NCBI GenBank assembly: GCA_963803515.1
Contig: CAWDMQ010000002.1
Span: 78,163 to 142,162, forward strand
Direction of reading: 5' to 3'
Source of the DNA: an uncultured Acidobacteriota bacterium
GTDB taxonomy: Bacteria; Acidobacteriota; Terriglobia; Acidiferrales; UBA7541
Length of the DNA: 64,000 bases
In this document: piece after piece, positions 1 to 64,000 of the stretch
Layout: each line of letters begins with the position of its first letter
Numbering within the stretch: the stretch's first letter is position 1
Translations under genes and position numbers: made by a program
Notes under the pieces: model-generated
Told to the model about the DNA's origin: nothing
What the model saw: the letters and a program-made list of their open reading frames with translations, nothing else
Database searches by the model: none

Positions 1-33
1 GTTTCGAGCGCGGCGACGGACATACTCACGGCG

Positions 34-1224
34 GTGCGGGAAGCGGCGGCCCGCATACATGGCGCGATTTATTACACGCCGTGTCCTCACTCCGCGAAGC
101 TTTCGGCGGCGACCGGACAGCGGGTTTACCTGAAGCTCGAAAACTTGCAGATGACTGGGGCGTTCAAGGAGCGCGGGGCGCTCAACAAGATCCTGCTGCT
201 GAGCCCCGAGGAACGGAAGCGCGGCGTGATTGCGGCTTCGGCAGGGAACCACGCACAGGCCGTGGCGTGCCATGCCACGCGGCACGCGATTCGCAGCACG
301 ATCGTGATGCCGGCCGCTACGCCGCTGGTCAAGGTGGTGGCCACGCAGAATTACGGCGCAGAAGTGATCCTGCATGGTGCGAATTATGACGAAGCCTGCC
401 TGTACGCGCTCACGGTGGCCGCCGAACGAGCAATGACGTTCCTGCATCCGTTCGACGATCTCGCGGTGATCGCGGGGCAAGGCACGATTGGCCTGGAACT
501 GCTGGAGCAGTGCCCCGATCTCGAGGCGGTGGTGGTGCCGATCGGCGGAGGAGGATTGATCGCCGGAGTGGCGGGCGCGATCAAGGAAGTGCGGCCGGCG
601 GTGAAAGTGGTTGGCGTGCAAACGGCGCGACTGCCGTCGATGCTTTCGGCGGTAGCGCGCGGCGGTCCGGTAACGCTGCCGGCGGCGTCGACGATAGCGG
701 ACGGAATCGCGGTGCGACGCGCGGGCGAGATCACCTATCCGCTGGTATCGAAGTATGTGGACGAGATCGTCACGGTGGAAGACGAGGAGATCGCCAGTGC
801 GATTTTGACTTTGCTCGAGCGCGAAAAGCTTCTGGCCGAGGGCGCCGGTGCGGCCGCGACGGCGGCACTGCTGCAGCACAAAACCAGCCTGGAAGGGAAG
901 CACACGGCGGTGCTGGTCTGCGGGGGCAACATTGACGTTTCGCTGCTGAGCCGCATCATCGAGCGCGGCCTGGTAAAAGATGGGCGTCTGGTACGCATAC
1001 GCGTCTATTTGCCGGACCGGCCTGGGGCGCTGGCGGAGCTTTCGTCGGTGATTGCGGGGCAGAAGGCCAATATTGTGCAGTTACAGTTTGACCGTGCTTA
1101 CTACGGCGTGATTCTGGGCGATACGGCCATCGACATCACGCTCGAAACGCGCGGCAGCCAGCATTTATCGGAATTGCTGGCTGCCATCGTCGATGCCGGA
1201 TACACGCACGAGCGCATTCTTTAA
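34..1224 (+). CDS. ilvA: threonine ammonia-lyase (threonine dehydratase), short form with one C-terminal ACT-like regulatory domain
   Basis: 396-aa ORF with fold-type II PLP motifs (LQMTGAFKERGA carrying the PLP lysine, SAGNHAQAVA, PIGGGGLIAG) and an ACT-like tail of about 80 aa. The frame is open to base 1, so the true start may lie left of the window. Confidence 0.85.
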   Translation: MREAAARIHGAIYYTPCPHSAKLSAATGQRVYLKLENLQMTGAFKERGALNKILLLSPEERKRGVIAASAGNHAQAVACHATRHAIRSTIVMPAATPLVKVVATQNYGAEVILHGANYDEACLYALTVAAERAMTFLHPFDDLAVIAGQGTIGLELLEQCPDLEAVVVPIGGGGLIAGVAGAIKEVRPAVKVVGVQTARLPSMLSAVARGGPVTLPAASTIADGIAVRRAGEITYPLVSKYVDEIVTVEDEEIASAILTLLEREKLLAEGAGAAATAALLQHKTSLEGKHTAVLVCGGNIDVSLLSRIIERGLVKDGRLVRIRVYLPDRPGALAELSSVIAGQKANIVQLQFDRAYYGVILGDTAIDITLETRGSQHLSELLAAIVDAGYTHERIL

Positions 1225-1458
1225 CGCTGCTCTTCTTTGTCTCGATCTTCTTTTTTCCTGGCTCGCGGGTGAGTCCAATGCCCGGATGCTCCACTGTCCG
1301 GACGGCCCCACTGTGATGCACGATCCAGCATGTACGCGAGTCAGCTGTACTCAGCCAATGCGCAATCGCGTTTGATGCAGCGAATGAACGAGTCAACCCT
1401 CTGGGGTTCGGTCATGCGCGAACGCGCGGTGGCTGCGCCACGCCAACTTGCCACCCGC

Positions 1459-1513
1459 AACTGCGAACTGCGGCCTGCAATTGCGAACGGGTAACTGCGC
1501 ACCGGGGACTGCG
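1459..1513. repeat. four copies of heptamer (A/G)ACTGCG upstream of the ArsA-like gene
   Basis: AACTGCG at 1459-1465, 1466-1472 and 1493-1499; GACTGCG at 1507-1513. Offsets of 7, 27 and 14 nt. Small palindromes nearby (GCAATTGC, TGCAAC-N7-GTTGCA). Confidence 0.4.
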
Positions 1514-1642
1514 CAGCGGTGCGCAACGTTCAACTTTGGTAGCTGTGCAACTAGCGACGTTGCAAATTCCGCACAGCGGCGTGCGATTCGCCACTGAATT
1601 GGTGATAACGCGCGGGAGGCCCGCCAGCCCTATAATAGGGTT

Positions 1643-2833
1643 ATGAGAATCCTGATGTTCACGGGCAAGGGCGGAGTAGGCAAAACGAGTTTGGCGGCGG
1701 CCACGGGTTTGAAGCTCGCCGAACTGGGCTATCGCACTTTGATCATGAGCATCGATCCGGCGCACAGTCTGGCTGATTGCTTTGACCTCGAAAACGACCT
1801 GTTTCACGCACAAACGTCCGATCCGCTGCCCATCAACGACCGGCTGTCGATTCTCGAGTTGAATATACAAAAAGAGATCAAGCGGCACTGGCAGGAAATC
1901 TCGTCCTACGTCATTTCCGTATTGCGCACGACCGGCATCAGCGGCGTGGAAGCGGAGGAGTTGGCGATTCTTCCGGGGATGGAAGAACTTAGCGCCATGA
2001 TGTACATCAACCAGTATCGCCGGGAGCAGCGCTACGACGTCATCGTTCTCGATGCCGCGCCCACGGCGGAATCGCTGCGATTCATCAGCATGCCCACGAC
2101 GCTCGACTGGTACATGAAACACATCTTCCCGTTTCAGCGCAACCTGCTGAAAGCGGTGCGGCCGATTGCGAACCGGGTGGCTCCTTTCGAACTGCCTACG
2201 GACAACTATTTCGTAAACATCCGCAATTTATTCGAGAAGCTCGAAGGCATCGACGAGGTCATGGGCGATCCCCATATAACCAGCGTGCGGCTGGTTACCA
2301 ATCCCGAGAAGATGGTGTTGCGCGAGACGCAGCGGGCGTTCGTGTATTTCTCGCTGCACGGGTTAACGGTTGACTCGATTGTCGTGAATCGGGTGCTGCC
2401 GGCCGAGGTGCTGGACGCGTGGTTCAACGACTGGCACATGTCGCAGGACCATGTGCTGCGTGAAATCGACGAATACTTCGCACCTGTTCCGGTGAAGCGC
2501 GTTCCGTTGTTCGCGCACGAAGTGCTGGGGCAGCAGCGGCTGCGCGAACTTGGCGCGTTGTTGTATCCTGCGGGCGAGGACCCGATCGCGGTGACGCGGA
2601 CGGAGAAGCCGTACAGCTTTGAGAAACGAGATGGCGTCTACGAAATTCGCGTGCATATGCCTTTTGCGGCAAAGGGCGAAATCGGGCTATTCAAGAAGGG
2701 CGACGAACTTGTAGTGGAGATTGGAACTTTGCGCCGGCACATCGGCCTGCCGAGGTCGATGGCGATGCTTCTTCCGTCGCGCGCACGGCTCGAAAAAGGA
2801 GTTCTGACGGTGGAAATGAAGGAGGCACAGTGA
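1643..2833 (+). CDS. ArsA/GET3-family P-loop ATPase with a C-terminal HSP20/alpha-crystallin-like beta domain
   Basis: 396-aa ORF. N-terminal deviant Walker A FTGKGGVGKTS, the DPAHSL motif typical of ArsA/Get3, and a beta-rich C-terminal 100 aa (YEIRVHMPFAAKGEIGLFKKGDELVVEIG...GVLTVEM). TATAAT at 1631-1636 lies 6 nt upstream of the ATG (TSS expected at about the A of the ATG), which suggests a leaderless mRNA. Confidence 0.8.
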   Translation: MRILMFTGKGGVGKTSLAAATGLKLAELGYRTLIMSIDPAHSLADCFDLENDLFHAQTSDPLPINDRLSILELNIQKEIKRHWQEISSYVISVLRTTGISGVEAEELAILPGMEELSAMMYINQYRREQRYDVIVLDAAPTAESLRFISMPTTLDWYMKHIFPFQRNLLKAVRPIANRVAPFELPTDNYFVNIRNLFEKLEGIDEVMGDPHITSVRLVTNPEKMVLRETQRAFVYFSLHGLTVDSIVVNRVLPAEVLDAWFNDWHMSQDHVLREIDEYFAPVPVKRVPLFAHEVLGQQRLRELGALLYPAGEDPIAVTRTEKPYSFEKRDGVYEIRVHMPFAAKGEIGLFKKGDELVVEIGTLRRHIGLPRSMAMLLPSRARLEKGVLTVEMKEAQ

Positions 2834-3075
2834 ACGAGCAACAGGGAAATCCGAGTACCACAAGCACCACAGGCGCGGCTCCCGGTAACGAGCGCTGTCT
2901 TTGTTATGAAATGCTCGATTTGTTGCGGGCGCGCACGGGAATATCTCCGGCGGTGCGGCGGCACTTGCGGAACTCGCGGGTCGAGTTTCTGAAAGCGATC
3001 CGCACGGTGATCGACGACCGTATCGAGCACCTGTCGAAAACCAGTCAGCAGGGCACGAACATTACCGTGGAGTAG
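2830..3075 (+). CDS. small conserved-looking hypothetical protein, translationally coupled to the ArsA-like gene
   Basis: 81-aa ORF. Its GTG start overlaps the upstream TGA (GTGA, 4-nt overlap). Helical-looking core CLCYEMLDLLRARTGISPAVRRHLRNSRVEFLKAIRTVIDDRIEHL. No family recognised. Confidence 0.5.
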   Translation: MNEQQGNPSTTSTTGAAPGNERCLCYEMLDLLRARTGISPAVRRHLRNSRVEFLKAIRTVIDDRIEHLSKTSQQGTNITVE

Positions 3076-3299
3076 TGCCGCAGCGTTGCCGCAATTTTTC
3101 GGCTATCGCTCCGCGTGCCGCCTGTACGAGTTTCGTATCCCGACACAGATGTTCGGGCCGGGTATTTCCATCGGGTGTTCGCCGTCAGTGTTCGCATCAG
3201 CTGTTCGCACATCGGGTGCGTGGATCGAGCGAACAGATGCGAGCAGATGTGCGGCCAACGGACAGAAGTGCCGCCTCATTGACCGGAATTGCCGCTGGG

Positions 3300-4331
3300 T
3301 TATCGAGTGACGTGTTCGCTCGGTACCGCGCGCGGTCGCGATGGGCGTTCCATGTCCTCCATCAAGCGGGCAAACGCCGCAAGGTCGAGCGATTGCTGTC
3401 CGTCCGAAAGCGCGCGTTCCGGGCAAGGATGGACTTCGATCATCAGGCCATCCGCTCCGGCGGCGATCGCGGCGCGGCTCATCGCGGGAATCACGCTGCG
3501 GCGTCCGGTGCCGTGTGAAGGGTCGGCGATAACGGGCAAGTGCGAGAACTCCTTCGCCAACGGGATGGCCGCCACGTCGAACGTGTTGCGCAATTCGGAA
3601 TCAAACGTTTTGATGCCGCGCTCGCAGAGCACCACGTTGGAATTCCCGCCAGACAAAAGATATTCAGCGGCGAGCAGCCATTCCTTGATGGTGGCGGAGG
3701 GGCCGCGTTTGAGCAGCACCGGCAAGCGCGATTGGGCCAGGCGGCGAAGCAGCGGAGAATTCTGCATATTGCGCGCGCCCACTTGCAACATATCCGCATA
3801 TTCCGAGACGACATCCACATCTTCGACGCCCATTACCTCGGTGACGATCGGCAGGCCGGTGGCGTCGCGGGCTTCCTTTAAGAGCTTGAGAGCTTCCACA
3901 CCGAGACCCTGAAAATCGTACGGCGAGGTGCGCGGTTTATACGCCCCCCCGCGGAGAAGCGTAGCGCCGGCTTTCTTGACGCCGTGCGCGACCTCGAGCA
4001 ATTGCTCGCGCGACTCGACCGAGCACGGACCAGCGATCACCACCCACTGCGCGCCGCCAATCAAAACTCCCCCGACGTTCACAACCGTGGGTTCGTGGCG
4101 AAGCTGGCGGCTCACGAGCTTGAAGGGATGCGAAATAGGCACCAGCGCTTCCACGCCCGGGGCCGCTTGCAAGGCCTCCAATTCGCCGCGGCGGCCGTTA
4201 ATTCCCACAGCGCCGATGACGGTGTGGCTCGCGCCACGGATCACGTGCGCCTGGTAGCCGCATTCCTTGATGCGCTGCACGACATGCTCAATCTGTTCTT
4301 CGGTAGCGGTCGGACTCATATTCACGATCAT
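3300..4331 (-). CDS. aroF: 3-deoxy-7-phosphoheptulonate (DAHP) synthase, type I-beta with an N-terminal ferredoxin-like/ACT-like regulatory domain
   Basis: KDO8P/DAHP synthase I-beta motifs ([44 protein letters not shown]). Start set at ATG 4331 (MIVNMSPT), which has GGAGG about 10 nt upstream. The longer ORF reaching 4523 is an in-frame read-through of the leader. Confidence 0.9.
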
Positions 4332-4398
4332 GGCTGAGATGCCTCCTGGCATCATGGTTCGATCCCGCTGCGCCAAGCCCGCATTACAATACGGGGGC

Positions 4399-4441
4399 AC
4401 AACAAAAAAGCCAGTCTCGTTCCCGTCAGGGGAGGCTGGCT
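4399..4441 (-). terminator. intrinsic terminator-like hairpin in the DAHP synthase leader
   Basis: Minus strand AGCCAGCCTC-13 nt loop-GAGACTGGCT followed by TTTTTTGTTGTG. It sits about 70 nt upstream of the aroF start. Confidence 0.6.
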
Positions 4442-4480
4442 CTGGTAGAAACTCTATTGCGGCTTTTGTGTCTGCTTTGC

Positions 4481-4573
4481 TCAGTCCACCCGCAACCGCG
4501 CTTCTCCAGCACCGCTTCCCCATGGGGAGAAGCGGCCCGTAAAGGCGAAGCTTGAATAAAGTGCCTGTTTCAT
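4481..4573 (-). CDS. candidate aromatic-rich leader peptide (30 aa) of DAHP synthase
   Basis: Minus-strand ATG 4573 to TGA 4481 gives [34 protein letters not shown] and W fall within codons 6-18. A near-perfect hairpin at 4511-4536 (CCGCTTCTCCCCA/TGGGGAAGCGG) lies inside the ORF. Confidence 0.4.
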
Positions 4574-4620
4574 CGGCTTGACGTTTGATGATGTGATTAC
4601 GCCGAAATCAAACCGCCGCT

Positions 4621-4650
4621 AGAATAACCAGCCGCTACAACAACTGTCAA
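4621..4650 (-). promoter_or_regulatory. candidate sigma70-type promoter for the aroF leader
   Basis: Minus strand TTGACA (4650-4645), 18-nt spacer, TATTCT (4626-4621). Confidence 0.3.
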
Positions 4651-4768
4651 TAGCGGCGGATTGCTGGGAGTAAGTTTAGCTGTCGCCGGATTAGCCGTGG
4701 AGCCGGCATGTGCTGGACCGGCAGTTTGAGATTGCGCGATGTGCGCGCACTGTACGAAACTGCGTACC

Positions 4769-5344
4769 ATGGCGTCGCAAACAGATTTTCCTTTGCCCGC
4801 AGATCTGCCGCGGCCGGTTGACGATGGCGCCGCGAGCCATCTTCCGGGCATGCAGGTTCCGCACATTCCGCTCGTTTCGACGGCAGGTCGCATGGTCGAT
4901 CTCGCCAGTGTCAACGCGGAGAGAGTGGTCCTCTACTGTTATCCCATGACGGGACTGCCAGGAAAACCGCTGCCGGACGGGTGGGACCTGATTCCGGGCG
5001 CGCGCGGTTGCACTCCGCAGACTTGTGGATTTCGGGAACATTACCAAGAGTTATTAGGGTTGCAGGCCGCGGTGTTCGGCTTCAGCACGCAATCGAATGC
5101 ATATCAACGCGAGATGGCCGATCGGCTTCATCTTCCGTTTGAGATTCTGAGTGATTGCGAGTTTAAATTCTGCGACGCGCTCGATCTACCTACATTTGAA
5201 GTGCATGGCGTGCGGCTGGTGAAACGGATCACCTTGATTATGAGGGAGGGGAAGATCGAACACGTTTTTTATCCGGTGTTCCCACCGAACGAGAACGCGA
5301 GTGATGTTCTCCGCTGGCTGAAGCTCCACGCTATTGCGAACTGA
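4769..5344 (+). CDS. bcp: peroxiredoxin, Bcp-like (AhpC/TSA family)
   Basis: Thioredoxin-fold ORF with PGARGCTPQTC, the CxxxxC spacing seen in Bcp. Start taken at MASQTDF (4769); an alternative upstream ATG is at 4739. Confidence 0.75.
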   Translation: MASQTDFPLPADLPRPVDDGAASHLPGMQVPHIPLVSTAGRMVDLASVNAERVVLYCYPMTGLPGKPLPDGWDLIPGARGCTPQTCGFREHYQELLGLQAAVFGFSTQSNAYQREMADRLHLPFEILSDCEFKFCDALDLPTFEVHGVRLVKRITLIMREGKIEHVFYPVFPPNENASDVLRWLKLHAIAN

Positions 5345-5400
5345 TGGTGGGTTGCACGCTGATACACGGCCGGAAATCTGATGGTGTCCTAGCTTGAGAT

Positions 5401-5784
5401 TCATTTGCTTACAGCGTGGAAACGAGATTGCGGAAACATGTCTTCCACGTCTTGGTGCGTGAGCGAGGATTTGATTCCAGACTTCTTGAGTTGCTGAATG
5501 AAATCATCTCCTTCGGCCTGAGCAGTCATTTCTGCCTTGTCTAGACCGATCCGCTTATAGGTAAACCTGATCTTTCTGCCGTTCACAATCGATTCCCAGC
5601 CTTCCATATCGGCTCCCAGGGTTGACCGAATCAATTCCGAAACGCTCTGTTTGGATTTTCTCGCAGCAGCTTCGATGGCCCTTAAATCGTCTGGCGCGAA
5701 TCTTACGGGCACAATCCGGCCCTTCGCCTGACCGCGCGGGAGCTTGGGTCGTCCAGGCTTCCTAGTTCGCTTCCGCTGATTCAC
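5401..5784 (-). CDS. hypothetical protein with an N-terminal ribbon-helix-helix (CopG/antitoxin-like) segment
   Basis: 127 aa. KPGRPKLPRGQAKGRIVPVRFAPDDLRAIEAAARKSKQSVSELIRSTL resembles an RHH DNA-binding module, followed by an unknown 70-aa tail. It overlaps the upstream gene by 23 nt and lies in a low-GC region. Confidence 0.55.
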   Translation of the reverse strand: MNQRKRTRKPGRPKLPRGQAKGRIVPVRFAPDDLRAIEAAARKSKQSVSELIRSTLGADMEGWESIVNGRKIRFTYKRIGLDKAEMTAQAEGDDFIQQLKKSGIKSSLTHQDVEDMFPQSRFHAVSK

Positions 5785-6073
5785 GATTTTTAAACTCCTC
5801 CATGATTGCCGCTCTGACGGCCAGCAAGGGTGACGTTACTGGCCCGCTGTGAAGCACGGTTACGTGGCGGGGCCTTTTGGGATTGTCTGTTTCATAGGCC
5901 CAGGCATAAAGCCTGTTCGCTTTCGGATGGCCGATCAGATCAAACACTTCAACGACACCTTCCCATACCGTCTTACCTTGGAAGGTCTCTTTAATTGGGA
6001 CGCTCTCGACGTGCGAGGATTCGACGCCGTGTAGATGCTTGATTACATCCTGCAATTCTTCGATGTAGGTCAC
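5762..6073 (-). CDS. small hypothetical protein (103 aa), first gene of an overlapping pair
   Basis: Protein-like composition (HGVESSHVESVPIKETFQGKTVWEGVVEVFDLIGHP). No family recognised. Low-GC region. Confidence 0.55.
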   Translation of the reverse strand: MTYIEELQDVIKHLHGVESSHVESVPIKETFQGKTVWEGVVEVFDLIGHPKANRLYAWAYETDNPKRPRHVTVLHSGPVTSPLLAVRAAIMEEFKNRESAEAN

Positions 6074-6351
6074 GCGATGCCCTCAAGAACATTGCTAACT
6101 GTCCAGAAATCTCGCCAATTCCTGCGGTTATTGCAGGAGTGGTGCGGAGCGGGCTATGCCGCTTCACAAAATTGTGATGGGCGAAGTGGAGTGCGCCTGT
6201 TATGCGGCCGGAACCTCGGCTAGTGCGCTGATAATTACCCCGGCTTGTCGATGCCCACGACGCTTGCCATATGCGCTCTCCGTATCGCCCATAAGCGTAT
6301 TACAATAACCTCGCGGTATCAATAAACTTGTTGTGTTACAGTATCGCAATT

Positions 6352-7254
6352 ATGATTGGATCCTGTGTTCTCCTTGCACTTTCGTTGTTTCACCCGGTGG
6401 TCGGCCCAGCTCCACGGTCGCAAAATCCGCCCACAGCCCTCAAGAAAAGCGCCCAAGCAAGCCAGCAAAATCCCACTAATAAGCAAAAAGGAGCCAAGCA
6501 GCCGTCGACCGTAGGCCAAAGCAAGTCCCCCGCCAAACCCACTAATCCAAATGCCGAAAACATAGCACACAGCAATCAGCAGGAAATCGTACGAATAGTT
6601 TCTCTCCCCGAAGTCACAGTTGCCAGAGACAAGCCCACCTTCTATGTCTCTATCATTCTCGCTGCTATTGGAATAGCGGGCATTATCATAGCTATTTGGA
6701 CCGTTATTACCATTAAAGATCAAACGGCAGCCACCAAAGACGCTGCTAAGTCTGCCGCTAGGAGCGTTGAGACACTTGTAAATATGGAGCGGGCTTTGCT
6801 CGTACCAGAGGGTTTTGTTAGACCGAGTGAACTGCCTAAAATCCTCAGAACCCCGCAGACCGAAAGATTTGCAATTGAGATAAAAAATTGTGGTCGGACT
6901 CCCGCATGGATCACGGAATGGCGTTGCAGGACTCTGGTCAGTGATAACGAAAACATACTGGGCCTCTTGGACTACAGCTCTCCCCATAGCCACCCTGGGC
7001 GCGGCATGCCGTTTGCTCCAGAAAAAACCCAAAACTTCTTTGCCGACTTGACTACCAATCCAACTGAAATTAGCGAAATAGCCGCTGGTAGGAAACATTT
7101 TTACGTTTATGGATTTGTACGCTATAGGCATGTCTTTAGCGACGAGCCCCATGAAAGCTTCTTTTGTCAGCACTACTTCCAGCACAGTGAAGGCATCGGG
7201 CTCGTGCAATATGGCTGGAGCGTAGAACCACCAGAAGCTAATCGCTACACATAG
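6352..7254 (+). CDS. hypothetical membrane-anchored protein (TM helix plus C-terminal beta-rich domain)
   Basis: The ORF opens at 6328; the first ATG is at 6352. It has a signal/TM segment, a low-complexity P/Q/K/S linker, a TM helix FYVSIILAAIGIAGIIIAIWTVI, then a globular domain (ERALLV...FAIEIKNCGRTPAWI...HFYVYGFVRYRHVF). Preferred over the antisense ORF 6319-7209. Confidence 0.6.
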   Translation: MIGSCVLLALSLFHPVVGPAPRSQNPPTALKKSAQASQQNPTNKQKGAKQPSTVGQSKSPAKPTNPNAENIAHSNQQEIVRIVSLPEVTVARDKPTFYVSIILAAIGIAGIIIAIWTVITIKDQTAATKDAAKSAARSVETLVNMERALLVPEGFVRPSELPKILRTPQTERFAIEIKNCGRTPAWITEWRCRTLVSDNENILGLLDYSSPHSHPGRGMPFAPEKTQNFFADLTTNPTEISEIAAGRKHFYVYGFVRYRHVFSDEPHESFFCQHYFQHSEGIGLVQYGWSVEPPEANRYT

Positions 7255-7538
7255 CGAAATTAGGACACTAGCGGGAATCTACTCTTGTTGACACTGTGGC
7301 GCGAGGACCGATACAGTAGGGAGCGCGTGGAATGATACGAGAAGGGGCACTGCAACGCTGAACCGATTCGAGCATGACGGGTGCGAATTAGATTGGTGAG
7401 CCGCAAGATGCGCTACATGGGTAAAATAGCCGGGACTTGTTCGAAGCGCACGCGAATTACGCCGCCCCTTACGGGGGCGTGGGTATTTTCTGGCGCGGGG
7501 TGCGGCTAGACGGAGATAAAGCCAGCAAGCATCTCGAT

Positions 7539-7573
7539 CCCGCCGCCAGAAAACGACTGGCAGGCGGGTTTTT
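7539..7573 (+). terminator. intrinsic terminator
   Basis: CCCGCC(G)CCAG-7 nt loop-CTGG(CA)GGCGGG followed by TTTTT. It lies 285 nt after the islet gene and 120 nt before asd. Confidence 0.65.
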
Positions 7574-7692
7574 CATTTTATGAAGTGAGATGTGTCCGGC
7601 CGGGTGCTGCGTCGCCTGCACGCGGCGCAACGTTGCAGCAGCAATTTCAGAAAGAATTTCAGACTTACAGCAGCAATTCAGACAAGGATGGT

Positions 7693-8832
7693 ATGGCGCA
7701 AATGACACCGCAAATGAAAGCGAAAATGGCGGGCGACGAAAAATGGCGAGTGGGAATTCTGGGCGCAACCGGTGCCGTGGGCCAGCAGATGATTCAATTG
7801 CTGGCGGAGCATCCCTGGTTCACGATTGCGGAACTGGGCGCGTCGGAGCGTTCGGCGGGCAAGCCCTACCGCACGGCGGTGCATTGGAACCTGAACGGCT
7901 CGTTTCCGAGCAGCGTGGGTAACCTGGTGGTCAAGGCTGCCGCGCCGCCACTCGATTGCGATTTCGTGCTGTCCGCACTGGATTCGGGCGTGGCTGGGCC
8001 CATTGAAGAGGAATTCGCGCGCGCGGGCTATCCGGTCATCAGCAACAGCAAGAACCATCGCATGGCGGAAGACGTGCCGCTGGTAATACCGGAAATAAAC
8101 GCGGATCATCTCGATCTGATCGCGACGCAGCGGTCGCGGCGCGGATTTACCAGCGGCTATCTGGTGACGAATCCGAATTGCTCGACGGTAGGGCTGGCGA
8201 TGGCACTCGCTCCGCTCGATCGGGCTTTCGGGATCGCGGAAGTGTTCGTGGTTACGATGCAGGCGATATCGGGGGCGGGGTACCCCGGCGTGGCGTCACT
8301 CGACATACTGGACAACGTCATCCCGCACATCGGCGGAGAGGAAGAAAAAGTCCAGACGGAGCCGCGCAAAATTCTCGGCCGCCTGGCTGACGGAGCGGTG
8401 ACATTTTCGGAGATGAAGGTGAGCGCACACTGCAACCGCGTGCACGTTCTGGATGGCCACACGCAATCGGTGAGCGTTCGTCTGCGCAGGAAAGCCTCGA
8501 TTGCGGAAGTGCGCAACGCTCTTTCCTCGTTTACGGGCGAGCCGCAGAAGCTGCGTCTGCCATCGGCTCCCGAACACCCGATCGTGGTTACTGAAGATCC
8601 GGACCGGCCGCAGCCACGTCGGGATCGGGATGCGGGGCGGGGCATGTCGGTGGTGGTCGGACGCATCCGGCCCGATGAAATCATGGACTTCAAGTTCACG
8701 TTGTTGGTGCACAACACGATTCGAGGCGCCGCCGGGGCGGCCATCCTGAATGCGGAACTGCTGGCGCAACGCAGCGAGTTGCCGCACCGGGACCGCGTAG
8801 AACAGGGCGTTACGGCGGGACATTCTGCGTAG
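7693..8832 (+). CDS. asd: aspartate-semialdehyde dehydrogenase
   Basis: VGILGATGAVGQ Rossmann start, the active-site region NPNCSTV, and QAISGAGY. Start chosen at ATG 7693 (AAGGA 5 nt upstream); in-frame ATGs through 7726 are also possible, and the ORF opens at 7585. Confidence 0.85.
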   Translation: MAQMTPQMKAKMAGDEKWRVGILGATGAVGQQMIQLLAEHPWFTIAELGASERSAGKPYRTAVHWNLNGSFPSSVGNLVVKAAAPPLDCDFVLSALDSGVAGPIEEEFARAGYPVISNSKNHRMAEDVPLVIPEINADHLDLIATQRSRRGFTSGYLVTNPNCSTVGLAMALAPLDRAFGIAEVFVVTMQAISGAGYPGVASLDILDNVIPHIGGEEEKVQTEPRKILGRLADGAVTFSEMKVSAHCNRVHVLDGHTQSVSVRLRRKASIAEVRNALSSFTGEPQKLRLPSAPEHPIVVTEDPDRPQPRRDRDAGRGMSVVVGRIRPDEIMDFKFTLLVHNTIRGAAGAAILNAELLAQRSELPHRDRVEQGVTAGHSA

Positions 8833-9138
8833 CGCGGTAGGTAGGGACGCGCCATCGACGTGTCCAGCGGCGCGCGTCGCAGTGCGGCTGGCTGCGTGAA
8901 TTCCAGTTTGCGGCGGCTTGCGTTCATTGGCCCGCATGTAGCCAATTGGTAAACTGCTCGAGATTCTCAGAAGACCGCCCGATATTCCTCACGATGTTGA
9001 CGCGAAATCCGCGTTGGCTTGCTCTGTACGTGTGAAAACGCCGCATTCATGGTGCCCGCGCGCGGCCCGGCGTGGTGCCAGCGCGCTGCCGAGCGAAGGA
9101 AATTCCGGCGAGGCACCGGCGCAGTGCAAAAGTTTCTC

Positions 9139-9166
9139 TTGACATCCCTACTGCCGCAGTGATATT
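9139..9166 (+). promoter_or_regulatory. candidate sigma70-type promoter of the TonB-receptor (pseudo)gene
   Basis: TTGACA (9139-9144), 16-nt spacer, GATATT (9161-9166). Confidence 0.3.
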
Positions 9167-9302
9167 CGCCATCCCAATAAAACAGGTTCGTGTCCGAGTT
9201 TAAATTTAAGTCGCTGAGGAATTTTTCGGTTTACGGCCCCGGAGTTTGGTTTTCAGCGTCACGAGAGAGGTGCGGTAGAGGACGGGATCGCTGGTAACAC
9301 TT

Positions 9303-12300
9303 GTGTCAAAAAGGGGGTGTATTCCTATGGGCTCTTGGTACGCACGGGTGTGGAAGAATTCGCTTCAGCTAACAGGTCTGGGCTTGGCGTTACTGCTTGC
9401 TTGCCTGCCGTCGTTCTCACAGGGTAATGGTGGCCGCATTACGGGCGCGGTTACCGATCAGACCGGAGGCGCCATTGCCGGCGCTACGATCACGATAACA
9501 GACGTGCAACGAGGTGTGTCCCGCTCGCTGGTTACCGACGACTCAGGCGCATACAACGCTCCCAACTTGACCCCGGGCAATTACAAAGTTCGTGCCGAAT
9601 TCAAGGGGTTCAAGGCGGTCGAGCGCGACAACGTTTTATTGGAGACGGGCGGCGAAGATCGCGTGGACCTCACGCTGCAGCCCGGCGAACAGACGCAGAC
9701 GATCACGGTGACGGAAGCGCTGCCGCTGGTGGAAACTACCAACGCGGAACTTGGCGGCACACTGCAGAGCGATATCGTCAACAATTTGCCGTTGAACGGC
9801 CGCAACTTCTCGAATCTGCTGCAATTGCGTCCCGGCGTGACCATTTATCCGGGCGGCTCCGGGTGGACGCAAAGCACCAACGGCATGCGGGCGCATGACA
9901 ATGTGTACATGGTGGATGGAATCAATGGCGACGATCCCTGGATGGCGCAAGCGGTGTGGGATTCGGTCATGGCTTCGGGTGATTCCGGCACGCTGATCTC
10001 CGTAGATGCGATTGACGAATTCAAGACCGAGGAAAATCCGCGCGCGGAGTATGGCTGGAAGCCAGGAGCGGTCGTCAACGTCGGGATTAAATCTGGGACG
10101 AATGCCCTGCATGGAAGCGCTTACGCCTATGGCCGCGATGGCAGTTGGGACGCGCTCAACTATTTCCACGTGCCTGGAACTCCGGTTCCTCCTGTCGAAC
10201 TCGAGCAGTTTGGCGGCACGCTGGGCGGCCCCATCGTCAAAGACAAACTGTTCTATTTTTTGACCTATGAAGACCAGCGATATGCGGTAGGAAGCGTGCA
10301 AAGCGATTACCGATCCGGTCACGGCTAGCAGGACATTGGCTCGGCGTCAAAAATAACCTTATCGCCGCGTGCCAGGCAGCCTTGGCCATCGGGCCAATCG
10401 GATCAACAACGCCGGGATCACTGACTGCGCTGAGCGCACAGCTGGCCGGCCTCAGCCCGACGTGCACGCCGCTATCAAATTATCCAGGCTTGTTTCCGGT
10501 CAATGCCGGAACGAATTCGCGATCATCACCACGATTCCGAACGGCTTGAATAACACCAACCGGATTGATTCCGGCCTCGGGAAAGTGAACTACCACCTCA
10601 GCGACAAGAACTCGATCACTGGGCTGTATTACATCAGTCCGGGCATCGGAATTCTGAATGATTCTCCGACCCAGTCGAATCCACGTTGGGAGACGAACCA
10701 ATACGCGCGTTCAATGGCTTTTGCCGGAAACTGGACATACACTCCGAGTTCCCAGGTGGTGAATGAAGTCCGGGTGGGCTACTCCCACTATTACCAGGTG
10801 TTCGAGCCTCAGGATGCTGGGTTGAACCCAGCAAACTACAGCTTTAACGGCTCCACGTATAACTATCAACACAGGCCAGACGAACCCGTTGTACTACGGG
10901 TTTCCGGGGCTCAGCATCAGCGGGTTGACCGGCGCATTGGGCGCCAGTTGGCCCAAGATCGTTGGTCCGGACGGCGTGTTGCAGGTTACCGATCACATCT
11001 CGTATTTGCGCGGCAAGCACGCCTTCAAGTTCGGCGGCGAAGTGCTGGAAAATCAGAGCACCTCGAACGTGACTGCGAATGCCAAAGGTCCGATTCGATT
11101 CGATAGCTTGCAGGATTTCTTCAATGGCTTCCCCGATGGGTTTCCAGGCGGCCCTACCGGTACGAGCACGAAAGGAACAGCTACCATTCTCACGGGCGAA
11201 CCTGTTGCGCCACTTCACTTATGCCGGATACGCGCTTTTCGTGCAGGACGACTGGCGGATCAAACCGAGGCTGACTTTAAACCTCGGATTGCGATATGAG
11301 ATCAACACAGTTCCGAAGGAGCGAAACAATCTCCAAGGCAACTTCGATCCGAACGCGCCCACGGGAGTGGAGCAGGTTGGATTCGGCTGTACTTCAGTTT
11401 ACAACGGCGATCACAACAATTTCGGTCCGCGCCTGGGTCTTGCGTGGGACGTGTTTGGAACCGGCAGGACAGTGCTTCGCGCAGGCGCCGGCATTCTCTA
11501 CGAGCAGCTGAGTCTTGATGTTTTCAACGGCATCGGCAACTCGTTCGGTCTGCGAACCGCGCCGACCGGAGCAACGCTCGTTTATACGAACAGTACAGGG
11601 CAGACTGTCGTTCAGCCGGGTAACGGAACGATCGGCGTGATAAACACTGCGTTCGCGTAACACTCCGATTATCAGGGGCTACACGGGCACTCCTACGGCT
11701 CCATCACGGCTGCAAACCCTGGTTCGATTCCGTACCAGTGGGCTAACAATTCGCCCACAAACCCGATCTTTCAGTTTCAAGCGTATTGCGGGGATGGCCA
11801 TACGGCGGTCCCCTCCGGGCTGCTCAAGGGATTTGTTCCCCAGGCAGTGCAATGTGATGGGAGTGGACCCGAATCTGCGCTCCCCGTACGTAGCGGATTT
11901 CAGCCTCGATCTTCAGCAGGCGATCACGCACAACGTATCGCTGGATATCGGTTACGTCGGTAACCACGGGACGAAGTTGATCAGCGCTCTGGACATCAAC
12001 CAGCCGAGCTGTCAGGCGGCGTTAACTCCTGCAGCGATTGCGGCTAGGCGCCGTTCCTTGCGCTCCTGGAGTCGTTGGCCCCGGGTGGACATCGGCGGCT
12101 GTAGCGGCTTGCATCGCTAGCCCTGCCACCGGTTGCACTCCTAACACGAAGAATGAGACGGTTTCCAGGCCCTTTTATCCACAGTTCCCCTATTGGAGGT
12201 ACATCGATGAGTACGGAAACAATGATACCTCCAACTACAACAGCCTGCAGGCTGTTCTGACGATGCGGAATTACCATGGACTGACTCTGACCGGCGGCTA

Positions 12301-13175
12301 CACATTCTCCAAAGCTTTAGCCGACGCTTCGGACCAGGGGACAGGCGGTGGCAATTACATCCCCATCAACAGCTACGGCAGTCTGCGCAGCCAGCTGTAC
12401 ACCGCTACGAATTTCGACATCCGAAACCGCGGCACGATTTCGGCAACCTACAATATTCCCGGCAGGAATGGTTTTGGCCAGATCCTGCAAGGCTGGTCTC
12501 TCAATGCCGTGGCGATCATCCAGTCTGGCTTGCCGTGGGGCGTCAGCGATGCCAGCACGGACTTCGCCGGCAACAGTGAATTTGCCTTGGCAACTCGGCG
12601 GTGAACGAAGGCGGACAATGGGATTTCTTCGGCAATCCCGCCGCTTGGGAAGCCATTCACAATTACAACAACGTCACTCCACGTCCCGGCGGGGTGCCCG
12701 GAATTCCTTGGTACGCGGGCACCAGCAATCCGACTTGCTTAGCCAAGTCCACGGCGATGGGTCCATTGGCAGTGGCTTCGCTCGACAAACCTGGGCTGTT
12801 ATGCATTGAATGGCTGCGTACATGGTTCCACCGCCGTATGGCCAATACGGCACGATGAACCGCAACATTTTCCGCGATCAGGGTTTCCGAAACTTGGACT
12901 TGTCGCTGACCAAACAGTTCAAATTCAAGGAGCGACTCACCGCGCAATTCCGCGCGGAAGTGTTCAACATTCTCAACCATCCCGAATTCGTCAATCCTGC
13001 CGGTGGGCCCGGCGGTGGTGGTGCGACTCTCGATCCAACGGTCGCAGGCGCCACAAATAACTCCGGACAAGGTTTGGCTTACGTCACCAATACGCCTGAC
13101 CAGGCGAGTTCCAATCCCGTGCTGGGTTCGGGCGGCTCGCGCGCGATTCAGTTGGGGTTGAAGCTAATCTTCTAG
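9303..13175 (+). pseudogene. TonB-dependent receptor with an N-terminal carboxypeptidase-regulatory-like domain, disrupted by many frameshifts and a nonsense codon
   Basis: Signal peptide, then RITGAVTDQTGGAIAGATITI..GNYKVRAEFKGFK, a plug region (NLLQLRPGV), barrel segments and a typical C-terminus AIQLGLKLIF. Recognisable receptor sequence jumps between ORFs 9303-10328, 10369-11106, 10889-11299, 11079-11660, 11794-12120, 12038-12604, 12601-12858 and 12810-13175, which lie in three frames. In-frame TAA at 11658-11660, with protein-like sequence continuing after it. Confidence 0.85.
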
Positions 13176-13250
13176 TGAGCAGTTGATAGTTCGTAGCCGG
13201 GTGGACGGCGCGAGGGTAGCTGCTGCGAAGATGGTTCAGGTAATCACGAA

Positions 13251-13283
13251 GGGCCGGACGCGAGTCCGGCCTTTCGTTTTTTT
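13251..13283 (+). terminator. intrinsic terminator after the receptor pseudogene
   Basis: GGCCGGAC-GCGA-GTCCGGCC followed by TTTCGTTTTTTTT. Confidence 0.75.
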
Positions 13284-13395
13284 TCGCGTGTTCCACACAC
13301 GAGCGCTTTTGAAGGAGATGATTGCGTAAACGTGTTCTGTGATTTCAGGGCGTGCTGGGCTGCTACGTGCGAAGTGGGGGCGCCCTGCGCGGCGT

Positions 13396-14723
13396 TCAGG
13401 CCGACTGTAGCAGGACGCCTTCGAGCGCCGCGCGCAACTTCTCCCGATCGGCCTTAACGTGCAATTTCTGGCGATTCAGGTCTTCTTCGCTGCGGTGGCG
13501 CAGAAAAATTTCGGGGTCCTTGAGTTGATGGCCGGTAAGAATCGCCACAACGTCCGCGCCTGCTTCGATCACGCGGGCTTGCGCGAGTTTGCGAATGCCG
13601 GCAATGGATGCGGCGGACGCGGGCTCGCAGCCGACGCCATCACGCGCGAGCGCTGCTTTGGCGGCGAAAATTTGCTCGTCCGTCACCGATTCGCATAGCC
13701 CGTGCGTCAGGCGAATCGCGCGCAACGCCTTTTTCCAGTTGACCGGATCGCCAATGCGAATGGCTGAAGCTTCGGTGTTGGGCTGGGTGACGGGCACGAC
13801 ATCGGAAGCGCCGCTCGCCAGCATCTTGTAAAAAGGATTTGCGCCCTGCGCCTGTACGACGATCATGCGCGGCAGCTTGTTGATCAATCCCACTTCCTGC
13901 AGCTCGGCCAGGCCTTTGCCAATCGCGGACACGTTTCCCAGGTTGCCGCCCGGCACGGCAATGTAGTCGGGCACGCGCCAGTCGCGCTGCTCCAAAATTT
14001 CCATCAGGATGGTCTTCTGTCCCTCGAGGCGAAACGGGTTCAGCGAGTTGACGAGATACAGGCCCATTTCCTGCGTCAGCGAGCGCAGCATCAGGAAGGC
14101 CTGGTCGAAGTTGTCTCCAATCTCGATGACCACCGCGCCAAACTCGAGCGCCTGGGCCATCTTCGCGGCGGAAATTTTGCCATAAGGGCACAAAAACAAC
14201 AGCCTTCATTCCTGCGCGCGCGGCATATGCGGCCATTGATGCCGACGTGTTCCCCGTCGAAGCGCACGCGGTCACGCGGCTGCCCACGGCGGCGGCTTGC
14301 GTAATGCAGGCGGTCATACCCAAGTCCTTGAACGAACCCGTGGGATTGTTGCCTTGATGCTTGACCGCCAGCCGCACGCCTCCCACCCACTCGCCCGTGC
14401 GGGATACGTCTACCAGGGGGGTGCGCCCTTCCGACAACGTTACGATTTCGCGGCCTGCGGGAACGAACGGCAGCAATTCACGAAAGCGCCAGACGCCGCT
14501 CTGGTCGATGACGGAGGTGCTGGCTTTGCGCTGCTCCCACGTCTGTCGCAGCTCGCGCGGCTCGAGCGATGCGATACGCGCCGCATCGTGGGAGTGCTAG
14601 GGCGCGAAAATCATAATGCACGTCCAGCAAATTGCCACACCGCTCGCACTTGTGCTCTTTGTAATCGAGCGGGAATTGTTCGCGGCAACTTTCTTCAATG
14701 CACCGCAGGTAAGCAGTCGACAT
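13396..14723 (-). pseudogene. thrC: threonine synthase interrupted by two frameshifts
   Basis: N-terminal Zn-ribbon part MSTAYLRCIEESCREQFPLDYKEHKCERCGNLLDVHYDF (14478-14723). It continues in another frame as HSHDAARIASLEPRELRQTWEQRKASTSVIDQSGVWRFRELLPFVPAGREIVTLSEGRTPL...NPTGSFKDLGMT...AGMKAVVFVP (within ORF 13640-14476), then in a third frame as YGKISAAKMAQALEFGAVV... (13396-14199). The frame changes are near 14600 and near 14200, the latter in a T5/C3 run. Confidence 0.8.
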
Positions 14724-15331
14724 CCGGTGTCCTCATCAATTGTTTCGATGGCGATTAAGATGTTTCAAGGAATCGAGGGCGTCTGTTGACGCCTGCGTCG
14801 ACCCAGCGCCAGCTTCGGTTTAGTATCTCCCAGGCCAGTTTGCGTAACCCGATTGTGCCACTCACCCGATTTCAACCGCCGATTCCAACCGCGTCACTCA
14901 CCGAGACTCCAATCGCGCCGGTTAACGTGACTGCGATCGCGCTCGTCATCGCAAAACTCGAATCGAGCGCGCGGAGTCGAACGGCACGCGAGAAAAGCAG
15001 AATTTGTATTGTAGCCGTTCTCGGGATTCGTGGGGATGCTGTTTCCGCAGATGCTCGGGTATGGGCACTTCACCCACCCGGGGGAATTATTGCGCTGCAC
15101 TTTACGATGATTATTTACCAGCGCAGTATCGGAGGCCTTGAACGCGCGTGTGCAACACTCTGCGCGGTGAAATGTTGCTGTGCTGCACGTATTTTTTCTG
15201 TGGGAAATGTCTTAAATATTTCAGCGCCAGCAGAAGAAATCGCGCGACATTCCGCGAATGCGCGTGTTTCACAGCCATAGGTCACCGGGAAACAGTGGCC
15301 GGATTCGAAACCGCATTCGAGGAGACAGGTC

Positions 15332-15931
15332 ATGAAATTTAATCGGGCAATTACAGTGGTGGCGCTGGCGGTGGGCTTGGGTTTCACGTTAACGGCGGGC
15401 GCGCAATCCACGACCACCACCGATCCCACGGTCGGGCAGCGCAAGGAAAATCAGCAGGATCGTATCGCGAACGGCGTTCAGAACGGGTCACTCACGCCAG
15501 GGGAGACGTCCAATCTTGAAGGGAAGGAAGCGAAGATCAATAACGAGACGCGGCAGATGCGCAGCGCGGACGATGGTCATTTGACCAGCGCGGACAAGAC
15601 CAAGCTCAACAACCAGCAGAACAGGCTGTCGAACAATATCTACCAGGACAAGCACAATGCCGCATCCGATCAGTTCGGCTCCGGCACGGTGGGGCAGCGC
15701 AAGGAAAACCAACAGGATCGCATCGCGCAGGGTGTGCGCAGCGGCCAGTTGTCCGCCGGCGAGACGCATAACCTGGAAGCCAAACAGCAGGCTCTCAACG
15801 GCGAAACGAACAACATGCGCAAGTTGAACAATGGGAAGTTGAGCGCGGGCGATAAGAAGGTGGTGAACGCGCAGCAGAATAAGCTGTCCAGGAACATCTA
15901 TCGCGATAAGCACAACGGGCGGCGTCAGTAA
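15332..15931 (+). CDS. secreted protein built from two tandem repeats of about 85 aa
   Basis: Signal peptide MKFNRAITVVALAVGLGFTLTAGAQS. The unit GQRKENQQDRIA.GV..G.L..GE..NLE.K......ET..MR....G.L...DK...N.QQN.LS.NIY.DKHN occurs twice (nt about 15430-15660 and 15688-15918). Confidence 0.75.
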   Translation: MKFNRAITVVALAVGLGFTLTAGAQSTTTTDPTVGQRKENQQDRIANGVQNGSLTPGETSNLEGKEAKINNETRQMRSADDGHLTSADKTKLNNQQNRLSNNIYQDKHNAASDQFGSGTVGQRKENQQDRIAQGVRSGQLSAGETHNLEAKQQALNGETNNMRKLNNGKLSAGDKKVVNAQQNKLSRNIYRDKHNGRRQ

Positions 15932-16160
15932 CGCCCGTTATGTCGCGGTATGGCCGTCGAGGATGTTTGTGAAATGCGCTGTACAAACGCTGTACGAAGA
16001 AGATTTACGAAAATGGCTGTAACACGCTTGGGTTACACAGATTATCGGCGAGGGACAATCACAAAGGGGAATCACACGGAGTATTCAAAATCACCTCATC
16101 CCAATAACGCATCGAGTACGGGGTGCCTCTTCTCGGGGCACCCTCTTTTTGCTTGCGTGT

Positions 16161-17030
16161 TTAACTGCCTTTCGTTTCGCTGGCGGATGGTTGTGCGGCA
16201 ACGTAACAGCCCAGAATGCGCAGTTCACGGGTTTGCCTGCGTAATTCGCTGAGCACCTCCTGCGTCTCCCGTGATTCGGGCGAGGCCAGCAAATCCAGGT
16301 AGAAACAATATTCCCACGGGTGCCCCACCAGCGGGCGGCTCTCGATTTTTACCAGGTTCAGCTTTTGCCGGGCGATGGGCTCAAGCGCCTGGTAGAGAGC
16401 GCCAGGCTGGTGCGATAACAGCACGACGAGCGAAATTTTGTTCGCGTCTTTTATGGTCGATGGGGATTTGGAGAGCAGCAGGAAGCGCGTGTAATTTTCC
16501 GGATGATCTTCCAGGTGCGATTGCACGATGTCGCCCCCGTAAATTTCCGCGGCGCGGCGGCTGGCAATGGCGGCGCGCGACCGATCGCCTGCACGGACTA
16601 CTTCGCGGACGCTGCCGCCGGTGTCCTCGGCCACGATGCGCTGGATGTTTGGATGCTCCTCAAAAAATCGCGTGCATTGGGCGAGCGCCACAGGATGCGA
16701 TTGCACGGCGAGCACTTGCTCGATTTTCGCTCCCGGCGGGCCAATCAAGTTGTGCCTGATGGGCAGGATCACCTCGGCGTGAATGGCCAGCCGGCTTTCG
16801 AGCATCAGGTCGTAGCAGCGATAGACCGAGCCGGCAAGGCTGTTTTCGACGGGCGCGAGAACCAAGTCCGCGCCGCCGTCCACAATGGCCGCGAACATGG
16901 CCTCGAAGGTGGGTCTGGGTATCAGCTCGATTTGCGGACCGAGCAGCTTGATGGCGGCTTCTTCGCTGAACGCGCCGCGCTCACCTTGAAAGGCGACTCG
17001 CGGTTTTGTTTCGGCGTCAGTCATCCACAT
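16161..17030 (-). CDS. pheA: prephenate dehydratase with a C-terminal ACT domain
   Basis: VAFQGERGAFSEEAA start, the TRF motif region (ENYTRFLLL), and an ACT tail with ESRP (KIESRPLVGHPWEYCFYLD). Confidence 0.9.
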   Translation of the reverse strand: MWMTDAETKPRVAFQGERGAFSEEAAIKLLGPQIELIPRPTFEAMFAAIVDGGADLVLAPVENSLAGSVYRCYDLMLESRLAIHAEVILPIRHNLIGPPGAKIEQVLAVQSHPVALAQCTRFFEEHPNIQRIVAEDTGGSVREVVRAGDRSRAAIASRRAAEIYGGDIVQSHLEDHPENYTRFLLLSKSPSTIKDANKISLVVLLSHQPGALYQALEPIARQKLNLVKIESRPLVGHPWEYCFYLDLLASPESRETQEVLSELRRQTRELRILGCYVAAQPSASETKGS

Positions 17031-17094
17031 GCTCGATCCGTTTGGTCGCCTATGAACAAATGTGAAACATTTCGGTGCGCGAACATTTTTTTAT

Positions 17095-17159
17095 TTCGTT
17101 TTTACTTCGTTCAACTTTGTTGAGCTAGTTCGTTGAACTGGTTCGTGGGACTGCTTCGT
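17095..17159. repeat. array of five TTCGT pentamers between the ICMT-like gene and pheA
   Basis: TTCGT at 17095, 17106, 17129, 17142 and 17155 (plus strand), with spacings of 11, 23, 13 and 13 nt. TTCGTTCAAC / TTCGTTGAAC is a longer direct repeat. Confidence 0.4.
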
Positions 17160-17173
17160 GGAACCGGGCGCCC

Positions 17174-17776
17174 TCAGGCCCTTTCATTGCTGCGATGCGT
17201 CCGCAGCCGAAATGGCAACAGTGCGGGAACGCGCCGCGCGTAGTCCGCGTAGGCGGATCCAAAGCGCGTGCGGAGTTCGCGCTCTTCCAATGCGATGGAC
17301 GCGAGCGCCGTCATGCACCATAGCACGCTCGCGATCCACAGCGGCCGCGTTCCGGCCAACAGGCACACGCCGAACACGCACGCGATCATTCCCAGGTAAC
17401 GTGGATGGCGGACGCGCGTGTAGAGTCCCGCCGTCGTAAGTTGCCCGCTGTGCGTCAGTTCGGCATGGCCTACCAGGCGGCGCGCTCCAAGTTCCATTTC
17501 AGCGATGGTGAATGTAAACACATCAAACGCAATCAGCGCCACACCAGCGGCTACCAGCCAGGGAGACGCGGAACTTTGCCGCCAATCAAAAAGGCTGCGG
17601 CGAAAGTGATAGAGCAGCCAGTCTCCGCCGCCCCAGGCGACAATTATGGCGATCCAGTAGCCGGCGCGTACGTGCCTCCGCCAGAATGCGATGGGCCCGT
17701 GCAGCACCAGCCAATAGACGGGCACGGGCATTTCGAAACCGATGATGATGGCCGCGAGCCAATGCAGTTCCTTCAT
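17174..17776 (-). CDS. isoprenylcysteine carboxyl methyltransferase (ICMT)/phospholipid methyltransferase family membrane protein
   Basis: Multi-TM protein with the family motif GLYTRVRHPRYLGMI. Start taken at MKELHWLAAIIIG (ATG 17776); the ORF opens at 17899. Confidence 0.75.
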   Translation of the reverse strand: MKELHWLAAIIIGFEMPVPVYWLVLHGPIAFWRRHVRAGYWIAIIVAWGGGDWLLYHFRRSLFDWRQSSASPWLVAAGVALIAFDVFTFTIAEMELGARRLVGHAELTHSGQLTTAGLYTRVRHPRYLGMIACVFGVCLLAGTRPLWIASVLWCMTALASIALEERELRTRFGSAYADYARRVPALLPFRLRTHRSNERA

Positions 17777-18203
17777 GCGTTTGTTGCGCTTTCCTGTGAA
17801 TGAAAGTGGTGCAGCATAGGTTCTGTACGCGCGCCGCTCTGCCGCGTGCCGGCCCGTTACCCTGGCGGCAGATGCCATTGACGACGCGTCCCATTTCAAG
17901 CGACGATCAAGTTACGATCAGGTTACGATCTGGCACCGGCCTGGTACAAGTTTGGCGGCGGCTGCGACGATCTCGCTCGAGCTTCGCCCCAACCCGGCGC
18001 AAGCCTGGCGCAAAATCCGCGCGACATTTCGGCCAGGATTGTCCAATGGGGCAGGTTATCACAGACGGCTTAACGCAAGCATGCAACGAGTTCGGCGGCG
18101 AGGCAGCGAGCTTGCAAGCGAGTTTGCAAAAAGGCTCGCACGGCGGGTGGAATTTGCAAATAATCGGGGGCCTGTTGCTTCGCAAACGCTACAGGGAGCC
18201 AGC

Positions 18204-18995
18204 ATGGATTTAGGTCTTACCGGGCGTGTCGCGATTGTCGCCGCGGCCAGCAAGGGATTGGGCCGCGCCGTGGCCATGGAACTGGCTCGCGAAGGCGCGG
18301 ACGTGACGGTGTGTGCCCGCAGCGAGGCGAATCTCGCCGCAGCGGTTGCAGCCATCCGCCAAGTGACCGGGCGCACCGTGGCCAGTGAAGCGCTCGATGT
18401 CACCGATGCGGACGCGGTGGCGCGCCTGGTCGCGAGCGTCGAGCGCCGTTCGGGTCGGGTGGACATTTGTGTGATCAACGCTGGAGGTCCTCCTTCCAAG
18501 GCGTTCCTCGATACTTCGCCGGCCGAGTGGCGCGCCGCCTTTGATCTCACGCTCATGAGCGCGGTCTCGTTCGCGCGAGAGGTTTTGCCGCGCATGCAGA
18601 AAAATCGCTGGGGCCGAGTCGTGACGATTACCTCGATGTCCGTGAAGCAGCCGATTGACGGGCTGATGCTGTCGAATTCGCTGCGCGCCGGTGTCGCCGG
18701 AATGGCGCGAACCCTTGCCAACGAATTTGGCTCCTACGGCATCACTGTTAACAATGTCTGCCCCGGTTATACCCTTACCGAGCGGCTTGCAGGGCTGCTG
18801 GACGGCCGGGCGCGCCAGGAAGGGGTTACGCGGGAAGCCATGCTCACCAAAGTCGCCTCGCAGGTGCCCGCCGGACGCATCGGAACGCCCGAGGAGTTTG
18901 CGGCGGTGGTGGCGTTTTTGGTCTCCGAGCGGGCCAGTTACATCAATGGCGCAACCATTCCGGTGGATGGCGGTTACGTTCGCAGCCTGTTGTGA
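18204..18995 (+). CDS. SDR-family oxidoreductase (3-oxoacyl-ACP reductase-like)
   Basis: VAIVAAASKGLGRAVA cofactor motif and the classical SDR layout. Start at ATG 18204 (MDLGLTGR); the ORF opens at 17952. Confidence 0.85.
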   Translation: MDLGLTGRVAIVAAASKGLGRAVAMELAREGADVTVCARSEANLAAAVAAIRQVTGRTVASEALDVTDADAVARLVASVERRSGRVDICVINAGGPPSKAFLDTSPAEWRAAFDLTLMSAVSFAREVLPRMQKNRWGRVVTITSMSVKQPIDGLMLSNSLRAGVAGMARTLANEFGSYGITVNNVCPGYTLTERLAGLLDGRARQEGVTREAMLTKVASQVPAGRIGTPEEFAAVVAFLVSERASYINGATIPVDGGYVRSLL

Positions 18996-19071
18996 CCTGA
19001 ACTCGTGCCAGGTACTTGCGTGCTAACCCTCCGGCCAAAAACGGTGTTTTCCTGCCCCTGAAAATGGCGCT

Positions 19072-21927
19072 ATGCAGAGAGCGCGCGTAGAACAATTGGA
19101 GAAACGACAAATGTTTAGCGACACGAATTGCGGAGAGAGTGTCTGCGCGACGGAAGCGGTGCCGCCGTTCGCGTTTCGTTTGCAGTGCCATTTCCGCCGC
19201 ATAACGCGACGCGTGGCTAATGGCGCGGCCATCGCTCTCGTCTTTCTCTTTGTGGCCGCCTTCGCAGGCCCCGCGCGCGCCGATGAGCCCTTCGCTCCCA
19301 CCCGCGAATATCATTTGCAAAACGCCCGAATCGAATTGCGCTTCGACCTGGATCAGAAACAGGTTTTTGGGCAAGTGACGCACACTGTTTCCGCATTACA
19401 CGACGGTTTGCGGCAACTCGATTTCGATTCCGTCGCACTCGAGATTTCGAGCGTGCGCGTGAATGGCAAAGATGCACACTTCTCGACCGACGCGTCTAAG
19501 CTGCACATCGATCTCGAGCGCCCGAGCGCATCCGGCCAGAAATATGAAATTGCGATTCGTTACCAGGGCAAGCCGAAAAAGGGTTTGTACTTCATACTTC
19601 CTGATAAGAGTTACCCCGGCCAGCCCAAGGAAGTGTGGACCCAGGGGGAGGCCGAAGATACGCGGTACTACATCCCTATCTACGATTATCCCAACGATCG
19701 CACCACGACGCAGATGATCGTAACCGTGCCACTCGATTGGGTCACCGTGTCGAACGGAAAGCTCGAGAGTGTTGTCGACGCGGCCGGCGGCATGAAGACG
19801 TGGACGTGGCGGCAGGACCTGCCGATCTCCACATATTTGATTTCACTTGTTGCCGGGGAATTTGACGAGAGCAAGGAAACGTGGCGCAACATCCCGGTGG
19901 ACTACTACGTGCCGCACGGCGAACGCGACCGCATCGCGCCGACGTTCGCGCATACGCGCGATATGCTGACGTATTTTTCAGGGCGCTTGGGCGTGCCTTA
20001 TCCGTGGGTTAAATACGACCAGTCGGTCGTGGATCAATTCGTCGAAGGCGGCATGGAAAACGTCAGCGCCACCACCCTGACGACGCGAGGCCTATTGCAT
20101 CCATTGCTGGCCGGCGAAAGCCTTGAAGGCTCCGATAACCTTATCTCCCACGAGATGTCGCATCAGTGGTTTGGCGATTTGGTGACCACCAAGGATTGGG
20201 CCAACCTTTGGCTGAACGAAGGTTTCGCCACGTTCATGGCGCAAATGTGGGAGGAGCATCAGTACGGCGTCGATAATGCCGATTATTCCCGGTGGCGTTC
20301 CCAGGCGGGCTGGCTGCGACAGGGTCGGCTGTCCACGGTGCCCATCGTAACGCGCGACTTCAATGACTCGATGAAGTATGCCGGCAATATCTACGGCAAA
20401 GCGGGGCTGGTTCTCGAGATGCTTCGCGAGCAACTCGGTGATGAGACTTTTTTTCGCGGTTTGCAGCACTACCTGGAAGTGAACCGGCTCGGCAACGTGG
20501 TTACTTCCGATCTGATCAAAGCGCTCGAGGAATCCACGCACACGAATCTCGATCGCTTTTTCGATGAATGGATTTTTGGCGCGGGTGCGCCGCGATTTAC
20601 GGTTGACACCACTTACGATTCCACTGCGAAATTGCTGCGCGTGCAAGTCAAGCAGACGCAGGACGTCCGCGGCTCTGTCGGACTGTTTGACGTGCCCGTC
20701 ACCATCGGCGTGACCACGGCGCAGGGTTCCAAGGACTTTCCCATTCATGTTTCGAAAGCCGACGAGACGTTTTCGCTTCCCGCCGCATCCGAGCCGCTGA
20801 TGGTGCTTTTTGACAAGGACGACAAAGTTTTGAAAACCGTCGAGTTTCACAAATCGTCCGCGCAATGGATCTACCAGTTACAGAACGCCCCGCACGTCCC
20901 GGACCGGGCCGACGCGGCCAAGGCGCTCGGCAGCGAGGGCGGACAAGATGCCGTGGTGCAAGCGCTGGGCGACGCGGCGGTGCGCGATTCTTTTTGGGGC
21001 GTGCGTGTGGAATCGCTTCTAGCGCTGGGCCGGCTGGGCGGGGAGGCGGCGGAGAACCGCGTGCTGGCCGCGCTCAATAATTCCGACCCGTGGGTGCGCG
21101 ACGTAGCGGTTGCGCAGTTGGGCCACTTCCATGACGACGCGGTACTCGTTCCGCGGCTTACGGAAATTTTCCATAATGATGCCGCTTTTCGCGTGCGGGC
21201 TGCCGCGCTCTCCGCTCTGGGAGATACGAAGGCCACTGGCGCGCGCGACACACTCGAAAGCGCCGCGAAAACCGATTCTCCCGACGACGTGATTCGGCGC
21301 GCCGCCCTGCGGGCCATGGGATTGCTCGGTGATGATCGGTCGGCACGGACGCTGCTCGATTGGTCGTCACCAGGCAAGCCGGTGCGCCTCCGCGCGGTGG
21401 CTATCGGCAGTCTCGCCCGTCTGGATAAGACGAACGAAAACATCGAATCGCAACTGATTGCGTATCTGAAAGATGAAAATTTCGAGATTCGCTTTGCGGC
21501 GCTCGCAGCTCTGGGTGAGCGTGGCGATCCCGCCGCCATCGCTCCCTTGACTGCGCTGCTCAACAGCAACGACATGACCTCTGGCCTTGAGCCCGTGATC
21601 GAGGATCAGTTGGCGCGCCTCAAAGCTCCACAAGCTGCTCGTAGTGGGGAGGAATCGGCATCCGCCTCGCCCGCGACGCCGGCGGGGAATTCTGCTCCCG
21701 TTCCGCAGGGCAATCCCGCGCCCAACCAGCGTGCAGCGCAGCAGGGTGCGAGAGCGACAGATGCGAGATCCTCAGACGCGAGATCCTCGGACGCGCAAGC
21801 GCGTGATACACAATCAGTGGACGCGCAACTCGTGGAGCGGCTCGATCGGCTCGAGCGCACCATGACCGAAATGAACGATCGCCTCAAGCGCATCGAGCAG
21901 GAAATACCCGCTAAAACGAGTCAGTAG
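19072..21927 (+). CDS. M1-family zinc aminopeptidase (aminopeptidase N-like) with C-terminal HEAT/PBS-lyase-type repeats and a low-complexity coiled tail
   Basis: GAMEN-like GGMENVS, zinc motif HEMSHQWFGD...WLNEGFATF, then repeated ...VR.AA..ALG... HEAT-like units. The tail contains the tandem ARSSDARSSDA. The exact start is uncertain (candidates at 19072 and 19111). Confidence 0.85.
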   Translation: MQRARVEQLEKRQMFSDTNCGESVCATEAVPPFAFRLQCHFRRITRRVANGAAIALVFLFVAAFAGPARADEPFAPTREYHLQNARIELRFDLDQKQVFGQVTHTVSALHDGLRQLDFDSVALEISSVRVNGKDAHFSTDASKLHIDLERPSASGQKYEIAIRYQGKPKKGLYFILPDKSYPGQPKEVWTQGEAEDTRYYIPIYDYPNDRTTTQMIVTVPLDWVTVSNGKLESVVDAAGGMKTWTWRQDLPISTYLISLVAGEFDESKETWRNIPVDYYVPHGERDRIAPTFAHTRDMLTYFSGRLGVPYPWVKYDQSVVDQFVEGGMENVSATTLTTRGLLHPLLAGESLEGSDNLISHEMSHQWFGDLVTTKDWANLWLNEGFATFMAQMWEEHQYGVDNADYSRWRSQAGWLRQGRLSTVPIVTRDFNDSMKYAGNIYGKAGLVLEMLREQLGDETFFRGLQHYLEVNRLGNVVTSDLIKALEESTHTNLDRFFDEWIFGAGAPRFTVDTTYDSTAKLLRVQVKQTQDVRGSVGLFDVPVTIGVTTAQGSKDFPIHVSKADETFSLPAASEPLMVLFDKDDKVLKTVEFHKSSAQWIYQLQNAPHVPDRADAAKALGSEGGQDAVVQALGDAAVRDSFWGVRVESLLALGRLGGEAAENRVLAALNNSDPWVRDVAVAQLGHFHDDAVLVPRLTEIFHNDAAFRVRAAALSALGDTKATGARDTLESAAKTDSPDDVIRRAALRAMGLLGDDRSARTLLDWSSPGKPVRLRAVAIGSLARLDKTNENIESQLIAYLKDENFEIRFAALAALGERGDPAAIAPLTALLNSNDMTSGLEPVIEDQLARLKAPQAARSGEESASASPATPAGNSAPVPQGNPAPNQRAAQQGARATDARSSDARSSDAQARDTQSVDAQLVERLDRLERTMTEMNDRLKRIEQEIPAKTSQ

Positions 21928-21963
21928 GCGTCGGCAGTATCTGGCTGACGGCGTGCAAATCCG

Positions 21964-23607
21964 TTATTCCGCGAGCAGGACGCGAAGATCGCGGAGATTA
22001 TTTCCGGTTGGTCCCGTTTCGATGGTGTCTTCCAGCCTGCGAAAAAAATTGTAGGAGTCGCTGCGTTGCGCGAATTCCCCGGGATCGAGGCCGCATACAG
22101 CCGCACGCGCCAGCGTTTGTTCGTCCGCCACGGCACCCGCCGCCGGACTTGAGCCATCTTTGCCATCGGTTCCAGCGCTTAGAACGGCGATTTTCTTTCG
22201 CGCAATGTGGATGTTGTCGCCAGCAATTTGTCCCGCAGGGTGACGTGTGATCTCCGCGATTTTTCGGGCACACGCGAGCACGAACGCCGAATTTCTTCCG
22301 CCGCTCCCGGTGCCGGTAACGCGTGAACTCACTTCCCCATCGGCAATTACGGCGACGCGCCGTCCGGGATGCGCGCTGGCGAGGTGCGCTAGCTCTTGCA
22401 GCAGGTAATCGGCCGCGCGGGCGAGTGGCCAGTCGTCGGTGGCGTTGTCGCAAACCGTGACAAATCCCTGGGCTTCCGCCGCGCGATGCGCGTGATGAAA
22501 CAGATCGCGCATTCCGAGCAGCAGTGTGAAATGGGAACGCGCAAAAGCCGCGTCGCCTGCCTTGGGAGTTTCGGGAATGTCTCCCGGATGGTCGAACTTC
22601 GCGCGAATCGCGGCAGGCAGTTTCGATGACAGCGCGTAATGCTCGACCACGTGGCGCGCATCGGAAATGGTGCTCGGGTCGGGAATCGTCGGGCCGGATC
22701 CCAGCGCCGACTCGCAACCGACGGGAACGTCCGTCACTCCCAGCGTCAACTTCATCGCCTCGGGCGCGGCAGCGGCCAGCCGTCCTCCTTTTACCGCGGA
22801 CAGGTGCTTGCGTACGGCATTTATTTCATCGATGGAAGCGCCGCAACTCACCAGCAGTCCGTGCAGTTCACGCATTTCCGCCAGCGTAATTGTGGGGTCA
22901 AGCGGTAATTCGACGAGCGATGAACCACCACCGGAAAGCAGAAAAAATACCAGCGTGCGCGCGTCGCATGCACGCAATAAATCGAGAATCGCCCGCGCTC
23001 CTCGCAGACTGCCTTTGTCGGGCAATGGATGTCCGGCGCGAATGATTTGGAATCCCGCCAAGTCGACCGGCGCCTCCGCGGGAATTAGCTGATTGACCGA
23101 CCGTGCGCTTTCCTGCGGCGTGGCCTCGTGCTCGGCGGAGTTGCGCGGTGCGCTGGCTGCGGCGGCCTGCGCAGCGATACTGATATTTGGAGTAAGCACG
23201 ATGGTCGAATCAGTGACAAGGTGTGAACTCCCGACCATGTTTGGAGCAACGATGTGGGGACCCACGACGACGCCTTCCACGCCCCAATCATGGCCAATCA
23301 CACTCATTAGGCCGCGGGTCATCTCCACGGAAGCTTTACCAAACGCGACCACGCGGATGCGCTCGTATGCCGCGAGATCTACGCTGAAGTTTGCGTTTCC
23401 ACTCATCGCTGGCTCGATCGGCCCCTCGAAGTCTCCGGTGAGCGCCATCTCGATCGCGCTCTCGGGCGGGCCGTCAAGCCCCGCGAAATTTCTGACCGAC
23501 AGGCGGGAGCCCGTGAGGGTTAACTTTCGTTGCATGGTTTCGGCGATGGCGACGCCGGCGAGTGTTTGATGGAAGATGAGGCGCGCCAACTGCTTCAGGT
23601 CGGACAT
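21964..23607 (-). CDS. glycerate 2-kinase (DUF4147 + MOFRL; often annotated hydroxypyruvate reductase TtuD)
   Basis: N-terminal DUF4147-like region (VVAFGKASVEM), a C-terminal MOFRL region (LLSGGGSSL..., AGTDGKDGSSPAAGA, GPTGNNLRDLRVLL), and a low-complexity insertion of about 60 aa in the middle. Confidence 0.75.
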   Translation of the reverse strand: MSDLKQLARLIFHQTLAGVAIAETMQRKLTLTGSRLSVRNFAGLDGPPESAIEMALTGDFEGPIEPAMSGNANFSVDLAAYERIRVVAFGKASVEMTRGLMSVIGHDWGVEGVVVGPHIVAPNMVGSSHLVTDSTIVLTPNISIAAQAAAASAPRNSAEHEATPQESARSVNQLIPAEAPVDLAGFQIIRAGHPLPDKGSLRGARAILDLLRACDARTLVFFLLSGGGSSLVELPLDPTITLAEMRELHGLLVSCGASIDEINAVRKHLSAVKGGRLAAAAPEAMKLTLGVTDVPVGCESALGSGPTIPDPSTISDARHVVEHYALSSKLPAAIRAKFDHPGDIPETPKAGDAAFARSHFTLLLGMRDLFHHAHRAAEAQGFVTVCDNATDDWPLARAADYLLQELAHLASAHPGRRVAVIADGEVSSRVTGTGSGGRNSAFVLACARKIAEITRHPAGQIAGDNIHIARKKIAVLSAGTDGKDGSSPAAGAVADEQTLARAAVCGLDPGEFAQRSDSYNFFRRLEDTIETGPTGNNLRDLRVLLAE

Positions 23608-23818
23608 ATGCAGAGTTGTGCGAATTTATTCGCGGGCCGGGCGTTCATTCGATACAAGGTTGCGCGCGGCGGCACGGCAACGGGCGGCGTGGGAATGCCC
23701 GTGTGGCGCGGTGCACGAAACGCGGAGCACAGCGATCTTTTGTGCAGTGAAATGCGCCCCACGTTAAGCTGCTGCCCGAGGCATGCGCGCCCACGCTTCG
23801 TGGAGTTAAGCGGCCGCT

Positions 23819-24253
23819 TCACGCGCCGGCCAAAGCACGGACGCCCGCCTCGGCGACGTCCACGTCTTGATCCTCATTGCCGTTGCTGACGCCGATGGCT
23901 CCTACGCATACTCCATCAGTTTCGAGCGGCAGCCCGCCCCGCAGCGGGATTTGCCGGCCGTGGCTGCTGATTGCCAAGCCGAGCGACACGGCTACATTCA
24001 CCTGCTCGCCATTGCGCACGGGGCCGGTGGGTTTGCGGCGGATCGCGGCGCAATGCGCCTTGGCAATGGCGATTTCCACCGACGATAGTTTCGCGCCGTC
24101 CATACGCGAGAAGGCCAGCAGATGGCCGCCGTCGTCCACGACCGCGATATCCATGGGCAAATCAATTTCGATCGCGCGCCGTTCGGCGGCGGCGAGCACC
24201 GCCTTCGCGCCCTCGAGCGTCAGCCGCGGTGTGTTGCGGGTCACAAGCGTCAT
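23819..24253 (-). CDS. GlcG/HbpS-family (DUF336) haem-binding-like protein
   Basis: 144 aa with the family pattern ...VAVVDDGGHLLAFSRMDGA...IAIAKA...GGLPL...G..VGAIGVSG. 4-nt overlap with the upstream dehydrogenase gene. Confidence 0.8.
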   Translation of the reverse strand: MTLVTRNTPRLTLEGAKAVLAAAERRAIEIDLPMDIAVVDDGGHLLAFSRMDGAKLSSVEIAIAKAHCAAIRRKPTGPVRNGEQVNVAVSLGLAISSHGRQIPLRGGLPLETDGVCVGAIGVSNGNEDQDVDVAEAGVRALAGA

Positions 24254-25239
24254 AAGAAAGTCCTCCCTTCCAGGATGCCGGGATTCAGAATGTTGGGCGG
24301 CCGGCGGCCGTCGAACAGCGCAATTACATTTTCGACCGCAATCATGGCCATCTTGGTTCTCGTTTCGGTGGAGGCCGAAGCGAGGTGCGGCGCCAGAATA
24401 ACATTCGACCGGCGCAGGCCGTCACCGATCCGCGGCTCGTTTTCATAGACGTCGAGCGCCGCACCGGCAATCGTCTTGGTTTCGAGCGCAGCGACCAACG
24501 CGGCTTCCTGCACCACCGGTCCGCGGGAAGTGTTGATCAGGAAGGCGGAGGCCTTCATTCGTGCAACTTCCTCGCGGCCGATCATTCCGCGCGTTTCCGG
24601 AAGCAGCGGCACGTGCAGCGAGAGAAAATCGGATTGCGCCAGAACCTGATCGCGCTCGAGAAATTCCGCGCCCAGCTCCCGTTCCAGCTCTGCGGTGGCA
24701 CGCGTGGCATCGTTATATACCACGCGCATGTTAAAGCCGCGCGCGCGTCGCGCCACCGCGCGGCCGATGCGCCCGAATCCCAGGATGCCCAGGGTTTTTC
24801 CCCAAACGTCCGCGCCGCACAATTGATCGAGATTCCAGCCGTGCCATTTGCCGGAGCGGGCCAGCGCGTCACCCTCAAGCAATCGTCGCGCGACCGCGAG
24901 CAGAAGCGTCCACGCGAAATCGGCCGTGGTCTCGTCCAACACTCCGGGTGTGTTGCTTGCGGCGATATAGCGACGCGTACATGCGTCGAGATCGATGTTA
25001 TCGAATCCGACTGCCACGTTGGCGACGATGCGCAACTTAGGCGCCGCGGCCAGCAATTCGTCATCGATTTTTTCGGTCAGCAAGCAGATCAAGGCGTCCT
25101 GGTCCGCTACCCGTTGCAAGACTTCAGAGCGTGACGGGCGCTCGGCGTCGGTCCAGTATTCGGCCGCGAACCGCTCGGCAATTCTCTGGCGCGGCGTCTC
25201 GAAGAGTGCGTGGGTCGAAAATAGTTTGGGCTTAGCCAT
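24250..25239 (-). CDS. D-isomer-specific 2-hydroxyacid dehydrogenase (glyoxylate/hydroxypyruvate reductase-like)
   Basis: GILGFGRIGRAVARR NAD motif, a catalytic R/E/H layout (SRGPVV...E..L, LAPHLASAS), 329 aa. Confidence 0.85.
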   Translation of the reverse strand: MAKPKLFSTHALFETPRQRIAERFAAEYWTDAERPSRSEVLQRVADQDALICLLTEKIDDELLAAAPKLRIVANVAVGFDNIDLDACTRRYIAASNTPGVLDETTADFAWTLLLAVARRLLEGDALARSGKWHGWNLDQLCGADVWGKTLGILGFGRIGRAVARRARGFNMRVVYNDATRATAELERELGAEFLERDQVLAQSDFLSLHVPLLPETRGMIGREEVARMKASAFLINTSRGPVVQEAALVAALETKTIAGAALDVYENEPRIGDGLRRSNVILAPHLASASTETRTKMAMIAVENVIALFDGRRPPNILNPGILEGRTFL

Positions 25240-25321
25240 TCATGTATCCATCTATGTATTCCCGGTGCTGCGTCTCCAAATTTGGAGAGTGAGATTCGCA
25301 GAAGCTCCGCAGAGTAACATA

Positions 25322-25347
25322 TCTGCAATGCGCGTCTGCAATGCGCG
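25322..25347. repeat. perfect tandem 13-bp repeat abutting the glcD promoter -35
   Basis: TCTGCAATGCGCG at 25322-25334 and again at 25335-25347, immediately followed by TTGACG. Confidence 0.7.
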
Positions 25348-25376
25348 TTGACGACACCTTGCGCGGTGGCTATAGT
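25348..25376 (+). promoter_or_regulatory. candidate sigma70-type promoter of glcDEF
   Basis: TTGACG (25348-25353), 17-nt spacer, TATAGT (25371-25376), 95 nt upstream of the glcD GTG. Confidence 0.5.
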
Positions 25377-25418
25377 GGCCGAAGAACCTCCCGCACCTCG
25401 CCGCCGATGTACACTGAT

Positions 25419-25458
25419 AACGTAAACTGATCGATGCAAGCCGACCAACGTAAACTGA
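25419..25458. repeat. two copies of AACGTAAACTGA in the glcD 5' untranslated region
   Basis: AACGTAAACTGA at 25419-25430 and 25447-25458, 28 nt start to start. Confidence 0.6.
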
Positions 25459-25471
25459 AGGACGCACACTC

Positions 25472-26932
25472 GTGAACGCCGAACTGATTCGCGAACTCGA
25501 GCACCTTTTAGGAGCCGCCGGAGTCCTGGCTGGCGCCGAAGATTTGCTGTTGTACGAGTACGACGGTTCGATTGACGAAGCGCGCCCCGATTGCATCGTT
25601 TTCCCGCGCAGCACGCACGACGTGGTCGAAATCGTGAAGCTGGCCAATCGTTACGACATGCCCCTGGTGGGACGCGGCTCCGGCACGGGCCTTTCCGGCG
25701 GCGCGATTGCGCGGCGGGGAGGCATCGTCGTCACATTTTCACGGATGAAACGCATCCGCGAAATCGATGTCGTTAATCAGCGCGCCGTTGTCGAACCCGG
25801 CGTCGTGAATCTGGACCTGACGCGTGCCGTCGAAAAATACGGCCTCTATTTTGCGCCAGACCCTTCCAGCCAGAAAGCGTGCACGATCGGGGGTAACGTT
25901 GCGGAAAATTCCGGCGGTCCGCACACGCTGGCGTACGGCGTGACGTCGCGCCACGTGACCGAGCTCGAGTTGGTGCTTCCGGATGCGCGGGTTTTGCGCG
26001 TGGGAAGCCGCGCGTTGGAGACGCCTGGTTACGATCTGACGGGGCTGGTCGTCGGCTCCGAAGGAACGTTCGCGCTGGTCACCGAAATCACGGTGAAGCT
26101 CTCACGTTTGCCCGAAGAGGTGGCGACACTGCTGGGTGTTTTCGATACGGTGGAAGATGCTACCGACACCGTTGCGGAGATCACTTCGCGCGGCATTACT
26201 CCCGCCGCGTGCGAAATGCTCGATGCCTGGACGCTGCGCGCCGTGGAAGCTTTTGTTCACGCGGGATTTCCGCTCGACAGCGCGGCGGTGTTGCTGATCG
26301 AGGTGGAAGGCGTGCGCGAGGCTGCGGAAGCACAGGCGGCGGAGATTGCCGAAGTGTGCCGGGTGCACCACGCGCGAGAAGTGCGGCGCGCCGCCGATGG
26401 ACGCGAGCGCGAATTGCTCTGGAAAGGCCGCAAAAACGCCTTTGGCGCGATTGGCCGCCTTTCGCCCTCTTATTACGTGATGGATGGCGTGATCCCGCGC
26501 ACCAAATTGACGGTCACGCTGCGGCACATTGCGGAAGTAGGAAACCGCTACGGGCTGCAAATCGGCAATGTATTTCACGCGGGAGACGGCAACCTGCACC
26601 CGCTAATTTTGTTCGATCAGCGCGATCCCGCGCAGCTCGCGAGCGCGATTGCGGCCGCAGGGGAAATCATGAAGTTTTGCGTGGAGATGGGTGGCGCGCT
26701 TACGGGTGAGCACGGCATTGGCATGGAAAAAAGCGAGTTGATGCCGCTGATGTTCTCCGATGCGGACCTGGACTTGATGCGGCGCGTACGCGCGGCGTTT
26801 AATCCTACGGGACGCCTGAATCCGGACAAAGTCCTGCCGCTGGGAAAGGGCTGCGGCGAAACGCGCGTAAATGTCGCGCAGGTTACCGCGGGCGGAACTG
26901 CCGGGACGGCTTCGTCGTACGCGCGCACGTGA
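25472..26932 (+). CDS. glcD: glycolate oxidase subunit GlcD (FAD-linked oxidase)
   Basis: FAD-binding PCMH domain (VVPRSTHDVVEIVKLANRYDMPLVGRGSGTGLSGGA) and a C-terminal FAD-oxidase domain (GDGNLHP, GEHGIG). Followed by glcE and glcF. Confidence 0.85.
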   Translation: MNAELIRELEHLLGAAGVLAGAEDLLLYEYDGSIDEARPDCIVFPRSTHDVVEIVKLANRYDMPLVGRGSGTGLSGGAIARRGGIVVTFSRMKRIREIDVVNQRAVVEPGVVNLDLTRAVEKYGLYFAPDPSSQKACTIGGNVAENSGGPHTLAYGVTSRHVTELELVLPDARVLRVGSRALETPGYDLTGLVVGSEGTFALVTEITVKLSRLPEEVATLLGVFDTVEDATDTVAEITSRGITPAACEMLDAWTLRAVEAFVHAGFPLDSAAVLLIEVEGVREAAEAQAAEIAEVCRVHHAREVRRAADGRERELLWKGRKNAFGAIGRLSPSYYVMDGVIPRTKLTVTLRHIAEVGNRYGLQIGNVFHAGDGNLHPLILFDQRDPAQLASAIAAAGEIMKFCVEMGGALTGEHGIGMEKSELMPLMFSDADLDLMRRVRAAFNPTGRLNPDKVLPLGKGCGETRVNVAQVTAGGTAGTASSYART

Positions 26933-27102
26933 TGAAGGGATTGCAACGCCCATATCGGCGCGCGGGAATTGTTTTCTTTCCATGATTTTCCCGCGCACCA
27001 GACGCTGCGACGCGATAGCTGCCCGATGACCGCTCCAGGGGGGACCGATAACTGCTTGAGGAGCGCTCGATAACTGCCCGAGGATTCCCCGATGATGCGC
27101 CG

Positions 27103-28671
27103 ATGACCGACAGCGCCACACGTCTCACCGCGTCGAGCATGACAACCGGCGCTGCATTACGTTTACCTGATTTAGTCGGCGCGGAACACGTTCTCGTGGG
27201 GCCCGCGCTCTGCGCGCCTTACGAGGTGGATGGATGTCAGCCTGCGGCTGTCCTGCGTCCCGGTTCCGCGGAAGAGATTGCGGAGATTTTGCGTTTTGCC
27301 GCAGGGGAGCGGCTCGCGGTGATACCGATGGGCGGGCGCACTAAGGTCGCGATGGGGATGCCTCCGCAGCGGTTCGATGTGGCGCTCGATCTTTCGCGGA
27401 TGTCGCGGGTACTCGCTTACGATCCCCGAGATCTTACGTGTGGCGTGGAAGCGGGCGTGCGTTTTGCCGATCTCGCGGGACTGCTTGCGGGCGAGCGCCA
27501 ATTTCTGCCGCTGGCTCCGGCATTCGCCGCGCGCGCAACGCTGGGAGGCATTGTCGCTGCCGGCGCGGATTCGCCGCTGCGGCACGCCTATGGCAGCGCC
27601 AGGGATTATCTGCTTGGCGTCGAATTTATCACCGGGGATGCAGTACCGTCGAAAAGCGGCGGCCGCGTGGTCAAAAACGTCACCGGGTACGACCTGCATA
27701 AATTGCTGATTGGCTCGCTGGGCACGCTGGCCGTGATCACGCGATTGAATTTCCGCACATTTCCGCTGCCGCCGGAGCAAGGGACATTCGTGGCGTCATT
27801 CTCGAGCGCTGATGCGGCGCTCGGGTGGTGCGCGGCTATTGCGAAGTCTCCGCTCGAGCCGAGAATGGTCGAGGTGCTTGACTCCGGAACGGCGCGGCTA
27901 TTTGCGCAGAGCTACCGAGGATTGGCGGCTGAGGGCTGGTGCGTGGTGGTCAATGTGGCCGGGCATCGCGCCGTTGTCGAGCGTCACGCGCGCGATCTCG
28001 GGCGGCTTGCAGGCGAAAAAAAGGCGCGGGAATTTGTCAGCGTCGATGCAGCGGAACAGGGTGCTCTGTTCCGCTGCATCAGCGAGTTTCCGAGTCTGGT
28101 CCTCGAAAACTTTCCCGATGCGGCGATCTTTCGCATGGCGGTTCTGCCGTCCGCAATGCCGGAACTGCTGCGCCGGGTAGGCGAACTGTTGGAGCGCGTG
28201 CCCGTGGACACGAATGGTGAAGGGCAAACGACAGCACGCAATGCCCTGAATCGGGCAACACTGGTGCGCGCCTCGGGCGTCGTATATGTCGCGCTGCTGC
28301 CTGCGAACGACGGCGCTCATGCGGATGGTGCTGGAGGCTCGAGCGCAGGAGTTACCAGTGCTGATCGGGCTCACGGGGCTCACGGCGAGCACGGGGTACA
28401 TGTAGCCCATGAGGCCACTCGCACTGGGGATGGCGGCGAGGCGCACCTGCACCTGCTGCAAGCTTGCCGTGACTTGATGGATGTAGGCGTGGCGATGGGT
28501 GTACGGCCCGTGATCGAGCGGTGTTCGCTGGCGGTGAAGCGCGCGCTCGCGGCAGAGGGGCGATCGATCTGGCCGCCGCCCGGCGCGGAGCACGTGCTCG
28601 CCGAACGTTTGAAAAAAGTGTTTGATCCGCACGGCATTCTCGCGCCGGGCCGTTTTCAAGGAGGAATCTGA
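27103..28671 (+). CDS. glcE: glycolate oxidase subunit GlcE (FAD-binding), unusually long because of a His/Gly/Ala-rich insertion
   Basis: FAD-binding PCMH-type domain (IPMGGRTKV..., VKNVTGYDLHKLLIGSLGTLAVI), position between glcD and glcF. At 522 aa it is clearly longer than the GlcE length I recall for E. coli (about 350 aa); the insertion is ANDGAHADGAGGSS...HGAHGEHGVHVAHEA. Confidence 0.7.
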   Translation: MTDSATRLTASSMTTGAALRLPDLVGAEHVLVGPALCAPYEVDGCQPAAVLRPGSAEEIAEILRFAAGERLAVIPMGGRTKVAMGMPPQRFDVALDLSRMSRVLAYDPRDLTCGVEAGVRFADLAGLLAGERQFLPLAPAFAARATLGGIVAAGADSPLRHAYGSARDYLLGVEFITGDAVPSKSGGRVVKNVTGYDLHKLLIGSLGTLAVITRLNFRTFPLPPEQGTFVASFSSADAALGWCAAIAKSPLEPRMVEVLDSGTARLFAQSYRGLAAEGWCVVVNVAGHRAVVERHARDLGRLAGEKKAREFVSVDAAEQGALFRCISEFPSLVLENFPDAAIFRMAVLPSAMPELLRRVGELLERVPVDTNGEGQTTARNALNRATLVRASGVVYVALLPANDGAHADGAGGSSAGVTSADRAHGAHGEHGVHVAHEATRTGDGGEAHLHLLQACRDLMDVGVAMGVRPVIERCSLAVKRALAAEGRSIWPPPGAEHVLAERLKKVFDPHGILAPGRFQGGI

Positions 28672-28674
28672 GCG

Positions 28675-30057
28675 ATGGCCGGGGTGAAAGATCTGGCTGA
28701 CAATCCTGCGCAGTCCATCGCCACGCTGCCGGGCGGATTTCGCGGCCCTGACAAGCCGGAGTATGAAGATTACGCGCGCTGCATACATTGCGGGCTCTGC
28801 CTGAACCATTGCCCCACGTACCGGCTATGGGGGCTGGAGGCGGATTCGCCGCGCGGCCGTATCCGGCAGATGCTGCTGGTGGATGAGGGACGCCTGCCCT
28901 TGGGCGACACTTTCGTGCAGCACATCGACCGGTGTCTCGATTGCCGGGCGTGCGAGACCGCGTGTCCGTCGGGAGTGGAGTACGGGAAACTGGTGGAGGC
29001 GGCACGCGCGCAGATCGAGCAGAATTACCGCCGGCCGTTTCTTTCGCGCATTGCGCGCAGCCTGGTGTTTCGGCACTTGCTCCCTTACCCACGGCGCATC
29101 GCGATGCTGGCGCGGCTGGTGCGGTTCTACCAGCGGTCTGGGTTGCAAACGATCGTGCGGCGCTCGGGCTTGCTGCGCTGGCTTGGTGTTGCCGAACGCG
29201 AACGCCTGATGCCGCGGATCGATGACCGGTTCTTTTTTTCGCAGCTCGGGCGCACGTTTCCGGCGCAGGGTCCGCGACGTGCACGCGTCGCGCTGTTTGC
29301 CGGGTGCATCGCGCAGGTGAGCTTCACGGCGCTGCAGGAAGCCACAATTCGCGTGCTCACCGCCAATGGATGCGAGGTGGTGATTCCCAGCGGACAGCTT
29401 TGCTGCGGCGCACTGCCCGCACATGCGGGCGTGCGTGATGTGGCGCGGCAGCTTGCGCGCGTCAATATTGCGGCGTTCCTTCGAGAAGATTTCGATGCCA
29501 TCCTGACCAATGCGGCGGGATGCGGCTCGACGCTCAAGGAATACGAGCAGCTTTTGGGACCGGGCGATCCGGCGCATGAAGCGGCGGTTGCGTTTGGCGC
29601 GAAAATGCGCGACCTGACGGAATTTTTGGGCGAGCTGGGGCTGAACGCACCGCTCGGCGAGCTGCGGATGCGCGTGACCTATCAGGACTCCTGCCACCTG
29701 CTGCACGGGCAAAAAATTCGCGAAGCGCCGCGGCGGCTGATCCGCGCGATTCCCGGAGTTGAGTTGGTGGAGATGCGGCTTGCCGACAATTGCTGCGGCT
29801 CGGCGGGCGTCTACAATGTGACGGAGACGCGCACGTCACTCGAACTGCTGGAGGAAAAAATGGCGTGCGCGCGGGAGACGGGGGCCACAACGATCGTGAC
29901 CGCGAATCCCGGCTGCCTGTTGCAAATGCGCGCTGGGGCAGCGATACACGGGACGAGTCAGGAAGTGTTACATGTGGCGGAATTGCTCGACCGCGCTTTG
30001 TCGGCGGCTTCGCCGCGAGATGTTTCGCGTGATGTCTCGCGTGATGGTGCCGCCTAG
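28675..30057 (+). CDS. glcF: glycolate oxidase iron-sulfur subunit GlcF
   Basis: Two ferredoxin-type cluster motifs (CIHCGLCLNHCP, CLDCRACETACP) followed by two CCG domains (CCG at ...QLCCGALP and ...NCCGSAG). Confidence 0.85.
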   Translation: MAGVKDLADNPAQSIATLPGGFRGPDKPEYEDYARCIHCGLCLNHCPTYRLWGLEADSPRGRIRQMLLVDEGRLPLGDTFVQHIDRCLDCRACETACPSGVEYGKLVEAARAQIEQNYRRPFLSRIARSLVFRHLLPYPRRIAMLARLVRFYQRSGLQTIVRRSGLLRWLGVAERERLMPRIDDRFFFSQLGRTFPAQGPRRARVALFAGCIAQVSFTALQEATIRVLTANGCEVVIPSGQLCCGALPAHAGVRDVARQLARVNIAAFLREDFDAILTNAAGCGSTLKEYEQLLGPGDPAHEAAVAFGAKMRDLTEFLGELGLNAPLGELRMRVTYQDSCHLLHGQKIREAPRRLIRAIPGVELVEMRLADNCCGSAGVYNVTETRTSLELLEEKMACARETGATTIVTANPGCLLQMRAGAAIHGTSQEVLHVAELLDRALSAASPRDVSRDVSRDGAA

Positions 30058-30100
30058 GCGGGCGGCTCCTGCGTTTAGGTTGCGGACTTAAGTGGTGAGC

Positions 30101-30898
30101 TTAGGTGGTGGGCTTGTGTTGCGGCTTGTACAGATGCGCGATGGCCCGTGTCACCCATGAGCGTGGAACCGCGCGCTGCGCTTCCATGCCGAACAGGTTT
30201 TTAAACCCGGAGATGACCATCGGCTTACCGGCGGCGAGAGCCTCGAGTCCCACGCGCGATACTTTTTCGGCGGACTCCTTGGGTCCGCCCATGCTCATGG
30301 TCTGGCCCGCGACCTGTTGAAATTCAGTGGAAGTGCCCCCCGGACACAAAGCGCACACGTGAACACCATGCGGGCGCATCTCTTCGGCCAGCCCCTCCGC
30401 GAGAAGCAAATCGAAGGCTTTGGTAGCGGCATAAGCGCTCAGGTAGGGCACAGATTGAAAAGCGGCGGTGGAGGCCACGATCATCAGATAGCCGGAATGG
30501 CGCTCGACCATGGGCGGAAGAAACAGGCGCGCGAGATGCATGACGGCGACCACGTTCACGCGCGTCATGTCCAGGAGGCGCCGTTCGTCAGCACGGAGAA
30601 ATTCGCCGTTGATCCCAAAGCCGGCGTTGTCGATCAGAATGTCGACGGGCAGGTTTTTCTGTTGCGTGAAACGAAAGATTTCCTCGGGTGCCTGCGGGTC
30701 GGTGAGATCGGCAACAAAAATTTCAGCCTGCACGTGGAATTGGCCCCGAAGTTCGGCGGCCAATTCCGTCAGGCGGTCCGCGCGGCGCGCCGTCAAGACG
30801 AGATTGGCTCCGCCTTGTGCAAGCTGTTTAGCTAGTTCACGGCCAATGCCGGCGCTTGCGCCGGTGACGAGAGCCCATTTTCCACACCAGATGGACAT
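30101..30898 (-). CDS. SDR-family oxidoreductase
   Basis: ALVTGASAGIGRELA cofactor motif and YAATKAF catalytic YxxxK. Start at ATG 30898 (MSIWCGKW); the 406-aa ORF extension is not protein-like. Confidence 0.85.
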   Translation of the reverse strand: MSIWCGKWALVTGASAGIGRELAKQLAQGGANLVLTARRADRLTELAAELRGQFHVQAEIFVADLTDPQAPEEIFRFTQQKNLPVDILIDNAGFGINGEFLRADERRLLDMTRVNVVAVMHLARLFLPPMVERHSGYLMIVASTAAFQSVPYLSAYAATKAFDLLLAEGLAEEMRPHGVHVCALCPGGTSTEFQQVAGQTMSMGGPKESAEKVSRVGLEALAAGKPMVISGFKNLFGMEAQRAVPRSWVTRAIAHLYKPQHKPTT

Positions 30899-31013
30899 GC
30901 GCTCCCCACAGTGAGAAAGGGCACCGGCTGGCCGGTATTGGCACGGGCGATGCCGATGAATATGACGGAGTGTATTATACCGATTGTGGGGTAGAGGAAG
31001 GCAGCGGTGCAGC

Positions 31014-32744
31014 ATGGAACCGGAACTGTTTCCATTATTTCTGAAAATTGCCGCGCGTAAGTGCCTGGTGGTGGGCGGGGGCAAAATCGCGGAAGCGAAG
31101 ATCGCCAGCCTGGTGCGATGCGGAGCGAAGGTGCGGGTGGTGGCTCCCAGCGCGACCGAGGGTATTCGCAGAGCGGCAGAGGCGGGCGCGATCACGTGGG
31201 AGAGGCGCACGTTTGCGCCGAGCGACCTTGCGGATGTTTTCATGGTGATTGCGGCGACATCGTCTCCGGAACTGCACGAGCAAATTTTCCGACAGGCGCA
31301 GCGGGATGGGATTTTGTGCAATGCGGTCGATGAACCCGAACGCTGCGATTTTTACTATCCGGCGGTGGTGCGGCGCGGAGCCTTACAGATTGCGATTTCG
31401 ACGGGCGGGCGCGCTCCTGCGCTTGCCCAGCGGTTACGGCAGGATTTGGAAGCGCAGTTCGGGGCGGCGTATGGGACGTGGGTTGAAGAACTGGGGCGCG
31501 CGCGCGGCGAATTGATGAATCAGGAGATGGTTCCTGAGGAACGACAGGAATTGCTGCGGGGGATGGTGAGCCACCGAGCGTTCGAGGTGTTCAAGCAGTC
31601 GCTGGGCAAAACGGATGCAGGGGCGGCTTTGCAAGCGAATGGCGGGGATACCGAGAACGATTCGAAGAACGATTCGCAACACGATTCTCAACTCCATGCG
31701 AAGAATGACATGGAGAGTAAGGACCACCGCGGCAAAGTTTATTTCCTCGGTGCCGGGCCGGGCGATCCGGAATTGCTGACGCGCAGGGCCTGGAAAATTC
31801 TGCGAAGCGCCGACGTGGTGTTGCACGATGCACTGGTGGCGCCCGAGGTTATAAAGCTGGCGCGGGAAGGTGCGACGGTGTGCGACGTGGGTAAGCGCTG
31901 CGGGCAGAAATCGATCACCCAGGAGGAGATACACGCGTTGATGATTGCGCATGCTTCGGAGGGGCGCACGGTAGTGCGCTTGCAGGGCGGCGATCCTCTG
32001 ATTTTTGGCCGGGCCGGTGAGGAGATGAGCGCGTTGCAGGCGGCTGGAATTAATTTCGAGATTGTGCCGGGAGTCACCGCCGCTTCGGCGGCGGCGGCGG
32101 CCGTGCGCATCCCGCTGACGGACCGGAGGCTCGCATCGACGTTGATTTTTGCCAGTGCGCACCGGCGGGCAGGGAATGCGCCAGAGAATTCCATGGACAC
32201 ACAAAATGCAGATGAGAGGGGGAGTGGCGGAGCGGCCGGAGCGGCGATGGAAGATGCCGGGGTGGGAGAGGCGGCAACCGAGGATGCTTCGGGGAATGCG
32301 GCTGGAGATACCGCGGAGAATGGGACGGGCAATGCGGCGACAATGAAGAGCGGGGCACGGCAGCGACCAAATGCGGGGCTGCCGGGTGCGTCGGTACTGG
32401 TTGCGTCGCCGAATGTTGGCGGCGCCGGTACCACGCTGGCGATCTACATGCCGGGTTTGAACTATGGCAGGATCGCGCGCGATCTGCTGGAGGCAGGCTG
32501 GGCTGCGGATACGAATTGCGTGGTTGTCTCGCAGGCTTCGACGGCGCAACAACGGGTTTGCCGCGCGCAAATCGGGTCGTTGTCTCAGGCGGAACGGTTA
32601 CCTGCGCCGGCAATACTTATCGTTGGCGACGTGGCGGGAACGGCGTTGGGGAGCGGTTCGGATCAAGCTGCACATGAAGAGAACGGCAGGCAGCCGGATG
32701 AAGGGGCAACAATCGTAACGAACGTGGCTTCTTCTATGAGGTAA
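31014..32744 (+). CDS. cysG: siroheme synthase (precorrin-2 dehydrogenase/ferrochelatase domain fused to uroporphyrinogen-III C-methyltransferase) with low-complexity insertions
   Basis: N-terminal LVVGGGKIAEAKI Rossmann motif. C-terminal SUMT motifs VYFLGAGPGDPELLT and VVRLQGGDPLIFGRAGEE. A linker with three 12-nt tandem repeats (31653-31688) and an insertion of about 60-80 aa rich in A/G/D/E/N (about 32170-32430). Confidence 0.85.
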   Translation: MEPELFPLFLKIAARKCLVVGGGKIAEAKIASLVRCGAKVRVVAPSATEGIRRAAEAGAITWERRTFAPSDLADVFMVIAATSSPELHEQIFRQAQRDGILCNAVDEPERCDFYYPAVVRRGALQIAISTGGRAPALAQRLRQDLEAQFGAAYGTWVEELGRARGELMNQEMVPEERQELLRGMVSHRAFEVFKQSLGKTDAGAALQANGGDTENDSKNDSQHDSQLHAKNDMESKDHRGKVYFLGAGPGDPELLTRRAWKILRSADVVLHDALVAPEVIKLAREGATVCDVGKRCGQKSITQEEIHALMIAHASEGRTVVRLQGGDPLIFGRAGEEMSALQAAGINFEIVPGVTAASAAAAAVRIPLTDRRLASTLIFASAHRRAGNAPENSMDTQNADERGSGGAAGAAMEDAGVGEAATEDASGNAAGDTAENGTGNAATMKSGARQRPNAGLPGASVLVASPNVGGAGTTLAIYMPGLNYGRIARDLLEAGWAADTNCVVVSQASTAQQRVCRAQIGSLSQAERLPAPAILIVGDVAGTALGSGSDQAAHEENGRQPDEGATIVTNVASSMR

Positions 32745-32879
32745 GAACCGGTTGAGCAATGACCTAACGCTGACGCAAAGGCGCGTGGCAATGGCCGGTT
32801 GAGGGGCAGGGCTGGTTGAGGTAAGTGCCGGATGTAGGAAGGTAACCGGCTGGAATCTCTCGCCTTGTGCGGAAATACG

Positions 32880-32907
32880 TTGCATTTGAATGGCTTTCAA
32901 GTATGCT
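32880..32907 (+). promoter_or_regulatory. candidate sigma70-type promoter of the sbp-cysTWA leader
   Basis: TTGCAT (32880-32885), 16-nt spacer, TATGCT (32902-32907). Confidence 0.45.
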
Positions 32908-32926
32908 TGAGCCCGTGAAACTGCAT

Positions 32927-32998
32927 ATGTCGCAAGCCTGCGCGTGTTGTACCCCCTGTTGCCGTTGTGTGTCTTCTGGCGCGAAGGGGCTGACCTAG
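32927..32998 (+). CDS. Cys-rich leader ORF (23 aa) upstream of sbp
   Basis: ATG 32927 to TAG 32998 gives MSQACACCTPCCRCVSSGAKGLT, with 6 Cys codons among codons 5-14. It is homologous to the small ORF upstream of sat. Confidence 0.6.
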   Translation: MSQACACCTPCCRCVSSGAKGLT

Positions 32999-33025
32999 AA
33001 AATTTATCCAAATCAGCGCTCCTTG

Positions 33026-33070
33026 AACCCACCGCCAGAGACGATCTGGGAGGTGGGTTTTTTGTTGTTG
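33026..33070 (+). terminator. intrinsic terminator (attenuator) in the sbp leader
   Basis: AACCCACCGCCAGA-GACGA-TCTGGGAGGTGGGTT followed by TTTTTTGTTGTT, 70 nt upstream of the sbp start. Confidence 0.75.
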
Positions 33071-33140
33071 GGGCATTTTCATGGGACAGGAACGCCGATG
33101 AAGCAGGAACGGCCAAGCACGAACAGGAGAGCGAGAACCC

Positions 33141-34160
33141 GTGAGCGTTAAAAAAATTGTTTTTGCAGCGACTGGAGTCGCGGCGCTAATTTCCCTGTTC
33201 GTTTTTGCCAAGCCATCGGGCAGCAATGCCACACTCCTCAACGTCTCCTACGATCCAACGCGAGAGTTTTACAAGGATTTCAATACGGCGTTCGCCGTGG
33301 CGTGGAAAGCGAAAACCGGCCAGGCAGTGACCGTAAACCAGTCACATGGTGGTTCGGGTACTCAGGCGCGCGCGGTGATCGACGGTTTGCAGGCGGATAT
33401 TGTGACGCTGGCGCTGGCCTACGACATTGACTCGATTGCCGAGCGCGCGAAATTGCTGCCTGCCGACTGGCAGGCGCGCCTGCCGGATCACAGCACACCG
33501 TATACCTCCACCGTGGTGTTTTTGGTGCGCAAGGGCAATGCCAAGCAAATCAAGGATTGGGACGATCTGGTGAGGCCCGGCGTGAGCGTGATTACCGCGA
33601 ATCCCAAAACGTCAGGCGGAGCGCGCTGGAACTACATGGCTGCGTGGGGTTACGCGTTGCAGAAAAATGGCGGGACGGAAGCGACGGCGAAGGGTTTCAT
33701 CGCCACGCTTTACAAAAATGTGCCGGTGCTCGACAGCGGATCGCGGGGCGCGACCGATACGTTTGTACAGCGGGGAATCGGTGATGTTTTGATTGCCTGG
33801 GAAAATGAAGCCAAGCTGGCCATCAAGGAATCGGGCGGAGATAAGTTTCAAATTGTGGTGCCTTCCATCAGCATTCTGGCGGAGCCTCCCGTCAGCATTG
33901 TCGATAAAAATGTGGACCGGCACGGCACGCGCGCGATGGCCCAGGCGTATCTCGAGTATCTGTACACGCCGGAAGGACAGGAAATCGCGGCGCGTAATTT
34001 CTATCGTCCGCGCCTGAAGGCCGTGGCCGACAAGTATGCCGCGCAATTTCCGCAGCTGAAATTGTTCAGCATCGATCAGTTTGGCGGGTGGCAGAAAGTA
34101 CAGAAAATGCATTTTTCGGATGGCGGGGTTTTCGATCAGATTTATCAGCCGGCGCGTTAG
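33141..34160 (+). CDS. sbp: sulfate/thiosulfate ABC transporter substrate-binding protein
   Basis: Signal peptide followed by Sbp/CysP family sequence ([35 protein letters not shown]). AGGAGA 11 nt before the GTG start. Confidence 0.9.
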
Positions 34161-34268
34161 CGCGGAAAATCGCACGCGTGATGGCCTTAAGGGTTCTTGG
34201 TTCGATGGGCGAGTGAATGCCCAATGAATGCTGAATGAGTGAAGGTCAGCCGATGAAGGTGGAAGGTA

Positions 34269-35147
34269 ATGGGGCTGCGGCTAAAAAAACAAAGCGTGCT
34301 GCCGGGGTTTGGCCTGGCGATGGGCTGGACGGTGTTCTACCTGTGCCTGATCGTTCTGATTCCACTGAGCACGATTTTCATGAAATCCGCTTCCATGGGG
34401 TGGACCGCTTTCTGGCAAGTCATCAGCAGTCCCCGAGCGCTGGCGAGTTACCGGCTGAGTGTGGGAGCTTCGCTGATCGCGGCCGCCATCAATGGTTTTT
34501 TCGGGATGCTCGTGGCGTGGGTGTTGGTGCGCTACCGGTTTCCCGGACGGCGACTGCTCGACGGATTGGTGGATCTTCCCTTCGCGCTGCCCACGGCGGT
34601 GGCCGGCATCGTGCTGACCACGATTTATTCGCAAAACGGGTGGGTGGGGGGCCAGCTAGCGAAAATTGGGATCAAGGTGGCCTACACACCGCTGGGCGTA
34701 ATCGTGGCGCTGACATTCATCGGCCTGCCGTTTGTGGTACGAACCATTCAGCCGGTATTGGAGGTGCTGGACGTGGGCGTCGAAGAGGCCGCGGCCAGCC
34801 TGGGCGCGGGGTTATGGCAGACATTCCGGCGCGTGATTCTTCCCGAACTATTTCCCGCATGGATCACCGGGGTCACGCTGGCGTTCGCCAGGTCGCTCGG
34901 CGAGTACGGGTCGGTGGTTTTTATTGCGGGAAATATGCCGATGAAAACCGAGATCACGCCGCTGCTGATTATGATCAAGCTCGATCAATTCGACTATGCG
35001 GGAGCGAGCGCGATTGCGCTGTCGTTTCTGGTGGTTTCGTTTTCGCTGCTGCTTTTGGTGAACGTAATGCAACGGCGGCAAGGTATGGCGACAGCGCTGC
35101 GGTGGTGCCGGTGTTCAGGCCTGCTGAGGAGAATTTGCACGCGATGA
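34269..35147 (+). CDS. cysT: sulfate ABC transporter permease CysT
   Basis: Six-TM MetI-type permease with the EAA loop ([21 protein letters not shown]). Second gene of the sbp operon. Confidence 0.9.
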
Positions 35148-35154
35148 GAGCACG

Positions 35155-36069
35155 ATGACCGGAGTGATTTCCGCGGAACTACCAGCGCGCGCGAAGGCGC
35201 CGGTGGGGGCGCGCATGCATCCCCGGTGGGTGCGCTGGCCGCTGATCGCGGTGTGCTTCGCATTCCTGGGGCTGTTTCTACTGCTGCCGCTCGCCGCGGT
35301 TTTCGCCAATGCGCTGTCGAAGGGCGCGGGGGTTTACTTTCGAGCGCTGTCCGATCCCGAAGCGCTGTCAGCCATACGGCTGACGCTGCTGACCGCGGGG
35401 ATTGCGGTTCCGCTCAACTTGATCTTTGGATTGGCCGCTTCCTGGTCCATCGCGCGTTTTGATTTTGTGGGCAAGCGCGTGCTGATTACGCTGATCGACG
35501 TACCGTTCAGTGTTTCGCCGGTGATTTCGGGCATGGTGTTCGTGCTGCTGTTTGGCGCGCAGGGAGTGTTTGGGCGTTGGCTGATTGACCGCGATATCCA
35601 CATCGTTTTTGCTGTTCCCGGACTGATCCTGGCGACCACGTTCGTTACGTTTCCGTATATCGCCAGAGAACTGATACCCACCATGCAGACGCTGGGAAGC
35701 GAGGAAGAGGAAGCGGCGCTCACGCTCGGAGCGAGCGGCTGGAGCACGTTTTTTCGTATCACGCTTCCGAACGTCAAGTGGAGCCTGCTATACGGCGTCA
35801 TTTTGTGCAACGCGCGGGCGATGGGCGAATTTGGCGCGGTTTCGGTCGTGTCGGGCCACATTCGCGGCCTGACGGATACCATGCCGCTGTACATCGAAAT
35901 TCTCTACAACGACTACCAATTTTCCGCGGCTTTTGCGGTTGCTTCGCTGCTGGCGATTCTGGCGCTGGTGACACTCATCGCCAAGTCCATCGTGGAGTGG
36001 AAGTCCGAAGTGGAAGTTCCAGAAATACAAAAGCTGCCGGCCGAGTATGCCCCGGGGGATGCGTCATGA
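35155..36069 (+). CDS. cysW: sulfate ABC transporter permease CysW
   Basis: MetI-type permease with [21 protein letters not shown]. Its stop overlaps the cysA start (ATGA). Confidence 0.9.
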
Positions 36070-37103
36070 GCATCGAAATTCGCAACGTATCGAAACGATT
36101 TGGACAATTTGAAGCGCTGAAGGACGTCGATCTGCTGATTCCGGATGGCGAGCTGGTGGCCTTGCTGGGACCGTCGGGATCGGGAAAGACGACCTTGCTG
36201 CGCATCATTGCGGGCCTTGATTTTCCGGATCGCGGTGAGGTGGTGTTCGATGGACAGGAAAGCACCAATCGGAAAGCGCGGGAACGCGGCGTGGGGTTTG
36301 TGTTTCAGCATTATTCGTTGTTCCGGCACATGACGGTTTTCGATAACATCGCGTTTGGGTTGAGTGTGAAGCCGAGGAGTACGCGGCCATCCAAAGAGCA
36401 GATCAGCTCGAAGGTTCACGAGTTGCTGCGGCTGGTGCAGCTCGATTCGCTGGCCAACCGTTATCCTTCGCAGCTTTCGGGCGGCCAGCGGCAACGCGTG
36501 GCGCTCGCTCGGGCACTGGCGGTCGAGCCCAAGGTGCTGCTGCTGGATGAGCCCTTTGGGGCGCTGGACGCCAAAGTACGCAAGGAACTGCGTTCCTGGC
36601 TGCGCCGGCTGCACGATGATATTCATGTGACCAGCGTTTTTGTGACCCACGACCAGGAAGAGGCGCTGGAAGTGGCGGACCGGATTGTGGTGATGAACCA
36701 GGGGCGGGTGGTGCAGCAGGGCGCTCCGGAAACGGTTTACCATGAGCCGGCGAATGCGTTCGTCTACAATTTTCTTGGCAGCCTGAATTTGTTTCATGCG
36801 CGGGTGGAAAATGGGGACACGTTTATCGGCGATCCCGCGGCCAGTTCGGCTTCGGCTGGAAAAACGCCCATGGTTTACGTGCGGCCTCACCTGATGCACA
36901 TCGAGCGGTATCCCTTCAGTCAGAATCATTTTCCTGGGAGGATCGTGCACATCAATCCGGCGGGGCCTATCGTGAAACTGGAACTCGAGACCGAGCGCGG
37001 CCACACGATTCAGGTGGAGCTGTCTCACGACCGTTTTCAGGAGCTGCGGTTGTTGAAAGACGATACGGTGTTCGTCAGCCCGCTGGAAATGAGAGTCTTC
37101 TAA
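36066..37103 (+). CDS. cysA: sulfate ABC transporter ATP-binding protein CysA
   Basis: Walker [10 protein letters not shown], signature LSGGQRQR, Walker B LLLDEP and a C-terminal TOBE-like regulatory domain. Start at ATG 36066 (MSIEIRNV); the ORF opens at 35778 inside cysW. Confidence 0.9.
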
Positions 37104-37169
37104 GCGGCAGGGGTTCGTAGCAGAAGTTCGCGCAGCGATGGCTGCACAGCGATTGCTCGTGCAAAGCAA

Positions 37170-37210
37170 AATAAAAAGAGCCTGGCTCGATCGCCAGGCT
37201 CTTTTTATTT
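37170..37210. terminator. bidirectional intrinsic terminator shared by the convergent cysA and cysH genes
   Basis: AAAATAAAAA-GAGCCTGGC-TCGATC-GCCAGGCTC-TTTTTATTT. The A-run and T-run flanks allow termination in both directions. Confidence 0.8.
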
Positions 37211-37235
37211 GCCTGCGTTTTGAATGCGGGTGCGG

Positions 37236-37931
37236 CTATTCCTTGACGTGCAGGCCGCATTCGGTTTTGTTGAATCCAGACCAGCGCCCGGCGCGGGGAT
37301 CTTCGCCCGGCTGCACGGGACGCGTGCAGTAGGTGCAGCCGATGCTGGGATAATTCTGATCGTGCAGGGGATTATAGGGCACGCTGTTTTCGCGGATGTA
37401 ATCCCACACCTGGGCGGAAGTCCAGTCGGCCAGCGGATTGAGTTTTACCAAGCCGAATTTCGCGTCCCACTCGAGTTTTTTTGTGTTGGCACGGGTGGGA
37501 GCCTGATCGCGGCGAACTCCCGTAACCCAGGCCCGCAGCCCCGACAGGTGTTTCTTCAGCGGCTCGACTTTACGCACGTTGCAGCATTGATCGGGATGCG
37601 AGGCCCACAATGCGGGGCCGAACTTGTCAGCCTGCGCCTCGGGGGTGAACTCCGGGCGAGTGCGCTCGACTTCGAGGCCGTACTGCTTTTCTACGCCTTC
37701 GATCAGCGCGTAGGTTTCGGGGAAAAGGAAATCGGTGTCCAGTGTGAACACTCGAAACTTTTTGCCCAGGCGTGCTGCGAGGTCGATCAGCACGACGTCC
37801 TCGGCGCCAAAACTGGAGGCCACGCCCAGCGTCTGGTCAAATTGCGACAGTCCCCATTGCAAGGCCTGGCCCGGGTTCCAACTCTCTGCTTCCGCTTGCA
37901 ACTCGATCACCTGCTGTTCGCGCGCGTCCAT
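37236..37931 (-). CDS. cysH: assimilatory adenylylsulfate (APS)/PAPS reductase, Fe-S cluster type
   Basis: PAPS_reduct fold, C-terminal ECGLH, plus the CC...CxxC cluster ligand pattern (DQCCNVRKVEPL, SIGCTYCT) typical of APS-specific enzymes. No APS kinase gene is present in the locus. Confidence 0.85.
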   Translation of the reverse strand: MDAREQQVIELQAEAESWNPGQALQWGLSQFDQTLGVASSFGAEDVVLIDLAARLGKKFRVFTLDTDFLFPETYALIEGVEKQYGLEVERTRPEFTPEAQADKFGPALWASHPDQCCNVRKVEPLKKHLSGLRAWVTGVRRDQAPTRANTKKLEWDAKFGLVKLNPLADWTSAQVWDYIRENSVPYNPLHDQNYPSIGCTYCTRPVQPGEDPRAGRWSGFNKTECGLHVKE

Positions 37932-38020
37932 GCATTCCTCCCGGAGTTAAACTTTACGATTTTTTCTAAGTGCGAATAGGTTGCTGCACGAGTTCAACGG
38001 CCTCGACTGCGCTCGATATT

Positions 38021-39262
38021 TCAATGGTATCGACTGGGCTCGACGGGTTGAACGGGCTCACGGGCCTCCCGCGCCGCGTCGGACAAGATGGCCGCGATTT
38101 CCGGGCGCGTGAATTCCACGGGGAGCGGCAGGCCTTCCCGCAGGCGGCGCCGCACTTCCGTGCCGCTCAGTATCAAGTGATCCGATACGGGGTGAGCGCA
38201 GGTGCGGTTGCTGGCCATCGAGCTGCAGCGGCGGCAGTAGAAAATTTCGTTGAAACAGATGGGTTCGATTCCCAGACCCTCGCTGGCGAGAGAGCGAAGC
38301 AGATGCTGGGCATCGAATGCGCCGTAATAACCGCCCATGCCGGCATGATCGCGGCCCACCAGGAAATGGGTGCAGCCGAAATTTCTGCGCACGACCGCGT
38401 GCAGGACGGCTTCGCGAGGACCGCCATAGCGCATCCAGGCGGGGAGCACGGCAAACAGGACGTTTTGACGCGGCAAATACTCGTTCAGGAGTGCCTGGTA
38501 ACAGCGCATGCGCACGTCGGCGGGGATGTCCTCGGGACGGGTTTCGCCGACCAGCGGATGGAGCAGCAGGCCGTCGGTGACTTCGAGTGCGGTGCGCAAT
38601 ACGTATTCGTGAGCGCGATGCACGGGGTTGCGTGTTTGAAAGCCGGCCACGGTCTTCCACCCGCGCTGCGCCATGGCGGCACGCGTTTCACGAGGAGTGA
38701 GCCAGTGTTCATCAAGGCCCAGCGCCGCGGTATCGCCAAACCATTCGATTTTGCCTGCGAGCGAAACGTCGCCCCCGCTCAAGAAACCCGCGACGCCAGG
38801 GTGGGCCGCTTCGGGGGTGCCGAACAGCTTCTTCGCCCAGTCGAGTTGCGGGATTGCGAATGACTCTTCGAAGTGGAGAATGGCGAGTGGCTGACCATTA
38901 TATTTGAGCGTGACATCAGTGTGCGGCCGCAGGGCTTTGGCATTCGCGGCCTCGGTCTGCAGGAGGATGGGGAACGGCCAGACCTTCCCATCGGGCAAAC
39001 GCATATTTTCAACGATGCCGGCCGACGTCTGGAAATCGGTGAAGCCTTCGAGGGGGCTGAAGGCGCCGGTGGCGAGGAGTAGCAGGTCGCTCGCGGCGCG
39101 GGAATTCAATTCGACGGCGGGCAGATGGGCGGCGCGGGCGATGGTCTCCGGTTGAGCTTCCTTGGGAACGACGCGATCAACCAAGTTATCCGTGCGCAAG
39201 TTATTCGTATGGGTGTTGGTATTGCTCTGGGTGTCAGCGGGATTTGCGGATACGGTTTCCAT
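38021..39262 (-). CDS. sat: sulfate adenylyltransferase (ATP sulfurylase)
   Basis: QTRNPVHRAHEY and VGRDHAG motifs, with a PUA-like N-terminal domain. GGAGA 12 nt before ATG 39262. Confidence 0.9.
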   Translation of the reverse strand: METVSANPADTQSNTNTHTNNLRTDNLVDRVVPKEAQPETIARAAHLPAVELNSRAASDLLLLATGAFSPLEGFTDFQTSAGIVENMRLPDGKVWPFPILLQTEAANAKALRPHTDVTLKYNGQPLAILHFEESFAIPQLDWAKKLFGTPEAAHPGVAGFLSGGDVSLAGKIEWFGDTAALGLDEHWLTPRETRAAMAQRGWKTVAGFQTRNPVHRAHEYVLRTALEVTDGLLLHPLVGETRPEDIPADVRMRCYQALLNEYLPRQNVLFAVLPAWMRYGGPREAVLHAVVRRNFGCTHFLVGRDHAGMGGYYGAFDAQHLLRSLASEGLGIEPICFNEIFYCRRCSSMASNRTCAHPVSDHLILSGTEVRRRLREGLPLPVEFTRPEIAAILSDAAREAREPVQPVEPSRYH

Positions 39263-39351
39263 TCTTCTGTGGTCTCCGTGATGAATGCGATTGAGAATCG
39301 TCTTGCGTTATAACGCGATCTTGCTGATGGCAGCCACCCTTGCAGGCGGCC

Positions 39352-39394
39352 AAAAACAAAAAACCCACCGGCCGGTTTTTCCTTTGGCGGTGGG
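39352..39394 (-). terminator. intrinsic terminator (attenuator) in the sat-cysH leader
   Basis: Minus strand CCCACCGCC-AAAGGAAAAACC-GGCCGGTGGG followed by TTTTTTGTTTTT, 90 nt upstream of the sat start. Confidence 0.75.
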
Positions 39395-39428
39395 CTCAAA
39401 CTGATGCTTTGAATTCGGAGCTAGTTCG

Positions 39429-39524
39429 TCACCTCGCCTTGCCAGAGGATGCCGCCAGACAGCGACAACAGGCGCAACACGAACCCGGACAGCGGTTGCA
39501 GGACTTGGTAAGGTGAAGAAACAT
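39429..39524 (-). CDS. Cys-rich leader ORF (31 aa) upstream of sat
   Basis: Minus-strand ATG 39524 to TGA 39429 gives MFLHLTKSCNRCPGSCCACCRCLAASSGKAR, with 7 Cys codons. It shares the core CC-x-CCRC-[VL]..SSG.K with the sbp leader ORF. Confidence 0.6.
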   Translation of the reverse strand: MFLHLTKSCNRCPGSCCACCRCLAASSGKAR

Positions 39525-39537
39525 CGTTGCGAAGTCT

Positions 39538-39567
39538 AAGATAGCGTTGGGCGTAAGTCAAGGTCAA
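39538..39567 (-). promoter_or_regulatory. candidate sigma70-type promoter of the sat-cysH leader
   Basis: Minus strand TTGACC (39567-39562), 18-nt spacer, TATCTT (39543-39538). The small-ORF ATG is 14 nt downstream of the -10. Confidence 0.45.
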
Positions 39568-39741
39568 AGGTGGCCGTTTGCAGGAGATTGCGGGCCACAG
39601 CTGTAGCGCGGATGGGCAGCGTAGGACATGGGCTTTACTGGCGCCCGAGCGCCGAGGTGCGGCCGTCGAGGTGACATCCCCACTGGCCGCATCGGCGCCG
39701 CGACTTCGGTGGTAAAGTGACCCGAGTGGGCGATCAACGAT

Positions 39742-39789
39742 GAAATTATGGGTGAAATTATGGGAGAAATTACGGGTGAAATATGGCGG
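39742..39789. repeat. four tandem copies of a 12-nt unit (GAAATTATGGGT)
   Basis: GAAATTATGGGT, GAAATTATGGGA, GAAATTACGGGT, GAAATATGGCGG. Located in the intergenic region between the sat leader promoter and the Znf-UBP gene. Confidence 0.8.
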
Positions 39790-39908
39790 ACCAAGTCGGG
39801 CGTGATGCGTCGCGCGTTTATTCCTCAGTGTTTTATCAAGGGTATTTTATGAGGGTACTTTTACAGGGCGTTTGATGAGGCCAGGGTACTTTGCAAGGAG
39901 GAATGGTT

Positions 39909-40169
39909 ATGGCGACTTCCTGCGTACATGTGAAAGAAATTCGTAAAGTGACACCGAGTGGCAACGGGTGCAAGGAATGTCTCGCGATGGGAGATGACTG
40001 GGTGCATCTGCGCTTGTGCCTCACATGCGGCCATGTAGGCTGCTGCGATAGTTCGAAGAACAAACATGCGACCAAGCACTTTCACCAGACGAAGCACCCG
40101 ATCATTCAGTCGTTCGAGCCTGGGGAAGATTGGCGCTGGTGTTACGTGGATGAGGTCGAGTTGGATTAA
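39909..40169 (+). CDS. UBP-type zinc-finger protein
   Basis: CxxC/H-rich pattern C.ECLAMGDDWVHLRLCLTCGHVGCCDSSKNKHATKHFHQTKHP, typical of Znf-UBP. Start at ATG 39909, 7 nt after AAGGAGG. Confidence 0.8.
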   Translation: MATSCVHVKEIRKVTPSGNGCKECLAMGDDWVHLRLCLTCGHVGCCDSSKNKHATKHFHQTKHPIIQSFEPGEDWRWCYVDEVELD

Positions 40170-40268
40170 GCTGCGGCGCTGACACTGAATTGTCAGCTGC
40201 ACAATTTGTGAGTGGGACTGGCCTCGAGCGTGAAGGCTCGTGTGTCGCCTGGCGGGAAGGATCGATAA

Positions 40269-41165
40269 ATGGGGAAGCAGGAAGAGGCCTGGCCGCAATT
40301 GCCGATTGCGGAATGGCAAAGCACGCGCGACACCCTGCACATGTACATGCAGATCGTGGGGAAAATTCGCCTGGCGCTTAGCCCGCGGGTCAATCACTGG
40401 TGGGAAGTGCCTCTCTATGTCACGGCGCGTGGCCTGACGACTTCCCCGATCCCTTACGAGGCGGAAATCTTCGAAATTGTCTTCGATTTCATCGAACATC
40501 GCGTGATCGTACAAACGAGCGCAGGCGCGGTGAAAGTGATTCCGCTGCGACCTTTGGCGGTGGCGGATTTCTACGAGGAGTTGATGTCCACGCTGCGAGA
40601 GCTGGGGATCGCCGTCAATATCTGGACCAAGCCGTGCGAAGTGCCTGATCCCATCCATTTCGAAGAGGATCGCGTGCATGCCGCATACGATCCGGAATAT
40701 GCGCATCGGTTCTGGCGCGTGCTGGTTGCGACCGACACGGTATTTAAGGAGTTTCGTGCAAGATTTTTAGGGAAGAGCAGCCCCGTTCATTTTTTCTGGG
40801 GAAGCTTCGACATGGCGGTGACACGCTTCTCCGGGCGGCGCGCCCCGGAACGTCCCGGCGCCGACTCGATCACTCGTGAAGCCTATTCGCACGAAGTGAT
40901 CAGCGGCGGATTCTGGCCTGGCACGGGAGAAAACGACGCGACGTATTACGCCTACGCGGCGCCCGAACCTCAGGGATTTGCGAAGGCGACCATTTCTCCG
41001 AGCACTGCTTTTTACTACCCGCAATTGTCGGAATTTCTTCTGCCATATGAGGATGTCCGCAAGGCGGCGTCACCGCGCCAAGCTGTACTCGCTTTTCTGG
41101 AATCCACGTACGAAACGGGAGCCACTCTGGGGAACTGGGATCGGCAGCAGATAGAGCGAACCTAA
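40269..41165 (+). CDS. conserved hypothetical protein (DUF5996-like by memory of the N-terminal pattern)
   Basis: 298-aa ORF with good protein-like composition (WQSTRDTLHMYMQIVGKIRLALSP..NHWWEVPLYVTARGLTTSPIPY). The family name is from recollection only. Confidence 0.7.
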   Translation: MGKQEEAWPQLPIAEWQSTRDTLHMYMQIVGKIRLALSPRVNHWWEVPLYVTARGLTTSPIPYEAEIFEIVFDFIEHRVIVQTSAGAVKVIPLRPLAVADFYEELMSTLRELGIAVNIWTKPCEVPDPIHFEEDRVHAAYDPEYAHRFWRVLVATDTVFKEFRARFLGKSSPVHFFWGSFDMAVTRFSGRRAPERPGADSITREAYSHEVISGGFWPGTGENDATYYAYAAPEPQGFAKATISPSTAFYYPQLSEFLLPYEDVRKAASPRQAVLAFLESTYETGATLGNWDRQQIERT

Positions 41166-41233
41166 TCGTGGCGGCATACCACGGGCGGCATACTGTGTCG
41201 TGCTAAAAGCGTGAAAGAAACGCTGCCTCGGGA

Positions 41234-42370
41234 GTGCGCATGGCTACTTTGATTGGCTTGGCGGGGCTCGTCCTGCTGTTCTTCATGTTGTGGGACGCAT
41301 TTGAAACCGTGATTTTGCCGCGCCGCGTCATTCGGGAGTTCCGGCTGGCGCGCCTGTTCTTCCGGTCCGTCTGGTGGGTTTGGGCCGAGAGCGCGCGGAA
41401 GATTCGGTCGGTCAAAACGCAGCAATCCTACCTGGCCTATTACGGGCCATTGTCGTTGCTCCTGATCTTCGCGGTCTGGGCTGCCGGGTTAATTCTCGGT
41501 TTTGCAATGCTGCAATGGGCGGTGGGTCTGCATGTGGGCGGTGCGGAAGCGAGTTTTCGGAATGAATTTTATTTGAGCGGCTCAACGTTCTTTACGCTGG
41601 GGATGGGAGACGTTGTACCCAAAACCACGCTCCAGAGAGTAGTTGCAGTTTTCGAGTCGGGGACGGGTTTCGGGTTTTTGGCGATCGTTATTTCTTACCT
41701 TCCGACCATGTATGGCGCCTTCTCGCAACGCGAGGTGAACATTTCACTGCTGGACGCGCGGGCCGGATCGCCTCCGACGGCCGGAGAATTGCTGCGCCGC
41801 CACGGACATGACCACATTCAGGAAGGGTTGGCGATGCACCTGCGCGATTGGGAAACGTGCTCCGCACAGTTGCTGGAGAGCCATCTAACGTATCCCGTAC
41901 TGTGCTTTTTCCGCTCGCAGCACGACAACCAATCGTGGCTCGCGGCATTTACGGCCATTCTGGATCTCTGTTCCTTGCTGATTGCATATGGCGACGGGGA
42001 AACGAAATGGCAGGCGCAGCTCACGTTCGCAATTTCACGTCATGCTGTAGCAGATTTGTCGGAGATTCTTAAAGCGCGTCCACGCGAGTCGTTACCCGAC
42101 CGCCTGCCGGCAAATGATTTGCCGAAGGTACGGCGCTTTCTAGTGGAGTGCGGAGTGCCGGGTTGCGCCGACGTGGGCGATGCAAAGTTGCAGGAACTTC
42201 GTGGCATGTACGAGCCCTATGTGGACGCCCTTTCGAGAATGCTGTTGATGCCGCTGCCGTCATGGGGAGTGGACCCGGCACCCAATCGGGACACCACAGT
42301 GTGGGGCAGAATATCGTCAGCGCACACGGCTGATAAGGATCCTAAGAGCCACGGCCGTCCCCACTTCTAG
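41234..42370 (+). CDS. two-TM potassium-channel-family protein with a large cytoplasmic C-terminal domain
   Basis: TM1, a pore helix and filter-like FFTLGMGDVVP, then TM2 (GFGFLAIVISYLPTMY). The C-terminal 200 aa are of unknown function. Confidence 0.7.
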   Translation: MRMATLIGLAGLVLLFFMLWDAFETVILPRRVIREFRLARLFFRSVWWVWAESARKIRSVKTQQSYLAYYGPLSLLLIFAVWAAGLILGFAMLQWAVGLHVGGAEASFRNEFYLSGSTFFTLGMGDVVPKTTLQRVVAVFESGTGFGFLAIVISYLPTMYGAFSQREVNISLLDARAGSPPTAGELLRRHGHDHIQEGLAMHLRDWETCSAQLLESHLTYPVLCFFRSQHDNQSWLAAFTAILDLCSLLIAYGDGETKWQAQLTFAISRHAVADLSEILKARPRESLPDRLPANDLPKVRRFLVECGVPGCADVGDAKLQELRGMYEPYVDALSRMLLMPLPSWGVDPAPNRDTTVWGRISSAHTADKDPKSHGRPHF

Positions 42371-42463
42371 TCCCGATTTCTAAGTGCCCATTTCTAAGTG
42401 ATTGAACTTGCGCATCGAGGACCCGCGTAGCGGGAGATTCGCGATATATGTAGCAACCTCAGC

Positions 42464-44155
42464 TCAGCGGACGAAGGTCAATCCGTGAGGAATGAACTGC
42501 GGCAAGACGTAGGCGTAGACGAGCACGATGATGCCTACGAGTGCTGCCAGTGCTACCGAATGCCAGAATACAAAACGAAAAATTATGCCTTCGTTGCCGA
42601 CCTGATTGGTTGCCGCGGTGGCCACCGTAATGGATTGTGCGTCGATCATTTTGCCCATGACGCCGCCCGCGCTGTTGGTGGCGCACATCAAAATCGGACT
42701 TAAATTGAGCTGCTGAGCCGTGAACCGCTGCAGACCGCCGAAAAGGGCGTTGGACGAAGTGTCGCTGCCGGTCAAGGCGACACCCACCCACCCGATGTAG
42801 GTCCCAAAGAACGGGTAAAGCCAACCCGTGCGCGTAAACGCGAGGCCGAGTACGGCATCCATACCGGAGTAGCGGGTCACGTACCCGAGGCCAAGCATGC
42901 AAGCCATGGCGATAATGGCCAGACGCATCCGGTACACCGTATAGGCAAAAATTTGCGCCAATCGTCTCGGGCGTACGCCAAGCAGGGCGCCCGCGAGCAA
43001 TGCGGCGAGAAAGCAGCCGGTGCCTGTCGCCGTGAGCCAGTTGAAATCAAACAGAGCGGGTTCGGGTGTGGGCCTGGCGACGACCGGCGGCGCCCGCAAC
43101 ACGGTTTTATGCAGCAGCGGAACTTCCCAGCCGCCGCTGGCGAATGCCGGGGTTGTCGCGCGGCCCATCATGTTCTTTACCGAAGGAAGACCCCAGAGCA
43201 AGACCACGACCGATAGCACCGCGAAAGGAAGCCACGCGCGAGCGATCTGGGGAATCGTGTACTGCGGTGACACGATCTGGCGCGGCTCGGAGCCCGCAGG
43301 TGCCATGGGTGCGGAGCGTTCGCTGGCGAAGCGCCAGATGCGTTTGGGTTGCCAGATTCGCAGGAAACCGAGCGTCGCACAGATGGAAACGATACCGGAA
43401 ACAATGTCGACGAGGTTGCTGTCCATGTAGTTGGACCAGAAATATTGCGTACCGGCGAATGACAGTCCCACCACCAGAATGGCAGGAAGAACTTCGAAGG
43501 TTTCGGCCCAACTGACCATCGCGCGAACCAGCCAGAATGGTACAAGCACCGACATGAAGGGGAGAATGCGGCCGATCATGGCGTTTAAATCGGACTCGGG
43601 TAGAGCGGACACGACGGCGAGCGTATGCACGGGGGTGCCGATGGCTCCCCAAGCTACCGGTGCGGTGTTGGCGATGAGATTGAGTGCGGCAGCGTGAAAT
43701 GGTTCGAATCCAAGACCGATCATGAAGGCGCCGGCGATTGCGACGGGGGCACCGAACCCGGCCGCACCTTCAATGAACGAGCCAAAACAGAAGGCGACGA
43801 GCAGAAGCTGCAAGCGCCGGTCCGGCGTGATTGCCGCCACCGAATGCTTCATGATTTCAAACTGGCCCGCATCGACGGAAATATCGTACAGGTAGACCGC
43901 GGCGACAACGATCCAGACAATTTTTAGCAATCCAAACGAAACGCCGTAGACAAAACTGATGGCCGCCATACGCGCCGGCATGCCGAATATCAAAATGGCA
44001 CATAATATTGCACTGGCGGCGCCGGCAATCGCGCAGATATGCGGGCGCGCTTTCACTCCAGCCAGCAGTCCTAGAAGAACGAAGATCGGTATGCCCGCGG
44101 CGAGGCTCGAAAGCCACCAGTGGCCGAGCGGATTGTATGCTTGCGTCCAGATCAT
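42464..44155 (-). CDS. L-lactate/glycolate permease (LctP family)
   Basis: 563-aa polytopic protein with a typical LctP N-terminus MIWTQAYNPLGHWWLSSLAAGIPIF and conserved segments throughout. Confidence 0.85.
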   Translation of the reverse strand: MIWTQAYNPLGHWWLSSLAAGIPIFVLLGLLAGVKARPHICAIAGAASAILCAILIFGMPARMAAISFVYGVSFGLLKIVWIVVAAVYLYDISVDAGQFEIMKHSVAAITPDRRLQLLLVAFCFGSFIEGAAGFGAPVAIAGAFMIGLGFEPFHAAALNLIANTAPVAWGAIGTPVHTLAVVSALPESDLNAMIGRILPFMSVLVPFWLVRAMVSWAETFEVLPAILVVGLSFAGTQYFWSNYMDSNLVDIVSGIVSICATLGFLRIWQPKRIWRFASERSAPMAPAGSEPRQIVSPQYTIPQIARAWLPFAVLSVVVLLWGLPSVKNMMGRATTPAFASGGWEVPLLHKTVLRAPPVVARPTPEPALFDFNWLTATGTGCFLAALLAGALLGVRPRRLAQIFAYTVYRMRLAIIAMACMLGLGYVTRYSGMDAVLGLAFTRTGWLYPFFGTYIGWVGVALTGSDTSSNALFGGLQRFTAQQLNLSPILMCATNSAGGVMGKMIDAQSITVATAATNQVGNEGIIFRFVFWHSVALAALVGIIVLVYAYVLPQFIPHGLTFVR

Positions 44156-44282
44156 GAAGGTGGCCTCGTGCCCGGTTGGAATGTCCGCCGTGACCGTACT
44201 GGGCTATATGGTAGTTTGCGTCACTTCTGTCAAGCACTCTCTGCTGCGACTCGTTTTTGATGGCGCCTTAATGGCGCCGTGT

Positions 44283-45410
44283 TCATTCGCCGGCCTCGAA
44301 GCGAATCAGCACGATTTCAGGTTTCGTGCCCACGCGCATCGGAGGCCCCCACGTGCCGGCACCCCAATTTGTGAATACGAGCAAGTTCCCGATGCGGCTG
44401 AGCCCGTGAACGAAACGTCCGTACACGCGAGACGCGATCCAGGTGTATGGCATGAATTGACCGCCGTGCGTGTGGCCGGAGAGTTGTAGCGAGACGCCCT
44501 CTTCTTCGGCAACGCCCGGGCGGTCAGGGGCATGCGTGAGCAGAATGCTGGCGCGGCGGCGATCGAGCGAAGCGTTCCTGAGAATGGAGCGAAACAACTG
44601 CGGGTTAGCCGATTCGCGGTACTCGATGCCCACGATTTGCAAGCCCTCAACGGTGACTTTCTCATTCTCAAGAATGCGGATGCCAACGCGCGAGAGGGCT
44701 TCGAGATATTTCGCGGGATTGGTAAACTCCTCATGATTTCCGGTGGTGAAAAAAATGCCGTGCGGAACCTGAAGCTGCGACCAGGGCTGCGCCAGGCGGT
44801 CGATATTCGCTTTTGTCCCGTCGAACAAATCGCCATCGATGAAAACGATGTCCGGGTGAGCGCGCTGGAGCATGCGCACGATACGTTTTACGAAGGAATA
44901 ATTTCTGATATGGCCCAGGTGGAGATCGCTCACCAGGGCCGCGACGCGGCCGCGCCACGCGTCCGGTAAGTTGGATAAGTGGACGGTGATGTGCGTCACC
45001 CGCGTCCATGCGGCGTTGATGATGCCGTAAACGACGATCAGCACGGCCACACCAAATGTGCCGATGACCACGTGTCTTGGCTGCCAGGAAAGGCCGGAGA
45101 GGAGACTGCCGCCGAGAATGATCCAAGTGGCACACGCGGCAAAGAAAAAATAATTCAGGGTACCCAGCCAAACTGCCGCGAGGGTGTAAAGCACGCGGAT
45201 GAAAATATTGGAGTAACGAAAGGCGAGCAGAGAGATGGGGACAAAGCTGACCGACAAGAGAGCGATGCTGATTTGCAGCGCGAGACGCGAGTGTGATTCA
45301 TGCGGCGGCGAAGCGTACAGGAGACGGCTCCAAGTCTCGTACAGAAACCCATGCGCCACGAACATGAGCAGTTGCATAACACTGATGAATCTGACGATTC
45401 GTCGACGCAC
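44283..45410 (-). CDS. membrane-anchored metallophosphoesterase (calcineurin-like)
   Basis: Four N-terminal TM helices, then SDLHLG, GDLFDG, GNHE and GHTHGGQ motifs. Confidence 0.85.
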   Translation of the reverse strand: MRRRIVRFISVMQLLMFVAHGFLYETWSRLLYASPPHESHSRLALQISIALLSVSFVPISLLAFRYSNIFIRVLYTLAAVWLGTLNYFFFAACATWIILGGSLLSGLSWQPRHVVIGTFGVAVLIVVYGIINAAWTRVTHITVHLSNLPDAWRGRVAALVSDLHLGHIRNYSFVKRIVRMLQRAHPDIVFIDGDLFDGTKANIDRLAQPWSQLQVPHGIFFTTGNHEEFTNPAKYLEALSRVGIRILENEKVTVEGLQIVGIEYRESANPQLFRSILRNASLDRRRASILLTHAPDRPGVAEEEGVSLQLSGHTHGGQFMPYTWIASRVYGRFVHGLSRIGNLLVFTNWGAGTWGPPMRVGTKPEIVLIRFEAGE

Positions 45411-45695
45411 GCGCGGGTATCCTCGATATTGATTGGAAGCTGCCGGTTGTGAGAGCTGGCCTATTGTCCGATTCCGGCCGCCGGAGAAAGTGTACAGGAG
45501 CAGATCATTTTGCGGTTCATTTGCGGTTCATTTCGCGGTCCAGGGGACCTATATGCACGCCTATATGCATTTGCAGCGGATCTATTTCACCGCGGATGCC
45601 CATCCCATACGGTTTGAGATAGACTCTCATGGGGATGGTGCCGGCGTTCGTGCATCCAGCGTAATCGGCATTCAAAGCTCATTTTCCCCAGCGCT

Positions 45696-47714
45696 ATGGC
45701 CTCTACGCAGTCAAAACCTACGCATGCAGCCAAGACGGCCCGGCGCGCTATCGATCTGATTGCGGTGCTCGCCATAGCCGCTTACCTGTTGACGAGGATT
45801 TGGCGGCTGGCAGGGAACATACCTCCAAACAACCTGTGGAACCTGTTATTGGCAGTAGCGCTCGCTTACCTGCTTTTCTTTCGGGGATTCCCCTGGGCTC
45901 GCGCGCATTTGCCGTGGAGACTGCGGAACCGTTTAATTGTGGCCTATTTGTTTATAGCCGTGGTGCCGCTGCTGTTGCTTTTCGCCATGGCGATGCTGGC
46001 GGTCTACCTGTTGTACTGGCATTTCGGTGCGTATCTGCTGTACGCGGACATACAAAATCGCGTGCAGGAGGTGAGCGAGACCGCTGAAACCATTGCTGAG
46101 TCGTATGCCATTGAAATTGCTTCGACAGGTACTTCGGTAGCCGCACTGTCCTCGGAAACGCCGCCGCATACAGCGATGTTTTTGGCCGCGGCGCGTGAAG
46201 CTTTACCCGGGCTCAAGATCGAAGTTGGACAGGGTCAAGAGCTGCTGCAAAGGGGCGCAGACAGGCGGCACACGGAATTCGCGGGCTTGGTGCAGATGCA
46301 GGATAACGTGGGCATTTATGCGGTCATGGCGCGACGCCTCGGGGGTGAGCGCCTGATCGTGTCTGTTTCCGTTCCGCTGTCGCCGGAGTTTCTGGCGACT
46401 CTCGAGCCTGGGCTGGGACCCATCCAGATTGACGTGCTGCAAGCGACCAGCCAGTCAAGGCCAGCGGGCGTCGTATACCGGAACGGCGGGCGAGCTTACG
46501 TTCGCAAGGCTCAAATTCAGGCGCCGGATCGCACCCTGCCTGCGAAGGCGCACTGGTTTGATTACAGCGTGACGGGCTATGCGAAACTAACGGCGATCGA
46601 TGCTGACTCGGTCGGAAATGCCTCGGCAGATGTCCCGGTGCTGGCCAGATTTACGACCCGGTCGTCGCTCTTGAGCCATCGGCTATTCACTCTGGTTGGC
46701 GAATGGGCGGGTTTCGCGGTGACGGCGTTTCTCGTGGTCGGCGCAGTTTTTCTGGTGATCGAGCTCGGAGCGCTGGCCGCGGGCATTGGACTGACGCGCA
46801 CCATCACCAACGCGGTGGATGATTTATATAGCGCCACCCTGCGCGTGCGGTCGGGCGACCTCACCCACCGGGTGGAGATCAAGCAGCACGACCAGCTTGG
46901 AGACCTCGCGGAATCGTTCAATTCCATGACTGCTTCGGTTGCAACCCTGATCGAGGAGCATAGCCGCCGCGAGCGGCTCGAGAACGAGCTGCGGATCGCG
47001 CGGGAAGTTCAGGCGCAGCTTTTTCCGAAGGCGCGACCCAAAGTACCGGGAATCGAGGTCGATGCAATTTGCCGGCCCGCGCGGATCGTGAGCGGCGACT
47101 ATTACGATTTCCTGCCGCTCGGGCCCACGCGGCTGGGCATCGCATTGGCGGACATCAGCGGAAAGGGAATATCGGCGGCATTAATCATGGCCAGCCTGCA
47201 GGCCGCCTTGCGCAGCCAGGCAGTGATTGGTGTGCAGGAACCCGGCCACACGGCCGAGGTGGTCACCCGGCTGAACCAGCATCTGTATCACAGCACTTCG
47301 GACGAGAGGTATGCGACGTTGCTTTATGGCATTTATGATGCAGAGGCGCGCACGTTTGAATACACGAATGCAGGACACCCGCCGCCGCTGTATATTTCTG
47401 GAGACAAAACACGGTGGCTCGATACCGGCGGGACCGTGCTCGGGCTGTTCAATGAAACGCATTACGAGCAGGAAACAATTGCGCTGCCTGCGGGCAGCCT
47501 GATCGTGATGTACAGCGACGGCCTCACGGAACCGGAAAATTCGCGTGAGGAAGAATTTGGTAACAAACGGCTGCTGGAAGTGGTGCAGAGCAACCGCGAT
47601 GCTTCGCCGCCCGAAATTGTAAAGGCGTTGGTCAACGCGACCGATCGATGGTCGGGCACCACGGAGCAGTCGGACGATGTAACCATTATTGTCGCGCGTT
47701 TCCGCCCGGCATGA
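45696..47714 (+). CDS. membrane sensor PP2C-type (SpoIIE/RsbU-like) protein phosphatase with a HAMP domain
   Basis: Two TM regions flanking a periplasmic segment of about 280 aa, a HAMP domain (TRTITNAVDDLYSATLRVRSGDLTHRVEIKQHDQLGDLAESFNSM), and PP2C motifs GDYYD, DISGKG, YSDGLTE and DDVTIIV. Confidence 0.85.
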   Translation: MASTQSKPTHAAKTARRAIDLIAVLAIAAYLLTRIWRLAGNIPPNNLWNLLLAVALAYLLFFRGFPWARAHLPWRLRNRLIVAYLFIAVVPLLLLFAMAMLAVYLLYWHFGAYLLYADIQNRVQEVSETAETIAESYAIEIASTGTSVAALSSETPPHTAMFLAAAREALPGLKIEVGQGQELLQRGADRRHTEFAGLVQMQDNVGIYAVMARRLGGERLIVSVSVPLSPEFLATLEPGLGPIQIDVLQATSQSRPAGVVYRNGGRAYVRKAQIQAPDRTLPAKAHWFDYSVTGYAKLTAIDADSVGNASADVPVLARFTTRSSLLSHRLFTLVGEWAGFAVTAFLVVGAVFLVIELGALAAGIGLTRTITNAVDDLYSATLRVRSGDLTHRVEIKQHDQLGDLAESFNSMTASVATLIEEHSRRERLENELRIAREVQAQLFPKARPKVPGIEVDAICRPARIVSGDYYDFLPLGPTRLGIALADISGKGISAALIMASLQAALRSQAVIGVQEPGHTAEVVTRLNQHLYHSTSDERYATLLYGIYDAEARTFEYTNAGHPPPLYISGDKTRWLDTGGTVLGLFNETHYEQETIALPAGSLIVMYSDGLTEPENSREEEFGNKRLLEVVQSNRDASPPEIVKALVNATDRWSGTTEQSDDVTIIVARFRPA

Positions 47715-47849
47715 ACGGTAGCCCCGAAAACAGGCAATAACTTCAGCGCAGCAACTTGATGGCATCAGCGTCGCCATTCATGTGGCGAGCCATTAAACTA
47801 TACACGCCGATTGTGTGGGGTCGAGCACGGCAGGCGAGGGATTCGATCA

Positions 47850-49280
47850 ATGGAAAACGCCTGGAAGCAATGGGAAGGCCAGGTTGTAGAGGGACGATTT
47901 AAGCTGCGGCAGTATCTGGGCGGATCGCAACGTGGCGTGGTATTTCTAACGGAATATGCCGGCGAACCATCCGGAAAAGCGGCGATCAAACTTGTGCTGG
48001 TGGATCCTGGAAACGTCGAACTACAACTATACCGGTGGAAGCAAGCGGCCAAACTGAGGCATCCGTGTTTGATGCGGCTGTTGGAGACGGGGCGATGCCG
48101 GGTCGATAACATGACGCTTCTCTATGCGGTGATGGAATATGCCGAAGAGGACCTGTCGCAAATCCTTCCGCACCGGGCACTTACTTCCGATGAAGCGCGC
48201 GCGATGCTGGCTCCGGCGCTCAACGCTTTGGCTTACATTCACGCGCAGCGATTTGTGCATGGCGGGCTGAAACCGGCGAACATTCTGGCGGTGAACGATC
48301 AAGTAAAACTGTCCAGCGACTCGATTTGCGAGGTCAACGAAACGATTGCGGGGATACGGGGAGCGACAGCATACGACGCGCCAGAAAGGGCCTCTGGCAG
48401 GACCTCTCCCGCCGCAGACATATGGTCGCTTGGCGTCACGCTAACGGAAGCGTTGACGCAGCAACTCCCCACGTGGGACGAGCGACGAGAACCCGTTTTC
48501 CCCGAAGCGTTGCCGAAAGATTTTGTCTTCATTGCGCGCCAGTGTTTACAAAGTGACCCGCTCAAACGGCCCACCGTTGCCAGCATTCAAGAGTCTCTAA
48601 ACGGAAAAGTAGTGCGCGCGGCGGTTGCAGATATACGGGCCGTTCCAGTAGATCCACGGCAGGAAATTCGTCCGCCCAGCATCGCTCGAAAACAGTCGCT
48701 GGCGAAGCGCCGCGCTATTTTTCCGGTGATTGCGGCTATTGTAGGTTTGGTCGTGCTGCTCGGAGCATGGGGGATTCTGCGCCATAGGACTCAGCCTCCG
48801 CAAAGCACGGTCGGGCAAACAGAAGCGCCGCCGGCGGCTTCCGCGCAGCTACCGGAGAAGCCCGATACTGCACCAGGGGAACAAAATACTCGCAAAAACG
48901 AGCAAAATTCCAACGCGATGCCCGCCGTGCAGCCATCTACTCCGGCGGAGCATGCTCGAGGAGAGACCGCGGGCTCCGTTCCTGGTGCGGTGCTGCATGA
49001 ACCATTGCCGGACGTATCCCGCAGCGCGAGGAGCAGCATTCACGGGACACTCCGGATGAGCGTAAAGGTTCATGTTGATGCTGCCGGCCGCGTAAGCAAC
49101 GCTGAATTCGACTCTGCTGGATCAAGCAGATATTTTGCCGATTTAGCGCTCATGACGGCGCGCGAATGGACGTTTCAGCCGGCGAAGATTGGCGGCGAGA
49201 ACGTCCCGAGCGAATGGATCCTGCGATTTGAATTCACGAACCGTGATACTCGCGTAATTCCCATGGAAACGGCGCCCTAA
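47850..49280 (+). CDS. Ser/Thr protein kinase-like protein (predicted pseudokinase) with one TM helix and a C-terminal TonB-C-like domain
   Basis: Hanks-type fold (AAIKLV, Y.APE as AYDAPE), but HGGLKPAN replaces HRDLKPxN and LSSDSI replaces DFG. TM helix IFPVIAAIVGLVVLLGAWGIL. C-terminal TonB-like beta domain (GTLRMSVKVHVDAAGRV...WTFQPA...ILRFEF). Confidence 0.75.
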   Translation: MENAWKQWEGQVVEGRFKLRQYLGGSQRGVVFLTEYAGEPSGKAAIKLVLVDPGNVELQLYRWKQAAKLRHPCLMRLLETGRCRVDNMTLLYAVMEYAEEDLSQILPHRALTSDEARAMLAPALNALAYIHAQRFVHGGLKPANILAVNDQVKLSSDSICEVNETIAGIRGATAYDAPERASGRTSPAADIWSLGVTLTEALTQQLPTWDERREPVFPEALPKDFVFIARQCLQSDPLKRPTVASIQESLNGKVVRAAVADIRAVPVDPRQEIRPPSIARKQSLAKRRAIFPVIAAIVGLVVLLGAWGILRHRTQPPQSTVGQTEAPPAASAQLPEKPDTAPGEQNTRKNEQNSNAMPAVQPSTPAEHARGETAGSVPGAVLHEPLPDVSRSARSSIHGTLRMSVKVHVDAAGRVSNAEFDSAGSSRYFADLALMTAREWTFQPAKIGGENVPSEWILRFEFTNRDTRVIPMETAP

Positions 49281-49422
49281 GTTCTGTGTCCGACCGAAGC
49301 AAGTGGAATGCTGCCGGGGTTCTAATCTGTGAGTGCGTGAATGTGCGCGGTCCTATCAGAATGTCATACGTTGCTGTCACACGCAAAATGCGAAATCTGG
49401 CGGAGGGAGACTTCGTCGCGAG

Positions 49423-49452
49423 GCTTGCGCAAGCTTGCCTCGGCAAGCTTGC
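49423..49452. repeat. overlapping perfect palindromes (GCTTGCGCAAGC; GCAAGCTTGC twice)
   Basis: GCTTGCGCAAGC at 49423-49434; GCAAGCTTGC at 49429-49438 and 49443-49452. About 260 nt upstream of the CDF transporter gene. Confidence 0.6.
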
Positions 49453-49709
49453 TGCGGGTCGCTCGGTAGCGCGCGGTGCTCATCGGCGGCTTCAGGAGAA
49501 TGGCTTGTGGGTGCAAAGACAGCGTCGCGATATTCACTTTCGTAGCGCATCCTCTACGCGGGCGAGCCATGTGTGAAGGCCGAGTAGCGTGTCAAATTCT
49601 CACGGCTGCTGATTGAGTCGGTTGCACTGCGGACGCAAGCTACACTGCGGTGCATCGCGCTGAATAGCGAAATTGACCGACATCAGGCAGAACGATAGAG
49701 TGTACGTTG

Positions 49710-50639
49710 ATGCAAACTAATCGATTAGGGATCATGAAGCGATTTGCCGATCGGGGCATGCAGTCTTCCCGCACGGGTATTTTCGCCAACCTGGTCCTGG
49801 CGATTACGAAATGTTTGGCTGGCCTCTTGGGGCACTCATTCGTATTGGTCGCGGACGGCCTCGAGTCGGTCGCCGACGTCGTGAGTGGGCTGGTCGTCTA
49901 CTTTGGGCTCAAAATTTCCATTAAGCCGCCGGACTCGGACCATCCGTACGGGCACGGGAAAGCCGAACCCATCGCGGCTCTGGTCGTCGGGCTGTCGCTA
50001 GTAGCGGCAGCGGTGGCCATTATTCTGGAAAGCATTCATGGCATTCGTACACCGCACGCTTTGCCCAAAGCATATACGTTGGTCGTGCTTGCGGGCGCGC
50101 TGGTGGCAAAGGAAATTCTTTTTCGGCATGTCGGGGATGTCGCGGACAACATCGGCAGCGTCGCCGTAAGAGGCGATGCCTGGCATCACAGAAGCGATGC
50201 GATTACCTCGGCCTGCGCGTTCGTGGGAATTTCGATTGCGCTGTTGGGAGGATCTGCGGCCGCCGATGATTGGGCCGCGCTCGGAGCCGCAGTTGTGATT
50301 CTTTATAACGCGATGAGACAAATACGGCCGGCGATTCTTGAACTGGCGGATCGGGCGCCGGACCCTAGTCTCGAGACGCGGATCAGGGCCATTGCGCGAA
50401 AAGTACCGAACGTCATTGGCCTGGACAAGTGTTTCGTGCGGAAGATGGGCTTTAGCTTCTATGTTGATTTACATATTGTCGTAAATGGGCAGCTCACGGT
50501 GCGAGAAGGCCACCGGATCGCACATGATGTGGAAGCCGAGGTACTCAACGTGATGCCGCAAATCGCCGAAGTCCTGGTTCACGTCGAACCGGAGGAAGAA
50601 TTAACCAGCAAAGTGCAGGCGGGCGTTCATCAGCTTTGA
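49710..50639 (+). CDS. cation diffusion facilitator (CDF) family metal efflux transporter
   Basis: Six TM helices with ADGLESVADV (TM2) and HHRSDAITS (TM5) metal-site motifs, and a C-terminal cytoplasmic domain ending VLVHVEPE. Confidence 0.85.
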   Translation: MQTNRLGIMKRFADRGMQSSRTGIFANLVLAITKCLAGLLGHSFVLVADGLESVADVVSGLVVYFGLKISIKPPDSDHPYGHGKAEPIAALVVGLSLVAAAVAIILESIHGIRTPHALPKAYTLVVLAGALVAKEILFRHVGDVADNIGSVAVRGDAWHHRSDAITSACAFVGISIALLGGSAAADDWAALGAAVVILYNAMRQIRPAILELADRAPDPSLETRIRAIARKVPNVIGLDKCFVRKMGFSFYVDLHIVVNGQLTVREGHRIAHDVEAEVLNVMPQIAEVLVHVEPEEELTSKVQAGVHQL

Positions 50640-50892
50640 GAAAGCTTTGAGAACTGTCACTGCGCCGGGCTTTTTGGTCGACGGGCGGCATCGTCTAGGA
50701 ACGAACTTGTTCTCACAGTTCTACTGTTACAGCACTGCGCTGCGGCTGATTTGTTGCGTTGCGCGAAAACATCGCGAGTCACATTTCATTTTGCCGATGT
50801 GGCGCTCACGACAAAAGATGGCGACAAATTTGGCCGAGCCTGCAGCACGCTGGCGACGGATTCAGTGACGGAGTCCCGGAAATATCTACAGG

Positions 50893-51288
50893 CTAGAAAG
50901 CAGCGACCGCAGCCTCGGCGACTGCATGGTCCTGATCGCCGGACCCGCCGCTCACTCCCACGGCCCCGACTACTTTTCCTTCGCGCTTCAGGGGTATGCC
51001 ACCGGCGAAAATCATGATCTTTCCGTCATTCGAGGCATGGATGCCAAAGAATTGACCTCCTGATTGGGAATGCGTGGCCAGGTCCTTGGTCGCGATATCA
51101 AATGCCCGCGACGTGTAGGCTTTCTTGATCGAAATATCGATGCTGCCAATCCAAGCTCCGTCCATTCTGACGTGTGCGACCAGGTTTCCACCCGCATCGG
51201 CCACCGCAATATTCATCGGCTGCTTAAGTTCAAGCGCCTTTTTCTCAGCGGCAGCGATTATCCTGCGCGCGTCGTTCAGCGTCACCAT
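50893..51288 (-). CDS. GlcG/HbpS-family (DUF336) haem-binding-like protein, second copy
   Basis: 131 aa with NIAVADAGGNLVAHVRMDGAWIGSIDISIKKAYT...GGIPL...VGAVGVSGGSGDQD. Confidence 0.8.
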   Translation of the reverse strand: MVTLNDARRIIAAAEKKALELKQPMNIAVADAGGNLVAHVRMDGAWIGSIDISIKKAYTSRAFDIATKDLATHSQSGGQFFGIHASNDGKIMIFAGGIPLKREGKVVGAVGVSGGSGDQDHAVAEAAVAAF

Positions 51289-51421
51289 GTCAGTGTCCTC
51301 CTGGGCTGGTTAGTAGCGATTGTGCACCTACAGGCTTGCATAGAAACAGGCGGTTTATCTACTCACTGCCTACACGCTGGGTACGTTTGGGCTGCTCCAA
51401 ACCACCGCTCGCATCGTCAAG

Positions 51422-52246
51422 TTAGAGCTTTTCCGCGCTGATGAGAACATACCCCAACTGACGTTGTTCAACTGCGGCGTGGGCACTTTGCGCCATTTTT
51501 TTAGCGGCCGCGAAGCCCATTCCTGGAAGGTGCAGTTTTTTCAGGCCCACCAGAATTTCCGCTCCGAACAATTTTTTCTGAACCTGCTCGACCATGTCGC
51601 GGAGCGCATCATCGTGTTTTTCAACGTCCACGATGCTCAGGCCGGCTTCGACAAGGAAGCTGGTGTAACCCTCGATGGGTTGGGCATCCGCAATGCACGC
51701 GAGGTGCGCAAGCAATCCTTGCAAGTCTTCACTCAGTACGGAGGTTCGCGTGATATCGCTGATTCCGACGCGCCCTCCAGAACGAAGCGCGCGTGCAAAC
51801 TCGCGGGCCACGGCTGCTTTGTCCGTGAACGTACAGAATGCGCATTCGCAGAAAATGGCATCGAACGCGGCATCATCCACAGGCAGCGATTCCGCATCGG
51901 CGCGCTCAAAACGGACACGCGGGGCAACGCCGCTGGCAGCCGCCAAATCCGCCGCCCTTTGCACATTTTCGCCGCCGTAGTCCAAACCGAGGACCTCGCA
52001 GCCAAACTGCTCGGCCAGAAATATCGCACTGGTGCCTCTTCCGGAGGCCAGGTCGAGAACCCGGCTCTCGGATGTCAGGCCGAGCATTTGGGCTAACCTT
52101 CTCGTCAAATCGACCCCGCCGGGGTGAAATGAATCGCCCAGAAGCAATCTGGCGAGATCGCTCTCGTACAGCTGGGAGCAGCACTGCTTTACAGTGTCAC
52201 CATCCATCGCCGGTGTGGCCGCTTGTGAATTGCCAGAATCAGTCAT
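51422..52246 (-). CDS. class I SAM-dependent methyltransferase
   Basis: SAM motif I VLDLASGRGTSAIFLA, acidic motif II GLDYG, and an N-terminal CC-containing segment (VKQCCSQLYESDLARLLLGDSFHPGG). Its ATG overlaps the stop of the upstream radical SAM gene (4 nt). Confidence 0.8.
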   Translation of the reverse strand: MTDSGNSQAATPAMDGDTVKQCCSQLYESDLARLLLGDSFHPGGVDLTRRLAQMLGLTSESRVLDLASGRGTSAIFLAEQFGCEVLGLDYGGENVQRAADLAAASGVAPRVRFERADAESLPVDDAAFDAIFCECAFCTFTDKAAVAREFARALRSGGRVGISDITRTSVLSEDLQGLLAHLACIADAQPIEGYTSFLVEAGLSIVDVEKHDDALRDMVEQVQKKLFGAEILVGLKKLHLPGMGFAAAKKMAQSAHAAVEQRQLGYVLISAEKL

Positions 52247-53826
52247 CGTGCATCCGCCCGCGGCGCAATTTTAACCGGTGTCTCACCGCTGATTTCACGC
52301 GTCGAATTGAAGCTGAACTGAATGGGCCTGGGCTCGAACCGTTGTCCTTGGGCTTTGGCAAGGCGCCGCTCCGGCTCGAGGGCTTCCAGCTGTGCGCGGG
52401 CCTGTTCGCGATAACCGACGCTGTTATACGCGCAGAACGGAATTTGTTTGCCGCCGGGAAGGAGAAACTCCTTGCAGCATTTCATCAGATTCTTTTGGTT
52501 TAAGGTCCACGGATCCATGAAGTCTTGCAACATGATCATGATCACGTGACCGGCAATGTCGCCCAACGTGACGCTGCCCGGCAGTCCACAGGATTCGCAG
52601 GAGAGCGCCAATTGATCGACGGATTTCTGCGATCCGGCCACGCTGGACGAGGACCATAGGCTTTCGAGCGCGCCCTTGATTTCCCCGCGGAAGTCGGGAA
52701 AAACGCGATTGGTTATGTAGTCGAGGTAATCATAGACGTTCACAATACGCGGTATCGGCGTGATCGTCTCGCCATCAATGAAGGCGTAAGTCACCGAGTT
52801 GCATGTCGGGAAACAGCACGGCACAGGCACAAAGTCTGAAACTCGGAATTTACTTTCCGTTTGCGCTTCGATAAGCCGCAAAATATCCGGGATCGTCATA
52901 CGCGTCATCGGATCGTGCTGCACGTGCCGCCCGGAGTGAAACGCGGGTTGGAAATTAATCCCGCGGACCGCGGGATGCTTGATGGCGAACTCGATGATCT
53001 TTCCAATTTCATGCTCGTTTACACCACGCTCGATGGCCGGCACGAGCGTCACGTTCAAGCCAATTTGCGCCAGCCGGTCGAGTGCGCGCATCTTTTCTTC
53101 CAGAATTTTGGCTTCGCCGCGAAGAATCCGGTAGGTGTTGGCATCGAACCCGTCGAATTGAAAATAAAGCGAGGGGCGCACTTCATTCAGCTCATCCAGG
53201 AAGCGGTCATCTCTGGCGATGCGTTTGCCATTCGTATTGATCATTACCGACCGGATACCGCGGAGCTTTGCCGCTCGAACGAAATCGATGATTTGCGGAT
53301 GAATCGTGGGTTCGCCTCCCGAAAATTGCACGACCTCGGGAGCACCCTCAGTACGCACGAAGTCATCGAGGACTTGTTCTACCTCTTCCATCGAGAGGCT
53401 GAAACCCGGTCCAGCTTCGGAAAAGCACAACGGGCAGTTCATATTGCACGCGCTATTCACTTCAATAATTCCGAGGCATGCGTGCTGCTGATGATCGGGA
53501 CACAATCCGCAGTCGTGCGGGCATCCTTCGTGAATCTCCGTCCCGTATGCGAGGGGAATCGTCCCCGGCTTGTTGTATTTCCCGAATGTCGTATAGGCCT
53601 CCGCGTCGGCGTATACGAGTGCCTCGAAGGGGCCGCAGTCCGGGCAACGCTTCCGCATGTACACTTTGCTGTCGCGGAGCACAATCTGGGCATCAATAAC
53701 TCTCCGGCAGTTCGGACAGATGCTCCTGGTCAGCTCGTAGAAGACGTAGTCAGCGTCTTTTTTTGTGGGCGCGGGATTGGCGCGGCCATTTCCCTTCGCG
53801 GTAATTTCATGGGTCGCCATTCGCAA
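52243..53826 (-). CDS. radical SAM enzyme of the MJ0619 / Tes (GDGT-MAS, tetraether lipid synthase) family
   Basis: N-terminal rubredoxin-like CPNC...CPDC, an auxiliary cluster motif GCPHDCGLCPDHQQHAC, the radical SAM motif CNMNCPLC, then FSGGEPT, INTNG, YFQFDG and RGINFQP blocks. These match my recollection of the archaeal MJ0619-type proteins. Confidence 0.7.
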   Translation of the reverse strand: MRMATHEITAKGNGRANPAPTKKDADYVFYELTRSICPNCRRVIDAQIVLRDSKVYMRKRCPDCGPFEALVYADAEAYTTFGKYNKPGTIPLAYGTEIHEGCPHDCGLCPDHQQHACLGIIEVNSACNMNCPLCFSEAGPGFSLSMEEVEQVLDDFVRTEGAPEVVQFSGGEPTIHPQIIDFVRAAKLRGIRSVMINTNGKRIARDDRFLDELNEVRPSLYFQFDGFDANTYRILRGEAKILEEKMRALDRLAQIGLNVTLVPAIERGVNEHEIGKIIEFAIKHPAVRGINFQPAFHSGRHVQHDPMTRMTIPDILRLIEAQTESKFRVSDFVPVPCCFPTCNSVTYAFIDGETITPIPRIVNVYDYLDYITNRVFPDFRGEIKGALESLWSSSSVAGSQKSVDQLALSCESCGLPGSVTLGDIAGHVIMIMLQDFMDPWTLNQKNLMKCCKEFLLPGGKQIPFCAYNSVGYREQARAQLEALEPERRLAKAQGQRFEPRPIQFSFNSTREISGETPVKIAPRADAR

Positions 53827-54916
53827 CCGCCTTTCGTGATCTCGATCCGCGTACGATTTCCGAGAGGCCTCGTATAACTTTGCCGGATATCCCTGAGAGT
53901 TGTGCTTCGACGGCCGCCTCGGTCAATACTAGCTGGACTCCCGATGAATAGGTGGGATATGCGTGAATCGTTCCGGCAAGGTCCCTGACGGTCATTTTGC
54001 GATTCATGGCCAGGGCCAGTTCCGTAATCGCCTCACCGGCACGGCTGGCAACGATGGTCGCGCCCAAGATCGTGCCCTGGCGCTTGCTCATAATCTTAAT
54101 AAAACCTTCGCGGTCGTCATCGCACACGGCGTCTCCTGCCGCAGGCTACGAGCAACAAATCGCCACGCGTCTCTTCATTCGAGGTGGATACGACCGTGCA
54201 CGCGCCATCGCGCCGGCATTCTTTAGCTCGCCCCACAAAAAGCGAATTCCCTCGCCCTCAAGGACCTTGCGCATAAGTTCGCGCACATCGGTGTCTTCTT
54301 TGGACAGCAGACGGTCAGCAACGACTGTAACGCGGGCCCCGAGCCGCTGATACGCCTGCGCAATTTCCAGTCCCACCGGGCCTCCGCCGACCACAATCAT
54401 CGATTCAGGGAGGCGATCGTTGTCGAAAATATCCTGGTAAGTCGAAAACGCAATTTCGGAGATACCCACAATCGGCGGAAGGATTGGCCGCGCGCCTGTG
54501 GCGATAAGGAATTTTTTCGAGCGAAGCGTCTGCTCGCCCATCCGAACCGTCCAAGCGTCGAGAAAACGAGTGGGGCCGATAAAAACATCCATGCCCTTCA
54601 CTTTGAGTGCCTCGGGCGTTGTTCCCGCGTATACCTGCTGAATTTTGCTGCGAAGGCAGGCCCGCACTTCGCTCATGTTAATTACGGGTGGGCTCGACTG
54701 GATGCCGTAAGTGGAGGCCAAACGGACCTCGTGCGCGATCTTCGCCACCTTCAACAAGGCCTTGCTGGGAATGCACCCGGTCCAGGTGCAATCGCCGCCG
54801 ATGCGGTCCTTTTCAAGGGGTGCCACGCGCGCGCCAAGCTGAACCGCGAATTCCGCCGCGATCAGACCTGCTGCTCCAGCGCCGATGATAATGAAGTCAT
54901 ACTGTTTGTCGGCCAT
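53807..54916 (-). pseudogene. pyridine nucleotide-disulfide oxidoreductase (dihydrolipoamide dehydrogenase/mercuric reductase-like) remnant with an internal deletion and a frame break
   Basis: ORF 54146-54916 carries the FAD motif FIIIGAGAAGL, the redox-active GGDCTWTGCIPSK and the NAD motif VVGGGPVGLE, then runs out of frame. ORF 53807-54127 encodes only the C-terminal dimerisation domain (GFIKI...HAYPTYS). Roughly 100 residues of the central/NAD domain are missing relative to the usual length of about 460-480 aa. Confidence 0.7.
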
Positions 54917-55309
54917 TCGTTACAATCTCAAGTGGAAACGGGCCGTCTCACTTCCGATTGCGAGTCTCTATCGAGCAAGCCTGCGGGAGAGCGCGAGGAC
55001 TTGCTATGCGCTCGCCCTCTGCTTCAATACTGAGCTCCATGCTCAGGATCCTGCGGCGATGTCTGTGACGCGAATGGTCTTTGCGGCTTTGTACGGAGTG
55101 CAAGATTTCACCTGCGGCCCAGCGGATCGTTCATGTTTTGTCTGGCCGTCTTAATTCAAAGCTTCTTTGGCTGCACGTCGCGATGTAGCATCGTATCTGC
55201 CGTGGCGACCAGCCGGCCTGAGGTAAGGAGTATTCCCGGCCGCGCGGCTCATTGACGGAGATCGAAGAAGCAAAGTAGTCTACGCACAATGATGGGTTAA
55301 GGATCTAGC

Positions 55310-56332
55310 ATGAATCATCGAAGGTACCTCCGAGTCATCGGGCTGATTTTAGTAATGGCTGCGCCGGTGCTTGGGCAGCAGCCACAGAACGATCTCCGGG
55401 CTCCTATGGCGTTTGTTCCGCTTCGCAATCCACGCTTTGTACCGGCTGCAAAAGCAGATTTTCTCAAGAGCGACGATCGGGTCGTCGGCGTCAGCGAGAA
55501 CGGAGTTTCGAAGGCTTATCAGCCGAGCGTGTTGGCATTCCACCATGTTGTCCAGGACAGTTTGCAGGACATGCCCATCATCGCAACATGGTGCTCGCTC
55601 TGCAACACTCCCCTGGTATACAAAAGTGAAGTGGATGGCAGGAAATTGACGTTCGAGAGGGCCGGCAATAGAGGAAATAATTTCTTCATGGTGGACGCGG
55701 AAACCGGCAGTCACTGGCAGCAGATTGGAGGCGACTGCTTCGAAGGACCCATGAAAGGAAAACGCCTGACGATGGTTCCTTTCCTATATACAACCTGGGG
55801 GGAGTGGCGCAAGCAGCATCCGGATACTCTGGCGTTAGTTCCCGAGGCCGCATACAAAGCAGCTTACGAGTTCATGTCTAGCAGGTTTTCGGATATTCCT
55901 TATGGCAGCAACAAGAAACCGGGCCGCGAATTGGTTCGCCAGGAGGACAATCGCCTCCCTAACTACGAACAGGTCATCGGCATTGAGGTTCATGATTCCA
56001 CAAAGGCTTACCCGGTATCGGCGCTGCGCAAAGAACCCGTGGTGAACGACAATATCGCTGGAACGCCCGTTCTGGTCGCCTACGCCGCCGCGAGCGATAC
56101 CACCACCGCATTCTCCCGGAAGATTGGTGGCCAGACATTGACGTTTCATCCCGCTACATCGACGACCATGACCGACTCCGAGACTGGTTCTACCTGGAAT
56201 TTTTACGGCAAATGTCTTGCGGGCAAGCTCGCAGGCCAGCAGCTTGATCGCATGATTCCCCAACCGGGATCATGGTTCGCGTGGGCCGAGTTCCACCCGG
56301 ATACGCAGGTTTATTCCGCACGTTCGCATTAG
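55310..56332 (+). CDS. DUF3179 domain-containing secreted protein
   Basis: Signal peptide, then the family pattern DDRVVGVSENGVSKAYQPSVLAFHHVVQD...PIIATWCSLCNT...F.MVDAETGSHWQQ. Confidence 0.75.
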   Translation: MNHRRYLRVIGLILVMAAPVLGQQPQNDLRAPMAFVPLRNPRFVPAAKADFLKSDDRVVGVSENGVSKAYQPSVLAFHHVVQDSLQDMPIIATWCSLCNTPLVYKSEVDGRKLTFERAGNRGNNFFMVDAETGSHWQQIGGDCFEGPMKGKRLTMVPFLYTTWGEWRKQHPDTLALVPEAAYKAAYEFMSSRFSDIPYGSNKKPGRELVRQEDNRLPNYEQVIGIEVHDSTKAYPVSALRKEPVVNDNIAGTPVLVAYAAASDTTTAFSRKIGGQTLTFHPATSTTMTDSETGSTWNFYGKCLAGKLAGQQLDRMIPQPGSWFAWAEFHPDTQVYSARSH

Positions 56333-56465
56333 AGTTCAACCGGCGACCCTGGGGAACTTTGGTGTTATAACCGAGCGGGCAGGTCCAAACGCGGGATTTA
56401 GCCCGTGCCGAGTGGCTCGGCGTCTGAATTTTCAGATTCGCCCGTGAAAGAAGAGAGGCGGCCCC

Positions 56466-58427
56466 ATGACGACTCCCAAAATACCCAACAAGGCCCCAGA
56501 CGTGCAAAAGAGCGCCACCGGTATTTTCTCGAGGCGCGATTTTATTGCCGCCACCGCCGCGAGTGGGATTGCCATGGGACTCGGCCAAACCGCTGCCGCT
56601 TCTCCCCCCGCTGCGGCTTCTCCCCAAGTTCTGACGCCACAGCCTGAAAACTCACTACCGAGTGGCGAACCGCAAATGTACATGGGTACTCCCGCCGGGG
56701 CTGTACTCGCGCAATTAAGGGCCGCGGGCGTTCGCACCTTGTTCCACACAAATACGAGTGGTTTCGTGCCGTTCTGGGAAGCGATCAATGAAGCGGGCGA
56801 CGTGCAAGTCATCAACATGACGCACGAGGGTCAGGCGGTCGCGGCAGCAGCTGGATATACGATGGCCAGCAAGAGCCTGGGTTTTTTCTTTGGGAGTCAC
56901 GTCGGGACTTGCAACGCGTTGAGCAACATCTATTGCGCCTGGAAAGACCGGGTTCCGCTACTCGTCACATTTTCTGGCGGAGGGTTAGGCGAGCAAGGCA
57001 AAGATGGTTTCGAGTACTGGGATAACCCGCTGGGACCGACCCAGCCTTTTACGATGTGGAATGGAACGCTTTTGCCCGAGGACATGACCGGCGTGCTGCG
57101 CCGTGCGATCAAATTCGCGTTTGGGCCGCCGAGCGGGCCGGTGACTTTGAGCTGGGGCGCGGGCGGACCGAATGGGCAGGTGGAGGCCCCGATTTACAAG
57201 ATCGATCTGGCCAACATGCGTTACAAATCCCGGGCTCCAGCCGACGCGATCCAGAAAGCCGCGCAATGGCTGATCGAAGCGAAAAATCCCGTGTTTGTTG
57301 CGGGCTCCGAGATTGGCGTCGAGGGAGCTTACGAGGAAATTGTGGCGCTGGCGGAAAAGCTCTCGGTGCCGGTGGCGGAAACGATGCATAGCCTTTATGC
57401 GAATTTCCCCAACGATCATCCGCTGTTTCTGGGTGAACTTGAGGCGCAGAGGTTTCCGCGGCAAAAAGATTTGCTGATCAGTTTCGGCGAAAGCTTCACG
57501 GCCGGCAATGAAGATGATCGCGGACTGATGGGCCGGAACAGACCGATTGTCCACATCAGTCACGATCCCAATACTCTCGGCAGATCGCTGGCTCCCGACC
57601 TGAGCATTCTTTCGGAAGTGCGCACGGCGATCCGCGACCTTTCCGACGCATTGGATGCCATGTTGACCAAGGATCGCATGGCCAGGATTCGCTCCAGCAG
57701 ACTGGCGGAAGTTTCCATGCTGACGAGTGAGCTAAAACAATCCCGGGAAACGGCGCTACACGCGCGCTTCGATAACAACCCCTTGACTTGGGAGCGCGTG
57801 GGATATGAGCTGCAGAAAGCACTTGATAAGGATGCTGTGATTGTGCCGGAACTCGGGACCGAATATTACAAATTGCTGAGGCAGATGAGTTTGGGAGGAG
57901 CGAATAAGCAAAAGATTGGACGCACGAAAGGCGACGCACTGGGGTGGGGCGTAGCCGCGGCGTTTGGCGTCAACGTCGCGTTGCCCGAGCGGCAAATCGT
58001 CGCGGTGCAAGGCGATGGCGGCTTTCTGTTTGGCCAATCGGAGACCTTGTGGAGCATCGCGCGATATCAGGCGCCTATGCTCATCGTGATTATGAATAAT
58101 CGGCTGTACAACGAGAGTCGTGATCGCAATATGCTCAACGGCGGTCCGTTGTATGAGGCCGGCAAGGACTTCAACGGCTACCTGGGAGATCCCAATGTCG
58201 AATATACAAAAATTGCGGAAGCTTACGGCCTGAAAGGCGAAAAGGTAAAAATCGCGGGTGACTTGCCGGCAGCATTACAGCGATCTCTGAAGAACATGCG
58301 GGATGGCAAAGCGGTGGTGCTGGATATTGATATCGCGCCCGATGGTCCGGCGCTGAGCCAGGGTACCTGGTATCAGCGGCACTCGATTGCGGAGATCCGC
58401 AAGAAAAAGCTGAACGCCGCCGGATAA
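56466..58427 (+). CDS. Tat-exported thiamine-diphosphate-dependent enzyme (acetolactate synthase/pyruvate oxidase superfamily)
   Basis: Twin-arginine signal SRRDFIAATAASGIAMGLG, a Pyr domain with the catalytic Glu (MTHEGQAVAAAAGY), and the PP-domain ThDP motif GDGGFLFGQSE...IVIMNN. Confidence 0.8.
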   Translation: MTTPKIPNKAPDVQKSATGIFSRRDFIAATAASGIAMGLGQTAAASPPAAASPQVLTPQPENSLPSGEPQMYMGTPAGAVLAQLRAAGVRTLFHTNTSGFVPFWEAINEAGDVQVINMTHEGQAVAAAAGYTMASKSLGFFFGSHVGTCNALSNIYCAWKDRVPLLVTFSGGGLGEQGKDGFEYWDNPLGPTQPFTMWNGTLLPEDMTGVLRRAIKFAFGPPSGPVTLSWGAGGPNGQVEAPIYKIDLANMRYKSRAPADAIQKAAQWLIEAKNPVFVAGSEIGVEGAYEEIVALAEKLSVPVAETMHSLYANFPNDHPLFLGELEAQRFPRQKDLLISFGESFTAGNEDDRGLMGRNRPIVHISHDPNTLGRSLAPDLSILSEVRTAIRDLSDALDAMLTKDRMARIRSSRLAEVSMLTSELKQSRETALHARFDNNPLTWERVGYELQKALDKDAVIVPELGTEYYKLLRQMSLGGANKQKIGRTKGDALGWGVAAAFGVNVALPERQIVAVQGDGGFLFGQSETLWSIARYQAPMLIVIMNNRLYNESRDRNMLNGGPLYEAGKDFNGYLGDPNVEYTKIAEAYGLKGEKVKIAGDLPAALQRSLKNMRDGKAVVLDIDIAPDGPALSQGTWYQRHSIAEIRKKKLNAAG

Positions 58428-58484
58428 GTGCCGAAGGATAAGCCTTCGCAAAGATTTTCCAGGAATGGTCCGAGGAGGAGTCCG

Positions 58485-59078
58485 ATGCAGGACGGCCGCA
58501 AGAAACAGCGAATCGTTTCGCTCGCCTTCTCGAGTCTTCTGGTGTGGGTTGCCGCCGCGCATTCGACGGGAAGACTTGCAGCCCAGGCGGCGGCGAAGGC
58601 CTCAAGCGACGAACAGGCTCAGATCGAAAAAGGCAGACAGGTGGTGGGGCAAACGTGCGTGGCGTGTCACACAAATATATTGCGGATGGCGCAGGTCCAT
58701 AAACAATCCCCAGAACAGTGGCGGGACACGGTGTACTCGATGATTGGCCGGGGCGCGCAGATTTTGCCCGACGAAATCGAGCCCCTGACCGCTTTTTTGG
58801 CGGCGACCTACGGTCTTAAGGAGCCCGCGCAAGCAAGCCAGACGCCGGCCGCGGGCCGCCCGGTGGGTGGCAGAGTGGAGCAACAATCGCCAGACGCTGA
58901 GGGCCGGGCCATACTTCAGCGCAGTTGCCAGCAGTGCCATAGTCAGGCGGTGGCCTCGACAAAATTGGCTTCCGAAGATTGGGGCGCGGTCATCGCCAGG
59001 ATGATGACCTATGGCGCAAAACTCACTCCCGCGGACCAACAAAAGCTGATCGGATATCTCAGCGGGCCCGGACGGTAG
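58485..59078 (+). CDS. dihaem c-type cytochrome
   Basis: Signal peptide and two CxxCH sites (CVACH, CQQCH). Start at ATG 58485 with GAGGAGG 6-8 nt upstream. It begins 58 nt after the ThDP enzyme stop. Confidence 0.8.
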   Translation: MQDGRKKQRIVSLAFSSLLVWVAAAHSTGRLAAQAAAKASSDEQAQIEKGRQVVGQTCVACHTNILRMAQVHKQSPEQWRDTVYSMIGRGAQILPDEIEPLTAFLAATYGLKEPAQASQTPAAGRPVGGRVEQQSPDAEGRAILQRSCQQCHSQAVASTKLASEDWGAVIARMMTYGAKLTPADQQKLIGYLSGPGR

Positions 59079-59183
59079 AGGCAGCAGCCTGCTTATGCAC
59101 CGAAGCAGGCGACTCTTCGCAGGATACATTTTCGAAGCCGGATACATTTCCGAACCCTGATACATTTTCGAAGGAGTTCACGA

Positions 59184-59813
59184 ATGAAAAATCGCGCTTT
59201 TATTGGATTACTCGTACTGCTGGCCGCCTCGCCGCTTTTGGCGCAAGTGCCCAAGGGATGGATGGTGCGGGTCGACCGCAGTGCCAGCGCTTCGGACCCG
59301 GACGCCGCAGGTAGTATCAAACTTGTCGCCACAGGATCAGGCTTCCGCGCGACAGCGCCCCAAGCCGCAACCTTCTGGAACCCGGCGAACACGGCCACCG
59401 GAAACTACACACTCAAGGCCACGTTCACGCTTCTGAAATCGACCGGTTACCTCGAGTATTACGGGCTGGTTTTCGGCGGGAGCAATCTGGAAGGTGCGGC
59501 GCAGGATTACCTCTACTTCATAATTACGGACGATGGGACTTGGATGGTGAAACGTCGCACCGGTTCCGCAACCCAGAACGTGACCGCAAAGACATCAAGT
59601 GATGCAGTGAAAAAGCCCGACGCCAGCGGAAAGTGTACCAACGCTCTCGAAGTGCGCGTAACAAATGACAAAATCGGATTGCTGGTTAACGGCACGGTTG
59701 TCGGTACGATTCCTAAGTCGGGGCAAGCGGCCAAAACCGACGGCATCGCTGGTTTTCGGGTGAATCATCATCTTGACGTACAAATAGACGGATTCTCGAT
59801 TACGAAAGAATAA
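59184..59813 (+). CDS. secreted hypothetical protein (beta-sandwich/LamG-like appearance)
   Basis: Signal peptide MKNRAFIGLLVLLAASPLLAQ and a beta-rich sequence (YTLKATFTLL, YLYFIITDDGTWMVKRR, LEVRVTNDKIGLLVNGTVVG, GFRVNHHLDVQIDGFSI). Confidence 0.65.
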   Translation: MKNRAFIGLLVLLAASPLLAQVPKGWMVRVDRSASASDPDAAGSIKLVATGSGFRATAPQAATFWNPANTATGNYTLKATFTLLKSTGYLEYYGLVFGGSNLEGAAQDYLYFIITDDGTWMVKRRTGSATQNVTAKTSSDAVKKPDASGKCTNALEVRVTNDKIGLLVNGTVVGTIPKSGQAAKTDGIAGFRVNHHLDVQIDGFSITKE

Positions 59814-60003
59814 AAGCTACCCAGATTCTTAGTTGCCTTGAAAGTGGGATGGTGTTCGGGAAGGAAATTGCCGGATAACCCGCTGGTCTAGAACCCGCCG
59901 AGCGCTGCGTTACGTATTTGTCCGGTCGGACCTTCGTAATTGATGGCGCAGAGGGTGGGAATACCCGAATACATCGGTCTGCACGCAGGAAGCCTGACAG
60001 CCG

Positions 60004-60408
60004 CTATTTGAATATTACCAGCCCGAGAATTATCGCGATGAGGAGGTCGAAAATCACGGGCGTGAGAAAGAAATAACGCAGGGTCAAAGCCGCATGAGCT
60101 ACGTTCGCAGCCAGGAGGATCGCTACTAAGGGCACGACGGACACTGAGCCGTTGCGAGCCATAAAGACCAACTGCCACAAAATGGCAATCTCCACATAAC
60201 CCCAGAGGATCGCAAGCAGTCCGTAACCAAAGTAGAAGTCCCAGTAACTCCGTTCGAATCCGTTAAACTTCCACCGCTGGCCCTTCATCCGGGCCAGCAA
60301 ATCGGCTTCGTCCTTGCCGTGCTGCGGCTTGGCTCGAAGAAACAGAACCGTGTGCGCCAAGTACTGAATCGATGCGAGAACGGCGGCGATGGACAAAAGC
60401 AGTGACAT
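60004..60408 (-). CDS. hypothetical four-TM membrane protein
   Basis: 134 aa with four hydrophobic helices. No family recognised. Confidence 0.6.
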   Translation of the reverse strand: MSLLLSIAAVLASIQYLAHTVLFLRAKPQHGKDEADLLARMKGQRWKFNGFERSYWDFYFGYGLLAILWGYVEIAILWQLVFMARNGSVSVVPLVAILLAANVAHAALTLRYFFLTPVIFDLLIAIILGLVIFK

Positions 60409-60616
60409 TGCGGCACGTCACGATCATGGTACCTTTCACTCGCTGAGTTGCCAATAAATGGCCAACAAAAACCCAAGAAAAGGTCTGCACTCGACAATTG
60501 ATGTGAAGTAAAGCCACTGCTTCCGCATCCGCATCCGTGCAAAGCAAAGCTGCCACGCCAGCGACATAACGGAATTGCTGCGAGCGTTCATTGCCATCGA
60601 GCGGGACGCCGAGAGA

Positions 60617-62074
60617 CTACTTTTGGCGGTTCGTGCCGACCGGAGAGTGCAAGCCGGACTTTGAGAAATTGTATTCGAAGTACGCGTAGGGGTAGGAGTA
60701 ATCGTTACCTCGGGTACTTGTCTTGAGAAATTGCCCCGCGAACAATCGAGCGTAACCAAAGCCGAGGCGCAATCCTTCATTCAGCTGGTATTCGGCAATC
60801 AAATCGAGTTCGTTGCCGATATGGCTACTCGCGCCAGGATGGGCGAGAACGGCAATCGCTCCGCTGCCGGCGTAGAAATTGTCGTGTGAGGTGGCCAGCC
60901 AAAAGCCTTCGAAAGCCTGTTTGAGCTTCCATTTCTTCGTGAGCTGTTCCTGCACGCCTGCTCGGAACTGCACAAGATTGCGGCGACCGAACTGATCGGT
61001 AAACCCGTACTTGTCATGATTAGAAGGATAGAGCTGGTCAAAGGTGTTCCATTCGCGGCCAGTTGGATTTTTCGTCCCGGAGGCGTAGTTACCTTCGATA
61101 AAAACCCGCGGGGCTGCGGCAAGCTTGTGGAATGTCTTGCCGGCACTGGCATAGCCCGCCCATGCGGCAATGGAGTATGTGCCGAGCGAACCTGTCTGTC
61201 CGTCAAATTCGCTGTTGTAATCAAAGTTCTGGGGAAGTGTGCCCTTCCAGTGGAGGCCGACGGTGACTTCATTGAGGTGCCCCCGGCCGACCTCTTCTGC
61301 AAGAGCAGACTTCGAGGGTGCTACGCGCCATAGCACATAAGGCTCGAAGGTGGCGTTGGGAATAATGTTCTGAACGCTTCCGTAGACTCCATACAGATTG
61401 TTGCCGGGGATCGCCCCGTGTAAGTCACTGCTATTGCCCGGCACAACGGAAGAGGCGAAGACGCTCACCATGTATCCAGGGTGATGAAGATCGACGCGCG
61501 CAACATTAAAAGTGCGGCCCACATTGAGCCAGTCGGAGGGCCCGATTACCCGTTCGTCCCCGAAACGGAGCACTTGGCGGCCGCCTAAGACATCCACCCA
61601 ACCTTCTGTGGAACTGCCAACTTGAGTGTAGCCCTCCCAGAGGGTCCAAGTATCCTGGTAAGGATTGGCATCGGGAATGTGATGATTGAAAAAAATGCGA
61701 GCGTCTTGTACTTCACCATGAAAGAGTAGCCAACGTTCCAGCTGAATGGTCGCATGCACCCGCAAACGGTCCAGCAGGTACAAATCGCGAGTTCCCGTGT
61801 AGCCGATGCCTACGGGACCCTCGAGTCGATCCCGATACTCACCGCCGAGACGTAGCCAACTGGGCAGAGACTCGTTGAGTCTGGCAACCGGAAATAACCA
61901 TTCTGGCGAATCATTGGCTGAAGGAGGATCGGGTGCGGCACTGGGCTGCGCAGCCGAAGCTGAGCCGGAAGTCTCTTGAGCATTAAGCCGCCCTGGAGCG
62001 GTGCTCACACCGATTAAAAGGACCAGCATCAGCAGAACGTGTGCTACGGCAGCCCGTGCTCTCTTATCTTGCAA
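60617..62074 (-). CDS. alginate-export-family outer-membrane beta-barrel porin
   Basis: Signal peptide, then WLRLGGEYRDRLE..., alternating beta-strand pattern and a C-terminal aromatic-rich end (YPYAYFEYNF). Confidence 0.65.
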   Translation of the reverse strand: MQDKRARAAVAHVLLMLVLLIGVSTAPGRLNAQETSGSASAAQPSAAPDPPSANDSPEWLFPVARLNESLPSWLRLGGEYRDRLEGPVGIGYTGTRDLYLLDRLRVHATIQLERWLLFHGEVQDARIFFNHHIPDANPYQDTWTLWEGYTQVGSSTEGWVDVLGGRQVLRFGDERVIGPSDWLNVGRTFNVARVDLHHPGYMVSVFASSVVPGNSSDLHGAIPGNNLYGVYGSVQNIIPNATFEPYVLWRVAPSKSALAEEVGRGHLNEVTVGLHWKGTLPQNFDYNSEFDGQTGSLGTYSIAAWAGYASAGKTFHKLAAAPRVFIEGNYASGTKNPTGREWNTFDQLYPSNHDKYGFTDQFGRRNLVQFRAGVQEQLTKKWKLKQAFEGFWLATSHDNFYAGSGAIAVLAHPGASSHIGNELDLIAEYQLNEGLRLGFGYARLFAGQFLKTSTRGNDYSYPYAYFEYNFSKSGLHSPVGTNRQK

Positions 62075-62137
62075 TTACAAACTCCTTTTTCGAAGGGATT
62101 TTCGCGATTTGTTGCCGGTCAAGACTCAGATGAGAAG

Positions 62138-62841
62138 TCACACCTCGGGAGGCACACGCCTGAGCCAGTTCTTCAGGGAGACGTCAACAAACTGATCCGC
62201 CTTGAACATTTCCAGAAAAATGGCGTCCGTGTTGCCGGTGTTCTCGATGTTCTCGATGTAATGACCAGCAAGCCTCGGCACGAAACCTACATCGTTGGCA
62301 TTGAAGTCCAGAGTGCGTGCTCTTCCCTCGTTCAGGACTATGGTCATGCGTCCTTTGCCGGCAAGCCAGAACTGCAATTCGCGCACGGCTGGAGGGTTAA
62401 GAGTGACGACCACGGAGGCGACGTTCTTCGAGACGGGGAAATTACGCGAGTCCACGATGCGGACTTCGCCTCCGGCTGTTTTTCTCGTCGTGTCCATGGC
62501 CGACATCTTGAACGTATATTGGATAGGAGATTCCACACGTTGTCCACCGATTGCTGCCTTGTCTTGCGGAGAGATAGAGGAAGGTCTGCCGGAAAAATGT
62601 AGAGCTCTAGTGTTTGCAGTTTGGCGATAGCGGCCTTGCCGATGCCGAAGTTTTTCTCCGAGACCTCTGGCGGCGTGTGCGCGATAAGCTCGGAAAGGAG
62701 GAACGTGCCGTCTTCCGCGAAGTCACCTTCATCGAACACCAGCAGGACCTCGCATCCGTACGGCTCAAGTCCCTGAATGGAATGTGGAAAACCCGCGGGA
62801 AACAGCCATAGGTCGCCGGTGCCGATGTCATCGATGAACAT
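62138..62841 (-). pseudogene. bicupin oxalate decarboxylase/oxidase-family remnant (5'-truncated, frameshifted, internally deleted)
   Basis: ORF 62344-62841 starts mid-domain (FIDDIGTGDLWLFPAGFPHSIQG...LIAHTPPEVSEKNFG...ELYIFPADLP). ORF 62138-62536 holds cupin 2 in another frame, but RELQFWLAGKGRM lacks the His-rich metal site (compare RELHWHP....W.Y...G), and the protein stops early at ..NWLRRVPPEV. Confidence 0.7.
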
Positions 62842-62854
62842 CGTGCCGTCGGGA

Positions 62855-63334
62855 TGCCTGCTTCACGTTGACGAAAACAATGTCGGGCGTTCGGCGGTGT
62901 TCACCGCGAAGGCACGCGGGGCCACCGTGATCGCGGGAGTTTTGAAGAGGCAGACCGATGAAGTGAAGACGGTCGGCGCGGATCAGGTGATCGCAACCGA
63001 TGACGATACCGCGATTGCGGATCTTCCGCCGGTGGAGGCGGTGGCGGATACGGTCGGTGGAAGGACCGCCGAGAAGATGATCGCCAGGGTCACGCCGGGG
63101 CGAGTCTATGCATCGGTTGTGGAGGCGCCGCAGAACGCCGCGGAGTACCCGTCGGTAAAGGTCGTGAAAGTATTCTCGAAATTCGACAGGAAAACGCTCG
63201 AGTTCATGGCCGAAGCGGTGCGAGATGGAAAGCTAGTAATACCGATTGGCCTGAAACTGCCACTCAGCGAAGCAGTCAGGGCTCACGCAATGGCGGAGAA
63301 GGGTGGCATGGGGAAGATCCTGCTGGTGCCTTGA
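62855..63334 (+). pseudogene. C-terminal fragment of an MDR-family NAD(P)H quinone oxidoreductase/zinc-type alcohol dehydrogenase
   Basis: Only the Rossmann half is present (VGRSAVFTAKARGATVIAG...GKLVIPIGLKLPLSEAVRAHAMAEKGGMGKILLVP). The catalytic N-terminal half is missing, and homology starts about where the bicupin remnant ends. Confidence 0.65.
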
Positions 63335-63395
63335 AATTGTGTTGCGAACAGAGGACTTGTATTTCTAGTGAGTGCTCTATCGAAAGGAGTCGTCA

Positions 63396-63842
63396 ATGAA
63401 CGCCGTACAAATCGAACAGAAGAGCTACGAGATGCCGCCGAAGGAAGGGATGAGCATCGCGCATTTTCTCACCGTTGCCGACGTCGAGCGATCGGCTCGC
63501 TACTATGAAAAAGTATTCGGCGCTCGCATTCTGACCATGGGGGACGGCAACGCACCTCCGTACCTTCAGCTTGCGAATATCTGGATGATTTTGAACGTGG
63601 GGGGCGGCCCGACCCCGGACAAGCCGACGGTAACGCTCAGCGTCCCCGACCCGAACCACATCAACAGCTTTATGAATTTCCGCGTCGCCGATATTCAAGC
63701 GTGCTACGAATTATGGAAAAGTCGGGGAGCCGAGTTTCTCACGGAACCGATTGCCAAGTACGGCGAGATCCGCTGCTACATCCGCGACCCAGACGGTTAC
63801 ATCATCGAGGTCGGACAAAGCACTTCCCTCAAATACGGTTAG
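63396..63842 (+). CDS. VOC-family (glyoxalase/bleomycin resistance/dioxygenase) protein
   Basis: HFLTVADVERSARYYEKVFGARIL and a C-terminal YIRDPDGYIIEVGQ, typical of VOC modules. Start taken at MNAVQ (63396). Confidence 0.75.
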   Translation: MNAVQIEQKSYEMPPKEGMSIAHFLTVADVERSARYYEKVFGARILTMGDGNAPPYLQLANIWMILNVGGGPTPDKPTVTLSVPDPNHINSFMNFRVADIQACYELWKSRGAEFLTEPIAKYGEIRCYIRDPDGYIIEVGQSTSLKYG

Positions 63843-64000
63843 TGCTTGGAGCGGATTGGGAGAAGCCTCTGCGCCTCGGCCTTGCGCTTCTGCCAATCTT
63901 TGCCTGGAACAGTCACCTGCGTTGACATCGAAAGGAGTACCAGATGCCTGGCACACATGGGCTGAAACAGCCCATGCTTTAGCGTGAACGTTCTTACCAC

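Follow-up and report, generated by a model that had tools for sequence, protein, structure and literature searches.

The closest described relatives of the enzyme considered here are GDGT-MAS/Tes (MJ0619, MA_1486; PDB 7TOL and 7TOM; NCBIfam NF045702). The metal ligands of GDGT-MAS comprise C9/C12/C33/H36 of a rubredoxin, C73/C77/C80 with a histidine at the cluster [4Fe-4S]N, a radical SAM CX3CX2C motif and the cysteines of a C-terminal auxiliary cluster, on which a C-S intermediate has been documented (PMC9433317). Met439 and Tyr459 were found to be completely conserved across 1000 archaeal homologues, the variants M439A and Y459F/L are still active in vitro, and ordinary bacterial phospholipids are also bound by the enzyme (PMC9433317). 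Synthesis of brGDGTs by bacterial Tes homologues is a published hypothesis (PMC8941075, PMC11868695), proposed by Zeng et al. in 2022. [quoted passage not shown] It is, however, only remotely related to Tes and occurs in anaerobes, and its authors, whose criterion for homology to Tmari or T. ethanolicus Mss was E<=1e-50 with identity >=30%, report no mss homologues in Acidobacteria (PMC13159169).

A further lineage, TrsS (NF045646), is encoded in operons with the order AOR - PNDR/dicluster - DVU_1556 methyltransferase - DVU_1555 - TrsS - XdhC_rel_AOR, with the DVU_1556 methyltransferase accompanying the PNDR/dicluster protein and the radical SAM enzyme in 37 of 43 loci. TrsS is said to have been defined by Haft and Tolstoy in 2025. 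A functional parallel is offered by MiaB and RimO, in which radical C-H activation with use of auxiliary-cluster sulfur is followed by SAM-dependent methylation, both steps being carried by one polypeptide. The logic proposed below is the same but split over two proteins, and homology to MiaB and RimO is limited to the radical SAM core.

The window, that is the whole stretch of 64,000 nucleotides analysed, comes from a genome whose acidobacterial origin, first suggested from the letters, was supported. It holds a gene pair for a radical SAM enzyme (rSAM) and a methyltransferase (Table 1). The rSAM open reading frame has no in-frame stop, and every motif attributed to it by the sequence-only reading (CPNC...CPDC, GCPHDCGLCPDHQQHAC, CNMNCPLC, FSGGEPT, INTNG, YFQFDG and RGINFQP) was found in its translation. 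The proposed overlap of its stop with the start of the methyltransferase gene was also confirmed. The public gene call is two codons shorter (525 aa), beginning at an ATG within the TTG frame, and the protein probably starts at this ATG, at position 53820. Pfam domains Radical_SAM and Zn_ribbon_HMPTM were detected, along with a rubredoxin-like Cys4 ribbon, an N-terminal auxiliary CX3CX2C with a histidine, the radical SAM CX3CX2C and the cysteines of a C-terminal auxiliary cluster. Judged from their sequences, the two core genes are undamaged, with all conserved residues in place. A scan of the window against Rfam gave no families, and promoter and terminator scans of the window gave hits at chance level.

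Table 1. Features of the rSAM-methyltransferase locus, in positions of the window.
Feature	Position	Strand	Details
rSAM enzyme, GDGT-MAS/Tes superfamily	52243..53826	minus	527 aa from TTG; Pfam domains and 7TOL match
Class I SAM methyltransferase, Cys-rich, translationally coupled to rSAM gene	51422..52246	minus	274 aa
ATGA overlap of rSAM stop and methyltransferase start	52243..52246	minus	four bases in common
FAD/NAD(P)H pyridine-nucleotide-disulfide oxidoreductase pseudogene	53807..54916	minus	frameshift and ~345 nt internal deletion

The gene upstream of the rSAM gene had been described as a decayed FAD oxidoreductase, and it is indeed a pseudogene, the 3' end of which overlaps the rSAM start. 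Its frame shifts after about residue 234, and some 115 codons, corresponding to residues 261-375 of an intact orthologue, are then lost. On either side of the lesion, identity with the nearest intact orthologues is still 59-66% (57-66% when all seven in the comparison are counted), and the CxxxxC redox centre is kept. The surviving segments show no greater divergence than intact orthologues do, and the damage is therefore recent. A frameshift was also seen in a second paralogue. On the downstream side the predicted GlcG/HbpS-like gene was recovered as a 131-aa HbpS-like protein (PF03928, E=5.6e-44). It lies outside the module described below, since none of 80 related loci has it, and CDF and DUF3179 genes were rejected as module parts on the same ground, being absent from 80/80.

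Assignment of the rSAM protein to the MJ0619/GDGT-MAS/Tes superfamily, made earlier from its motifs, was borne out by its top PDB sequence match, GDGT-MAS 7TOL (E=9e-80), a likeness in sequence far beyond chance. When the AlphaFold model of the protein, of moderate confidence (pLDDT 62), was submitted to Foldseek, 7TOL was again the top match (E=2e-30, TM 0.63/0.67 over ~500 columns), with the next match at TM 0.35. The resemblance covers domain order, the four metal sites and the whole fold, and the alignment shows the ligand columns of all four sites to be kept. The C-terminal segment is about as hydrophobic as that of Tes (mean KD 0.01 against -0.02), whereas that of TrsS is polar (-0.52), KD hydropathy being a crude proxy for the substrate pocket.

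The claim of a Tes-type enzyme in the narrow sense did not hold. The protein is 33% identical to GDGT-MAS and scores 322.1 bits against the Tes family NF045702, below the curated cut-off of 450, and 321.1 bits against TrsS NF045646, below 490. None of 20 sampled members of its superclade reaches either cut-off. Maximum-likelihood trees of 93 and 123 sequences, built by quick searches with midpoint rooting, split this superclade from Tes plus TrsS on a branch with SH-aLRT support of 97-99%, and the TrsS clade (members 490-671 bits) was placed as sister to Tes, far from the rSAM protein. Rubredoxin His36 is replaced by Cys in the protein and its close relatives, while Met439 and Tyr459 correspond to Gln and Phe. 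Across its clade these two positions are Q/K/R and F/Q/H, against M and Y (6/7 each) in the Tes clade. Loss of the two residues is compatible with C-C coupling, since the M439A and Y459F/L variants are active. By profile score and tree, the rSAM protein is not a Tes orthologue; it falls in a bacterial superclade that has no name and includes neither Tes nor TrsS.

The methyltransferase was confirmed as a class I enzyme by its Pfam domains, and the conserved N-terminal CC noted earlier (C22, C23) was present in 59 of 60 orthologues. Like these two, C133, C135, C138 and C184 show little or no variation. Its best family is DVU_1556 (NF045667; 125.8 bits, below the cut-off of 155), followed among NCBIfam families by arsenite methyltransferases. 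In the phmmer alignment to 5EG5, C135 falls on Cys174 and C184 on Cys224 of CmArsM, both As(III)-binding, and the two cysteines are invariant in 61 sequences. These positions recall ArsM/AS3MT (4FR0, 5EG5), as may the extra N-terminal cysteines, and a predicted ArsM-like thiolate pocket is assigned to the enzyme. The N-terminal CC gave no alignment with the N-terminal domain of ArsM, which bears the Cys44/Cys72 pair. Against ArsM (NF008823/PRK11873) the protein scores 87.9 bits, where the cut-off is 263. The AlphaFold2 model (pLDDT 93) has a fold nearer to small-molecule methyltransferases of the RebM/MitM/TleD/PEAMT type, the top 50 Foldseek matches including AtmM, RebM, MitM, TleD, SDMT, PEAMT and GPP/FPP methyltransferases. 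As ArsM is not among these 50, the likeness to it consists of one local alignment (E ~1e-6) and sub-threshold HMM matches.

The locus also shares features with the TrsS operons, namely an rSAM enzyme of the Tes superfamily, a homologous methyltransferase (xPGG, E-C) and a pyridine-nucleotide-disulfide oxidoreductase (NF045663 in the TrsS operons). P42, G43, G44, E134 and C135 are invariant across the module methyltransferases and those linked to TrsS (NF045667). A TrsS-linked methyltransferase, however, scores 260 bits against NF045667, the reductases of the two systems are not orthologous, and the methyltransferase gene lies upstream in the TrsS operons and downstream here. TrsS differs further in its selenocysteine (in many members), its retained Met439, its polar C-terminal segment and its aldehyde oxidoreductase and XdhC neighbours.

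A comparison of related loci showed the rSAM enzyme to be obligately paired with the methyltransferase, which adjoins it in 61 of 62. An intact, MerA/GR-like FAD reductase is encoded immediately before the rSAM gene, on its upstream side, or at a short distance in 49/62 loci, an MFS transporter occurs in 48/62 and a PiT/PHO4-family transporter in 14, and VKOR takes the place of the reductase in about ten. Other recurrent neighbours were ECF sigma factors, a GRDB-like fragment, HAD hydrolase and MbnB-like genes. Genes for ars functions, selenium, sulfur (assimilation) and lipids were sought among the neighbour clusters of the related loci and none recurred; genes for the DVU_1555 C-GCAxxG-C-C protein, PNDR/dicluster, XdhC-type factors and aldehyde oxidoreductase were found neither in the window nor in 80 related loci. 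Searches of the window's own assembly, 84% complete, found no homologue of MFS, PiT or VKOR. Among orthologues the rSAM protein is 78-90% conserved. The two-enzyme module suspected from the overlapping genes is thus real and strongly conserved, but its proposed role in lipid coupling and methylation is not supported.

Distribution within the phylum was examined in sampled genomes. True Tes equivalogs occur in 45 of 401 Acidobacteriota genomes (11% of sampled species), score 563-619 bits against NF045702 and are 43-45% identical to M. jannaschii GDGT-MAS (E=1e-145 to 1e-157). These identities and E-values are similar to the figures given by Zeng for Koribacter and Solibacter, although MA_1486 was the query there. 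In a control on 14 genomes at E<=1e-120, NF045702 matched M. jannaschii, S. acidocaldarius and M. acetivorans and no others. These true Tes genes have no methyltransferase beside them, and the same applies to the Tes genes of Asgard archaea and to an Lgt-linked clade, which served as unpaired controls. True Tes thus differs from the rSAM module in having neither an obligate methyltransferase partner nor its thiol-redox and transporter context.

As to whether the pair is conserved across Acidobacteriota, the partnership holds but the clade itself is scarce, with just 3 carriers among the 400 other genomes sampled. All three are Chloracidobacterium, in which true Tes is absent and a second, Lgt-linked Tes-like gene is present. 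Within the class to which the window belongs, 28 of 38 genomes gave no Tes-family match. The module was further seen in Bryobacterales MAGs, and the clade extends to Proteobacteria and Eremiobacterota at 75-80% identity. The clade is rare, has been spread by horizontal transfer and stays tied to two partners, a Cys-rich methyltransferase and a thiol-redox protein. Tes-like matches in Acidobacteriota mix at least four lineages: unpaired true Tes, the Lgt-linked clade, divergent proteins without the N-terminal cluster and the rSAM-methyltransferase clade. Lumping them as one family leads to lipid producers being mis-assigned.

With a probability that we put at roughly 0.45, the module would activate a C-H bond of a hydrophobic substrate by radical chemistry and then carry out a thiolate-centred methylation, as distinct from plain lipid tail coupling. 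In full it would run from a PiT-type anion transporter or VKOR through MFS and FAD disulfide oxidoreductase genes to the Tes-like rSAM and Cys-rich methyltransferase genes, as a mobile, accessory unit of which the window's genome would hold the intact core, the transporters being absent and the reductase recently broken. The 5'-deoxyadenosyl radicals of the rSAM enzyme would take hydrogen from an unactivated carbon of a substrate held in the C-terminal pocket, as in GDGT-MAS. Instead of joining a second lipid tail, the carbon radical may then be trapped either by a sulfur atom of the C-terminal auxiliary cluster or by a heteroatom held on a thiolate, and this soft centre would be methylated by the methyltransferase, whose cysteines occupy the ArsM Cys174/Cys224 positions. 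Recycling of the dithiol/disulfide couple is expected to fall to the disulfide reductase or VKOR, with the MFS protein moving substrate or product. We infer this mechanism from the anatomy of the two proteins and their gene context. If the pair does insert a heteroatom and methylate it, the Tes superfamily would thereby gain a new type of reaction. As a bolder variant, and a long shot, the products may be lipids or long alkyl or prenyl chains with a methylated heteroatom at the tail end, such as omega-methylthio or dimethylarsinoyl-type lipids (an arsenolipid pathway), a terminal carbon radical made by the Tes-like enzyme being trapped on cluster sulfur or on As/Se bound to the partner's thiolates and then methylated. 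We know of no enzyme for lipids of either type.

The sequence-only reading had taken the locus for a candidate in iso-diabolic acid or brGDGT synthesis, in line with the proposal of Zeng et al. The rSAM enzyme would then couple two iso-C15 tails, and the methyltransferase would add extra methyl branches or edit the head group. The GDGT-MAS fold and metal sites, the Tes-like hydrophobicity of the pocket segment, the binding of bacterial phospholipids by GDGT-MAS and the activity of its M439A and Y459F variants would all fit such a role, as would the presence of the module without true Tes in Chloracidobacterium species, which produce iso-diabolic acid. Solibacter usitatus, moreover, is a brGDGT maker with two Tes homologues (PMC10087280), and Bryobacterales MAGs carry the module. 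Nevertheless, the protein lies outside the Tes clade and below its cut-off, the unpaired true Tes equivalogs elsewhere in the phylum are better candidates, and almost all species of SD1, 3, 4 and 6 make iso-diabolic acid, yet the rSAM clade is rare and most genomes of the window's class are without any Tes-family match. Among 14 producers, only 3 have Tes homologues (PMC13159169). Saturated alkyl carbons are beyond the reach of class I SAM methyltransferases, and the predicted pocket of this one is ArsM-like. The genes around the module encode a disulfide reductase, transporters and VKOR and are not lipid genes, and in Chloracidobacterium a lipid role would suit the Lgt-linked gene better. These observations weaken the lipid reading, which is considered unlikely; the rSAM enzyme is probably not an iso-diabolic acid or brGDGT synthase. 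A BfaA/BfaB-type route to methyl branches (olefin methylation, then flavin-dependent reduction) was also rejected: with its CxxxxC centre the flavoenzyme belongs to the class I disulfide reductases, and the methyltransferase is of a type other than CFA synthase.

Somewhat less likely again is a module for metalloid detoxification or organometalloid synthesis, in which the methyltransferase would be an ArsM-like methylase of As, Sb, Se or Te and the rSAM enzyme would form a carbon-metalloid bond in the manner of ArsS/ArsL, while the reductase would keep metalloid and thiols reduced, PiT would import the oxyanion and MFS would export the product. Arsenosugar and arsinothricin biosynthesis offer precedents for an rSAM enzyme working next to a methyltransferase (ArsS/ArsM, ArsL/ArsM), but the enzyme here is not known to be related to ArsS or ArsL. 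Similarly, the placing of C135/C184 on the As(III) ligands and the next-best rank of arsenite methyltransferase families are set against a score far under the ArsM cut-off and the absence of ArsM from the top structural matches. The MerA/GR-like reductase, the PiT/PHO4-family transporter and a patchy cross-phylum distribution typical of resistance-type cargo point to metalloids, yet the surroundings of the module show no recurrent arsR, arsC, acr3 or other resistance genes, and the degree of rSAM conservation would be unusual for a detoxification accessory gene. It is improbable that the module would be a cofactor or protein maturation system, as the setting of TrsS among aldehyde oxidoreductase and XdhC-type maturation factor genes may suggest by analogy, or, in the window's genome, a decaying, non-functional remnant. 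No molybdoenzyme or XdhC gene lies near modules of the rSAM clade and the pocket is hydrophobic where that of TrsS is polar. Decay would be consistent with the reductase pseudogene and the missing MFS, PiT and VKOR homologues, but the two core genes are intact with their conserved residues and the reductase damage is recent.

It should also be noted that Chloracidobacterium, as an iso-diabolic acid maker that carries the module, counts against the preferred reading of C-H activation and thiolate-centred methylation. One cultured strain, Chloracidobacterium validum BV2-C (DSM 113832), makes iso-diabolic acid without a true Tes and has both the module and the Lgt-linked gene, and with this combination of traits the lipid question is directly testable in it.

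The radical SAM enzyme of the window (the query) was shown to be a superfamily member with the architecture of GDGT-MAS, the archaeal tetraether synthase (Tes), and not to be orthologous to Tes. Its best solved sequence relative was the Methanocaldococcus jannaschii GDGT-MAS (PDB 7TOL, E=9e-80), which was also the best fold match (TM 0.63/0.67 over ~500 columns, next 0.35) of a model of moderate confidence (pLDDT 62). The ligands of all four GDGT-MAS metal centres are retained, with His36 replaced by Cys, and every motif quoted in the sequence-only reading was found in the translation. Against NCBIfam, the query scored 322 bits for Tes (cut-off 450) and 321 bits for TrsS, a related radical SAM (seleno)protein (cut-off 490), and is therefore an equivalog of neither; TrsS and its neighbours are curated there, with no NCBIfam model for the query clade. 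Maximum likelihood trees were constructed from 150 representatives drawn from a library of 1.84 billion proteins, with clades labelled through NCBIfam scans of 30 members. The Tes clade, containing 7TOL and the Asgard Tes (480-638 bits), was joined by the TrsS clade (490-671 bits) with 87-88% SH-aLRT, and a branch with 97-99% SH-aLRT split both from a large unnamed bacterial superclade holding the query, in which 0 of 20 sampled members attained either cut-off. The suggestion of a Tes-type enzyme is thus not supported in the narrow sense. Site-by-site comparison with GDGT-MAS also showed Met439 replaced by Gln and Tyr459 by Phe. Both residues are completely conserved in 1000 archaeal homologues but dispensable in vitro (PMC9433317), so their loss marks a different lineage without disproving the chemistry.

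Features of the locus and of related loci (window positions unless prefixed)
Feature	Position	Strand	Description
CDF cation-efflux transporter gene	49707-50639	+	flanks pair
HbpS/GlcG-like gene	50893-51288	-	flanks pair, downstream
Methyltransferase gene	51422..52246	-	ORF, 274 aa; Pfam class I methyltransferase domains
Radical SAM enzyme gene	52243..53826	-	ORF, 527 aa; Pfam Radical_SAM and HMPTM/MJ0619 zinc ribbon
Pyridine-nucleotide-disulfide oxidoreductase gene, broken	53807..54916	-	upstream of radical SAM gene; alignment to intact orthologue
DUF3179 gene	55310-56332	+	flanks pair
Second Tes-superfamily gene of the window's genome	G000:C1:607468-609571 (= L002:399-2502)	-	outside window; fourth kind
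Lgt-linked example	L183:3220-4008 beside L183:3956-5443		
PF05114 gene example	L047:3552-4445		upstream of pair

The query was shown to be obligately paired with the methyltransferase. As first read, the two genes overlap, sharing the four bases ATGA between stop and start; the public gene call of the radical SAM protein is 525 aa, with an ATG start two codons in. The 80 named related loci (73-84% identity to the query, mostly 75-84%) were mostly from Acidobacteriota, with some on long Alpha- and Gammaproteobacteria and Eremiobacterota contigs. Among the 62 with enough flanking sequence, the methyltransferase gene followed in 61, with an FAD disulfide oxidoreductase in 49 and an MFS transporter in 48, the latter two occurring jointly, directly upstream or divergent. 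A PHO4/PiT-family transporter was present in 14 loci, ECF sigma factors in 14, and a VKOR-family gene directly upstream in ~10 lacking the reductase, showing that a thiol-redox and transporter context recurs around the pair. Conservation of the pair holds for the query clade but not for true Tes and other acidobacterial lineages, which are unpaired. MbnB/TglH/ChrH-family (PF05114) genes were also seen a few genes upstream of the pair in six loci (L016, L024, L047, L048, L069 and L083).

In the window itself, the HbpS-like gene downstream is real by Pfam, and it, the CDF and the DUF3179 genes lie beside the pair in no other genome examined (0/80 related loci). The upstream FAD oxidoreductase gene is indeed decayed: in intact-orthologue numbering, residues 1-234 lie in one frame and 223-260 in another, 261-375 are absent and 376-465 return to the first frame. 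The surviving parts are 57-66% similar to intact orthologues, the level among those orthologues themselves, so the damage is recent. No MFS, PiT or VKOR homologues were detected in the window's assembly (84% complete). Across orders, conservation of the radical SAM protein is unusually high (78-90% identity; methyltransferase 54-73%). A maturation system or a decaying remnant is considered very improbable.

The methyltransferase scored best against the DVU_1556 methyltransferase family of NCBIfam (126 bits, cut-off 155), and arsenite methyltransferase families came next. Cysteines C22, C23, C133, C135, C138 and C184 are invariant or nearly so, bearing out the conserved N-terminal CC, and in a phmmer alignment with CmArsM the As(III) ligands Cys174 and Cys224 are matched by C135 and C184, respectively. 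The structure was predicted with confidence (pLDDT 93) and most resembles the folds of small-molecule methyltransferases (AtmM, RebM, MitM, TleD, SDMT, PEAMT and GPP-MT), with ArsM not found in the top 50 matches. From this alignment and these folds, the likeness to ArsM lies in cysteine positions and not in family. A metalloid module is regarded as quite unlikely.

A comparable arrangement was found in 80 metagenomic TrsS loci (L089-L168). Here the operon encodes an aldehyde oxidoreductase (AOR), a PNDR/dicluster protein (NF045663), a DVU_1556 methyltransferase (260 bits), DVU_1555 C-GCAxxG-C-C, TrsS, usually interrupted by an in-frame stop consistent with a selenocysteine codon, and an XdhC-type factor for AOR maturation. 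A histidine phosphatase is also part of this operon. Its conserved content suggests a role tied to a molybdoenzyme. Of the 43 loci whose flanks were long enough, 37 had the methyltransferase within 3 kb of TrsS, and xPGG and E-C motifs are invariant in both it and the window's methyltransferase. The trio of Tes-like radical SAM enzyme, cysteine-bearing methyltransferase and thiol/disulfide oxidoreductase is thus found in two separate clades, with non-orthologous reductases. No methyltransferase was found at three Asgard Tes loci, and only 4/40 other acidobacterial Tes-family loci had one, three of them query-clade orthologues.

With a probability of roughly 0.45, it is proposed that the query would activate a C-H bond of a hydrophobic substrate by radical chemistry, that cluster sulfur or a thiolate-held heteroatom would capture the substrate radical before methylation, and that the reductase or VKOR would cycle dithiol and disulfide. 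A hydrophobic substrate is suggested by the C-terminal pocket segment, whose hydropathy (KD) resembles that of Tes (0.01 and -0.02) and not TrsS (-0.52). The C-S intermediate of GDGT-MAS offers a precedent for sulfur trapping (PMC9433317).

The pair had initially been read as a coupling and methylation unit for iso-diabolic acid or brGDGT-type lipids. This is unlikely, although the fold, metal sites and hydrophobic pocket agree with it, GDGT-MAS binds bacterial phospholipids, and Chloracidobacterium, in which C. validum BV2-C is a cultured carrier of the module, makes iso-diabolic acid. Against it stand the query's position outside Tes, its low score and lost residues, the thiol-redox and transporter context, and the methyltransferase pairing. 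By established enzymology, class I methyltransferases cannot methylate saturated carbon, which also counts against a lipid role. Tes homologues are found in only 3/14 iso-diabolic-acid producers (PMC13159169), and 28/38 genomes of the window's own class gave no Tes-family match.

Acidobacteriota, the phylum of the window's genome, also hold better matches to GDGT-MAS. Among 400 genomes sampled evenly across this phylum, a close query orthologue (70% identity) occurred in only three, all Chloracidobacterium, plus one fragment, showing a rare and patchy distribution, whereas proteins above the Tes cut-off occurred in 45/401 (e.g., G012, G046 and G114), the window's genome not among them. These true Tes (540-630 aa, 563-619 bits) fall within the archaeal Tes clade (100% support) and share 43-45% identity with M. 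jannaschii GDGT-MAS (E=1e-145 to 1e-157), whereas the query shares 33%. They (e.g., L200, L205 and L209) are concentrated in few families, for example 8/8 and 14/25. Bacterial Tes homologues have been published as experimentally untested brGDGT candidates (PMC8941075, PMC11868695); the literature examined on them does not mention a methyltransferase partner, and Zeng et al. do not use the word 'methyltransferase' at all. Similar figures are given in that paper for homologues from Koribacter and Solibacter (42% and 40%; E=1e-149 and 1e-139), though against a different query, MA_1486, and we infer from these that the top published candidates are probably of true-Tes and not query type.

A third lineage (L172-L190; 34-40% identity to the query) forms a well-supported clade inside the query's superclade and adjoins a gene for an Lgt-like (PF01790) diacylglyceryl-transferase membrane protein in 11 loci; a membrane-lipid role fits this context better than the window's module. 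The members of this clade, one of them on Chloracidobacterium chromosome 1, have no methyltransferase. The fourth kind, in the window's genome, is interrupted by one frameshift, either a real break or a long-read assembly error, which leaves ORFs of 352 aa and 391 aa (~697 aa joined). Its protein has no N-terminal CX3CX2C motif for the auxiliary cluster, has a zinc-ribbon insertion and a long charged C-terminal tail, retains the Met439 and Tyr459 equivalents, and scores 326 bits for Tes and 219 for TrsS.
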